A stretch of DNA of 24,000 nucleotides, from contig NZ_JAEVHF010000010.1 in NCBI RefSeq assembly GCF_018263925.1, positions 157,458 to 181,457 of the forward strand. The letters are read 5' to 3'. The stretch's first letter is position 1. Every line of letters begins with the position of its first letter. This DNA comes from Kistimonas asteriae (GTDB taxonomy: Bacteria; Pseudomonadota; Gammaproteobacteria; Pseudomonadales; Endozoicomonadaceae). Under the pieces are notes generated by a model. It did no database searches, was not told where the DNA came from, and was given only the letters and a program-made list of their open reading frames with translations. Both the position numbers and the translations under genes were made by a program. Shown piece after piece: positions 1 through 24,000 of the stretch.

Positions 1-1
1 G

Positions 2-523
2 TATTCGCGGTTAAGTCGTCCAGAGAATGATCGGTTGGTCGTGGGGCAGCGATTACCGCTGTTTACGGTGATGGATACTGATGGAAATCTCATTCCGTCA
101 GATACATTCCAAGGACGTCCACATCTATTGCTTTTCTTTCGTGGCAACTGGTGTCCATTGTGTATGGCGCAGATACGAGAAGTCGCAGCCCAATACCGGG
201 AATTACATGCGCGAGGTGTGAGAGTCGCACTGGTCAGCCCGCAGCCTCACGAGAATACCCAGGCACTTGCGCAGCGGTTTGACGTTCCCATGGAGTTTTA
301 TACCGATTCTGATAATAAAGCGGCTCATGCCCTGAAAATCAATCATGATGCTGGGCTGCCTGAAGGGTTGCAGGTGATGGGGTATGACTCAGACACCGTT
401 TTTCCGACGGTGATTATGACCGATGCTGGTGGACATATCATCTTTGTTGATCTCACGGACAACTATCGTATCAGGCCAGAACCTGATGTTTTCCTGAGTA
501 TTCTTGATAAATATATAAAGTAA
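2..523 (+). CDS. AhpC/TSA (redoxin) family thioredoxin-fold protein, 5' end probably outside the window
   Basis: Track ORF 35..523 starts at TTG, but the frame stays open back to base 2. WCPLC redox motif preceded by the HLLLFFRGN strand. This is the layout of peroxiredoxin-like family proteins, which normally carry about 50 more N-terminal residues. Confidence 0.8.
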   Translation, partial: YSRLSRPENDRLVVGQRLPLFTVMDTDGNLIPSDTFQGRPHLLLFFRGNWCPLCMAQIREVAAQYRELHARGVRVALVSPQPHENTQALAQRFDVPMEFYTDSDNKAAHALKINHDAGLPEGLQVMGYDSDTVFPTVIMTDAGGHIIFVDLTDNYRIRPEPDVFLSILDKYIK

Positions 524-584
524 GTATTATATACAATCATATACCTTTAGTAATAAAAATAACCTGACAGACCTGAGTATCGAA

Positions 585-608
585 AGGGCGCATAAATTAA
601 TGTGCCCT
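585..608. terminator. Hairpin between convergent genes (redoxin gene and greB)
   Basis: AGGGCGCA (585-592) pairs with TGTGCCCT (601-608): 8-bp stem with one G-T pair and an 8-nt AT loop, 15 nt beyond the greB stop. Flanking U-tracts are weak. Confidence 0.45.
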
Positions 609-622
609 AATTCATTAGTTAA

Positions 623-1126
623 TCATGGTTGATGATAGGTAATGCTAATGATGCAGTAACAGGTTTCTTTCTCTTCCACGAGGATAACAATCTCATCATC
701 AATAGTTTTCCCCATCAGTGCACGGGCCAGAGGGGAATCCATGCTGAGCAGGCCGTTTTTCAAGTCAAATTCGTCAGGGCCTACAACTCGCCAGGTAGTT
801 TCTATGCCTTCTCCATCTTCAACGGTAACCCAGGCGCCAAAGTAGACACGGCTGGTATCCTCGGGCAAAGTAGTAACAACTGTGAGCTGATCCAGTCGCT
901 TACGCAGAAAGCGAACGCGACTGTCAATCTGGCGCAGTAGCTTCTTGCCGTAGATGTATTCGGCATTTTCCGACCGGTCACCCAGCGCCGCCGCTTCAGA
1001 AACGGCCTGTGTGACTTGCGGTCGCTGGGTTCGCCAGAGATAATCAAGTTCGTCCTTGAGCGTGGTGTACCCTTCAGGCGTAATGTAAAAGGATCCGGGC
1101 TTGCGTGATGGTCGGTATCGGGACAT
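623..1126 (-). CDS. greB: Transcript cleavage factor GreB
   Basis: 167 aa. N-terminal coiled-coil with the Gre signature LGDRSENAEY. YITPEGYTTLKDELDYLW and the C-terminal ISMDSPLARALMGK block align with E. coli GreB as I remember it. Confidence 0.93.
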   Translation of the reverse strand: MSRYRPSRKPGSFYITPEGYTTLKDELDYLWRTQRPQVTQAVSEAAALGDRSENAEYIYGKKLLRQIDSRVRFLRKRLDQLTVVTTLPEDTSRVYFGAWVTVEDGEGIETTWRVVGPDEFDLKNGLLSMDSPLARALMGKTIDDEIVILVEEKETCYCIISITYHQP

Positions 1127-1249
1127 GGGACTTTTACGTATCCTTGTCAGTTACTGATAGGAAGCATGAAAAAAATGCGATATCTTACGCGGCTTTTTTA
1201 AACCCTGTTGGCACTGAGACCTGTGAAGCGTTACAAACAGAGCATACTG

Positions 1250-1546
1250 TCAGACTACTTTGTTACGATAGGACACTCTGGCCCTGCGCATGTTGTCGAG
1301 GCCAATTTCGATATAGAGTCCAGCCAGGATCGTACACTCTGCACCGATGTCATCCAGGCCACCTGGCGGTTTGAGGTGCTTACGAATAAGCATTTGCCAA
1401 GCATTTGCCCGATCTGTATCGCCATCCTTGATCGTCGTATCAGCAATATGCCCCGCCTCAAGCGTCATGTCCTGGTAGAAACCGTGAAACCCCTGCAGTT
1501 TGAGTTGCCAGTCTGCCAGCTGGGCCTTGATTTTTAACTGGACCAT
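1250..1546 (-). CDS. Hypothetical small protein (doubtful)
   Basis: Only sizeable ORF in the gap between greB and the DAHP synthase gene. The track ORF (1250..1615, GTG start) overlaps the upstream gene and its terminator; the first ATG is at 1546. No motif recognised. The ATG abuts the terminator U-tract, so expression is uncertain. Confidence 0.3.
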   Translation of the reverse strand: MVQLKIKAQLADWQLKLQGFHGFYQDMTLEAGHIADTTIKDGDTDRANAWQMLIRKHLKPPGGLDDIGAECTILAGLYIEIGLDNMRRARVSYRNKVV

Positions 1547-1573
1547 AAAAAAGGGCAAGTTCAACTTGCCCTT
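1547..1573 (-). terminator. Rho-independent terminator of the DAHP synthase gene
   Basis: AAGGGCAAGT (1551-1560) pairs with ACTTGCCCTT (1564-1573), a perfect 10-bp stem. The A-run at 1547-1552 gives a U6 tract on the minus strand, 20 nt after the stop at 1593. Confidence 0.8.
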
Positions 1574-1592
1574 TTCGTAAACTATCTTGTCA

Positions 1593-2690
1593 TTACAATG
1601 CATCTGACCGGTCACGCACCGGCAATATCTCTCTCAGTTTTTCAGCCATCTTCTTGATGGTTTCTTCCGTGGTATGCCAGTCAATACAGGCATCGGTGAC
1701 TGAAACACCATATTTCAGTTCGCTGAGATCTTCCGGGATCGACTGGCTGCCCCAGCCTAAATTACTCTCAATCATCAATGATGTGATGGAATTGTTGCCT
1801 TCCAGAATCTGGTTGGTGACATTCTCCATTACCAACGGCTGCAGGCTGGGATCTTTATCCGAGTTCGCATGGCTGCAGTCGATCATGATATTGGGGGCAA
1901 TGTCCGCTTTTCTCAGCGCCTGCTCACACAGGGCAACACTGACGGAATCATAATTGGGCTTCCCGTTGCCACCACGCAGTACGACATGGCCGTATTTGTT
2001 CCCCTTGGTATGCGTGATCGCTACCTGTCCTTTCTTATCAATACCGAGGAAGCGATGGGGGCTGGACACAGACTGCAGCGCATTAATGGCGACCGTGAGG
2101 CTCCCATCAGTACCATTCTTGAAACCAACCGCAGAGGAAAGGCCACTGGCCATTTCACGGTGCGTCTGCGATTCAGTGGTACGGGCACCAATGGCAGACC
2201 AGGAAATCAGATCCTGCATATATTGTGGTGTAATGGGATCCAATGCTTCGGTGGCGGTTGGTAATCCCATTTCAGCAATATCCATCAATAACCGACGGGC
2301 GATATGAAGCCCTTCCTCGATTTTGAATGAATCATTCAGGTAGGGGTCGTTGATCAGTCCCTTCCAGCCGGTGGTGGTGCGGGGCTTTTCAAAATAGACT
2401 CGCATGACCAGATATAGCGTATCTGAAACTTCCTCTGCCAGCTTCTTGAGTTTTTCAGCATAATCACGCGCAGCATCAACATCGTGGATAGAGCAGGGGC
2501 CTACCACAAGAAACAGACGTTTGTCGGTTCCACTCAGGATATTGCGCACCGTCTGCCGCCCCAGGGTCACGGTGTCGCGCGCCGTATCACTCAACTGGAT
2601 TTCAGCTTTAATCTGTTCCGGGGTGACGAGGATTTCCTGGGATTCAATATTCAGATCGTCGATCGGTAACTGTGCCATAGCGTCTTTCAC
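1593..2690 (-). CDS. aroF: 3-deoxy-7-phosphoheptulonate (DAHP) synthase, class I, AroF-like
   Basis: 365 aa. Motifs LVVGPCSIHD, LVMRVYFEKPRTTTGWKGLINDP, IGARTTESQTHREMASGLS, GFKNGTDG and KYGVSVTDACIDW. The N-terminus (V/M)KDA...LVTPEQIK and the C-terminal region look closer to E. coli AroF than AroG; the isozyme call is tentative. Track start is GTG at 2690; alternative ATG at 2678. Confidence 0.93.
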   Translation of the reverse strand: MKDAMAQLPIDDLNIESQEILVTPEQIKAEIQLSDTARDTVTLGRQTVRNILSGTDKRLFLVVGPCSIHDVDAARDYAEKLKKLAEEVSDTLYLVMRVYFEKPRTTTGWKGLINDPYLNDSFKIEEGLHIARRLLMDIAEMGLPTATEALDPITPQYMQDLISWSAIGARTTESQTHREMASGLSSAVGFKNGTDGSLTVAINALQSVSSPHRFLGIDKKGQVAITHTKGNKYGHVVLRGGNGKPNYDSVSVALCEQALRKADIAPNIMIDCSHANSDKDPSLQPLVMENVTNQILEGNNSITSLMIESNLGWGSQSIPEDLSELKYGVSVTDACIDWHTTEETIKKMAEKLREILPVRDRSDAL

Positions 2691-3149
2691 TTCCGGTCAT
2701 GCGTAATGGAATAGTTATAATCCGGATTCCCTTTGCGTAGAATCCCGCGTCAAGAGTAATGTATTGGTTACCTTTCGACAATCTATGGGACGGATAAACA
2801 ACGTTTACGCAGCGATATGAACGTGTCTTCGCATCAATAGAAATAGTGAGGTGAACATTGCAGTCACGAATGAAATGCGCGACGTAACACGTTGAAAAAA
2901 AAGATAATTCAAATTTGCGTCAGGCTTCATCCTTTATTTACGCGATGCTTACGTAATTAGGTGTCAAACGCAATAGACACCGTGAACTCCCACCATATAA
3001 TCCGTCGAAAATAGAAACGGGTTCATCAGAAACCCGATTGTCTCTGTAAAACACTTTATAAACTGTCTTCTGGCTGCTTAATGAAAACCTGTTGGTTGTG
3101 ACAGGCCATTACGCATTTGGTAAGTCATTCCTATTAGCTTTTAGTGCTC

Positions 3150-3171
3150 CTTTTCCTCCGGGGAGGAAGGG
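3150..3171 (+). promoter_or_regulatory. Stable hairpin in the MFS gene leader containing the only SD-like purine run
   Basis: TTCCTCC (3153-3159) pairs with GGAGGAA (3162-3168), extendable by two T-G pairs and one C-G pair. A T-rich stretch CTCTTCTGTTATT follows. The ATG at 3196 has no SD of its own. Confidence 0.3.
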
Positions 3172-3195
3172 CTCTTCTGTTATTAGAGCATTTCA

Positions 3196-4425
3196 ATGAA
3201 TCGAGCGGTAAAAATCCTGCTGGCAGGTGTCTGTATTAACCTGTGCATGGGTGTTCTCTATGCCTGGAGTGTATTAAGTAAGGCATTGGTCAGTGAATGG
3301 GGTTGGTCCAACGCCAGCGCCTCTATGCCCTATACCGTGGGTATCGTTACATTTGCTGCTGCCGTACTGTGTTCCGGTGTTCTGCAGGATCGTATGGGTC
3401 CGCGTAAGATGGTTATCCTGGGCACCACGCTGGTTGGTCTGGGCATGATCGCATCAAGCTTCGTTGCTAATCCTGTCGGTCTCGTGTTGACCTTTGGTGT
3501 GCTGGTCGGTACCGGTATCGGTTTTGCCTATGCCTGCCTGAGCCCTTCTGCGATGAAATGGTTCCATCCGTCCAAGAAAGGACTGGTGAATGGCCTGATC
3601 GCCGGTGGTTTTGGTATGGCACCACTTTACCTGGCGCCGACCACATCCGCTTTGATCGGCACTGTGGGTATCAGCAGTGCGTTCCTGTACCTTGGTATTG
3701 GTGTGCTGCTGGTTGCTGTACCGCTGTCTTTCACCATCGTCAACCCACCGGCTGGCTATACCCCGGCACAGCCTCGTGGTCTTAAGGACGCAGGTAATGG
3801 AGGCACTGCAGCAGCTGATTTCAACTGGCGCCAGATGCTGAAGACCCGTCAGTTCTATTACCTGTGGGTCATGTTTGCATTTGCCTCTTCTGCAGGTCTG
3901 ATGCTGATCGGTAACATTACTACCATCGCTAGTGTTCAAGGTGGTATTGCCAATGCCGCGTACCTGGTGTCTATCCTGGCGCTGTTCAATACCTGCGGCC
4001 GTGTTTTGATGGGTATGCTGTCTGACAAGATTGGCCGTATCCAGACGCTGCTGCTGGTTTTTGTTCTGCAGGGCGTAAACATGATGATCTTCCCGATGCT
4101 CTCTACTGACATGGGCTTCATCTTCGGCGCGATGCTGGCGGGTATCGGTTACGGCGCGCTGCTGAGCGTATTCCCGTCTATCACTGCGGATTACTATGGC
4201 CTGAAGAACTACGGCAGCAATTTCGGTGTGCTGTACTCCGCATGGGGTGTGAGTGGTTTCATTGGCCCGGTGGTCGCAGCCGTGGTTGTCGATGCTACCG
4301 GTTCTTTTGCGATTGCCTATACCGTTTCAGCCGTCATGCTGGGTATTGCTGGTGTTCTGGCTCTCTTCACCAAGCCCGTTACCGAGCTTCCTGAAGAGCA
4401 GCAGGCGCCGCTTGTGGCTGCTTGA
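3196..4425 (+). CDS. MFS transporter, oxalate/formate antiporter (OFA) family-like
   Basis: 409 aa with about 12 hydrophobic segments. N-terminus ILLAGVCINLCMGVLYAWSV is typical of OFA-family MFS proteins. A central hydrophilic loop (PAQPRGLKDAGNGG) separates the two halves. Confidence 0.88.
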   Translation: MNRAVKILLAGVCINLCMGVLYAWSVLSKALVSEWGWSNASASMPYTVGIVTFAAAVLCSGVLQDRMGPRKMVILGTTLVGLGMIASSFVANPVGLVLTFGVLVGTGIGFAYACLSPSAMKWFHPSKKGLVNGLIAGGFGMAPLYLAPTTSALIGTVGISSAFLYLGIGVLLVAVPLSFTIVNPPAGYTPAQPRGLKDAGNGGTAAADFNWRQMLKTRQFYYLWVMFAFASSAGLMLIGNITTIASVQGGIANAAYLVSILALFNTCGRVLMGMLSDKIGRIQTLLLVFVLQGVNMMIFPMLSTDMGFIFGAMLAGIGYGALLSVFPSITADYYGLKNYGSNFGVLYSAWGVSGFIGPVVAAVVVDATGSFAIAYTVSAVMLGIAGVLALFTKPVTELPEEQQAPLVAA

Positions 4426-4443
4426 TGTCTGAATGATTTTTTT

Positions 4444-4466
4444 AGCCCGCTTAGGCGGGCTTTTTT
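4444..4466 (+). terminator. Rho-independent terminator of the MFS gene
   Basis: AGCCCGC (4444-4450), loop TTAG, GCGGGCT (4455-4461), followed by TTTTTT. Confidence 0.88.
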
Positions 4467-4566
4467 ATTTTTGGCATTTCTATAACTCATCGTACAAATC
4501 CCGTCTTTTTATCTTGTACGGCAGTAGTACACTGGCAGTCACTGATTCATACCAAGAACGCCACGC

Positions 4567-5511
4567 ATGCCGGATACATTGAACGACAAACTGGTTGTTG
4601 CTATCTCATCACGGGCCCTGTTCAACCTTGAGGCTGGCCACAAGGTCTTTGAAGAAGAGGGGCTGGAAGCCTATCGCCATTACCAGGTAGCGCATGAAGA
4701 CTGTGTGCTTGAACCCGGTGAAGCATTCCCGCTGGTTAGAAAACTGCTCAATATCAATCACCTCCTGGGTGATGTGTCGCGGGTTGAGGTGATTCTCCTG
4801 TCACGCAACAGTGCGGATACCGGACTCCGTGTCTTCAATTCCATTGAAGAGTATGGGCTGGATATCCGGCGCGCTGCATTTTGTGGTGGCGAAAGTCCGT
4901 ACCGTTATGTCCCGGCATTTAATTCCCACCTGTTTCTCTCAACGGATGTTGATGATGTACGAAAGGCGCTGGCGGATGGTTTTGCCGCTGCAACGGTGCT
5001 GTCGTCGATTTCCAAGGAGCGCCAGGAAACCGATGAACTTCGCATTGCGTTCGATGGCGATGCCGTGATTTTTTCTGATGAAGCCGAGCGTGTCTATCAG
5101 CAGTCTGGCCTGCAGGCCTTTACGGAAGCGGAGCGTTCGTCTGCCCATCAGCCATTACCAGGTGGTCCTTTTAAACCCTTTCTGGCGATGATTCAGGATA
5201 TCCAGCTGGAGTTCGGTGAGCGCCATTGCCCGATTCGAACGGCGTTGGTGACAGCGCGGAGCACAACAGCCCATGAGCGAGTGATTCGCACACTGCGCTC
5301 ATGGAATATCCGTCTTGATGAAGCCATCTTCCTCGGCGGGTTGGATAAGGGCGCATTCCTCAAAGCCTTTCAGGCGGATATGTTTTTTGATGACCAGGTG
5401 CGTCATTGTGACTCAGCGCGGGCGCATGTCAGTACCGGACATGTTCCTCACGGCGTCACCAATGAATCAAAAGAGGGTGTATTTTATACCGAGTCCCAGC
5501 AGGAGGAGTGA
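4567..5511 (+). CDS. 5'-nucleotidase (cytosolic 5'-nucleotidase-1-like family, Pfam 5_nucleotid by recollection)
   Basis: 314 aa. LVVAISSRALFNLE, VILLSRNSADTGLRVFNSI, RIAFDGDAVIFSDEAERVY and ALVTARS...RLDEAIFLGG are blocks I recognise from this bacterial family. Confidence 0.82.
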   Translation: MPDTLNDKLVVAISSRALFNLEAGHKVFEEEGLEAYRHYQVAHEDCVLEPGEAFPLVRKLLNINHLLGDVSRVEVILLSRNSADTGLRVFNSIEEYGLDIRRAAFCGGESPYRYVPAFNSHLFLSTDVDDVRKALADGFAAATVLSSISKERQETDELRIAFDGDAVIFSDEAERVYQQSGLQAFTEAERSSAHQPLPGGPFKPFLAMIQDIQLEFGERHCPIRTALVTARSTTAHERVIRTLRSWNIRLDEAIFLGGLDKGAFLKAFQADMFFDDQVRHCDSARAHVSTGHVPHGVTNESKEGVFYTESQQEE

Positions 5512-6228
5512 CAGTACACGCTGGAGGAATACATCCGGTAATTTGTGCCCAACCTTTGTGCCGAGGTAAATGGCAGGCAGGGAGCCAATCAGTAGCGCTC
5601 CAAGTAGCTGGAAATCAACATTCCCCAGGTAGAGGTGACCCAGGCCGCCAGCCAGTGTCAACGGAACGGCATGGGCCAGGTCTGTCCCGACGATTCGGCT
5701 TGCGGACATCACCGGATAGAGCAGAATCAGAATCGCTGTACCGAGTGCGCCCGCGCCAACCGATGACAGTGTCACGAATACACCCAGCAAAACGCCCATT
5801 ATGACGGTAATGAATGCAGCACTTTTGTCACTTAAAACGGGGGCATGCCTTAGCAGCTGTTTTCTTAACAACAAGACGACAGACGATAGGATCAACATAA
5901 AGCCCAGCGACACGGTCAGTACATCCGTATAACTGTCACTGCCGGTAAAAAACAGGTCAAGGGCTACAATAGTGAGGCCTGCGGCTGGCAGGCTGCCGAC
6001 AGCCATTCGTTTCACCACTGACCAATTGATGCTTTTCTGACGATGATGGGCGAACACGCCGCCCGCCTTGGTAATGGATGCGTACATCAGGTCAGTACCG
6101 ATAGCGACAGGGGCGGGGAACCCAAACAGTAACAGCAGAGGGGTCATCAGCGATCCTCCCCCGATGCCTGTCAATCCTACGGCGAATCCGACGCCCGCGC
6201 CCGCAACGATATAAAGCAGTGCATCCAT
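5467..6228 (-). CDS. TauE/SafE (TSUP) family sulfite/anion exporter-like permease
   Basis: Hydrophobic throughout. Duplicated GxGGG-type motif (GLTGIGGGSLMTPLLL and SSVGAGALGTAILILL). The track ORF starts at GTG 6282, but MDALLYIVAGAGVG from ATG 6228 matches typical family N-termini. Confidence 0.82.
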   Translation of the reverse strand: MDALLYIVAGAGVGFAVGLTGIGGGSLMTPLLLLFGFPAPVAIGTDLMYASITKAGGVFAHHRQKSINWSVVKRMAVGSLPAAGLTIVALDLFFTGSDSYTDVLTVSLGFMLILSSVVLLLRKQLLRHAPVLSDKSAAFITVIMGVLLGVFVTLSSVGAGALGTAILILLYPVMSASRIVGTDLAHAVPLTLAGGLGHLYLGNVDFQLLGALLIGSLPAIYLGTKVGHKLPDVFLQRVLSLLLLGLGIKYTLF

Positions 6229-6401
6229 GAATAAATTATGGTCTAAAGTTATAAGTATTCTTCGTAAGCATAGTATTCGCACTTAACACGCCATCGAAAG
6301 ATTGATGTGTATCAATGAAGCAAGTGCGGTGGTAAATGTAGCGATAAGCTACTATTCTATAAAAGAATATTTATTCATATTTTTATGCTTCATTCGAATA
6401 A

Positions 6402-7397
<996 letters not shown>

Positions 7398-7419
7398 CGG
7401 TTGACGATCGCACAGAACG

Positions 7420-7452
7420 GGCTGATCTGGCATGGTTTGGATCAGCCTTTTT
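7420..7452 (+). terminator. Rho-independent terminator after cysB
   Basis: GGCTGATC (7420-7427) pairs with GATCAGCC (7440-7447), followed by TTTTT. It lies directly beside the stop (7458) of the convergent small gene. Confidence 0.75.
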
Positions 7453-7457
7453 CTTTG

Positions 7458-7751
7458 TCAGTTTGTTTCTTCTGCCGTTGCTTTATCCAGTACTTCTTTG
7501 ACCAGCTTAAAATAAATCGTATACGCGATGGGGGCTTCCCCAGGCTTTTCGACGACAAAGAAAGGTGCCTTGTCGACATTCAGCATAGTGGCAATCTGCA
7601 TGCCTTCACTGAGCGGGTCATTTTCATAGGCTTCGACAATACGGTCGATTCGCTTGATGTGACCTGACTGCTCCAACCGTTCCAGCACTTCACCGCATTT
7701 CTTGCAGGGCGATCCATCGGCCAGAATTTTTTTGACCATCGTTATTTTCAT
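7458..7751 (-). CDS. Small CxxC protein, thioredoxin/glutaredoxin-fold-like, function unknown
   Basis: 97 aa. CKKC motif near the N-terminus followed by a helix, then a later PFFVV strand, consistent with a thioredoxin-like fold. Alternative start at Met5 (7739). No firm family assignment. Confidence 0.55.
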   Translation of the reverse strand: MKITMVKKILADGSPCKKCGEVLERLEQSGHIKRIDRIVEAYENDPLSEGMQIATMLNVDKAPFFVVEKPGEAPIAYTIYFKLVKEVLDKATAEETN

Positions 7752-7989
7752 CGGGAATTCCTTCTTTTCCTTGGCAACACAGCGTCATGGCGATTCTATC
7801 AATGCTAACGCAATCTACTAATAACATTTCCGCATAACTTAATAGCACCCGGTTAGGGTTTGCATGGCGGTAAGCTCAGGGGTAGAGTGTGCGCTGCTCC
7901 GCTGTCATTATCAGCATCAATAAACAGCCGAACTGCATTAGAAGAACCGTATAACACCGTAAAATAAACAGAAAAAATCAGGAGTCGTT

Positions 7990-8610
7990 GTGGAAATAGC
8001 CTGCCTGGATCTGGAAGGGGTACTGGTTCCCGAAATCTGGATCAAATTCGCCGAGCAAACCGGCATTGATGAACTCAAAGCCACCACCCGAGATATTCCC
8101 GATTATGATGTCCTGATGAAACAGCGACTTAAATTGCTGGATCAGCATGGTCTGGGATTGCGGGAGATTCAGGCTGTCATCGCCGAGATGGCGCCACTGC
8201 CCGGTGCCCGTGACTTTATCGACTGGTTACGGGAACGTTTCCAGGTTGTCATTCTCTCTGATACGTTTTATGAATTCGCCCAGCCTCTCATGCGTCAACT
8301 GGGATTCCCGACGTTGCTCTGCCACCGTCTCGAAGTTGATGATAAGGGCAAAGTCACTGACTATAGCCTGCGTCAGAAAGATCCCAAGCGGATGTCCGTC
8401 AAAGCGTTTCATAGCCTGAAATACCGGGTGATCGCCGCCGGTGATTCCTACAACGACACTACCATGTTGGCTGAAGCGGATGCCGGCATCCTGTTCCATG
8501 CACCGGACAATGTCATCGAAGAGTTTCCGCAGTTTCCGGCAGTACATACCTTTGATGACCTGAAAATGGCATTCTGTCAGGCCAGTGTGCGAGACATTCC
8601 ATTGCAGTAA
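7990..8610 (+). CDS. thrH: Phosphoserine phosphatase / homoserine phosphotransferase ThrH (HAD superfamily)
   Basis: 206 aa. GTG start with an AGGAG SD at 7980-7984. MEIACLDLEGVLVPEIWI, TTRDIPDYDVLMKQRL, RFQVVILSDTFYEF, LGFPTLLCH and AAGDSYNDTTML are nearly identical to P. aeruginosa ThrH as remembered. Confidence 0.9.
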   Translation: MEIACLDLEGVLVPEIWIKFAEQTGIDELKATTRDIPDYDVLMKQRLKLLDQHGLGLREIQAVIAEMAPLPGARDFIDWLRERFQVVILSDTFYEFAQPLMRQLGFPTLLCHRLEVDDKGKVTDYSLRQKDPKRMSVKAFHSLKYRVIAAGDSYNDTTMLAEADAGILFHAPDNVIEEFPQFPAVHTFDDLKMAFCQASVRDIPLQ

Positions 8611-8652
8611 ACAACAAGATACTGAAGATATTGTACTGACGGACGGGTAGGG

Positions 8653-10041
8653 CTAGAGCGCTACCCGTTCTGCTTCGAGGCTTTCCAGAACATTCATCAG
8701 GTTTCTGACCTTGGTGATGGATTCCTGATACTCCATCTCGCAATCAGAATCCGCGACGATGCCGCCGCCGCCCCAGCAGTGGATCTGCTGACCATCGGCA
8801 ACCAGTGTGCGAATAGCAATATTGGTATCCATCCGGCCATGGCTGCTGATATAGCCGATAGCACCGCAATACACGGAGCGGGGAACCGGCTCCAGCTCCC
8901 GAATGATTTCCATCGCACGAATTTTAGGTGCGCCGGTGATGGAACCTCCGGGGAAGGCATCCCGTAGCAACATCAGGTTGTCATGTCCCTCGGCCAGTTG
9001 GCCGGTCACCGTGCTGACGAGGTGATGCACATTGGCGTAACTTTCCAGACCAAACAATACGGGGACTTTAATAGAGCCAGGTTTGCAGTTACGCCCCAGG
9101 TCATTACGCAACAGATCAACAATCATCAGGTTTTCAGCCCGATCCTTTTCGCTGGTCAGGAGTTCGGCGGCGGACGCGATATCTTCGTCCATATCCCGTC
9201 CGCGAGGGCGAGTGCCTTTGATAGGACGGGTTTCAACGTCACCATTATCAGAACGCAACAGTCGTTCAGGTGAATGGCTGAGCACCTTGAGTTCATCGAA
9301 ATCCAGAAACGCGGCGAAAGGGGTAGGGCTGGCAGCTCTCAGTGCCTGATAGGCTGACCATGGGTCACCCTGATAGTGGGCGGAAAACCGTTGTGTCAGG
9401 TTGACCTGGTAGCAGTCACCGGCGGCAATCCAGTCCTTGATATGATGGAAAGCATTCTGGTACTCGGACGGTGACATACTGGCCGAAAAGGGCGTATTCA
9501 AATGGAACGCTGATGGAAACACCGTTGCTGGTTTATGCAGTCGCTGTTCAATGCGATGGCGCTTTTCCTCTGGCATATCCGGATGGGCCACCAGCCAGGT
9601 TCTGCCGGTGTGATGGTCCACTACAACCGCCCAGAGATAAAGCCCCACCAGCATGGACGGGTGTGATGAGTTGCGCGGTGTAATGCGTCCCGGCTCCAGG
9701 CTTTCATTCAGTTCATAGCCCCAGTAACCGGCCAGACCGCCAGTAAACGGCATTTGTTGGCTATCAACCGGAGAGGGGAGTGCTACATGCAGGGTTTCAA
9801 ACGGTGCAGTCGTCAATGGTTGCCAGTTGTCGCTTGTTGACGGTTTACACCAGGTGACACCTGCTTTGTGGCGGTAGAGATTTTCCGGTGCGGCAGTCAG
9901 GATGTCGTACCGGTAACGGTAATCGCCGGTAGAGCGGGCGACACTGTCGAGCATCAACGCATTGCCCAGCGGCCGAAGACGCTCGAACCACTGGACGGAA
10001 TCCGTCAGGTGCGGCAGTTCGGTGATGGAAAGGTGTTTCAT
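8653..10041 (-). CDS. pabB: Aminodeoxychorismate synthase component I
   Basis: 462 aa chorismate-utilising enzyme: SPERLL, ETRPIKGTRPRG, SEKDRAENLMIVDL(L)RND, FPGGSITGAPK and YCGAIGY. Its size and its position next to thrH fit PabB rather than TrpE. Confidence 0.85.
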   Translation of the reverse strand: MKHLSITELPHLTDSVQWFERLRPLGNALMLDSVARSTGDYRYRYDILTAAPENLYRHKAGVTWCKPSTSDNWQPLTTAPFETLHVALPSPVDSQQMPFTGGLAGYWGYELNESLEPGRITPRNSSHPSMLVGLYLWAVVVDHHTGRTWLVAHPDMPEEKRHRIEQRLHKPATVFPSAFHLNTPFSASMSPSEYQNAFHHIKDWIAAGDCYQVNLTQRFSAHYQGDPWSAYQALRAASPTPFAAFLDFDELKVLSHSPERLLRSDNGDVETRPIKGTRPRGRDMDEDIASAAELLTSEKDRAENLMIVDLLRNDLGRNCKPGSIKVPVLFGLESYANVHHLVSTVTGQLAEGHDNLMLLRDAFPGGSITGAPKIRAMEIIRELEPVPRSVYCGAIGYISSHGRMDTNIAIRTLVADGQQIHCWGGGGIVADSDCEMEYQESITKVRNLMNVLESLEAERVAL

Positions 10042-10200
10042 TGACGTGTTTCACTGCGGTTTGGCCGGCATTGTATACCGGATGCCAGGCGTTCAAAAGG
10101 AAGCAATGCGCATTCTCACTGACATACCGCAATGCATTGCCCAAACCAAACGACACTATCTGACCAGTGAATGGAGCTCGTCTGAAAAATAGACCTGACA

Positions 10201-10224
10201 GTCAACAACGTATTCTTTGTTGAC
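10201..10224. promoter_or_regulatory. Perfect 8-bp inverted repeat overlapping a consensus TTGACA hexamer
   Basis: GTCAACAA (10201-10208), 8-nt spacer, TTGTTGAC (10217-10224). TTGACA at 10220-10225 has no good -10 hexamer at 17 +/- 1 bp. Function not established. Confidence 0.25.
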
Positions 10225-10429
10225 ACTTTATTTACAAAGCTTGCACTTATGTCCCAAAGCAGTTATAAAATTCCGCATACCTTGAACAGGTTGAGCCACA
10301 GCGCACAATAATAAAACTGTTGTCCGGGATGTTCGAAATTGCCGGCAAAACAGACAGAACAATAAAAGCAGCATAATAAGAACAATAAAGCGGAAACCTC
10401 ACAATGTTCAGAGACCCATCCTCAGACCG

Positions 10430-10699
10430 ACACTCCGTCGACGCCCGGAACACCGAAGCCCTGGTCTGCGCTGGCAATGCCTGCCTCGCCGTCAGTCTGG
10501 CCGTTGTGTTCCTCTGGACGCTCTGGTAACCGCGGATTCCGCAGGAATCCAATCGGCTTCGTGCGTCCGCTCGTTGTTAAGCATTCGCGGAATGGACGTG
10601 GAAGGCGGTCCGGGTCGCTCCCGGTCCGACATGCAATGTACACTGCATTGCAGTACAGGGAAGGCTAACGCCTGAACATGCAACTGGAGACTAATAATA
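10430..10699 (+). promoter_or_regulatory. GC-rich, hairpin-dense candidate 5' leader of the five-gene cluster
   Basis: Non-coding in all frames by eye. Perfect hairpins: GGATTCC-gca-GGAATCC (10534-10550), CCGGG-tcgct-CCCGG (10610-10624) and ACTGCA-t-TGCAGT (10642-10654). Nine GGA triplets between 10447 and 10690, the last one in the SD (GGAG 10686-10689). Confidence 0.3.
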
Positions 10700-12037
10700 A
10701 TGAAAGGCCTTAAGAAACTGCCTCTGGCAATTGCCATCTCCTCAGTCATGGCTGCCACAGCCCAGGCTGAACTGAAAGCGCTGGAAGACGAAGCCATGTC
10801 GGAAATGACGGGGCAGTCTGGTATTACCATTGAAATGGAAATGCAGGCTGAAGTCGGTGCTGTTACGTATACCGATGAAGGCTCTATCCGTCTTGAAGGT
10901 ATTACTCTTGATAACAATGGTGGCGCACTGAACCAGACCATCAATATTGATATGCTTGAAAAGTCTGACTTGGCTGCTGGTCCTGGCGCTGCAACCAAGG
11001 CTGCTGGCGATATCATCAAGGTTGGCATCAGCAATATGGAAATGGATGTTGAAGTGGATGCGATTCGTACAGGTGATGCCAGCGCAGCCAGCTTGGGTCA
11101 GCTGAATATTGAAGACATTGCTATGAATGGCACAGACATGTATGTCTACGCCCTCGATGGCAAAAAAGGTATCGGTGTTGATGCAATTATCAACCAGTCA
11201 ATCGGGCGCGTAAGCTTCACCGATATTGATCCTAATGCTGCAAATGGTGCTGAAGATGGCGGTACCGTAGCACTCAACGATATCAAAATATCCACTTTGG
11301 ATATGACAGGTACTGAGGTTACTGTTATTGATGGCGCTGAAAATCCTTACGGCACTTTCGATGCTGTGAAAGTAACCATGCCTGGTATCAATAATGGATC
11401 TATTTCTGTTGGTGGTATTCAGGTTGGTAGCGCGACTGATGATACTTATGACCAGTTCAATCAGACTATCGGTGCTGTAGAGCTGAATGGTCTCAATCTT
11501 GCCGGTACTGATATGTACGTTTATGCACCAGATACTGGCAGCGGTATCCGTGTGACCCAGCAAATGAACGTTACCTTGGGTGAAGTCACTTATGTTGCTG
11601 GCGTTCTGGATGCAGATACTGCTGATAAAACCGTTACTGCTTTAACAGCGAAGAAAGCTCAGGTAGATGGACTGATAGGCACGCTTGATCCTGTCGCTGA
11701 TGCCGCTCAAATTGCTCAATTGACTGCAGCATCTAACGATCTGGGTAACAAGATTGCCGTTGCTGATAAGGTTTACTATAAGAGCGGTGAGCTTGGTGGA
11801 ACAGGAAGAACTGGTGATGGCGTAGGTTCTGTGACATTGTCAAATGTCAGCCTGACTTCAGATATCAGCACTATCGCTATTGATGTTGATGCAAGTAATC
11901 ACCTTGTAATTGACGCCCCAATGACTAACGCCAATATCACAGTCGGTGCCATCAATGTTGGTGACGGCAATCTGGGTGGTTTGGCCATCACTGGTCTTAA
12001 TATGACAACCAATAGTATCTCTGTATATGCACATTAA
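10700..12037 (+). CDS. Secreted Gly/Thr/Asp/Asn-rich three-repeat protein, first gene of a fil-like cluster (FilA/DUF6160-like by recollection)
   Basis: 445 aa. Sec signal KKLPLAIAISSVMAATAQA|EL. Then an acidic amphipathic stretch ELKALEDEAMSEMTGQ. No Cys. Three internal repeats, each ending in ...GTDMYVYA or ...ISVYAH(end). SD GGAG lies 10 nt upstream. Confidence 0.85.
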   Translation: MKGLKKLPLAIAISSVMAATAQAELKALEDEAMSEMTGQSGITIEMEMQAEVGAVTYTDEGSIRLEGITLDNNGGALNQTINIDMLEKSDLAAGPGAATKAAGDIIKVGISNMEMDVEVDAIRTGDASAASLGQLNIEDIAMNGTDMYVYALDGKKGIGVDAIINQSIGRVSFTDIDPNAANGAEDGGTVALNDIKISTLDMTGTEVTVIDGAENPYGTFDAVKVTMPGINNGSISVGGIQVGSATDDTYDQFNQTIGAVELNGLNLAGTDMYVYAPDTGSGIRVTQQMNVTLGEVTYVAGVLDADTADKTVTALTAKKAQVDGLIGTLDPVADAAQIAQLTAASNDLGNKIAVADKVYYKSGELGGTGRTGDGVGSVTLSNVSLTSDISTIAIDVDASNHLVIDAPMTNANITVGAINVGDGNLGGLAITGLNMTTNSISVYAH

Positions 12038-12057
12038 GTTCGTATGACGCGATGAAT

Positions 12058-12092
12058 AAAAGGCCGACCGGTTTACCGGCCGGCCTTTTTTA
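12058..12092 (+). terminator. Strong rho-independent terminator/attenuator directly after gene 1 of the cluster
   Basis: AGGCCGACCGG (12061-12071), loop TTTA, CCGGCCGGCCT (12076-12086): 10 G-C pairs and one mismatch, then T6 (12086-12091). Starts 21 nt after the stop codon. Confidence 0.85.
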
Positions 12093-12114
12093 CTTAAACT
12101 GCACGAAAGTACGA

Positions 12115-12135
12115 AAAAATAAAAACAACAAAAAA
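12115..12135 (+). promoter_or_regulatory. (AAN)7 tract upstream of the C39 peptidase start codon
   Basis: AAA AAT AAA AAC AAC AAA AAA, ending 11 nt before ATG 12147. No GGAG-type SD present. Confidence 0.4.
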
Positions 12136-12146
12136 GACTGACTTCC

Positions 12147-12950
12147 ATGATTGAGATTCTGCTGGGCAGCCTGCTTGCCGTTTTCGGCGTCAATACCGCG
12201 TTTGAGGTCAAGCCAAAGGACGAGGGAACGGTCTACTTTGAACAGCAGACCGCCAGCATCCCGGTGACGGATCAGACCGCCGTTGAACCACTCTCTAAGT
12301 TTAAATACAAAAACATCATCCGGCAGACCTATGACTACAGTTGTGGGTCTGCCGCACTTACAACATTGCTGGATTACTATCTGGGACGAAACCTGACTGA
12401 ACGCCAGGTCATGGAAGGGCTGCTCAAATTCGGTGAAGCCGACAAGATTGTCGCCCGTCGCGGCTTCTCTCTGCTGGATATGAAACGTTTCACCCGTGCC
12501 ATCGGTCACAAGAGCGGTGGATTCCGCGCCAGTATGGATGACCTGGCCGATCTGGATCACCCGGCTATCGTGCCCATCGAATACGCGGGCTTTAAGCATT
12601 TTGTCGTGGTGCGGGAAGTGTATAACGGCCATGTCTATGTGGCCGATCCGGCAGTAGGGAATATCAGTTTTACCACTGAGCGGTTCAAGGAGGTCTGGGA
12701 TCGCAATGTGCTGTTTATCGTATTCCCGAACGGCCATGCGCCGCTGCCGAACCTGGAATTGCGTAACGAAGATATGCGGGTCGTCGATGAAAGCACGATT
12801 AACTACCTGGCTTTCCAGGAGTTCCCGCAGTTCAACAACCCGATGGAAAACCGCCTGAAAGATGCCGCCGCCATTCGTCGGCTGGAAAATGCTACAAGCA
12901 GCGGTGAGGTTGGCGGAAGTGTCGGTGGTATGTCTTATAAAAGGCAATAA
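12147..12950 (+). CDS. Stand-alone exported C39-family cysteine peptidase (bacteriocin-processing-type domain)
   Basis: 267 aa. N-terminal hydrophobic segment ILLGSLLAVFGV. QTYDYSCGSAALTTLLDYYLG (Gln60, Cys66) and KHFVVVREVYNGHVYVADP (His151, Asp167, 16-residue spacing) align with the ComA peptidase domain motifs QVDQMDCGVASLAMVFGYYG and LHYYVV...IADP as remembered. Confidence 0.9.
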   Translation: MIEILLGSLLAVFGVNTAFEVKPKDEGTVYFEQQTASIPVTDQTAVEPLSKFKYKNIIRQTYDYSCGSAALTTLLDYYLGRNLTERQVMEGLLKFGEADKIVARRGFSLLDMKRFTRAIGHKSGGFRASMDDLADLDHPAIVPIEYAGFKHFVVVREVYNGHVYVADPAVGNISFTTERFKEVWDRNVLFIVFPNGHAPLPNLELRNEDMRVVDESTINYLAFQEFPQFNNPMENRLKDAAAIRRLENATSSGEVGGSVGGMSYKRQ

Positions 12951-13049
12951 CATCGGATAAAAAAAGCCGGTAGAATGCCGTGAACTGGATCACAGCCGAG
13001 TGATACACCCACAACGTATCGCCGGCAAAGAACGAATAAGAAACATATA

Positions 13050-13067
13050 AAAAATAACAATAACAAG
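13050..13067 (+). promoter_or_regulatory. (AAN)6 tract upstream of the first beta-barrel gene
   Basis: AAA AAT AAC AAT AAC AAG, ending 11 nt before ATG 13079. The only purine run (AGGA) abuts the ATG, too close to serve as an SD. Confidence 0.4.
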
Positions 13068-13078
13068 AGCGTATCAGG

Positions 13079-14167
13079 ATGAAGTTTCGCATGTCTGCGT
13101 TAACCATGGGGATTGCCCTTGGCGGCCTGGCCTGGACCGGGTACGCTGCCGCCGCCAGCTCAACAGACGCCCGCAGCGCCCTGGCCAAACAGGACGGTGA
13201 CGCCGACCAGAGTAAGCAGCTTGAGGAAGTCTTCCAGGCGGCTGAGAAAAGTTACTCGCTGCTTAAATCCGGTGATACCCGGCTGACTTATTCCTTCAAT
13301 TATTCCAATACCCGTGACGCCAGGATTGATTTTGCCAATGCCACCGGCACCAATGGCACCGAGGTCGTCACCAACTTTGTCCGGAATACCACCGACCATA
13401 CCTTCACCAATACCTTCAGTTTTGATTACGGAATCTGGGACAACCTGACGTTCTCGGTGCGGATTCCGCTGGTTGCCAAGTATTCCGAGAATAAGTCTGT
13501 GGCGGCCGGCAGTTATATCAGTAAAGAAAAGACAGTGTATGGGGTTGGTGACGTTGGTTTAAGCCTCCGCTGGCAGCCATTTGAAGTTCGTCCCGGCCGG
13601 CCATCTCTGACACTGAACAGTTCCTTTAACCTGAAAACCGGCGAGAGTCCCTACGAGATCAATCCCGACAAGGATCTTTCCACGGGTAGCGGTTATTTCT
13701 CTCTCGGTTTCGGGGCGAGCCTTTCTCATGTTCTGGATCCGGTCGTGCTGTTTGGTTCTGTCGGTTACAACATCAACTTCGAAGAAACCGGCCTGAACCA
13801 GTACCAGGGGGATCCCACCAACCGGAACCTCAACCCGAATCAGGACACCCTGACGCTGTCATCCGTTAATCCCGGTGACAGTTACTCCATGAATATGGGG
13901 TTTGCCTATTCGCTCTCTTATGACGTTTCCATGAGTGCGTCCTATCAGATGTCCTATAGCCGGGAGAGTGTGTTCACGTTCAAGGATGGCCGGAGCGTGG
14001 ATTCGCCCTCCAGCACCTCGGGGATTGTCAATATGTCCCTGGGGCTGCGGATGTCGCCTACCTATATCGTCAATATCAATGCCGGTTTCGGCCTGACCGA
14101 GGATTCCCCGGATATCCTGCTGGGCTTTTCGCTGCCGCTCGACCTGGAGGGTCTGAAGGCGGAATAG
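13079..14167 (+). CDS. Putative outer-membrane beta-barrel protein (MetA-pathway/transporter-type channel family by recollection)
   Basis: 362 aa. Signal peptide LTMGIALGGLAWTGYAAAA|SS. GVGDVGLSLRW motif. Long runs of alternating polar/hydrophobic residues (YSMNMGFAYSLSYDVSMSASYQMSYS). No cytoplasmic-type motifs. The family call is from memory only. Confidence 0.72.
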   Translation: MKFRMSALTMGIALGGLAWTGYAAAASSTDARSALAKQDGDADQSKQLEEVFQAAEKSYSLLKSGDTRLTYSFNYSNTRDARIDFANATGTNGTEVVTNFVRNTTDHTFTNTFSFDYGIWDNLTFSVRIPLVAKYSENKSVAAGSYISKEKTVYGVGDVGLSLRWQPFEVRPGRPSLTLNSSFNLKTGESPYEINPDKDLSTGSGYFSLGFGASLSHVLDPVVLFGSVGYNINFEETGLNQYQGDPTNRNLNPNQDTLTLSSVNPGDSYSMNMGFAYSLSYDVSMSASYQMSYSRESVFTFKDGRSVDSPSSTSGIVNMSLGLRMSPTYIVNINAGFGLTEDSPDILLGFSLPLDLEGLKAE

Positions 14168-14238
14168 TTGTTCTGGCTGTTGAATGCCCCGGTTGTCCCG
14201 GGCTGCAAGACAAGCGAACGCTGGCTGACAGCTGATCT

Positions 14239-14258
14239 AATAACAAGAACAAGAAGAA
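14239..14258 (+). promoter_or_regulatory. (AAN)6 tract abutting the FadL-like gene start codon
   Basis: AAT AAC AAG AAC AAG AAG AA immediately followed by ATG 14259. No GGAG-type SD. Confidence 0.4.
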
Positions 14259-15893
14259 ATGCGCAGTATGATCAGGACTTTTTCAGGCTATGACAGACCC
14301 GGGTGGTGGGCGACGACACTAGTACTTTCGTACTTTTTGGTGTCGCCACTTCAGGCGCAGATGGCCCAGAACCTTACCATCGGCAATCCAAAAGCCATGG
14401 CTATGGCCAATGCGGTCACGGCGGACTTTGTCGGTTTGGACAATGTGCATTACAACCCGGCGGGACTGGTTGACCTGAAAGGTCGGCAGTTTGAAACCAA
14501 GGTCATTGCCGCCTACATGGATATCCGCGCCGAGTTTGAGCCCGGGGAAAATTACGACTTCTTTGGTTTTGATGCGGATGATGATCCCGTCTCCTACACC
14601 AAAAGTCAGACAGCGACGCCTGCCATGTATATTCCGGGTGTCGGACTGACCTCGGTACCGGCATTGATTGCACCCCTTAATGGTGTCTCCTTTAATCCCC
14701 CCGGCTCAAAGTTCACGTTTGCCAACAATCTTTATGCCCCCATGGCGCTCGGTTTCAGCCGGGATGAAGGGGATGATCCTGCGGCATTTCAAGGACAAAA
14801 GGTGGCGCTGCAGCGGATCACTTATCTGTCACCCTCCATTGGCTACAAAGTGAATGATCAGTTGGATGTGGGTCTGTCCGTTGGGTTCTCCCATCAGGCG
14901 CTGGCGATGGAACAGAAATTCCGTAGTCCGAATGATCTTTTGGCGTTGAATGCTAACCCGGCGATTCAGACATTGTTCTGTGATACGCCGGGCATCGATA
15001 TTTTGACGGCGATTTTCCTGGATATCTGTCAGGGGGATGCGAACCCTTTTGCGAATATGGCCGATATGTCACTCGAAATGACAGAAACCCTGTCTCCCAC
15101 TTATAACCTCGGCCTGCGTTGGAAGCCCTATGACTGGCTGCGCTTTGGTCTCGTATATCAGAGTGAAGCGAAGATGAATCTCAAGGGTGACTACTCCTTT
15201 GAGTATTCCGATGATTTTTTTGAATTCATGAAAGGCTTTGCCGGTGCCTATAACCCTTCGATCTTCGGGGCAGCGTTGATTGGTCCGATCAGTGCCAAGC
15301 AGAAGGAGGAGGGTATTGCTTCCATGAAGCTCACCTATCCGCAGCATATCTCGGGTGGCGTGAGTGTGGATCTGACGCCCAGGCTGACCATGAACTTTGA
15401 TTTGAAGTGGACCGATTATGATGTCTGGGAAAACTTCGTGATTGAATTTGACCGGCAGGTGATGGCCATGCAGTTTGCCACTATCCTGGCGCCGGCCAAT
15501 GCGCAACCCAACAGGATTGTCATGCCGCGGGGGTATGAGAGTAAGTGGAGCTGGGCGGTCGGATTTGAGTACGATGTCAGCAACCGTCTCAGCCTGCGTT
15601 GGGGCTATGAAAACCGGCCATCCTCCATCCCGGAAGACAAAGCCGATATCATGGCGCCCCTGGGGGACGCCCATATCATCGGTTTAGGCTTTGGCTACCA
15701 GTGGGATAAGGAATCTGTCGTGGATGTCGGTTTCCAGTATTTCTGGTCCAAGCAGGAAATTCCCGCAGGCACCAGCTGTAACGTCAATTGTGACGGCATC
15801 ACTGATCTGGTTTACAACCCCTATGCCGGAATGGATCTGGAGACCAGCATTAATGCCTACATCTTCTCACTCTCTTATCGGACCCGTTTCTGA
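14259..15893 (+). CDS. Outer-membrane protein transport protein, FadL/OMPP1/TodX family
   Basis: 544 aa. Signal WWATTLVLSYFLVSPLQAQ. Family NPAGL motif (VHYNPAGLVDL) early in the mature part. Beta-strand periodicity throughout. C-terminal aromatic beta-signal ...IFSLSYRTRF. Confidence 0.87.
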   Translation: MRSMIRTFSGYDRPGWWATTLVLSYFLVSPLQAQMAQNLTIGNPKAMAMANAVTADFVGLDNVHYNPAGLVDLKGRQFETKVIAAYMDIRAEFEPGENYDFFGFDADDDPVSYTKSQTATPAMYIPGVGLTSVPALIAPLNGVSFNPPGSKFTFANNLYAPMALGFSRDEGDDPAAFQGQKVALQRITYLSPSIGYKVNDQLDVGLSVGFSHQALAMEQKFRSPNDLLALNANPAIQTLFCDTPGIDILTAIFLDICQGDANPFANMADMSLEMTETLSPTYNLGLRWKPYDWLRFGLVYQSEAKMNLKGDYSFEYSDDFFEFMKGFAGAYNPSIFGAALIGPISAKQKEEGIASMKLTYPQHISGGVSVDLTPRLTMNFDLKWTDYDVWENFVIEFDRQVMAMQFATILAPANAQPNRIVMPRGYESKWSWAVGFEYDVSNRLSLRWGYENRPSSIPEDKADIMAPLGDAHIIGLGFGYQWDKESVVDVGFQYFWSKQEIPAGTSCNVNCDGITDLVYNPYAGMDLETSINAYIFSLSYRTRF

Positions 15894-15964
15894 CCCTCTA
15901 CGGTGTCGATTGGCTTGAAAGCGGGGCGGTAAGCAGGGAAGATGAGATCCGGGAGGGCGGCAGT

Positions 15965-17191
15965 ATGACAATAATAACCCGGTGCTGTTCTGGCAGTTTA
16001 TTGATGTTGGGTGCAATGGCAGGCCTTGTAGCGTTGCCCGCTGGCGCATCGGAACGTTATTTCACGTATATCGACGAGACCGGTAAGATTCGCAATCTGT
16101 TTCTGGATGACGATTTCAAGGAACAGCAGGACGAAGTCCGTCATCGCATCAGCCTGTCGAGCTATATCGATCCTTACGATAACCCCAGCTCTATTGCCTA
16201 TCAGAATTTTTCATCGTCATCTGAAAAGAAGCGTCGCTATTTCACCTGGGTGGATGCTGACGGTACGGTGCAGAGCAGTTTCTATTCAGACCAGTCCGAT
16301 ATCAAACCACGAGACCAGTATGTGCTCGGTTCCGGCGAACGGGCCAGCAGTTACGTGGATGCAGATGTGCTCGAAGGGCGTGGTTTTGTCCGTGGTGAAA
16401 ATGGCCAGCCGTATTACACCTGGACCGACGCAGAAGGGCGCATCCAGAATACGGCTATCACAACGGAGCAGCGGGCACAGGCCTTCAAACGCCCGAGGCT
16501 TCCGGGGATCGGTAGCCGCAATCACGATTTTACCGATGGCAATGAATTGCTGCTGAAAGCGATGCCGGCACCAGTAAGTCAGAACATTGCGTTAAGCCCG
16601 GAACTGGCGGGTATTCTCGATGCAAATCGAGAGCAGCGACGTCAACCCCAGCGGGCTCGGGATGCGGAGTTGGCCCAGGCGTTTTCCGACGGTTGCTGTA
16701 TCCAGATGGACGTGCGCAATTTTGAAAAGCCGGGGCTTGATCAGGCGAAGTATGATGAATTTAATCGCTTCACGCCGTTGTTCGATTTTCCCACCGGGCT
16801 CAGCTATTACAGCGGTTATGTTATCCCGGATGATAAACCCAGCTCAGCCGTTCGCGTTCGCAGCTTTTCCAATCAGGATGTGATGTATCCCAGCCTCTTA
16901 TTTCTGGATGCCGCCCGGCGTCCGACGCGCCTTGTGACCGATGCCATCTACCGCCTGAACCCGGAAACCTGGCACAGCTATGCCTATATCGAAGGCATCG
17001 TTGCGCTTAAGCCCTGGCTGGGTGAACGTTATGTTGTTGTCATGACGACCGAGGAAGCATTAGAGCAGCAAACCCTAGACAACAAACCCTTTGCCCGGCC
17101 GCTGGATATGAAATCAGTTGCAGTGGAGGAGGGGATGGTGGTTCGAGAGCATGCCTCCACGGGTTCCTTTGAGGTGACGTTCCTGAAATAA
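15965..17191 (+). CDS. Periplasmic protein with three YFTWxDxxG (DUF4124-like) repeats and a MalM-like C-terminal domain (FilE-like by recollection)
   Basis: 408 aa. Signal LLMLGAMAGLVALPAGAS|E. Repeats YFTYIDETGKIRN (aa 32-44), YFTWVDADGTVQS (92-104) and YYTWTDAEGRIQN (150-162). C-terminal MYPSLLFLDAARRPT ... GERYVVVMTTEEALEQQT parallels E. coli MalM VFAPNVLILDQNMTP ... QQKLYVLVFTTEKDLQQTT as remembered. Good SD GGAGG 8 nt upstream. Confidence 0.8.
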   Translation: MTIITRCCSGSLLMLGAMAGLVALPAGASERYFTYIDETGKIRNLFLDDDFKEQQDEVRHRISLSSYIDPYDNPSSIAYQNFSSSSEKKRRYFTWVDADGTVQSSFYSDQSDIKPRDQYVLGSGERASSYVDADVLEGRGFVRGENGQPYYTWTDAEGRIQNTAITTEQRAQAFKRPRLPGIGSRNHDFTDGNELLLKAMPAPVSQNIALSPELAGILDANREQRRQPQRARDAELAQAFSDGCCIQMDVRNFEKPGLDQAKYDEFNRFTPLFDFPTGLSYYSGYVIPDDKPSSAVRVRSFSNQDVMYPSLLFLDAARRPTRLVTDAIYRLNPETWHSYAYIEGIVALKPWLGERYVVVMTTEEALEQQTLDNKPFARPLDMKSVAVEEGMVVREHASTGSFEVTFLK

Positions 17192-17196
17192 GTCAG

Positions 17197-17210
17197 CATT
17201 GTTGACAATG
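17197..17210. promoter_or_regulatory. Candidate GntR-type operator 1 (CATTGT-TG-ACAATG)
   Basis: Perfect 6-bp arms with the GT..AC core typical of GntR-family operators, 84 nt upstream of the GntR gene ATG. Overlaps a TTGACA hexamer (17202-17207). Confidence 0.4.
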
Positions 17211-17260
17211 TGATCCTTGACGCTCGGTTTATACGTATATAAGCTCAGCGTCACTGATTA

Positions 17261-17272
17261 ATTGTCGACAAT
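17261..17272. promoter_or_regulatory. Candidate GntR-type operator 2 (ATTGTCGACAAT)
   Basis: Perfect 12-bp palindrome sharing the core ATTGT-NN-ACAAT with site 1. Ends 21 nt upstream of ATG 17294. Centres of the two sites are 63 bp apart. Confidence 0.4.
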
Positions 17273-17293
17273 ATCTAAAATAATACGATTTCA

Positions 17294-17974
17294 ATGAACC
17301 AGCCGGAACCCCGCACTTTATCCGATCGCGTGTTCACGCATATTCAGCGTGCCATTGTGCGTGGGGATATTCCGGGGGGCAGTAAACTCAGTGAATCCAG
17401 TCTGGCGGAACAGTATGGCATCAGCCGTGGGCCGTTACGTGAGGCTATCCGTCGCCTCGAAGGCTGCAAACTGGTGGTTCGTGAGCCCCACAGCGGCACC
17501 CGTGTTGTCTCCCTGTCTGCGGAAGAACTCCTTGATATCTATCATATCCGTGAAGTCATGGAAGGGCTGGCCTGTCGCCTGGCGGCTGAGAATATGACCC
17601 AGGCCCAGATTGACGATATGCGGCGTTTGCTGGATCAGCATCGGGAGCAGTCTGAACTCAAGGACGGGGTGGCCTATTTCCAGCAGGAAGGGGATCTCGA
17701 TTTTCATTACCGGATTATCAGCGCATCCGGCAATCGTAAACTGGTCGAATTACTGTGCGGTGAGCTTTACCACTTAATCCGTATGTATCGCTACCGGTTC
17801 AGTACGCAGCAGAATCGGCCCTTGCGGGCTTTCACGGAACATCAGCAGATCATTGATGCGTTAGCGGATCGGGACGGCGAGCTGGCCGAACTGTTGATGC
17901 GTCGGCATATCCGGGTCTCCCGCAACCGACTGGAAGAACGGATCAGAAACGGATGTGAGGCTGTGCCACCGTGA
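17294..17974 (+). CDS. GntR-family (FadR/FCD subfamily) transcriptional regulator, probable regulator of the prp genes
   Basis: 226 aa. N-terminal winged helix (GSKLSESSLAEQYGISRGPLREAIRRLE), then an all-helical FCD-type C-terminal domain. Sits directly upstream of prpB, as in Pseudomonas/Vibrio-type prp loci. Confidence 0.88.
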   Translation: MNQPEPRTLSDRVFTHIQRAIVRGDIPGGSKLSESSLAEQYGISRGPLREAIRRLEGCKLVVREPHSGTRVVSLSAEELLDIYHIREVMEGLACRLAAENMTQAQIDDMRRLLDQHREQSELKDGVAYFQQEGDLDFHYRIISASGNRKLVELLCGELYHLIRMYRYRFSTQQNRPLRAFTEHQQIIDALADRDGELAELLMRRHIRVSRNRLEERIRNGCEAVPP

Positions 17975-18040
17975 CAGTGGGGCAGACTGTACTAAAACAA
18001 TAGCGATGACAACGACTGCACGAATCACAGGAAACCGCGT

Positions 18041-18928
18041 ATGACCGAACTGACACCCGGCCAGAAGTTTCGCAAGGCCGTTGAAGCGAACAACCCGTTA
18101 CAGGTGGTGGGCACCATCAATGCCTATTGCGCCATGATGGCTGAAAAGACGGGCCATCAGGCGATATATTTGTCGGGCGGGGGCGTGGCCAATGCCTCCT
18201 ATGGATTGCCGGATCTTGGCATGACGTCGATGAACGATGTGCTGGAGGATGTTCGCCGGATCACTGCAGCCAGCACGCTGCCACTGCTGGTTGATATTGA
18301 TACGGGCTGGGGCGGTGCTTTCAATATTGCCCGTACTATTCAGGAAATGATTCGGGCGGGCGCCGCCGCAGTCCACATTGAAGACCAGGTGGCGCAGAAG
18401 CGTTGTGGTCATCGCCCGAATAAAGCCATTGTCAGCAAAGAGGAAATGGTGGACCGGGTTAAGTCGGCCGTGGATGCCCGTACGGATGAGAGTTTTGTCA
18501 TCATGGCCCGCACCGATGCGCTGGCTGTCGAAGGGATGGATGCCGCGATTGAGCGCGCCTGTCTCTGTGTCGATGCCGGCGCTGACATGATCTTCCCGGA
18601 AGCCATGCAGACACTGGACGATTACCGTCGTTTTGTTGAGGCCGTCAAGGTGCCGGTATTGGCCAATATCACCGAATTTGGCCAAACACCGCTGTTCAAC
18701 AGTCAGGAACTGGGGGACGCCGGCATTGCCATGGTGCTTTACCCATTGAGTGCGTTCCGTGCCATGAATCAAGCGGCGCTGAACGTCTATCAACACCTGC
18801 TGGCAGACGGCGATCAGACCCAGGTAGTCGACACCATGCAAACCCGGATGGAACTGTACGATTTCCTTGGTTATCACGCCTATGAGCAGACTATCGACCG
18901 CCTGTTTGAAGAAAAGGGCGAGGAATAA
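18041..18928 (+). CDS. prpB: 2-methylisocitrate lyase
   Basis: 295 aa, isocitrate lyase/PEP mutase fold. [23 protein letters not shown] and the catalytic loop [15 protein letters not shown]. Confidence 0.95.
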
Positions 18929-18999
18929 ACTGGCAGAACAACGCGTTAGCAACAATTCTTAACGACGTCTCTTACACACAAGAACCAGAGGGAGCACGT

Positions 19000-20124
19000 A
19001 TGGCTGAGAAGAAACTGACCGGCGCCGGCCTCCGGGGCCAGACGGCAGGACAGACTGCACTCTGTACCGTGGGCAAAAGCGGCACCGGTCTCACTTACCG
19101 GGGTTACGACATCCATGAGCTGGCGAAGTACGGCACGTTCGAAGAAATCGCCTGGTTGTTGTTTCACGGTGAGTTGCCCAACAGTGAAGCGTTGGCGAAT
19201 TACAAGAAGAAGCTGCAAGGGTTACGTGGGTTGCCGGAACCGCTGAAGCAGTGCCTGGAATTGATTCCTGCGGATGCGCATCCCATGGATGTCATGCGGA
19301 CGGGTTGTTCCATGCTGGGTAATCTGGAAACGGAAACCGATTTCAGTCAGCAGCAGGATGTGACCGACCGCCTGCTGGCAGCGTTTCCCTCCATCCTCCT
19401 TTACTGGTACCGGTTCAGCCATGATGGCGTCCGTATTGATACAGAAACCGATGATGACTCCATTGCTGGCCATTTCCTGCATCTGCTGCACGATAAAAAG
19501 CCGGCTGACAACCATCGTCGCTGTATGGATGCGTCCCTGATTCTTTACGCTGAGCATGAGTTTAATGCGTCGACGTTCACGGCACGCGTCTGCGCTTCAA
19601 CCCTCTCTGATATGCATTCCTGTATCACGGCAGCTATCGGTTCTCTGCGCGGGCCGCTGCATGGTGGCGCCAACGAAGCCGCGATGGAAATGATTGAGCG
19701 TTTCCAGTCAGCCGCAGAAGCCAAAGAAGCCATTCTTGGCATGCTGGAGCGCAAGGACAAGATCATGGGCTTTGGGCATGCGATCTACAGCACGTCTGAC
19801 CCCAGGAACGGCATCATCAAAGAATGGTCCAAGACTTTGGCGGACGAAGTCGGGGATACCGTGCTGTATCCCGTCTCGGCCATGATTGAGCAGGTCATGT
19901 GGGATGAGAAGAAGCTGTTCCCGAATGCCGATTTCTTCCACGCCTCGGCTTATCACTTCATGGGTATTCCCACCAAGCTGTTTACGCCGATCTTTGTTTG
20001 TTCGCGGCTGACCGGCTGGGCTTCCCATGTGATGGAACAACGCGCCAACAACCGGATTATCAGGCCATCGGCGGAGTATACCGGCCCTGAGCCCCGCGCC
20101 TGGGTGGGCATAGAAGCACGCTAA
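19000..20124 (+). CDS. prpC: 2-methylcitrate synthase
   Basis: 374 aa citrate-synthase family: [33 protein letters not shown] and GFGHAIY. Positioned between prpB and prpD. Confidence 0.95.
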
Positions 20125-20176
20125 TAACGGTAATACCGCATTAATAACGTCATACAACCAGAAGTCAGAGAAAACA

Positions 20177-21625
20177 ATGAGTGCAAACGTTGATGTAAAT
20201 GAACGCCCGGATTACGACCAGGTACTGCAGGATATCGCTGATTATGTTCTCAACTACAAAATTGAGTCCGATGAAGCGCTGGATACTGCCCGTAACTGTC
20301 TGATGGATACCCTCGGCTGTGGTCTGCTGGCCCTGCGTTTTCCCGAATGTACCAAACACCTTGGCCCCATCGTCGAAGGCACCGTTGTTCCCCACGGTTC
20401 ACGTGTCCCAGGCACATCGTTCCGTCTGGATCCAGTGAAAGCGGCCTGGGATATTGGCTGCATTATTCGCTGGCTGGATTACAACGATACCTGGCTGGCG
20501 GCCGAGTGGGGGCATCCGTCTGATAACCTGGGTGGCATCCTGGGTGCAGCGGATTACCTGTCACAAAGCCGGATGGCCAATGGTCAGGCGCCGCTGACCA
20601 TGCGCGATGTGCTCGAAGCCATGATCATGGCGCACGAGATTCAGGGGTGCCTGGCGCTGGAAAACAGCTACAATCGTGTAGGTCTTGACCATGTCGTGCT
20701 GGTGAAAGTGGCGTCGACGGCGGTTGTTGCGAAATTGAAAGGCGCCAACCGTGAGCAGTTGCTGTCCGCGCTGTCCCATGCCTGGGTTGATGGCCAGTCT
20801 CTGCGTACCTACCGTCATGCGCCGAATGCGGGTTCCCGGAAGTCCTGGGCAGCGGGTGATGCCACTTCACGGGCAGTTCGTCTGGCGGATATCGCCATGC
20901 GCGGTGAGATGGGCGTCCCCGGTGTGCTGAGTGCGCCTAAGTGGGGCTTCTATGATGTACTGTTCAAGGGGCAGGAATTCAAATTCCAGCGTCCTTACGG
21001 CAGCTATGTGATGGAGCATGTACTCTTCAAGATCTCTTTCCCGGCCGAATTCCACTCTCAGACAGCTGCTGAAGCCGCTGTTCGCCTGCATGACCAGGTG
21101 AAGGGACGGGTTGATGAGATCGAGCGGGTTGAGATCACTACCCATGAATCCGCGATCCGCATCATCTCCAAGGTCGGCCCCCTGGCCAATGCCGCCGACC
21201 GGGATCACTGTCTCCAGTATATGACGGCCGTCCCCCTGCTGTTCGGCAACCTGGTGGCTGAGCACTATGAAGACGATTTCCATGCGGCGCATCCTGAAAT
21301 TGATATGCTGCGTGAGAAGATGGTCATCCTGGAAGATGAGCGTTATTCCCGCGAGTACCACGAGCCGGAGAAACGCTCCATTGCGAATGCGATCCAGGTG
21401 TTCTTCAAGGATGGCAGCAGTACTGAAAAAGTGGCGGTGGAGTATCCGATCGGTCATCGTCGTCGCCGTGAAGAAGGGATTCCGCTGTTGGAGTCCAAGT
21501 TCAAGGCCAATCTAGCGACCCGGTTCCCGGCTGGCCGTTGTGAGGCGATCTTTGAGCTGTGCAAGGATCAGGCGAAGCTGGAAGCCACGCCGGTCAATGC
21601 CTTCATGGATCTGTTTGTGATTTAA
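20177..21625 (+). CDS. prpD: 2-methylcitrate dehydratase
   Basis: 482 aa. Collinear near-identity to E. coli PrpD blocks as remembered: [79 protein letters not shown] and [10 protein letters not shown]. Confidence 0.95.
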
Positions 21626-21634
21626 TCGCTATAG

Positions 21635-21667
21635 AAAACGCCCAGTATTTTGCTGGGCGTTTTTTTT
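21635..21667. terminator. Bidirectional rho-independent terminator between prpD and ppsR
   Basis: CGCCCAG (21639-21645), loop TATTTTG, CTGGGCG (21653-21659). T8 on the plus strand; an A4 run upstream gives U-rich sequence on the minus strand. Confidence 0.85.
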
Positions 21668-21684
21668 CTGAGCGATTTCCAGCC

Positions 21685-22503
21685 TTATTTCAACCGACGC
21701 TCAATGCCGGTCTGGGCAATGATGCGTGTCGCAATTTCTTCAACGGAATAGCGGGTGGTATTGATATAGGGAATGTTTTCCCGCTGGAACATCTGCTCCA
21801 CCTCATTCACTTCCATTTCACATTGACGGGCAGACGAATAGCGGCTGTTAGGCCGACGTTCGTTACGAATCGCTGCCAGATGCTCAGCATCAATTGTCAA
21901 ACCAAACAGTTTGTTTTTGTGTTCCTTGAGAATGGAGGGCAGGCGCATCATATCCAGATCATCTTCGGTGATCGGGTAGTTTGCGGCACGAATCCCAAAT
22001 TGCAGTCCCATGTACAGGCAGGTGGGGGTCTTGCCACAGCGGGAGACGCCAACGATCAGGATATCCGCTTTGTCGTAGTAGCGGGTCTTGGCGCCGTCGT
22101 CGTTGTCGAGGGCGAAGTGGACAGCATCAATCCGCTGGTTGTACTGGGTATTGGCGGCGATGGCGCGCTTCTGGCCAATCTTGTGCATGGCGTGCTGCCG
22201 TAATTCCTGCTCCAGCCCGGGCATGAAGGCCTGAAAGATATCCGTGGTGTAGGCGTTGGCGCCTTTCATAATTTCACTGATACTTTCATCAATGATGGTA
22301 CTGAACAGCAATGGCTTGTGTTCACTGGTATTTGCCTCCCGGTTGATGTCAGCGACAATTGCCAGAGCCTTTTCAGGGGTATCAATGTAGGGCAGGGTGA
22401 GGTTATCGAACTCAACATGGTCAAACTGCGCCAGCAGGCTCTTGCCAAAGGATTCCGCGGTAATACCGGTACCGTCCGAGATAAAATAGACTTTGCGTTT
22501 CAT
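21685..22503 (-). CDS. ppsR: PEP synthase regulatory protein (pyruvate, water dikinase kinase/phosphorylase)
   Basis: VYFISDGTGITAE, ILIVGVSRCGKTPTCLYMGLQFGIRAANYP, LFGLTIDAEHLAAIRNERRPNSRY and YSVEEIATRI match E. coli PpsR (YdiA) as remembered. The track ORF starts at TTG 22545; ATG 22503 (MKRKVYFISDG) fits the family N-terminus better. Confidence 0.92.
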   Translation of the reverse strand: MKRKVYFISDGTGITAESFGKSLLAQFDHVEFDNLTLPYIDTPEKALAIVADINREANTSEHKPLLFSTIIDESISEIMKGANAYTTDIFQAFMPGLEQELRQHAMHKIGQKRAIAANTQYNQRIDAVHFALDNDDGAKTRYYDKADILIVGVSRCGKTPTCLYMGLQFGIRAANYPITEDDLDMMRLPSILKEHKNKLFGLTIDAEHLAAIRNERRPNSRYSSARQCEMEVNEVEQMFQRENIPYINTTRYSVEEIATRIIAQTGIERRLK

Positions 22504-22807
22504 TCCTGTGTTCCAGACCACGGAAGTGGCTTCAAAGGTGCCCAACTGTCAGAAAAACTGACAAAAATCATAGGCACTGGCTGTTTGTTCGTGTTACAAA
22601 GACGCGCTTTCAGATAGGTAAAAGTCCCTAATCCTTGATGACGGGATTCACAACCAGTGTCTGCTGGTCGTATAGTACGGCCATCTGACGTTGCTGACAA
22701 AGGGCTCCGAACCTTCGCATTTTCCGTTTATACTTGTGCGACCTTGTTCGAGCCACTGACTTTTTTGCCGGAAACCCGGATAAAGTTCCAAATCAGGGGG
22801 TGATACC

Positions 22808-24000
22808 TTGGAAGAGTATGTAATTGCCTTTGAGCACCTGGGAGCAGGTGACGTTGAACGTGTGGGCGGCAAAAACGCCTCTCTGGGAGAGATGATCAGT
22901 AACCTGGCGGGCGCCGGGGTGTCTGTTCCCGGAGGTTTCGCCACCACCGCAAAGGCGTACCGGGAGTTTCTGGAAAAGAGCGGCCTGAATGAACGTATTC
23001 ATTCGCTGCTCGACACCCTGGATGTGGACGATGTCCGTGCATTGGCCGAGGCTGGCGCCAAGATCCGCCAGTGGGTGATGGATGAGCCGTTCCAGCCGGC
23101 GCTGGAAGACGCCATCCGCACAGCATTCATCAGCCTGCAGAATGGCAATGAGAACCTCTCCGTTGCGGTTCGCTCTTCTGCCACCGCCGAAGACTTGCCA
23201 GATGCTTCTTTTGCAGGCCAGCAGGAAACCTTCCTCAATATTCGTGGTTATGACAATGTCATCCATGCCGCAAAAGAAGTGTTCGCTTCCCTGTTCAATG
23301 ACCGTGCAATCGCCTACCGGGTGCACCAGGGCTTTGATCATCGTGAAGTGGCACTGTCTGCGGGTATTCAGCGCATGGTGCGCAGTGAAACTGCGGCTTC
23401 TGGCGTTATGTTCACGTTGGATACCGAATCGGGTTTCCGTGACGCAGTATTCATTACCTCTTCATACGGTTTGGGTGAAACCGTTGTGCAGGGTGCTGTG
23501 AATCCTGACGAATTCTACGTACATAAGCCGACCCTGGAAGCTGGCCGTCATGCGATTCTGCGCCGTAACCTGGGTAGCAAAGCCATTAAAATGATGTATA
23601 CCGATGACCACAGTGCGGGTCGTTCGGTAAAAACCCTGGATGTGGATATGGCCGAGCGCCAGCGCTTCTCCGTTTCGGATGACGAAGTGCAGGCCCTGGC
23701 GCGTCAAGCGCTGATTATCGAAAAGCACTATGAGCGCCCCATGGATATTGAATGGGCCAAAGATGGTGATGATGGTCAGCTGTACATCGTTCAGGCCCGT
23801 CCTGAAACCGTGAAGAGCCGCACTGAAGGCAACACCATGGAACGTTACCTGCTCAATGAGAAGGGGACGGTTCTGGTGGAAGGCCGCAGTATCGGCCAGA
23901 AGATCGGCAGCGGTGTGGTCAAGGTTATTCATAACCTGGCTGAAATGGACAAGGTGCAACCCGGCGATGTGCTGGTCACCGATATGACCGACCCGGACTG
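22808..24000 (+). CDS. ppsA: Phosphoenolpyruvate synthase, 3' end outside the window
   Basis: Not in the ORF track because it runs off the window. My translation from TTG 22808 gives (M)[46 protein letters not shown] ... [24 protein letters not shown] ... [12 protein letters not shown] ... DIEWAKDG ... VQARPETV ... [10 protein letters not shown], collinear with E. coli and Pseudomonas PpsA. In-frame stop at 22781. SD AGGGGG at 22795-22800. Divergent from ppsR, as is usual. Confidence 0.94.

Follow-up and report, generated by a model that had tools for sequence, protein, structure and literature searches.

The five-gene cluster of Kistimonas asteriae lies on the plus strand of the chromosome at positions 10700-17191 of the window, that is, of the whole 24-kb stretch of DNA that was analyzed. 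Gene 1 (10700-12037; 445 aa) encodes a Cys-free, acidic protein of the DUF6160/FilA family, which is a putative secreted modular subunit, and gene 2 (12147-12950; 267 aa) a C39 cysteine peptidase of the FilB/FapD type, which is presumably periplasmic. These are followed by gene 3 (13079-14167; 362 aa) for a predicted FilC-like outer-membrane channel of the FapF family, gene 4 (14259-15893; 544 aa) for a FilD-like barrel of the 14-stranded type belonging to the FadL/OmpP1/TodX family, and gene 5 (15965-17191; 408 aa) for a putative periplasmic accessory protein with MalM and DUF4124 matches. Pfam calls, defined by bit scores above the curated gathering threshold, were obtained for DUF6160 (91 bits, threshold 27), Peptidase_C39 (73, threshold 22), Toluene_X (258, threshold 29.7), and MalM (71, threshold 26). 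Judged by eye, all five proteins begin with a hydrophobic segment, which in genes 1, 3, 4, and 5 is an ordinary-looking Sec signal peptide of the AxA type.

The original prediction had described five same-strand ORFs, each opening with an export segment, that encode a Cys-free repeat protein, a C39 peptidase with an intact Gln/Cys/His/Asp set, a barrel with a characteristic motif, a FadL-type barrel ending in YRTRF, and a protein with a MalM-like C-terminus. All of these were recovered, except that the export segment of gene 2, although hydrophobic, is atypical. Among the family matches that it had expected, DUF6160, Peptidase_C39, Toluene_X, MalM, and a weak DUF4124 were obtained, but Phenol_MetA_deg on gene 3 was not. 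Its claim that ABC/MFP, usher, secretin, ATPase, TpsB, and CsgG genes are absent holds across the 24-kb window.

The flanking genes are housekeeping genes (pabB, HAD hydrolase, LysR, prpBCD, and ppsR), with a GntR/FCD regulator and then prpBCD downstream of gene 5. The conserved non-coding spacer between pabB, on the minus strand, and gene 1 (10042-10699, plus strand) is presumably the promoter/5' leader region of gene 1, and a promoter scan gave a weak sigma-70-like match at 10673-10701. The nucleotide identity of this spacer to two other Kistimonas genomes is 92%, which exceeds that of pabB (86%), gene 1 (85%), and gene 5 (82%) in the same comparison; it has no Rfam match and shows no significant fold (z -1.3). 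Directly 3' of gene 1, a terminator scan located an intrinsic-terminator-like hairpin (12058-12091, plus strand; AAAAGGCCGACCGG-TTTA-CCGGCCGGCC-TTTTTT) with a fold z-score of -3.96, a stability that none of 200 shuffled versions reached. Of the 73 distinct spacers between genes 1 and 2, 66 contain a stem of at least 8 uninterrupted base pairs, while the other spacers of the cluster contain one in 1/54, 1/6, and 0/12 cases by the same criterion. The hairpin is probably an attenuator or a stabilizer of the mRNA 3' end, setting a high subunit:machinery ratio.

The gene 1 product is identical (100%) to the NCBI entry 'DUF6160 family protein [Kistimonas asteriae]' and matches the DUF6160 model over aa 1-81; it contains neither Cys nor Trp and has internal repeats. 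Inspection of its N-terminus identifies a Sec signal peptide (10700-10768, plus strand; aa 1-23, MKGLKKLPLAIAISSVMAATAQA, followed by E) whose n-region is basic and whose hydrophobic core leads to an AQA site, the A-Q-A at -19/-18/-17 being conserved at 97/81/97% among 77 distinct N-termini of the family. Next comes an acidic leader of 16 aa (10769-10816, plus strand; aa 24-39, ELKALEDEAMSEMTGQ), which is proposed to be a propeptide and C39 recognition signal. The family logo of this leader reads [ED]-L-x-A-[ML]-D-D-x-x-[LM]-x-x-[VMI]-T-G-Q-[DA]-G-I, with L87 at -15, M70/L27 at -12, L75/M25 at -7, and V60/M22/I9 at -4 in the same 77 N-termini, the Gly at -2 being set by the alignment anchor [TS]GQ and not independent of it. 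The [TS]GQ element is present in 112 of 113 family sequences, and the full leader spacing pattern recurs in 123 of 145 further 50%-cluster representatives.

The remainder of the protein consists of three tandem copies of a module of ~110 aa, a single copy of which makes up the Pseudomonas proteins (~145 aa). Module 1 (10817-11155, plus strand; aa 40-152) starts with SGITIEM, ends with GTDMYVYAL, and aligns end to end with these single-module proteins. Module 2 (11156-11530, plus strand; aa 153-277), delimited by self-match and alignment, runs from DGKKGIGV to GTDMYVYAP, and module 3 (11531-12034, plus strand; aa 278-445) closes with the C-terminal tail ...GLNMTTNSISVYAH. The self-matches pair aa 130-152 with 255-277 and aa 145-169 with 270-294. 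Modules 2 and 3 begin at a G-I-x-V strand, which is where the mature protein would begin, and the leader is confined to the N-terminus; since it is absent from the internal modules of this tandem protein, the leader is not part of the structural unit. The AF2 model is mainly beta and of moderate confidence (pLDDT 64), and module 3 contains a helical-hairpin insert (aa 305-356) whose helices reach a pLDDT of about 90. Neither sequence searches nor Foldseek identified PDB relatives, the model resembles no solved fiber subunit, and a search for short rung periodicity found none. Across the family the C-terminal tail ...[VI]-[YW]-[GA]-H is conserved, while the module count varies from one in Pseudomonas to three in K. 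asteriae, and the length ranges from 309 to 512 aa among close relatives.

On its sequence matches, gene 2 is a C39 peptidase of the FapD/FilB type. It matches the peptidase domain of PCAT1 (7n87/4ry2), with whose catalytic positions Q60, C66, H151, and D167 align, and these four residues are invariant in 75 distinct orthologs. Its N-terminus, MIEILLGSLLAVFGVNTA, is hydrophobic and unusually conserved and may be either a cleaved signal or an anchor; because it has no basic n-region, the periplasmic location of the enzyme is uncertain. The consensus of double-glycine leaders, which are matured by C39 domains such as those of ComA, PCAT1, and LahT, has a hydrophobic spacing of 3-5-3 followed by x-G. 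The cluster resembles these systems in the peptidase fold and catalytic residues and in the leader of gene 1, which is amphipathic with hydrophobic residues at -15/-12/-7/-4 and Gly at -2. However, gene 2 is free-standing and predicted to be exported rather than fused to an ABC exporter as its cytoplasmic domain, the leader comes after a Sec signal peptide rather than at the very N-terminus, and its -1 residue is Gln, in contrast to the Gly/Ala/Ser of known C39 substrates. No double-glycine leader family in Pfam or NCBIfam matched the segment at E up to 10. The leader looks like a tag made for the system's own protease, and we infer that the C39 peptidase removes it.

A phmmer search aligned gene 3 to the FapF crystal structures 5o65/5o67/5o68 with E 8e-12 over aa 113-353, and a profile search against the same chains gave E 3e-19. 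In NCBIfam it matches FilC and also FapF, the latter over aa 41-353 (model positions 100-417 of 420) with 63 bits; as the equivalog cut-off is 700, gene 3 is a FapF homolog and not an ortholog. It has no Pfam match above cut-offs, and many of its homologs carry the PF13557 (Phenol_MetA_deg) label in precomputed annotation. The motif named in the prediction, YGVGDVGLSLRW, occupies aa 154-165. A strongly conserved segment, K46-L48-E49-V51-F52-Q53-A54-E56, lies at the expected place of the FapF plug (E98/F102 region), outside the HMMER local alignments to the crystal sequence, and FapF K401 is aligned to Ser351. The N-terminal periplasmic trimeric coiled coil and linker of FapF are essential for secretion (PMC5557850, PMC6173795). 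Both are absent from gene 3, in which only ~15 residues separate the predicted end of the signal peptide from residue 41.

The Toluene_X/FadL match of gene 4 is full length (model positions 12-421 of 421), its NCBIfam match is FilD, and its C-terminus reads ...SYRTRF. Gene 5 combines three DUF4124-like RY[FL]TW[VI]D..G hairpin repeats (weak Pfam match, 27 bits), an invariant CC pair, and a MalM domain at the C-terminus (aa 278-405), MalM being its sole NCBIfam match even at E up to 10. The AF2 model of the gene 5 product is unusable (pLDDT 42), and no PDB relative was found for it. Roles for both proteins are assigned from position and family and are speculative.

Co-occurrence of the five genes beyond K. 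asteriae, which had been anticipated, was found throughout: as far as the contigs reach, gene order and strand are the same in all 80 species-representative loci, which come from Kistimonas, Parendozoicomonas, ~70 Pseudomonas species, Atopomonas, Serpens, and Zestomonas. At the P. aeruginosa and Parendozoicomonas loci, the gene set is confirmed by independently called genes and their Pfam labels. Upstream, pabB is found in 76 of 82 cases, while the downstream neighbors vary, being prp genes in K. asteriae and ATP-grasp/transglutaminase-like genes in P. aeruginosa. The P. aeruginosa counterpart is PA1761-65, besides which this species presumably also carries a separate fap operon. PA1762 has been found in the extracellular proteome of P. 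aeruginosa (PMC10613653). Compared with K. scapharcae, divergence is faster in the subunit than in the channel (88% vs 99% amino acid identity). Parendozoicomonas has a second paralog, whose termini differ. DUF6160 genes sharing the family leader and tail are also found in Marinobacter and Bermanella-like genomes with no C39, FilC, FadL, or MalM gene within 9-10 kb, and the Marinobacter cases include the syntenic pabB locus; in these genomes, therefore, the leader may have another reader, or the machinery sits elsewhere.

Among the closest known systems is the fil operon of Acinetobacter baumannii (filA-F, A1S_0690-0695; content from PMC4751259 Table S3), whose products carry a pilus annotation and are more abundant in pellicle cells (PMC3203104, PMC5376624). 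The cluster had been predicted to be fil-like, and the best NCBIfam matches, in DNA order, are indeed the N-terminus of FilA followed by FilB, FilC, and FilD, the last three nearly full length on genes 2-4. The first four genes thus have the same order in both (subunit, C39 peptidase, FilC barrel, and FadL-type FilD), and the protein sizes are similar, at 289/279/398/556/430 aa in fil vs 445/267/362/544/408 aa in the cluster. The FilA model (NF050077) matches gene 1 over aa 6-66, that is, the signal peptide, leader, and first strand (47.8 bits), and the leader region is the only part common to the two. All scores against the 'putative pilus system' models (NF050077-NF050080) are below cut-off (FilA 48/220, FilB 291/475, FilC 320/630, and FilD 495/970 bits), Acinetobacter FilC is ~48 residues longer at the N-terminus, and the sixth gene, filF, for a 641-aa outer-membrane protein, is missing, with no FilF-sized gene downstream in the Pseudomonas or Parendozoicomonas loci. 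Because all Fil scores are sub-cut-off and FilF is lacking, the cluster is a relative of the Acinetobacter fil operon and not a member.

The description of the cluster as an orphan with no known secretion or fiber machinery does not hold, as gene 3 is of the FapF family and gene 2 of the FapD type. In the Fap system (fapABCDEF), the C39 peptidase FapD resides in the periplasm and its catalytic activity is required, while unfolded subunits pass through the FapF channel (PMC5557850); in the Pseudomonas functional-amyloid pathway, these two components are the ones specific to secretion. A C39 peptidase and a FapF-family barrel in one operon with an exported beta-rich subunit are found in both systems, and by homology the cluster would share the Sec-dependent, ATP-independent route. 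Such a route, with periplasmic processing, had been proposed for the cluster, and the related Fap system follows it (PMC5557850), which supports the proposal. The differences are that the subunit is a DUF6160 protein rather than a Q/N-rich repeat protein of the FapC type, that the cluster has two extra conserved components, the FadL-type barrel and the MalM/DUF4124 protein, and that its scores are far under the equivalog cut-offs (FapD 119 vs 330, FapF 63 vs 700). The FapA, FapB, FapC, and FapE models of Pfam and NCBIfam matched none of the five proteins. As the prediction had stated for this gene set, no paper was found giving a mechanism, nor was one found linking Fil to Fap.

More distant comparisons are conceptual. 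Curli (CsgA/CsgG) and other nucleation-type fibers likewise use a Sec-exported, unfolded, Cys-poor, beta-rich subunit whose stackable units vary in number, an outer-membrane channel that works without ATP, and excess expression of the subunit gene; however, there is no sequence or fold relation, and the CsgG-like lipoprotein channel, the CsgB nucleator, and CsgE/F are absent from the cluster. PorV, the FadL-like shuttle of type IX secretion, exemplifies a FadL-family barrel in protein secretion instead of lipid uptake. Gene 4 has a weak local PorV/PorQ match (28 bits vs a cut-off of 90) at aa 428-501, covering few strands, and the cluster contains no other T9SS parts; PorV is cited to illustrate what gene 4 might do, by analogy and with no homology claimed.

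The explanation that we favor, and regard as probable, is that a Fil-type system, kin to the Fap secretion pathway, exports the beta-rich, modular, fast-evolving gene 1 subunit to the cell surface without ATP. Judging from the N-termini, all five proteins would cross the inner membrane via Sec. After signal-peptidase cleavage between AQA and E, the subunit would keep its 16-residue acidic amphipathic leader ending in T-G-Q, which the periplasmic C39 peptidase would recognize and remove at or next to G-Q-[S/D/A]-G, the candidate target region spanning ELKALEDEAMSEMTGQSGITIEM. Leader removal would either license export or unmask the first strand of the subunit. By homology, the unfolded subunit would then cross the outer membrane through the FapF-like barrel of gene 3. 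Outside the cell the modules may fold and join head to tail, the C-terminal ...V-Y-A-H strand meeting the N-terminal G-I-T-I strand of the next unit, so that the Kistimonas subunit may be a natural three-module fusion of head-to-tail units. The FadL-type barrel and the MalM/DUF4124 protein could be obligate accessories, most likely an outer-membrane anchor or receiver and a periplasmic chaperone or adaptor, respectively, that replace the missing FapF coiled coil and also FapA. The hairpin after gene 1 would raise subunit mRNA above machinery mRNA. In its favor stand the homology of genes 2 and 3 to FapD and FapF, the conserved gene set, the leader, tail, variable module number, and fast divergence of the subunit, the hairpin layout, and, as experimental hints, the pellicle and extracellular-proteome findings. 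Counting against this explanation are the Gln at -1 with no leader-model match, the DUF6160 genes that lack neighboring machinery, the lack in gene 3 of the coiled coil essential in FapF, the N-terminus of gene 2, the moderate-confidence subunit model with no resemblance to solved fiber subunits and no short rung periodicity, and a literature search that found neither an experiment on the gene set nor a fiber tied to FilA.

The same export could operate with a peptidase that cuts the machinery, namely the channel, the FadL-type barrel, or the MalM-like protein, rather than the subunit, whose N-terminal segment would then remain uncleaved and act as a signal for targeting or chaperone binding, or as a strand in assembly; we regard this as possible but doubtful. 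For FapD, only candidate targets, FapE or FapF, have been suggested (PMC5557850), which favors this alternative, as do the Gln at -1, the missing leader HMM match, and the orphan DUF6160 genes that retain the leader motif with no adjoining peptidase. However, the leader has precisely the 3-5-3 hydrophobic spacing and the following x-G of double-glycine leaders, its absence from modules 2 and 3 places it outside the structural unit, and gene 3 contains no linker region like that of the suspected FapD site in FapF.

It is also conceivable, though unlikely, that the gene 1 product stays monomeric on the surface or in the matrix, for example as an adhesin or surface-coat component, and merely uses the FapF-like channel, its conserved termini being secretion and anchoring signals. 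The moderate AF2 model, unlike pilins or amyloid solenoids, the missing short repeat periodicity, the different termini of the second Parendozoicomonas paralog, and a literature search that found no fiber tied to FilA are all in keeping with such a protein. They are opposed by the variation from one to three or more modules, with junctions that mimic tail-to-head contacts, which is typical of stackable subunits, by the high-expression layout with a hairpin after the gene, which fits major-subunit genes, and by the polymerizing subunits that the homologous Fap system exports (PMC5557850).

An uptake system for hydrophobic compounds, built from the FadL-type and 'MetA-pathway/phenol degradation'-type barrels with the peptidase and DUF6160 protein as unrelated neighbors, is improbable. 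It would draw on the full-length FadL/TodX membership of gene 4, the precomputed PF13557 label on gene 3 homologs, the propionate-catabolism genes prpBCD downstream in K. asteriae, and the listing of PA1764, the P. aeruginosa ortholog of gene 4, among FadL homologs (PMC6137939). Nevertheless, the five genes are linked in an unchanged order in 80/80 genomes while the downstream neighbors change, gene 3 has a significant match to the FapF structure and none in Pfam, and an uptake role explains neither the peptidase nor an exported subunit that is presumed to be highly expressed. A further reading, of gene 1 as a large bacteriocin-like toxin whose leader is processed by the C39 peptidase, is scarcely credible. 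In its favor, the pairing of a C39 peptidase with a leader-like motif is the hallmark of class II bacteriocin and microcin maturation; against it, the window contains neither an ABC transporter nor an immunity gene, the leader stands behind a Sec signal peptide, no anti-phage or defense/toxin family match was found, and the locus is a conserved core chromosomal position rather than an island.

The cluster is thus best described as a chromosomal, vertically inherited, Fil-type five-gene system. Two of its parts, the products of genes 2 and 3, are relatives of the Pseudomonas Fap amyloid-fiber secretion machinery, and the cluster as a whole, widely conserved yet unstudied, would represent an outer-membrane export system.

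The five plus-strand open reading frames (ORFs) of the cluster at 10700–17191 are all present exactly where the original prediction placed them, and its description of the sequence is borne out by the ORF positions, the family matches, the C39 catalytic residues, the Cys-free gene 1 product and a survey of the neighbouring genes. Gene 1 matches Pfam DUF6160 over its N-terminal 81 aa only, and the NCBIfam model FilA at 48 bits, again at the N-terminus only. Gene 2 belongs to Peptidase_C39 in Pfam and to FilB in NCBIfam (291 bits), whereas gene 3, which has no Pfam match, is recognized by FilC (320 bits). Gene 4 matches Toluene_X/FadL over its full length and FilD at 495 bits; gene 5 combines MalM with a weak DUF4124 match in Pfam and matches MalM only in NCBIfam. 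As originally described, ABC/MFP, usher, secretin and ATPase genes are absent, with none found anywhere in the window. Kistimonas asteriae proteins at NCBI match the products of genes 1 and 5 with 100% identity, and an exact-sequence look-up of gene 3 returned no record.

Gene 2 residues Q60, C66, H151 and D167 align with the catalytic residues of PCAT1, and all 75 distinct orthologues retain them unchanged. The N-terminus of the peptidase (12147–12200, aa 1–18) shares with its orthologues the pattern M-I-E-I-L-[LV]-G-S-L-[IL]-G-x-F-G-[FV]-T-x-A, which is conserved far above a normal signal peptide and carries no basic residue before the hydrophobic core; this segment may be a membrane anchor or may have a further role. 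A 287-aa minus-strand ORF at 12090–12953 covers all of gene 2 in the antisense direction and was treated as a shadow ORF. Two similar A-rich tracts, AAAAAATAAAAACAACAA (12114–12131) and AAAAAATAACAATAACAA (13049–13066), lie shortly before the gene 2 and gene 3 start codons, respectively; they might serve as leaders that enhance translation, or the resemblance may be due to chance. Gene 5 has a DUF4124-like look, with the hairpin motif R-Y-[FL]-T-[WY]-[VI]-D-x-x-G-x-[VI]-x-N occurring three times (aa 31–46, 91–107 and 149–163), and an invariant Cys-Cys pair (aa 244–245) N-terminal to its MalM domain. Its profile finds no match among PDB sequences.

The cluster was originally regarded as an orphan with no known machinery, a claim that does not hold: it is related to known fibre-secretion machinery because gene 3 resembles FapF and gene 2 resembles FapD, both components of the Pseudomonas functional-amyloid (Fap) system. 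The single sequence of gene 3 matches the sequences of the FapF crystal structures at E 8e-12 over aa 113–353, a profile of 11 orthologues does so at E 3e-19, and the NCBIfam FapF model scores 63 bits (E 2e-17); the second-best NCBIfam family for gene 2 is FapD (119 bits). In the Fap system, unfolded subunits pass through FapF, a plugged 12-stranded channel that forms trimers, and FapD is a periplasmic C39 peptidase whose active-site Cys is required for secretion (PMC5557850). Sharing a C39 peptidase and a FapF-type channel with the cluster, Fap is the closest system in its working, and the general logic is also that of curli. However, the cluster has no FapA, FapB, FapC or FapE, it scores far under the FapD and FapF equivalog cut-offs, and gene 3 is without the coiled coil of FapF, a part that Fap requires (PMC5557850; PMC6173795).

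The original comparison with the Acinetobacter fil operon was reasonable in that NCBIfam matches to FilA–FilD are all present, although all four fall under the cut-off, with that of FilA confined to the N-terminus; moreover, the cluster has no FilF. Earlier papers name the Acinetobacter locus a "putative type III pilus", find it raised in pellicles and try out FilF as an antigen for vaccination, but give no mechanism (PMC3203104, PMC5376624, PMC4751259). No paper was found in which FapF appears together with any Fil protein, nor one giving a function or mechanism for the gene set. The cluster falls outside both Fap and the Acinetobacter fil operon, and is best described as the Pseudomonas/Endozoicomonadaceae branch of a family of Fil type, with Fap as the sister of that family.

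A FilC-profile scan with one genome per species yielded 308 relatives, the best 80 of which were retained. In tblastn with the five window proteins, the five genes occur in the same order and on the same strand in every locus with enough length for them. Genes 2–4 are present in 82/82 loci and genes 1 and 5 in 80/82, the misses including truncated contigs, and a divergent pabB lies upstream in 76/82. The hosts comprise Kistimonas, Parendozoicomonas, about 70 Pseudomonas species, Atopomonas, Serpens and Zestomonas, and independent gene calls with Pfam labels concur in P. aeruginosa, Parendozoicomonas and one further metagenomic relative. The cluster is real, strongly conserved and uncharacterised.

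In the window, the cluster is embedded in housekeeping genes, namely ahpC-like, greB-like, DAHP synthase, MFS, 5'-nucleotidase, TauE, LysR, HAD and pabB upstream and GntR-prpBCD with ppsR downstream, and the GC content is ordinary across the locus with a dip to 0.46 in gene 1 only; rather than an island, this is an old locus with vertical inheritance. An Rfam search of the entire window and a search for PADLOC defence families gave no match, and a repeat scan of the cluster gave chance-level matches only. The non-coding spacer of 658 nt 5' of gene 1 (10042–10699) shows 92% nucleotide identity to two other Kistimonas genomes, exceeding pabB (86%), gene 1 (85%), gene 5 (82%) and gntR (86%) in the same comparison. 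This spacer folds no better than shuffled sequence and has neither an Rfam match nor a convincing small ORF; in Pseudomonas, two MalT/LuxR-type STAND regulators occupy the equivalent place between pabB and the cluster. A 75-nt imperfect palindrome (17198–17272; fold z-score -5.2) separates the gene 5 stop codon from the GntR/FCD regulator gene; it has the outer half-sites TTGTTGACAA and TTGTCGACAA and probably serves as the prp regulator's operator, as a terminator, or as both. For the motif TTGTYGACAA, enrichment in the window is not clear-cut (10 matches where 3.3 are expected, with 10 reached in 3 of 100 shuffles).

Homologues of gene 1, whose product contains neither Cys nor Trp, share only their two ends, the middle being hypervariable. 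A logo of 77 distinct N-termini, anchored on [TS]-G-Q, reads A-Q-A↓[ED]-L-[KQ]-A-[ML]-D-D-x-x-[LM]-x-x-[VMI]-T-G-Q-[DA/S]-G-I-[ST]-I, where A-x-A is the standard signal-peptidase site; [TS]-G-Q is present in 112 of 113 N-terminal sequences. The leader that follows the Sec signal (aa 24–39) is an acidic amphipathic stretch of 16 residues in which, with the bond following Gln as the reference, hydrophobic residues occupy -15, -12, -7 and -4 and Gly occupies -2, the peptide around the proposed C39 site being ELKALEDEAMSEMTGQSGITIEM. Such hydrophobic spacing is that of double-glycine leaders cut by C39 peptidases; however, the gene 1 leader differs from these in having Gln at -1, and HMMs of double-glycine leaders do not match it. 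The family-wide tail is ...S-[IL]-G-x-[LV]-x-[IV]-x-[DG]-[LI]-N-[ML]-x-G-[ST]-x-[VI]-x-[VI]-[YW]-[GA]-H. DUF6160 comprises about 1,270 clusters at 50% identity, and among 145 further representatives of such clusters the leader pattern occurs in 123, the commonest C-terminal endings being YGH (96), SAH (19), FGH (4) and YAH (3).

Pseudomonas subunits are about 145 aa long, of which about 109 aa are left after the leader, and Kistimonas gene 1 consists of three tandem copies of this module (aa 40–152, 153–277 and 278–445), the third with a helical-hairpin insert. Modules 2 and 3 start at the G-I-x-V strand without a leader, and modules 1 and 2 end in ...GTDMYVYA[LP], mimicking the C-terminal tail; the junctions therefore read as a subunit tail followed by the next mature head. 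As read from the sequence, they are the best evidence here in support of a head-to-tail order with the leader outside the structural unit. DNA tandem repeats were not found in gene 1, and the three modules are therefore taken as old duplications. Profile autocorrelation of the ~109-aa module revealed no solenoid- or amyloid-like short period, the first and last strand regions being only weakly alike. The structure models of genes 1 and 5 are weak, the AF2 model of gene 1 reaching a pLDDT of 64 and that of gene 5 being unusable at 42. A Foldseek search of the gene 1 model against the PDB gave nothing under E 0.3, the top non-significant rows being mostly barrels and pore formers, and gene 1 has no match among PDB sequences.

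Subunit length varies from 309 to 512 aa among close relatives, and protein identity to K. scapharcae is 88% for the subunit and 99% for the channel. The metagenome contig L087 has identical synteny, from MFS/5'-nucleotidase/TauE/LysR/HAD/pabB through prpD/ppsR, and its gene 1 (7755–8684; 309 aa) retains only 38% identity to that of Kistimonas over 62% of its length; the subunit has therefore been replaced or remodelled amid fixed surroundings. Kistimonas has a single subunit gene, whereas in Parendozoicomonas haliclonae (locus L002, 4830–6281), and also in locus L007, a second, divergent DUF6160 paralogue directly follows the first. This paralogue has a degenerate leader (...EAREAVAQ↓ASIEVD) and the C-terminus ...NTMRITGKE as against ...IYAH; it may represent a minor subunit, or one that sits at the tip or terminates assembly.

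A perfect terminator-type hairpin with a T-run (12058–12091; fold z -3.96) lies 20 nt past the gene 1 stop codon, and hairpins of differing sequence stand at the equivalent place in the other genomes. Of 73 distinct gene 1–gene 2 spacers, 66 contain a stem of 8 bp or more without interruption (median 13), compared with 1/54, 1/6 and 0/12 for the other three spacers of the cluster under the same criterion. A hairpin after the subunit gene is usual where a major structural subunit is made in excess over its machinery. In P. aeruginosa PAO1 we take the set to be PA1761–PA1765, the numbers other than PA1762 and PA1764 coming from gene counting between pabB and ppsA and from the PAO1 map. PA1762 has been named a C39-domain protein (PMC10613653) and PA1764 a FadL homologue (PMC6137939); for PA1761–65, no paper giving a function was found, only entries in expression and proteome tables. 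A gene-chip table on strain TBCF10839 versus its rubB mutant lists PA1761 and PA1762 with values of 13.5 and 17.9, respectively (PMC12431658), and PA1762 was detected in an extracellular proteome responding to acyl-homoserine lactone analogues (PMC10613653). These entries hint at the timing of cluster expression.

Homology, or the sequence directly, shows that the subunit is exported, that the C39 peptidase is intact, that the cluster includes a channel of the FapF family, a barrel of the FadL family and a protein combining MalM with DUF4124, that the five genes are obligately linked, and that an ATPase is absent. The Sec-dependent, ATP-independent model of the original prediction remains reasonable; the mechanistic steps beyond homology are ones that we infer. 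The subunit would be exported by Sec and its signal peptide then removed, after which the leader would be recognized in the periplasm by the gene 2 peptidase and cut near G-Q↓[SDA]-G, giving a two-step maturation by the Sec signal peptidase and then the C39 peptidase. The unfolded chain would pass through the gene 3 channel and, outside the cell, fold and associate head to tail, with folding outside as the presumed driving force, as in curli and Fap. Gene 4 is speculated to act as an outer-membrane anchor or receiver by analogy with PorV, the FadL-like protein of type IX secretion, to which its match is negligible. Gene 5 is speculated to be a periplasmic chaperone or adaptor replacing both FapA and the missing coiled coil of gene 3.

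DUF6160 genes with the full leader and a ...YGH tail weigh against this scheme where they stand alone. In two Marinobacter loci (L083, L085) and two of Bermanella type (L084, L086), no C39, FilC, FadL or MalM gene lies within 9–10 kb of them; L085 retains the HAD-pabB neighbourhood, and in both L084 and L086 three DUF6160 genes stand in tandem. Either the machinery is encoded elsewhere in these genomes, or leader and tail serve another pathway. Upstream of the DUF6160 genes, L085 and L086 have an unannotated ORF of ~180 aa (25% identity; pairwise E 1e-4), and L083 a 604-aa 'choice-of-anchor D' protein.

It is probable that the cluster is a relative of Fap that serves to export the gene 1 product. 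Polymerisation of this product is an evenly balanced proposition, and cleavage of the leader by the gene 2 peptidase is plausible but falls slightly short of that balance. Rather doubtful is the joint reading, in which the leader would be the recognition and cleavage signal of the periplasmic C39 class (FilB and, by extension, FapD), and the second cut would gate export through a coiled-coil-less FapF-type channel and unmask the first strand for head-to-tail assembly of an undescribed kind of surface fibre.

The Fap link gives the cluster a testable mechanism, and the benefit also runs in reverse: the FapD substrate has been open since 2017, and the FilA leader is a short, conserved candidate recognition sequence, cheaply testable as a substrate motif for periplasmic C39 peptidases. 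In this system, a FapF-type channel would function without a coiled coil given a FadL-type barrel and a MalM-like partner, a partnership that would offer the long-unexplained MalM family a possible role. The gene set spans many Pseudomonas species, including PAO1, and animal-associated Endozoicomonadaceae, with a related form in A. baumannii, and what it encodes is a candidate for a new structure on the surface of P. aeruginosa and animal symbionts. Should the subunit polymerise, Gram-negative surface fibres would gain a further class, with a hypervariable subunit that bears on colonisation, the formation of biofilms and the design of antigens; and if the joint reading is true, the system would operate in P. 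aeruginosa (PA1761–65), many other Pseudomonas, Acinetobacter and marine animal symbionts.

What the first reader, a model, noticed from the sequence alone, without database searches (positions are those of the whole stretch)
10700..10822. Sec signal peptide followed by a double-glycine-type leader helix in gene 1
Seen: after the signal peptide (cleavage predicted AQA|EL, aa 23/24) comes ELKALEDEAMSEMTGQSG. If Gly38-Gln39 are numbered -2/-1, then Met36, Met33, Leu28 and Leu25 fall at -4, -7, -12 and -15. Established: these are the hydrophobic positions of double-glycine leaders recognised by C39 peptidases (consensus LSxxELxxIxGG). Position -1 is Gln rather than Gly/Ala/Ser. Such leaders normally replace a Sec signal and are cut in the cytoplasm by an ABC-exporter-fused C39 domain. 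Inference: here the leader sits behind a Sec signal and the next gene is an exported C39 peptidase, so there may be two-step maturation, with signal peptidase acting first and a periplasmic C39 cut after Gln39 second.
Basis: partly seen in the sequence, partly recalled or inferred. Interest (0 to 1): 0.75.

Follow-up and report, generated by a model that had tools for sequence, protein, structure and literature searches.

The report
Sec-exported fibre subunit with C39-type propeptide
The first gene of a Fil-type surface-fibre operon encodes a protein with an ordinary export signal followed by a short, highly conserved bacteriocin-like "double-glycine" leader ending in Gly-Gln, and the next gene is a stand-alone C39 protease, which gives a testable substrate and cut site for a class of periplasmic proteases whose target is still unknown.

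Summary
Window 10700-12037 (Kistimonas asteriae) encodes a 445-aa DUF6160 protein, FilA-like. It has a Sec signal (1-23, AQA|E), then ELKALEDEAMSEMTGQ, then beta-strands. The pattern is far beyond chance. In 143 representatives, each under 50% identical, Gly -2 is invariant. Position -1 is Gln in 138. Thr -3 and the hydrophobic -4/-7/-12/-15 positions are kept, and Gln sits at residue 36-39.

The next gene is a stand-alone C39 peptidase (FilB-like, FapD-related) with Gln60/Cys66/His151/Asp167. Its model superposes on LahT150, ComA and PCAT1. In 75 of 80 genomic FilB loci a gene with this leader lies directly upstream.

Related stand-alone C39 (Fap-like) loci carry Sec signal plus canonical L[ST]DxE[LM]xxLRGG leaders, or GR/GK, on the adjacent FapE-position gene. 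So FilA's Gly-Gln looks like a derived variant of one shared design.

Two-step maturation (signal peptidase, then periplasmic C39) is therefore the best explanation. It is not shown:
- there are no N-terminal data;
- Gln at -1 is unprecedented for C39;
- some DUF6160 genes (Marinobacter) have no C39 within 10 kb.

Verdict: a new variant of a known kind, with moderately high interest.

The parts
10686..10689 (+). Shine-Dalgarno-like GGAG, 10 nt before the ATG of gene 1
   Evidence: Read from the sequence.
10700..10768 (+). Sec-type signal peptide of the FilA-like protein (aa 1-23, MKGLKKLPLAIAISSVMAATAQA). Predicted signal peptidase I site is AQA|E.
   Evidence: n/h/c regions and A-x-A were read from the sequence. 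This segment is unusually conserved across the family: M1, K2, K5, L9 and A23 are invariant in A2, and representatives show the same.
10769..10816 (+). 16-residue double-glycine-like propeptide (aa 24-39, ELKALEDEAMSEMTGQ). It has an amphipathic helix, then Thr37-Gly38-Gln39. The proposed C39 cut is after Gln39, between 10816 and 10817.
   Evidence: Conservation is documented. AF2 predicts helix 25-37 with pLDDT below 50, not packed on the core. After an in-silico Q-to-G change, the leaders' only non-self Pfam hits cluster in GG-leader families and they match TIGR01847 in the GG=GQ register.
10817..12037 (+). Proposed mature FilA-like subunit (aa 40-445) plus the stop codon. It is beta-rich with two long helices (305-357) and ends ...SVYAH.
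   Evidence: AF2 secondary structure. No relative in the PDB by sequence or fold. The family's C-terminus ends [IV][YW]GH.
12062..12092 (+). Terminator-like GC hairpin plus T-run between the subunit gene and the peptidase gene. Possibly an attenuator that sets subunit excess.
   Evidence: Consensus scan only. Function not tested.
12147..12950 (+). Stand-alone C39 cysteine peptidase (FilB-like, FapD-related), 267 aa. It has an N-terminal hydrophobic segment (1-20) and the catalytic set Gln60, Cys66 (12342-12344), His151 and Asp167.
   Evidence: Pfam Peptidase_C39 at 73.1 bits. NCBIfam FilB at 291 bits and FapD at 119 bits. Invariant columns. PDB phmmer finds PCAT1, LahT150 and ComA. Foldseek TM 0.76 to 6mpz and 3k8u.
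13079..14167 (+). FilC-like outer-membrane protein, distantly related to the FapF amyloid transporter. Presumed secretion channel.
   Evidence: NCBIfam FilC at 319.8 bits and FapF at E 2.3e-17.
14259..15893 (+). FilD-like FadL/OmpP1-family outer-membrane protein
   Evidence: NCBIfam FilD at 495.5 bits and Pfam Toluene_X at 258 bits.
15965..17191 (+). FilE-position periplasmic protein (DUF4124 plus a MalM-like C-terminal domain)
   Evidence: Pfam MalM at E 8.5e-20 and DUF4124. The same position is occupied in Bermanella, Litoribacillus and Acinetobacter loci.

Best explanation
Gene 1 encodes the major subunit of a Fil-type surface fibre (DUF6160 family, FilA-like), made as a pre-pro-protein.

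Step 1 (inferred from sequence): Sec export, with signal peptidase I cutting after Ala23.

Step 2 (inferred from comparative evidence): the remaining 16-residue propeptide, Glu24-Gln39, folds into a short amphipathic helix. Leu28, Met33 and Met36 (-12, -7, -4) dock into the hydrophobic groove of FilB, the exported stand-alone C39 peptidase. This is how double-glycine leaders dock into ABC-fused C39 domains. Thr37-Gly38-Gln39 lies extended in the active site, and Cys66 cleaves after Gln39.

Step 3 (speculative): removing the propeptide frees the N-terminal beta-strand (SGITIEMEM...). That licenses secretion through the FapF-like FilC, with FilD and FilE, and/or polymerisation. The periplasmic precursor is thereby kept from assembling too early.

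The Gly-Gln ending is a lineage-specific variant of a design shared with Fap-like systems. In those, the FapE-position protein carries a Sec signal plus ...RGG, ...RGR or ...AGK.
For: - Extreme, position-specific conservation of the leader across about 1,270 clusters at 50% identity. Gly -2 is invariant and the distance from the start codon is fixed.
- FilB has the complete C39 catalytic set. Its model superposes on LahT150 with bound leader, on ComA and on PCAT1.
- 75 of 80 FilB loci have a leader-bearing DUF6160 gene immediately upstream on the same strand. This includes the true A. baumannii fil locus.
- No other Fil protein in the window has such a motif, read from the sequences.
- After an in-silico Gln-to-Gly change, 22 of 24 non-self Pfam hits of 68 leaders fall in GG-leader families: ComC 15, Bacteriocin_IIc 4, L_biotic_typeA 2, Lactococcin 1. 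TIGR01847 aligns in the same register at 14.0 bits against a cutoff of 15.7.
- Other stand-alone FapD-like loci have Sec signal plus canonical leaders on the adjacent gene: LTDDEMSSLRGG in Photobacterium and ITDYELATMRGG in Polymorphobacter, and ELADGELAxLRGR in Aeromonas FapE, conserved in about 25 homologues.
- Published data (PMC5557850): FapD is periplasmic, its Cys is needed for secretion, and FapE alone lacks its first ~70 residues by MS.
- In LahT150, -4/-7/-12 sit in a hydrophobic groove and -4..-11 form a helix (PMC6363468). AF2 gives helix 25-37, unpacked from the core.
- A paralogue has a ~40-residue insert between GQ and the first strand, so leader and core are separable modules.
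Against: - There is no experimental N-terminus for any DUF6160 protein in what I could read.
- Gln at -1 falls outside the Gly/Ala/Ser known for C39 substrates (PMC6363468). With native Gln, no GG-leader model matches.
- Marinobacter DUF6160 genes and Bermanella-type tandem DUF6160 genes keep the leader with no C39 within 10 kb. Whether those genomes encode FilB elsewhere was not testable for Marinobacter.
- Adjacency shows membership of one system, not an enzyme-substrate pair.
- FilB's N-terminal segment has no basic residues, so its topology is inferred from FapD.
- The FilB-leader complex model could not be run. Both AF2 models are of modest confidence (65.5 and 56.5).
Confidence: 0.6

Rival explanations
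1. The conserved helix-TGQ-strand segment is an uncleaved recognition or secretion signal. It would be a docking element for the FilC/FilD outer-membrane machinery or for a periplasmic chaperone. FilB would act on something else, for example the periplasmic part of FilC, as has been proposed for FapD acting on FapF.
For: - DUF6160 genes keep the motif where no C39 lies nearby.
- Rouse et al. consider FapF a possible FapD target and suggest the FapE N-terminus may be a FapF-targeting sequence.
- The signal peptide itself is unusually conserved, which hints at recognition beyond cleavage.
Against: - FilC in the window has no GG/GQ leader-like motif, read from the sequence.
- The register matches C39 leaders.
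- Related loci have canonical RGG leaders on the adjacent gene.
- FapE does lose its N-terminus.
- A targeting role and later cleavage are not mutually exclusive.
Confidence: 0.2
2. The segment is a structural part of the mature subunit. It would be an N-terminal cap helix and first strand used for folding or head-to-tail polymerisation, with TGQxG as a tight turn. The resemblance to GG leaders would be coincidental.
For: - Any amphipathic helix in front of a Gly fits the -4/-7/-12 register about one time in 3.5.
- The loose pattern occurs in 5 of 100 window ORFs.
- G+2 and the following I-T-I-E strand are as conserved as the leader.
Against: - AF2 does not pack the helix on the core; pLDDT is below 50 for residues 1-36.
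- A paralogue separates GQ from the strand by ~40 residues.
- This reading does not explain the obligatory C39 partner.
- It does not explain the canonical GG versions in sister systems.
Confidence: 0.1
3. FilB does process FilA, but at a different bond. One option is after Gly38, leaving N-terminal Gln that could cyclise to pyroglutamate. Another is after Gly41.
For: - C39 enzymes prefer Gly at P1, and Gly38 and Gly41 are both invariant.
- Rare family members have R or K in place of Q, and one has TAQ.
Against: - Cutting after Gly38 shifts the hydrophobic residues to -3/-6/-11/-14, out of the register used by LahT150 and ComA.
- GG-leader HMMs align GG to G38-Q39.
- In sister loci the equivalent dipeptide is GG, GR or GK, with Gly at the position of Gly38.
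Confidence: 0.1

Closest known systems
Double-glycine leader peptides cut by C39 domains of ABC exporters (ComC/ComA, LahA/LahT, CtA/PCAT1, class II bacteriocins, microcins)
   Same: - An amphipathic leader helix with hydrophobic residues at -4, -7, -12 (and -15), and invariant Gly at -2.
- A cognate papain-like C39 peptidase with the Gln/Cys/His/Asp set encoded alongside.
   Different: - Position -1 is Gln (rarely Arg or Lys) instead of Gly, Ala or Ser.
- The leader follows a Sec signal instead of being the N-terminus.
- The peptidase is a stand-alone exported protein with no ABC transporter.
- The cargo is a 150-500-residue fibre subunit, not a small peptide.
Pseudomonas Fap functional-amyloid system (FapD periplasmic C39, FapE, FapF)
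   Same: - FilB hits the FapD model (E 1.6e-34) and FilC hits the FapF model (E 2.3e-17).
- FapD is periplasmic and its Cys is required for secretion. FapE loses its N-terminus (PMC5557850).
- FapE-position proteins in Aeromonas, Photobacterium, Polymorphobacter and Cupriavidus loci carry a Sec signal plus a GG-type leader.
   Different: - The window has no FapA, FapB or FapC amyloid-repeat proteins.
- The subunit is DUF6160, not Asn/Gln-rich repeats.
- The leader-bearing gene lies upstream of the peptidase and is the major subunit.
- There are extra FadL-like (FilD) and MalM-like (FilE) genes.
- The FapD substrate is still only 'thought' to be FapE (PMC12822426), and Rouse et al. state that Fap proteins lack canonical C39 sequences.
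Acinetobacter Fil fimbriae (filABCDEF; FilA, FilF)
   Same: - Same gene order A-B-C-D-E, and the same leader on FilA: MQSMDDAALSAATGQ|DGINIG in A. baumannii.
- FilA forms Fil fimbriae in Acinetobacter sp. Tol 5 and was identified by Edman degradation (PMC3498257).
- FilA, C, D, E and F were detected by LC-MS (PMC11784438 supplement).
   Different: - All window proteins score below NCBI's curated cutoffs: FilA 47.8 against 220, FilB 291 against 475, FilC 320 against 630, FilD 496 against 970.
- There is no FilF gene in the window.
- The subunit is larger (445 against ~280 aa), with a divergent middle region.
Protease-licensed fibre or adhesin systems: type V pili of Bacteroidia (gingipain removal of an N-terminal strand) and LapG/LapA (periplasmic Cys protease). 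These are recalled from my own knowledge, not tested here.
   Same: A periplasmic or surface protease removes an N-terminal segment of a Sec-exported surface protein to control assembly or release.
   Different: The protease families, recognition motifs and secretion machineries are unrelated. This is an analogy only.

Membership tests
Double-glycine (GG) leader peptide / C39 substrate | Gly at position -2 | tested here: met
   Gly38 is present. It is invariant in 31/31, in 62 locus-derived sequences and in 143/143 representatives.
Double-glycine (GG) leader peptide / C39 substrate | Gly, Ala or Ser at position -1 | tested here: not met
   Position -1 is Gln39: Gln in 138/143, Arg 2 and Lys 1. 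The canonical set GG/GA/GS is given in PMC6363468.
Double-glycine (GG) leader peptide / C39 substrate | Hydrophobic residues at -4, -7 and -12 (and -15) on a helix | tested here: met
   The residues are M36, M33, L28 and L25. Position -7 is L/M in 141/143 and -12 is L/M/I in 140/143. AF2 predicts helix 25-37 at low confidence.
Double-glycine (GG) leader peptide / C39 substrate | Leader is the extreme N-terminus, with no Sec signal, and is cut in the cytoplasm by an ABC-fused C39 domain | tested here: not met
   The leader follows a 23-residue Sec-type signal. The peptidase is a 267-aa stand-alone protein with no ABC domains.
Double-glycine (GG) leader peptide / C39 substrate | Recognised by curated GG-leader models (TIGR01847, PF10439, PF03047) | tested here: not met
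   The native sequences get no hit. Only after an in-silico Q-to-G change do they score: TIGR01847 at 14.0 bits against a cutoff of 15.7, and ComC for 15 of 68 leaders.
Double-glycine (GG) leader peptide / C39 substrate | Actually cleaved by the cognate C39 peptidase | not testable with these tools
   This needs the N-terminus of the mature protein or an in-vitro assay.
Pfam DUF6160 (PF19657) | Score above the gathering threshold | tested here: met
   91.1 bits against a cutoff of 27, E 5.3e-26, residues 1-81. The identical protein is named a DUF6160 family protein in Kistimonas asteriae.
NCBIfam FilA (NF050077) | Score above the curated cutoff | tested here: not met
   47.8 bits against a cutoff of 220, and only residues 6-66 align. 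A. baumannii FilA scores 332.9.
Peptidase C39 (PF03412), for the neighbouring gene | Domain match plus the catalytic Cys/His/Asp and oxyanion Gln | tested here: met
   73.1 bits against a cutoff of 22. Q60, C66, H151 and D167 are invariant in 14 homologues. Foldseek gives probability 1.00 to 6mpz, 3k8u and 6v9z.
Fap amyloid system | FapD/FapF equivalogs plus FapA/B/C amyloid-repeat proteins | tested here: not met
   FapD scores 119 against 330 and FapF 62.9 against 700. The five genes give no FapA, FapB or FapC hit.
Acinetobacter-type Fil system | filA-B-C-D-E(-F) gene order with each protein matching its model | tested here: inconclusive
   The order A-B-C-D-E is present and each best hit is the matching Fil model, but all are below the cutoffs and FilF is absent.

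The most novel reading that the evidence does not exclude
Stand-alone periplasmic C39 peptidases (the FilB/FapD superfamily, more than 6,700 clusters at 90% identity) form a general 'Sec first, C39 second' maturation pathway. Fibre subunits (FilA in Fil systems, FapE in Fap-like systems) carry a Sec signal followed by a double-glycine-type leader. In that leader only Gly -2 is fixed, while -1 has diversified to Gln, Arg, Lys or Gly. Its removal in the periplasm is the switch that licenses outer-membrane secretion or polymerisation. This would identify the long-sought FapD substrate and recognition code, and would extend C39 specificity to large P1 side chains.
Probability: 0.45. Interest if true: 0.75.

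Novelty: new variant of a known kind. Interest (0 to 1): 0.65.

Why it matters
Periplasmic C39 peptidases have been known since the Fap work. FapD's catalytic Cys is required for amyloid secretion, yet its target 'remains unclear' (PMC5557850), and a December 2025 review still says only that it is 'thought' to process FapE (PMC12822426).

The Fil family offers a much cleaner case: a 16-residue, almost invariant leader sits between a Sec signal and the first strand of the major subunit, and the peptidase gene comes next. That yields a precise, cheap experiment, namely the N-terminus of FilA with and without FilB.

It also suggests a rule that appears to carry over to Fap-like loci, where canonical RGG leaders lie behind Sec signals. 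If confirmed, it would do three things:
- widen the known specificity of C39 enzymes to Gln, Arg or Lys at P1;
- show that the double-glycine leader was reused outside ABC export;
- give a handle on the assembly of surface fibres found in Pseudomonas, Acinetobacter baumannii, Alcanivorax and marine symbionts.

Tried and rejected
- **FilA model against the PDB.** No meaningful match, best E 0.46. PDB sequence search found none.
- **Rfam scan of the whole window.** No family found, so there is no riboswitch in the 650-bp upstream gap.
- **Literature.** No paper describes the DUF6160 leader; the only mention of DUF6160 is incidental. The paper with the Edman sequence of FilA (Hori et al. 2011, J Biosci Bioeng) is not held. 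Searching for the expected peptide strings found nothing relevant. The Tol 5 LC-MS supplement is protein-level only.
- **FapE homologue search.** It returned only Aeromonas-type proteins, so Pseudomonas FapE could not be examined.
- **The ~180-aa signal-peptide protein next to 'orphan' DUF6160 genes.** It has no Pfam or NCBIfam family and no homologue in the window. The Marinobacter copy is not detectably related to the Bermanella and Litoribacillus ones, so I dropped my initial impression that all four are one family.
- **TgpA transglutaminase near the Marinobacter DUF6160 gene.** I considered it as an alternative protease and rejected it. It belongs to a separate DUF58-TgpA unit, separated from the DUF6160 gene by a gene on the other strand.
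- **C39 acting as a transpeptidase for polymerisation.** Rejected by reasoning: the acyl-enzyme would carry only the 16-residue leader.
- **Chance.** Rejected on conservation, even though the bare pattern alone is not rare.
Full report
**What is at the coordinates.** Window 10700..12037 (+) is a 445-codon ORF. Its N-terminus reads MKGLKKLPLAIAISSVMAATAQA/ELKALEDEAMSEMTGQ/SGITIEMEM..., and GGAG lies 10 nt before the ATG. The protein is 100% identical to a 'DUF6160 family protein' of Kistimonas asteriae. Residues 1-23 have the basic, hydrophobic and A-x-A layout of a Sec signal. I read this from the sequence; no signal-peptide predictor was available. With Gln39 as -1, Gly38 is -2 and Met36, Met33, Leu28 and Leu25 are -4, -7, -12 and -15. 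The finding's end, 10822, is the codon of Gly41.

**Is it more than chance?** As a bare pattern it is not. A loose regex for it hits 5 of 100 ORFs in the window, and an amphipathic helix before a Gly falls in this register about one time in 3.5. Conservation decides the matter.
- Pfam DUF6160 covers residues 1-81 at E 5e-26.
- In 31 unique N-termini from 43 homologues, Thr -3, Gly -2, Gln -1 and Gly +2 are invariant. Positions -7, -12 and -15 are always hydrophobic, -10 and -11 are acidic, and the distance from the AQA|E site to Gln is constant.
- A profile search of 1.84 billion representatives found 1,269 clusters at E ≤ 0.001.
- In 143 of the best 145 new representatives (each no more than 50% identical to the others) I could place the motif. 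Gly -2 is 143/143. Position -1 is Gln in 138, Arg in 2 and Lys in 1. Thr -3 is 135. Position -7 is Leu/Met in 141, and -12 is Leu/Met/Ile in 140.
- Gln sits at residue 36-39 in 133 of those 143.
- In a full-length alignment with 23% mean identity, four of the twelve invariant columns are T37, G38, Q39 and G41.

**The surroundings.** Gene 1 heads a five-gene cluster.
- 12147..12950 is a stand-alone C39 peptidase.
- 13079..14167 is FilC-like and distantly FapF-like.
- 14259..15893 is a FadL-family FilD-like protein.
- 15965..17191 is a DUF4124 plus MalM-like protein in the FilE position.

The flanks are pabB/thrH on one side and a GntR regulator plus the prp operon on the other. All five best NCBIfam hits are the 'putative pilus system' Fil models, but every one is below its curated cutoff. 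So this is a Fil-like system, not an Acinetobacter-type equivalog. A terminator-like hairpin follows gene 1 at 12062-12092.

**The peptidase.**
- Pfam Peptidase_C39 scores 73.1 bits.
- NCBIfam gives FilB E 8.8e-87 and FapD E 1.6e-34.
- Gln60, Cys66, His151 and Asp167 are invariant in 14 homologues.
- By sequence, the nearest solved structures are the peptidase domains of PCAT1, LahT150 and ComA.
- An AF2 model (mean pLDDT 56.5, core 61-195 at about 70-82) superposes on LahT150 with its bound leader (6mpz, TM 0.76, rmsd ~2.0 Å), on ComA (3k8u) and on PCAT1 with substrate (6v9z).
- The first 20 residues are hydrophobic and contain no Lys or Arg, and no upstream in-frame start exists. Export is therefore inferred from this segment and from homology to FapD, which was shown experimentally to act in the periplasm (PMC5557850). 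FapD-like proteins in Aeromonas, Cupriavidus and Photobacterium have ordinary signal peptides.

**Linkage of leader and peptidase.** A scan of one genome per species with a FilB alignment returned 80 loci, mostly Pseudomonas sensu lato, plus Alcanivorax, Bermanella, Parendozoicomonas and Kistimonas. In 75 of them an ORF matching the DUF6160 N-terminus lies directly upstream on the same strand. All carry ...L.A[LM]DD..L...TGQ.G[IL]S.

The true A. baumannii fil locus was recovered from a mislabelled PLSDB record. Its FilA scores 332.9 bits against NF050077 and reads signal peptide/MQSMDDAALSAATGQ/DGINIG.

The link is not absolute.
- Three Bermanella/Thalassolituus loci have pabB-FilB-FilC-FilD-FilE with no FilA.
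- A Bermanella MAG and a related metagenome contig have three tandem DUF6160 genes with no FilB. So substrate and machinery can be unlinked within one genus.
- Marinobacter has DUF6160 genes with an intact leader and no C39 within 10 kb. One sits at the same thrH-pabB position as in the window. I could not test whether Marinobacter encodes FilB elsewhere, and this is the main open objection.

**Does the leader resemble C39 substrates?** The published rules are as follows. Leaders end in GG, GA or GS, with the consensus Leu(-12)-X3-Glu(-8)-Leu(-7). [quoted passage not shown] Charged substitutions at -4, -7 or -12 block cleavage, whereas Glu -5 and Glu -8 are dispensable (PMC6363468).

FilA meets the -2, -4, -7 and -12 rules and fails the -1 rule. 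Native leaders hit no GG-leader model. With an in-silico Gln-to-Gly change, a Pseudomonas-type leader aligns to TIGR01847 over model positions 2-15 of 15, so GG matches G-Q, at 14.0 bits against a cutoff of 15.7. Of 68 distinct leaders changed in this way, 15 hit ComC, 4 Bacteriocin_IIc, 2 L_biotic_typeA and 1 Lactococcin. Only two hits fell outside GG-leader families.

AF2 of FilA (mean pLDDT 65.5) predicts helix 25-37 with pLDDT below 50, a break at GQSG, and strands from residue 41. So the helix is not modelled as part of the core. One paralogue carries a Gln-rich insert of about 40 residues between RGQ and AGITMD, which shows that leader and core are separable.

**Sister systems.** Other stand-alone FapD-like loci show the same design with more canonical endings.
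- In an Aeromonas caviae Fap-like operon (best hits FapB, C, D, E and F), FapE reads signal peptide-SDPLALLSDQFAPE[LM]ADGELAxLRGR/YV..GI.YFGIEF. This is conserved in about 25 homologues down to 43% identity. It has Leu/Met -12, Glu -8, Leu -7, Leu -4, Gly -2 and Arg -1.
- In Photobacterium, the gene after the peptidase reads signal peptide-...LTDDEMSSLRGG/FVSIN.
- In Polymorphobacter it reads signal peptide-...ITDYELATMRGG/IRLP, and a small upstream gene has VSDAELGKVAGK.
- Cupriavidus has ...ARLEESRGG/FDVAGLQVGFGID after a long spacer.

These are textbook LSxxELxxIxGG leaders sitting behind Sec signals, next to exported C39 peptidases. [quoted passage not shown] They found that FapE was the only Fap protein with no peptides in its first ~70 residues, and that the FapD target 'remains unclear'. 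[quoted passage not shown] I did not have Pseudomonas FapE sequences, so the transfer to the model organism is untested.

**Mechanism proposed.**
- Read from sequence only (not experimentally shown): a Sec signal, a conserved GG-like leader, and a catalytically complete C39 neighbour.
- Inferred: signal peptidase I cuts after Ala23. The 16-residue propeptide docks as a helix into FilB's groove, and Cys66 cuts after Gln39.
- Speculative: removal frees the first beta-strand and licenses export through FilC/FilD/FilE or polymerisation.

I put 0.6 on FilB-dependent removal of the leader, and somewhat less on the exact bond. The rivals are an uncleaved targeting or chaperone signal with FilB acting elsewhere (0.2), a structural N-terminal element (0.1), and cleavage at another bond such as after Gly38 (0.1).

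**Comparison and novelty.** It works like a double-glycine leader with a C39 enzyme, but it is not a member of that class as defined. Position -1 is Gln, the leader follows a Sec signal, and the peptidase is not ABC-fused. It is a relative of the Fap system but lacks the amyloid subunits. It is a Fil-like system below NCBI's cutoffs. The concept of a periplasmic C39 peptidase is known and FapE processing has been proposed. What I found no description of in the held literature is the recognition of a conserved leader code, with Gly -2 fixed and -1 as Gln, Arg, Lys or Gly, behind Sec signals in the Fil family and in Fap-like loci. I therefore class it as a new variant of a known kind. Interest is 0.65: it turns an open question in a small field into a one-experiment test, and it may already be answerable from the Edman data in Hori et al. 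2011, which I could not read.

Noticed in passing
window 12023-12037; family-wide in P0001-P0043 and P0193-P0337: The extreme C-terminus of DUF6160 proteins is conserved and ends [IV][YW]GH. The terminal residue is His in 164 of 188 sequences; the window protein ends VYAH and the Pseudomonas ones K[VI]WGH. It may be a C-terminal secretion or assembly signal.
   Followed up: partly
window 10700-10768: The signal peptide itself is unusually conserved across representatives under 50% identical (MKGLKK[IL]AL..A[IV]AA...A.A). This is atypical for Sec signals and is unexplained. It may be recognised as a unit together with the leader.
   Followed up: partly
window 12062-12092: A GC-rich hairpin followed by a T-run lies between the subunit gene and the peptidase gene. 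It looks like a terminator or attenuator that would give an excess of subunit transcript.
   Followed up: no
window 7990-10041 versus L001/L007 (Marinobacter) and L067/L077/L086 (Bermanella, Thalassolituus): The thrH-pabB neighbourhood is shared, but what sits next to pabB differs: FilA-FilBCDE in Kistimonas, a DUF6160 gene alone in Marinobacter, and FilBCDE alone in Bermanella and Thalassolituus. This suggests modular gain or loss at one chromosomal site.
   Followed up: partly
L003:1763-2320, L091:1000-1548, L075:442-954: An unannotated ~170-185-aa signal-peptide protein precedes DUF6160 genes, and in Litoribacillus it sits between FilA and FilB. The three copies are homologous (E ~1e-10), have no Pfam or NCBIfam family, and have no homologue in the window.
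   Followed up: partly
L093:6564-7073 and 4714-5049; L094:6678-7361 and 5682-5996; L089:7587-8231; L090 ~7620-8762: FapE-position and small neighbouring proteins of stand-alone FapD-like loci carry a Sec signal plus canonical or near-canonical double-glycine leaders (...LRGG, ...MRGG, ...LRGR, ...VAGK, ...SRGG). I found no description of this in the Fap papers held.
   Followed up: partly
L003:3977-4471 and L003:4603-5685; L010:4830-6281: Minor DUF6160 paralogues have degenerate leaders (RGQ, HGQ, and AQ in Parendozoicomonas). One has a Gln-rich insert of about 40 residues between GQ and the first strand. They may be minor or tip subunits.
   Followed up: no
L088:7995-8834 (A. baumannii X4-300): FilB is split into two ORFs (7995-8432 and 8442-8834), which is either a frameshift/pseudogene or a sequencing error. 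In addition, this 3.97-Mb record and several others in the plasmid collection are chromosomes labelled as plasmids.
   Followed up: no
window 10042-10699: A gap of about 650 bp lies upstream of gene 1. It has no ORF of note and no Rfam match, and presumably holds the promoter and regulatory region of the operon.
   Followed up: partly

Follow-up and report, generated by a model that had tools for sequence, protein, structure and literature searches.

A candidate Fil-type pilus subunit of Kistimonas asteriae composed of three fused pilin modules

The DNA analysed here is a 24,000-nucleotide window of the Kistimonas asteriae genome (contig NZ_JAEVHF010000010.1), and it includes a cluster of five genes on the forward strand. 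Gene 1 (10700..12037, +) encodes a 445-aa precursor and ends in a TAA stop codon. It is followed by genes for a 267-aa FilB/FapD-like periplasmic C39 cysteine peptidase (12147..12950, +; NCBIfam FilB 8.8e-87, FapD 1.6e-34; Pfam Peptidase_C39), which has an N-terminal hydrophobic segment; a 362-aa FilC/FapF-like outer-membrane channel (13079..14167, +; NCBIfam FilC 3e-95, FapF 2.3e-17), residues 113–353 of which match the FapF structures 5O65, 5O67 and 5O68 in the PDB (E ~8e-12); and a 544-aa FilD-like outer-membrane protein of the OmpP1/FadL/TodX family (14259..15893, +; NCBIfam FilD 1.4e-148, Pfam Toluene_X 1.3e-76). The last gene of the cluster (15965..17191, +) encodes a 408-aa MalM-domain protein (Pfam MalM 8.5e-20) that matches only MalM and DUF4124, and it is kept at the same position in Kistimonas, in Parendozoicomonas and at an orthologous, syntenic locus (L002) whose pilin has two modules. 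No FilE or FilF counterparts were recognised, and there are no more cluster genes before the GntR/prp genes. Families of chaperone-usher or type IV pilins were not found among the neighbouring genes, and gene 1 itself carries a Sec signal peptide and GQ propeptide, not a class III (prepilin peptidase) signal.

Gene 1 matches the NCBIfam model pilus_FilA (NF050077) with 47.8 bits against a curated cut-off of 220 (E = 1.3e-12, best stretch aa 6–66), and the three genes downstream also score below their cut-offs (FilB 291 vs 475 bits, FilC 320 vs 630, FilD 495 vs 970); we therefore treat all four as homologues and not as equivalogs. Between the pilin and peptidase genes lies a G+C-rich hairpin followed by a T-run, which resembles a terminator or attenuator (12062..12085). 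The region contains four terminator-like sites, compared with 1.5 ± 1.1 in shuffled sequences, and three of the four overlap this hairpin, two of them on the minus strand and the third on the plus strand. An Rfam scan of positions 9900–12300 returned only sub-threshold matches, to the terminator-like ends of sRNA models at the hairpin, and no riboswitch in the 660-bp upstream region; a sigma-70 scan upstream gave sites no more numerous than in shuffled sequence.

The gene 1 precursor begins with a predicted Sec-type signal peptide (aa 1–23, 10700..10768, +; MKGLKKLPLAIAISSVMAATAQA, with E as the next residue) that has a basic n-region, a hydrophobic core and an AQA motif and lies inside the DUF6160 match described below; we infer that signal peptidase cleaves after aa 23. 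The next 16 residues (10769..10816, +; ELKALEDEAMSEMTGQ) form a propeptide with a G-Q end that, by the family logo, resembles a double-glycine-type leader. The mature part, aa 40–445 (10817..12034), contains no Cys, has a pI of 4.05, is rich in Gly, Ala, Thr and Asp, and divides into three pilin modules with two linkers (112 + 4 + 121 + 4 + 165 = 406 aa). Module 1 (R1, aa 40–151, 10817..11152, +) is delimited by hhalign to R2 and to a profile of single-unit pilins; module 2 (R2, aa 156–276, 11165..11527, +) by the same profile and by hhalign to R1 and R3; and module 3 (R3, aa 281–445, 11540..12034, +), which ends in the C-terminal family motif VYAH, by hhalign to R1 and R2. Linker 1, LDGK (11153..11164, +), is of turn type, as judged by the linkers of homologues and by flanking strands in an AlphaFold2 model; linker 2, PDTG (11528..11539, +), is assigned from the linkers of homologues.

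The original prediction was that the mature protein consists of exactly three tandem repeats with no terminal extras. The tiling of aa 40–445, with its LDGK and PDTG joints, is exact in the translated open reading frame, and all of the repeat motifs quoted in the prediction are in place. The repeats begin precisely at Ser40, but at the other end the description is one residue too generous, as His445 has no counterpart in the inner repeats: the last residues of R1 and R2 are ...YVYA, after which comes L or P and no His. The commonest C-terminal triplets among 169 family proteins are WAH (97), YGH (30) and YAH (8), and by this comparison His445 is a family-wide C-terminal residue, not a repeat residue.

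When the modules are compared as single sequences by Smith-Waterman alignment, R1 and R2 are clearly similar (z = 6.5, with none of 300 shuffles reaching the score), R2 and R3 marginally so (z = 2.9), and R1 and R3 not significantly (z = 1.0). The two lower values are what could be expected if composition or chance had produced the repeats in a beta protein rich in Gly, Thr, Val and Ile, and the tiling were a coincidence. Profile-profile comparison with hhalign, in which each module profile was built with 8 homologues, argues against this, giving end-to-end alignments for R1–R2 (E = 6.8e-15), R1–R3 (E = 1.5e-10) and R2–R3 (E = 6.7e-8). R1 and R2 also align end to end with an independent profile of whole mature single-unit pilins (E = 9.9e-13 and 1.2e-11, respectively), and the C-terminal 34 residues of R3 align to the C-terminus of that profile; each module is ~25–30% identical to the single-unit pilins. 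Every multi-module homologue keeps the same module boundaries and has short Gly/Asp/Asn-rich linkers of 4–6 residues, an orthologue with two modules exists, and in a tree of the modules of nine homologues the grouping is by position (m1, m2, m3), which shows the repeats to be old and individually conserved. Disagreement between repeat boundaries and the termini of homologues had been named beforehand as grounds for abandoning the prediction; the two coincide. A chance or compositional origin is refuted by the profile alignments, the single-unit pilin alignments and the module tree, and we give it next to no credence.

A module HMM made from single-unit pilins recognised R1 and R2 by their C-terminal halves alone and missed several multi-module homologues; since it was too insensitive for counting modules, hhalign and motif boundaries were used instead. 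Since the alignments of R1 and of R2 to the single-unit profile each span an entire mature pilin, each repeat can be equated with one pilin module. On the evidence of these alignments the gene 1 product is a natural covalent trimer, three complete pilin modules fused end to end, so that a single chain probably takes the place of three ordinary subunits.

Module 3 contains a hypervariable insertion, probably a helical hairpin, that was recognised from block identities and AlphaFold2 (aa 301–365, 11600..11794, +). This block, as used for identity comparison, is 71% identical to that of homologue P0003, whose other blocks are 88–100% identical, and 29% identical to that of P0004, which has 64 extra residues; it is absent from P0008. 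The insert had been put at about 45 aa, which is too short: the string quoted for it has 54 aa (aa 304–357), and counting from the sequences against the insert-free P0008 gives a variable region of ~57 aa. Its description as probably helical agrees with AlphaFold2, which predicts two helices of ~24 residues (residues 266–289 and 296–319 of the mature protein, pLDDT 75–79). The insertion may represent a surface-exposed, fast-evolving decoration.

The gene 1 product matches the little-studied Pfam family DUF6160 (PF19657), to which Acinetobacter FilA belongs, over aa 1–81 with 91.1 bits (E = 5.3e-26), well above the gathering threshold of 27 bits. The sole solved structure matched by the family profile is PDB entry 9XFV (9xfv_A; E = 2.3e-9, over N-terminal and C-terminal stretches), labelled 'bacteria pilus (like)', and a profile of close single-unit relatives matches it with E = 1.6e-46. 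A phmmer search of the PDB with the single mature sequence gave no match; 9XFV is reached only with a profile. The 173-aa chain of 9XFV starts after the conserved GQ (DGVSI...) and ends with the conserved ...WAH; it is a single module, whereas the gene 1 product has three per chain, and its helical insertion occupies another position in the module. The UniProt entry to which 9XFV is assigned, A0A257CJ09, was not itself returned, the closest match being 77–82% identical. Close relatives of the 9XFV subunit are located in FilB/FilC/FilD operons, and the single-unit pilins of Roseateles have the same FilB-C-D set downstream.

The available part of the source paper describes 9XFV, 'pilus-like-alpha', as a cryo-EM helical filament from karst-cave water with a rise of 11.7 Å and a twist of 283.86 degrees per 173-aa subunit; the filament contains alpha-helices, and its subunit has a TM-score of 0.844 against a monomeric AlphaFold model (PMC12956863). 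In that part of the paper the filament serves only as a handedness control, and no link is made to Fil pili, DUF6160 or C39 processing (PMC12956863). A rod of these dimensions has about 4.7 subunits per turn. Homology to this family supports the gene 1 product as a fibre subunit. The proposed seamless head-to-tail stacking finds no support in the related filament, which by its rise and twist is a coiled rod with helical symmetry instead of subunits in single file.

AlphaFold2 models of the gene 1 product are of low confidence. The whole mature protein (43-sequence alignment) has a pLDDT of 62.6 and a pTM of 0.41, too weak for inter-module geometry, and module 1 alone (81-sequence alignment) has a pLDDT of 61.8 and a pTM of 0.45, with its first 20 residues unstructured and its fold not usable. 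The models contain ~8 long strands (8–20 residues) per module at pLDDT ~62; strands flank linker 1 (mature residues 106–113 and 118–137), and pLDDT is below 50 at the second junction. The top Foldseek match for both models is 9xfv_A (probability 1.00), at TM-scores of only 0.19–0.47 for models of such pLDDT. Other PDB matches (OmpT/Pla barrels and unrelated folds) have low probability and were dismissed as spurious, caused by the long hairpins of a low-quality model. The only beta-helix among the Foldseek matches to solved structures is a phage tailspike, 8iq9/8iqe, with a probability of 0.04–0.07. The original prediction of a beta-rich, solenoid-like fibre subunit is thus borne out as regards membership of a fibre-forming family, through DUF6160 and 9XFV, and not as regards the solenoid, as the low-confidence model has eight long strands per module in place of short rungs.

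Removal of the leader at the GQ preceding Ser40, also part of the prediction, is backed by conservation of the site, by the adjacent C39 peptidase gene and by the start of the 9XFV chain. In the logo made from 160 family members, Gly never varies at −2, Gln or Arg occupies −1, positions −4, −7, −12 and −15 are hydrophobic, and −10 is Asp. All 39 leader residues (39/39) are identical to those of homologue P0007, although the mature parts are only ~60% identical. The first residue of the 9XFV chain is position +1 after GQ; its missing leader could in principle reflect disorder instead of cleavage. Residues Cys66, His151 and Asp167 of the peptidase encoded next to the pilin gene align with the Cys, His and Asp of the PCAT1 peptidase domain, and the leaders cut by C39 domains of bacteriocin ABC transporters such as PCAT1 share the Gly at −2 and the hydrophobic positions −4, −7, −12 and −15. 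Canonical double-glycine leaders, the usual C39 substrates, carry Gly, Ala or Ser at −1, in contrast to the Gln found here and the Arg of other family members. A further difference is that the gene 1 leader comes after a Sec signal peptide and that the peptidase is a separate periplasmic protein, like FapD, whereas that of the ABC exporter is a cytoplasmic domain. Taken together, the leader is very probably cut at G38-Q39.

Pilins of this three-module type occur solely in a small Kistimonas/Endozoicomonadaceae clade, and only 9 cluster representatives among 1.84 billion proteins share the body of gene 1. The Fil system of Acinetobacter (Tol 5 FilA; A. baumannii A1S_0690-0695) has a homologous leader and N-terminal region, and its FilB, FilC and FilD have homologues in the same gene order here; it also has FilE and FilF, where the Kistimonas cluster has the MalM-domain protein instead. 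The N-terminus of Tol 5 FilA was reportedly obtained by Edman sequencing by Hori et al. in 2011. The protein is described as the Edman-identified subunit of the Fil fimbriae (PMC3498257, PMC11784438). A relative from Marinobacter (P0012, 282 aa) matches the FilA model (279 positions) end to end and looks like a single module carrying a large insert, which suggests that Acinetobacter FilA is probably single-module too, and that the Kistimonas pilin is by comparison a triplicated minimal module.

We consider it probable that gene 1 encodes a Fil-type (DUF6160/FilA-family) pilus fibre subunit of three fused complete modules, assembled by a pathway of the following kind. Sec would carry the precursor over the inner membrane, with loss of the 23-aa signal peptide, and the periplasmic FilB/FapD-like C39 peptidase would then cut off the 16-aa propeptide after Gly38-Gln39, a step to which the three lines of leader evidence point, exposing a conserved N-terminal strand, SGITIE. 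By analogy with the Fap system, the Cys-free, acidic, 41-kDa product may exit through the FapF-like FilC channel, with the FadL-like FilD and the MalM-like protein as possible accessory factors. Outside the cell it would polymerise into a helical rod like that of 9XFV, each chain providing three consecutive subunit-equivalents. In the contact between subunits, the C-terminal strand (...WAH) of one may meet the N-terminal strand that the protease has freed in the subunit after it; LDGK and PDTG would then probably be covalent turns closing a contact that is non-covalent in single-module pilins, an idea drawn from linker composition and, at the first junction only, low-confidence secondary structure. 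More tentatively, and with considerable doubt, we suggest that Fil/DUF6160 pili could be a distinct fibre class using a Fap-like route, in which the G-Q cut frees an N-terminal beta-strand that pairs with a neighbour's C-terminal ...(W/Y)(A/G)H strand, and that the Kistimonas pilin may be a 'single-chain trimer' with two of three junctions closed by 4–5-residue turns.

A related possibility is that the protein is exported by the Fil-type route but does not polymerise, being a monomeric rod-like surface or secreted protein (an adhesin or matrix protein) in which triplication has replaced polymerisation. The cluster has no second DUF6160 gene, the six frames of the window contain no further leader-like site, the small number of sequences sharing its body points to a specialised lineage, and the AlphaFold2 monomer model is silent on oligomers, all of which would suit a monomer. 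Both terminal motifs of the family, however, are preserved at the very ends of the mature chain (xG(I/V)(T/S)I following GQ, and an aromatic-small-His C-terminus), as would be predicted if assembly still depends on these ends; the relatives form filaments; and the terminator-like hairpin 3' of the gene fits a structural subunit of high abundance. We regard a monomeric product as unlikely.

Export machinery of the same kind serves the Fap system of Pseudomonas, which likewise has a periplasmic C39 peptidase (FapD), a FapF-type channel and a Cys-free secreted fibre subunit. FapC is laid out as three imperfect repeats with two linkers, a plan shared with the gene 1 product. Gene 1 might accordingly be read as a Fap-like functional amyloid, exported unfolded through the FapF-type pore with the aid of the FapD-type peptidase, its repeats stacked as cross-beta layers in the manner of the seamless solenoid proposed originally; the resemblance of the two export proteins to FapD and FapF, the requirement of FapD activity for Fap secretion (PMC5557850) and the Cys-free, beta-rich, three-repeat mature protein are in keeping with this. 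The subunit families are nevertheless unrelated: gene 1 has no match to FapC, FapB or curlin in NCBIfam or Pfam, and its Gly/Ala/Thr/Asp-rich sequence lacks short Gln/Asn-rich repeats. Its repeats are whole modules of 112–165 aa, each homologous to the entire pilin of 9XFV, where Fap has short amyloid repeats, and the cluster has an extra FadL-family component. The 9XFV filament, as set out in the available part of its source paper, has a rise of 11.7 Å per subunit, alpha-helices and a subunit close to its monomer model, and is a helical rod, not a cross-beta fibre (PMC12956863). Comparison with curli is conceptual: in CsgA, with five repeats per subunit that continue across subunits, contacts between repeats within the chain equal those between subunits, as the original prediction proposed for gene 1, yet there is no sequence kinship and no Pfam Curlin repeat match. 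The repeats of CsgA are single beta-arch rungs of ~20 aa, unlike those of gene 1, each of which is a complete pilin-sized module. We judge an amyloid of the Fap kind to be quite improbable, and return to the Fil-type fibre subunit as the preferred reading.

In Acinetobacter, Fil fimbriae show up-regulation in pellicles and in biofilms, and a use of FilF as vaccine antigen has been proposed. Nowhere in the searchable literature did we find an account of how the fimbriae are assembled or how their subunits are built. The Kistimonas locus connects four things not linked with one another in the papers found: DUF6160, the Acinetobacter Fil operon, FapD/FapF-type secretion and the cryo-EM filament 9XFV, which was deposited without biological annotation. 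Periplasmic C39 peptidases gain a clear candidate substrate site, where the target of FapD has been described as unclear (PMC5557850). The three-module pilin can be seen as a natural fusion experiment: if its modules sit where successive subunits would, the linkers tell which termini adjoin in the fibre, and the variable helical insert marks an exposed fibre face. If the single-chain-trimer reading is true, the protein would reveal subunit order and contact in the fibre, and the fibre would have a three-module asymmetric unit bearing one hypervariable display loop. Since the host clade comprises Kistimonas, Parendozoicomonas and bacteria associated with sponges and molluscs, the fibre may have a role in attachment to animal hosts.

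The pilin gene (window 10700-12037, + strand, TAA stop) encodes a 445-residue precursor with an N-terminal Sec-type signal peptide, MKGLKKLPLAIAISSVMAATAQA, followed directly by a 16-residue acidic segment, ELKALEDEAMSEMTGQ. The mature part contains no cysteine, has a pI of 4.05, and comprises 406 residues that divide exactly into 112 residues, LDGK, 121 residues, PDTG and 165 residues, corresponding to repeats R1 (aa 40-151), R2 (156-276) and R3 (281-445). The exact three-repeat tiling of the original prediction is borne out, the residues adding up with the two 4-residue linkers, and all of the motif strings it quoted lie at the residues it named. It also had the protein stop on the last repeat residue; the tiling agrees, but His445, a C-terminal residue conserved family-wide, is absent from the internal repeat pattern.

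Compared as single sequences, R1 and R2 are the sole pair clearly above chance (Smith-Waterman z = 6.5; 2.9 for R2-R3 and 1.0 for R1-R3). When eight homologues are brought in as repeat profiles, every pair aligns over its full length: R1-R2 with E = 6.8e-15 (probability 98.4%), R1-R3 with 1.5e-10 (96.9%) and R2-R3 with 6.7e-8 (94.6%). Module boundaries and short Gly/Asp/Asn-rich linkers are found again in every multi-module homologue, and a tree of 26 modules (nine proteins) groups them by position (first, second or third), so the triplication arose before these proteins diverged, with every position retained since. Against a mature single-unit pilin profile of 137 positions, R1 aligns over positions 2-136 (E = 9.9e-13) and R2 over 1-136 (E = 1.2e-11); R3 carries a large insert and for that reason matches over its last 34 residues only, although the profile alignments show it to be homologous to both. 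The tandem repeats are therefore real, and chance resemblance is refuted by the profile E-values, the single-unit alignments and the tree. Since R1 and R2 each span a whole single-unit pilin and R3 is their homologue, the window protein is, on sequence grounds, three complete pilin modules joined by 4-residue linkers. In the long DUF6160 (PF19657) proteins of Marinobacter and Bermanella (275-515 aa), a large insert separates a single N-terminal core motif from a single C-terminal one; as judged from these motifs, they are single modules.

The insert in R3 is longer than the roughly 45 residues predicted: the string quoted has 54, and the variable block spans about 57 (counted from sequences against the homologue P0008) to 65 (aa 301-365 in the block comparison). 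This block has 71% identity to the Kistimonas scapharcae protein, versus 88-100% in other blocks, and 29% identity to the homologue P0004, which has 64 extra residues; it is missing from P0008. AlphaFold2 predicts two helices of ~24 residues each here, in keeping with the helical character proposed. Such variability is what an exposed, fast-evolving surface element would show.

DUF6160 covers the N-terminal 81 residues of the window protein (91 bits), and the Acinetobacter FilA model of NCBIfam matches its N-terminal region at 1.3e-12, far under the model cut-off. Four genes follow on the + strand: a C39 peptidase (12147-12950; FilB 8.8e-87, FapD 1.6e-34), an outer-membrane protein (13079-14167; FilC 3e-95, FapF 2.3e-17, and FapF structure 5O65 at 8e-12), a FadL/TodX-family protein (14259-15893; FilD 1.4e-148) and a MalM-domain protein (15965-17191; Pfam MalM 8.5e-20). 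The peptidase has a hydrophobic N-terminal segment, and in an alignment to the PCAT1 peptidase domain its Cys66, His151 and Asp167 fall on the catalytic residues. In Acinetobacter sp. Tol 5, Edman degradation identified FilA as the subunit of the Fil fimbriae, long curved fibres seen on triacylglycerol-grown cells (PMC3498257; PMC11784438). The homologous A. baumannii operon A1S_0690-0695 is described only as a predicted pilus, highly produced in pellicles (PMC5376624). The FadL/TodX-family outer-membrane protein is a constant member of the cluster, and Tol 5 fimbriae were seen mainly on cells grown on triacylglycerol (PMC3498257); the pilus system may be linked to hydrophobic substrates.

The cluster is flanked by pabB on one side and a GntR regulator with prpBCD on the other, and the flanks (17294-21625 and 7990-10041) encode ordinary metabolism: thrH, pabB, a GntR/FCD regulator, prpB, prpC and prpD. 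The same flanks enclose it in Kistimonas scapharcae and at a two-module locus, so it is a stable chromosomal locus rather than an obvious mobile island. Between the pilin and peptidase genes (12062-12085) is a G+C-rich hairpin, GGCCGGCCGGTAAACCGGTCGGCC, that has T-runs on both strands; it looks like an attenuator and would raise the pilin:machinery ratio. In the 660-bp non-coding stretch 5′ of the pilin gene (10042-10699), Rfam gives no match and promoter-like sites do not exceed the number in shuffled sequence.

The multi-module body is rare: a search of 1.84 billion proteins gives just 9 matching cluster representatives, found in Kistimonas scapharcae (88% identity), uncultured Kistimonas genomes (84%), Parendozoicomonas haliclonae (37%) and sponge- or mollusc-associated samples. 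A two-module pilin (309 aa) lies on a metagenomic contig with identical gene order from pabB to prpD, and module number therefore differs among orthologous loci. In Parendozoicomonas haliclonae (L009:4830-6281) two three-module pilin genes stand in tandem; the second product, P0044 (483 aa), has a leader ending AVAQ|AS instead of TGQ|xG and a C-terminus RITGKE instead of YAH, so that both terminal motifs are altered; its role may be that of a minor subunit, a cap or an anchor. The single-unit system of Roseateles koreensis (L001:8301-12528) has three clear DUF6160 paralogues (212, 174 and 177 aa), a 317-aa gene with a faint DUF6160 match, a 174-aa gene weakly matching the FilA leader and a 278-aa gene without any hit, all preceding the FilB, FilC and FilD genes; such multi-gene sets and the fused gene may answer one need in different ways. 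The module may also occur outside the Fil leader context: P0048 (166 aa) has one R1-like module ending RIWGH, with a lipoprotein-like signal (LAAC) replacing the DUF6160 leader, and P0047 (144 aa) looks like a C-terminal fragment of a multi-module protein.

A profile of 43 DUF6160 proteins matched one PDB entry, 9XFV chain A ("bacteria pilus (like)"; E = 2.3e-9), in two stretches, N-terminal and C-terminal. It is also the best Foldseek match of both AlphaFold2 models (probability 1.00), which are poor models with TM-scores of 0.19-0.47. The relatives of 9XFV are Burkholderiales DUF6160 proteins of 160-175 aa with precursors of the form ASA|MSSIDDAALSQVSGQ|DGVSI...WAH, and a Roseateles relative shares its operon with FilB, FilC and FilD homologues. 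A profile of 79 single-unit relatives plus R1 and R2 matches 9XFV at E = 1.6e-46; its leader positions are missing from the chain, which begins with the Asp after GQ and ends with the terminal His of the family. The source paper describes 9XFV as "pilus-like-alpha", a cryo-EM reconstruction from karst-cave water (rise 11.70 Å, twist 283.86 degrees) serving there only as a handedness control (PMC12956863). A rise of 11.7 Å per 173-aa subunit gives ~4.7 subunits per turn, which makes the fibre a coiled rod rather than a single-file stack; the head-to-tail stacking originally envisaged can hold only along a helical path.

Among 160 family leaders, position -2 is Gly in all, -1 is Gln in 126 and Arg in 34, hydrophobic residues stand at -4, -7, -12 and -15 and Asp at -10; position +2 is always Gly, then (V/I)(S/T)I. 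Double-glycine leaders cut by C39 peptidases have the same hydrophobic spacing, but the family's -1 residue is unusual. The 39-residue leader is identical in the homologue P0007, whose mature part is only ~60% identical. Site conservation, the adjoining peptidase gene and the point at which the 9XFV chain begins make cleavage after Gln39 most likely; the leader could in principle be retained in 9XFV and disordered in the map.

Family membership, operon, module structure, conserved site and termini, and the filament made by a relative are established, and a route of assembly can be proposed from them. The precursor would be exported by Sec and its leader cut by the FilB-like peptidase; on the model of Fap, whose secretion needs FapD activity (PMC5557850), the FapF-like channel would let the product out, and polymerisation would follow outside the cell. 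One detail agrees with head-to-tail order along a helical path. At the internal junctions the sequence is YVYA-LDGK-GIGV and YVYA-PDTGS-GIRV; where two molecules met, it would be VYAH + SGITI. Both linkers are turn-like. AlphaFold2 places strands immediately either side of the first linker and gives no prediction at the second junction (pLDDT below 50); module 1 modelled by itself has its first 20 residues unstructured. Together these suggest pairing between a module's C-terminal strand and the N-terminal strand of its successor, a contact that fusion would close covalently. The solenoid also predicted is unsupported, the low-confidence models giving ~8 long strands per module. A surface protein that takes the same export route and does not polymerise seems unlikely, given that both terminal motifs are retained. 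We consider a Fap-like amyloid, for all the Fap-type machinery, very improbable, as each repeat corresponds to a folded pilin of a helical filament containing alpha-helices and the amyloid subunit families of NCBIfam and Pfam are unmatched.

In the literature searched we found no connection drawn between DUF6160, the Fil operon, the Fap-type machinery and 9XFV. Fil/DUF6160 pili are a kind already in databases, with one unannotated structure, and the three-module pilin is a new variant; a natural covalent trimer with a clear C39 substrate site would be useful, and somewhat surprising, to specialists in surface fibres.
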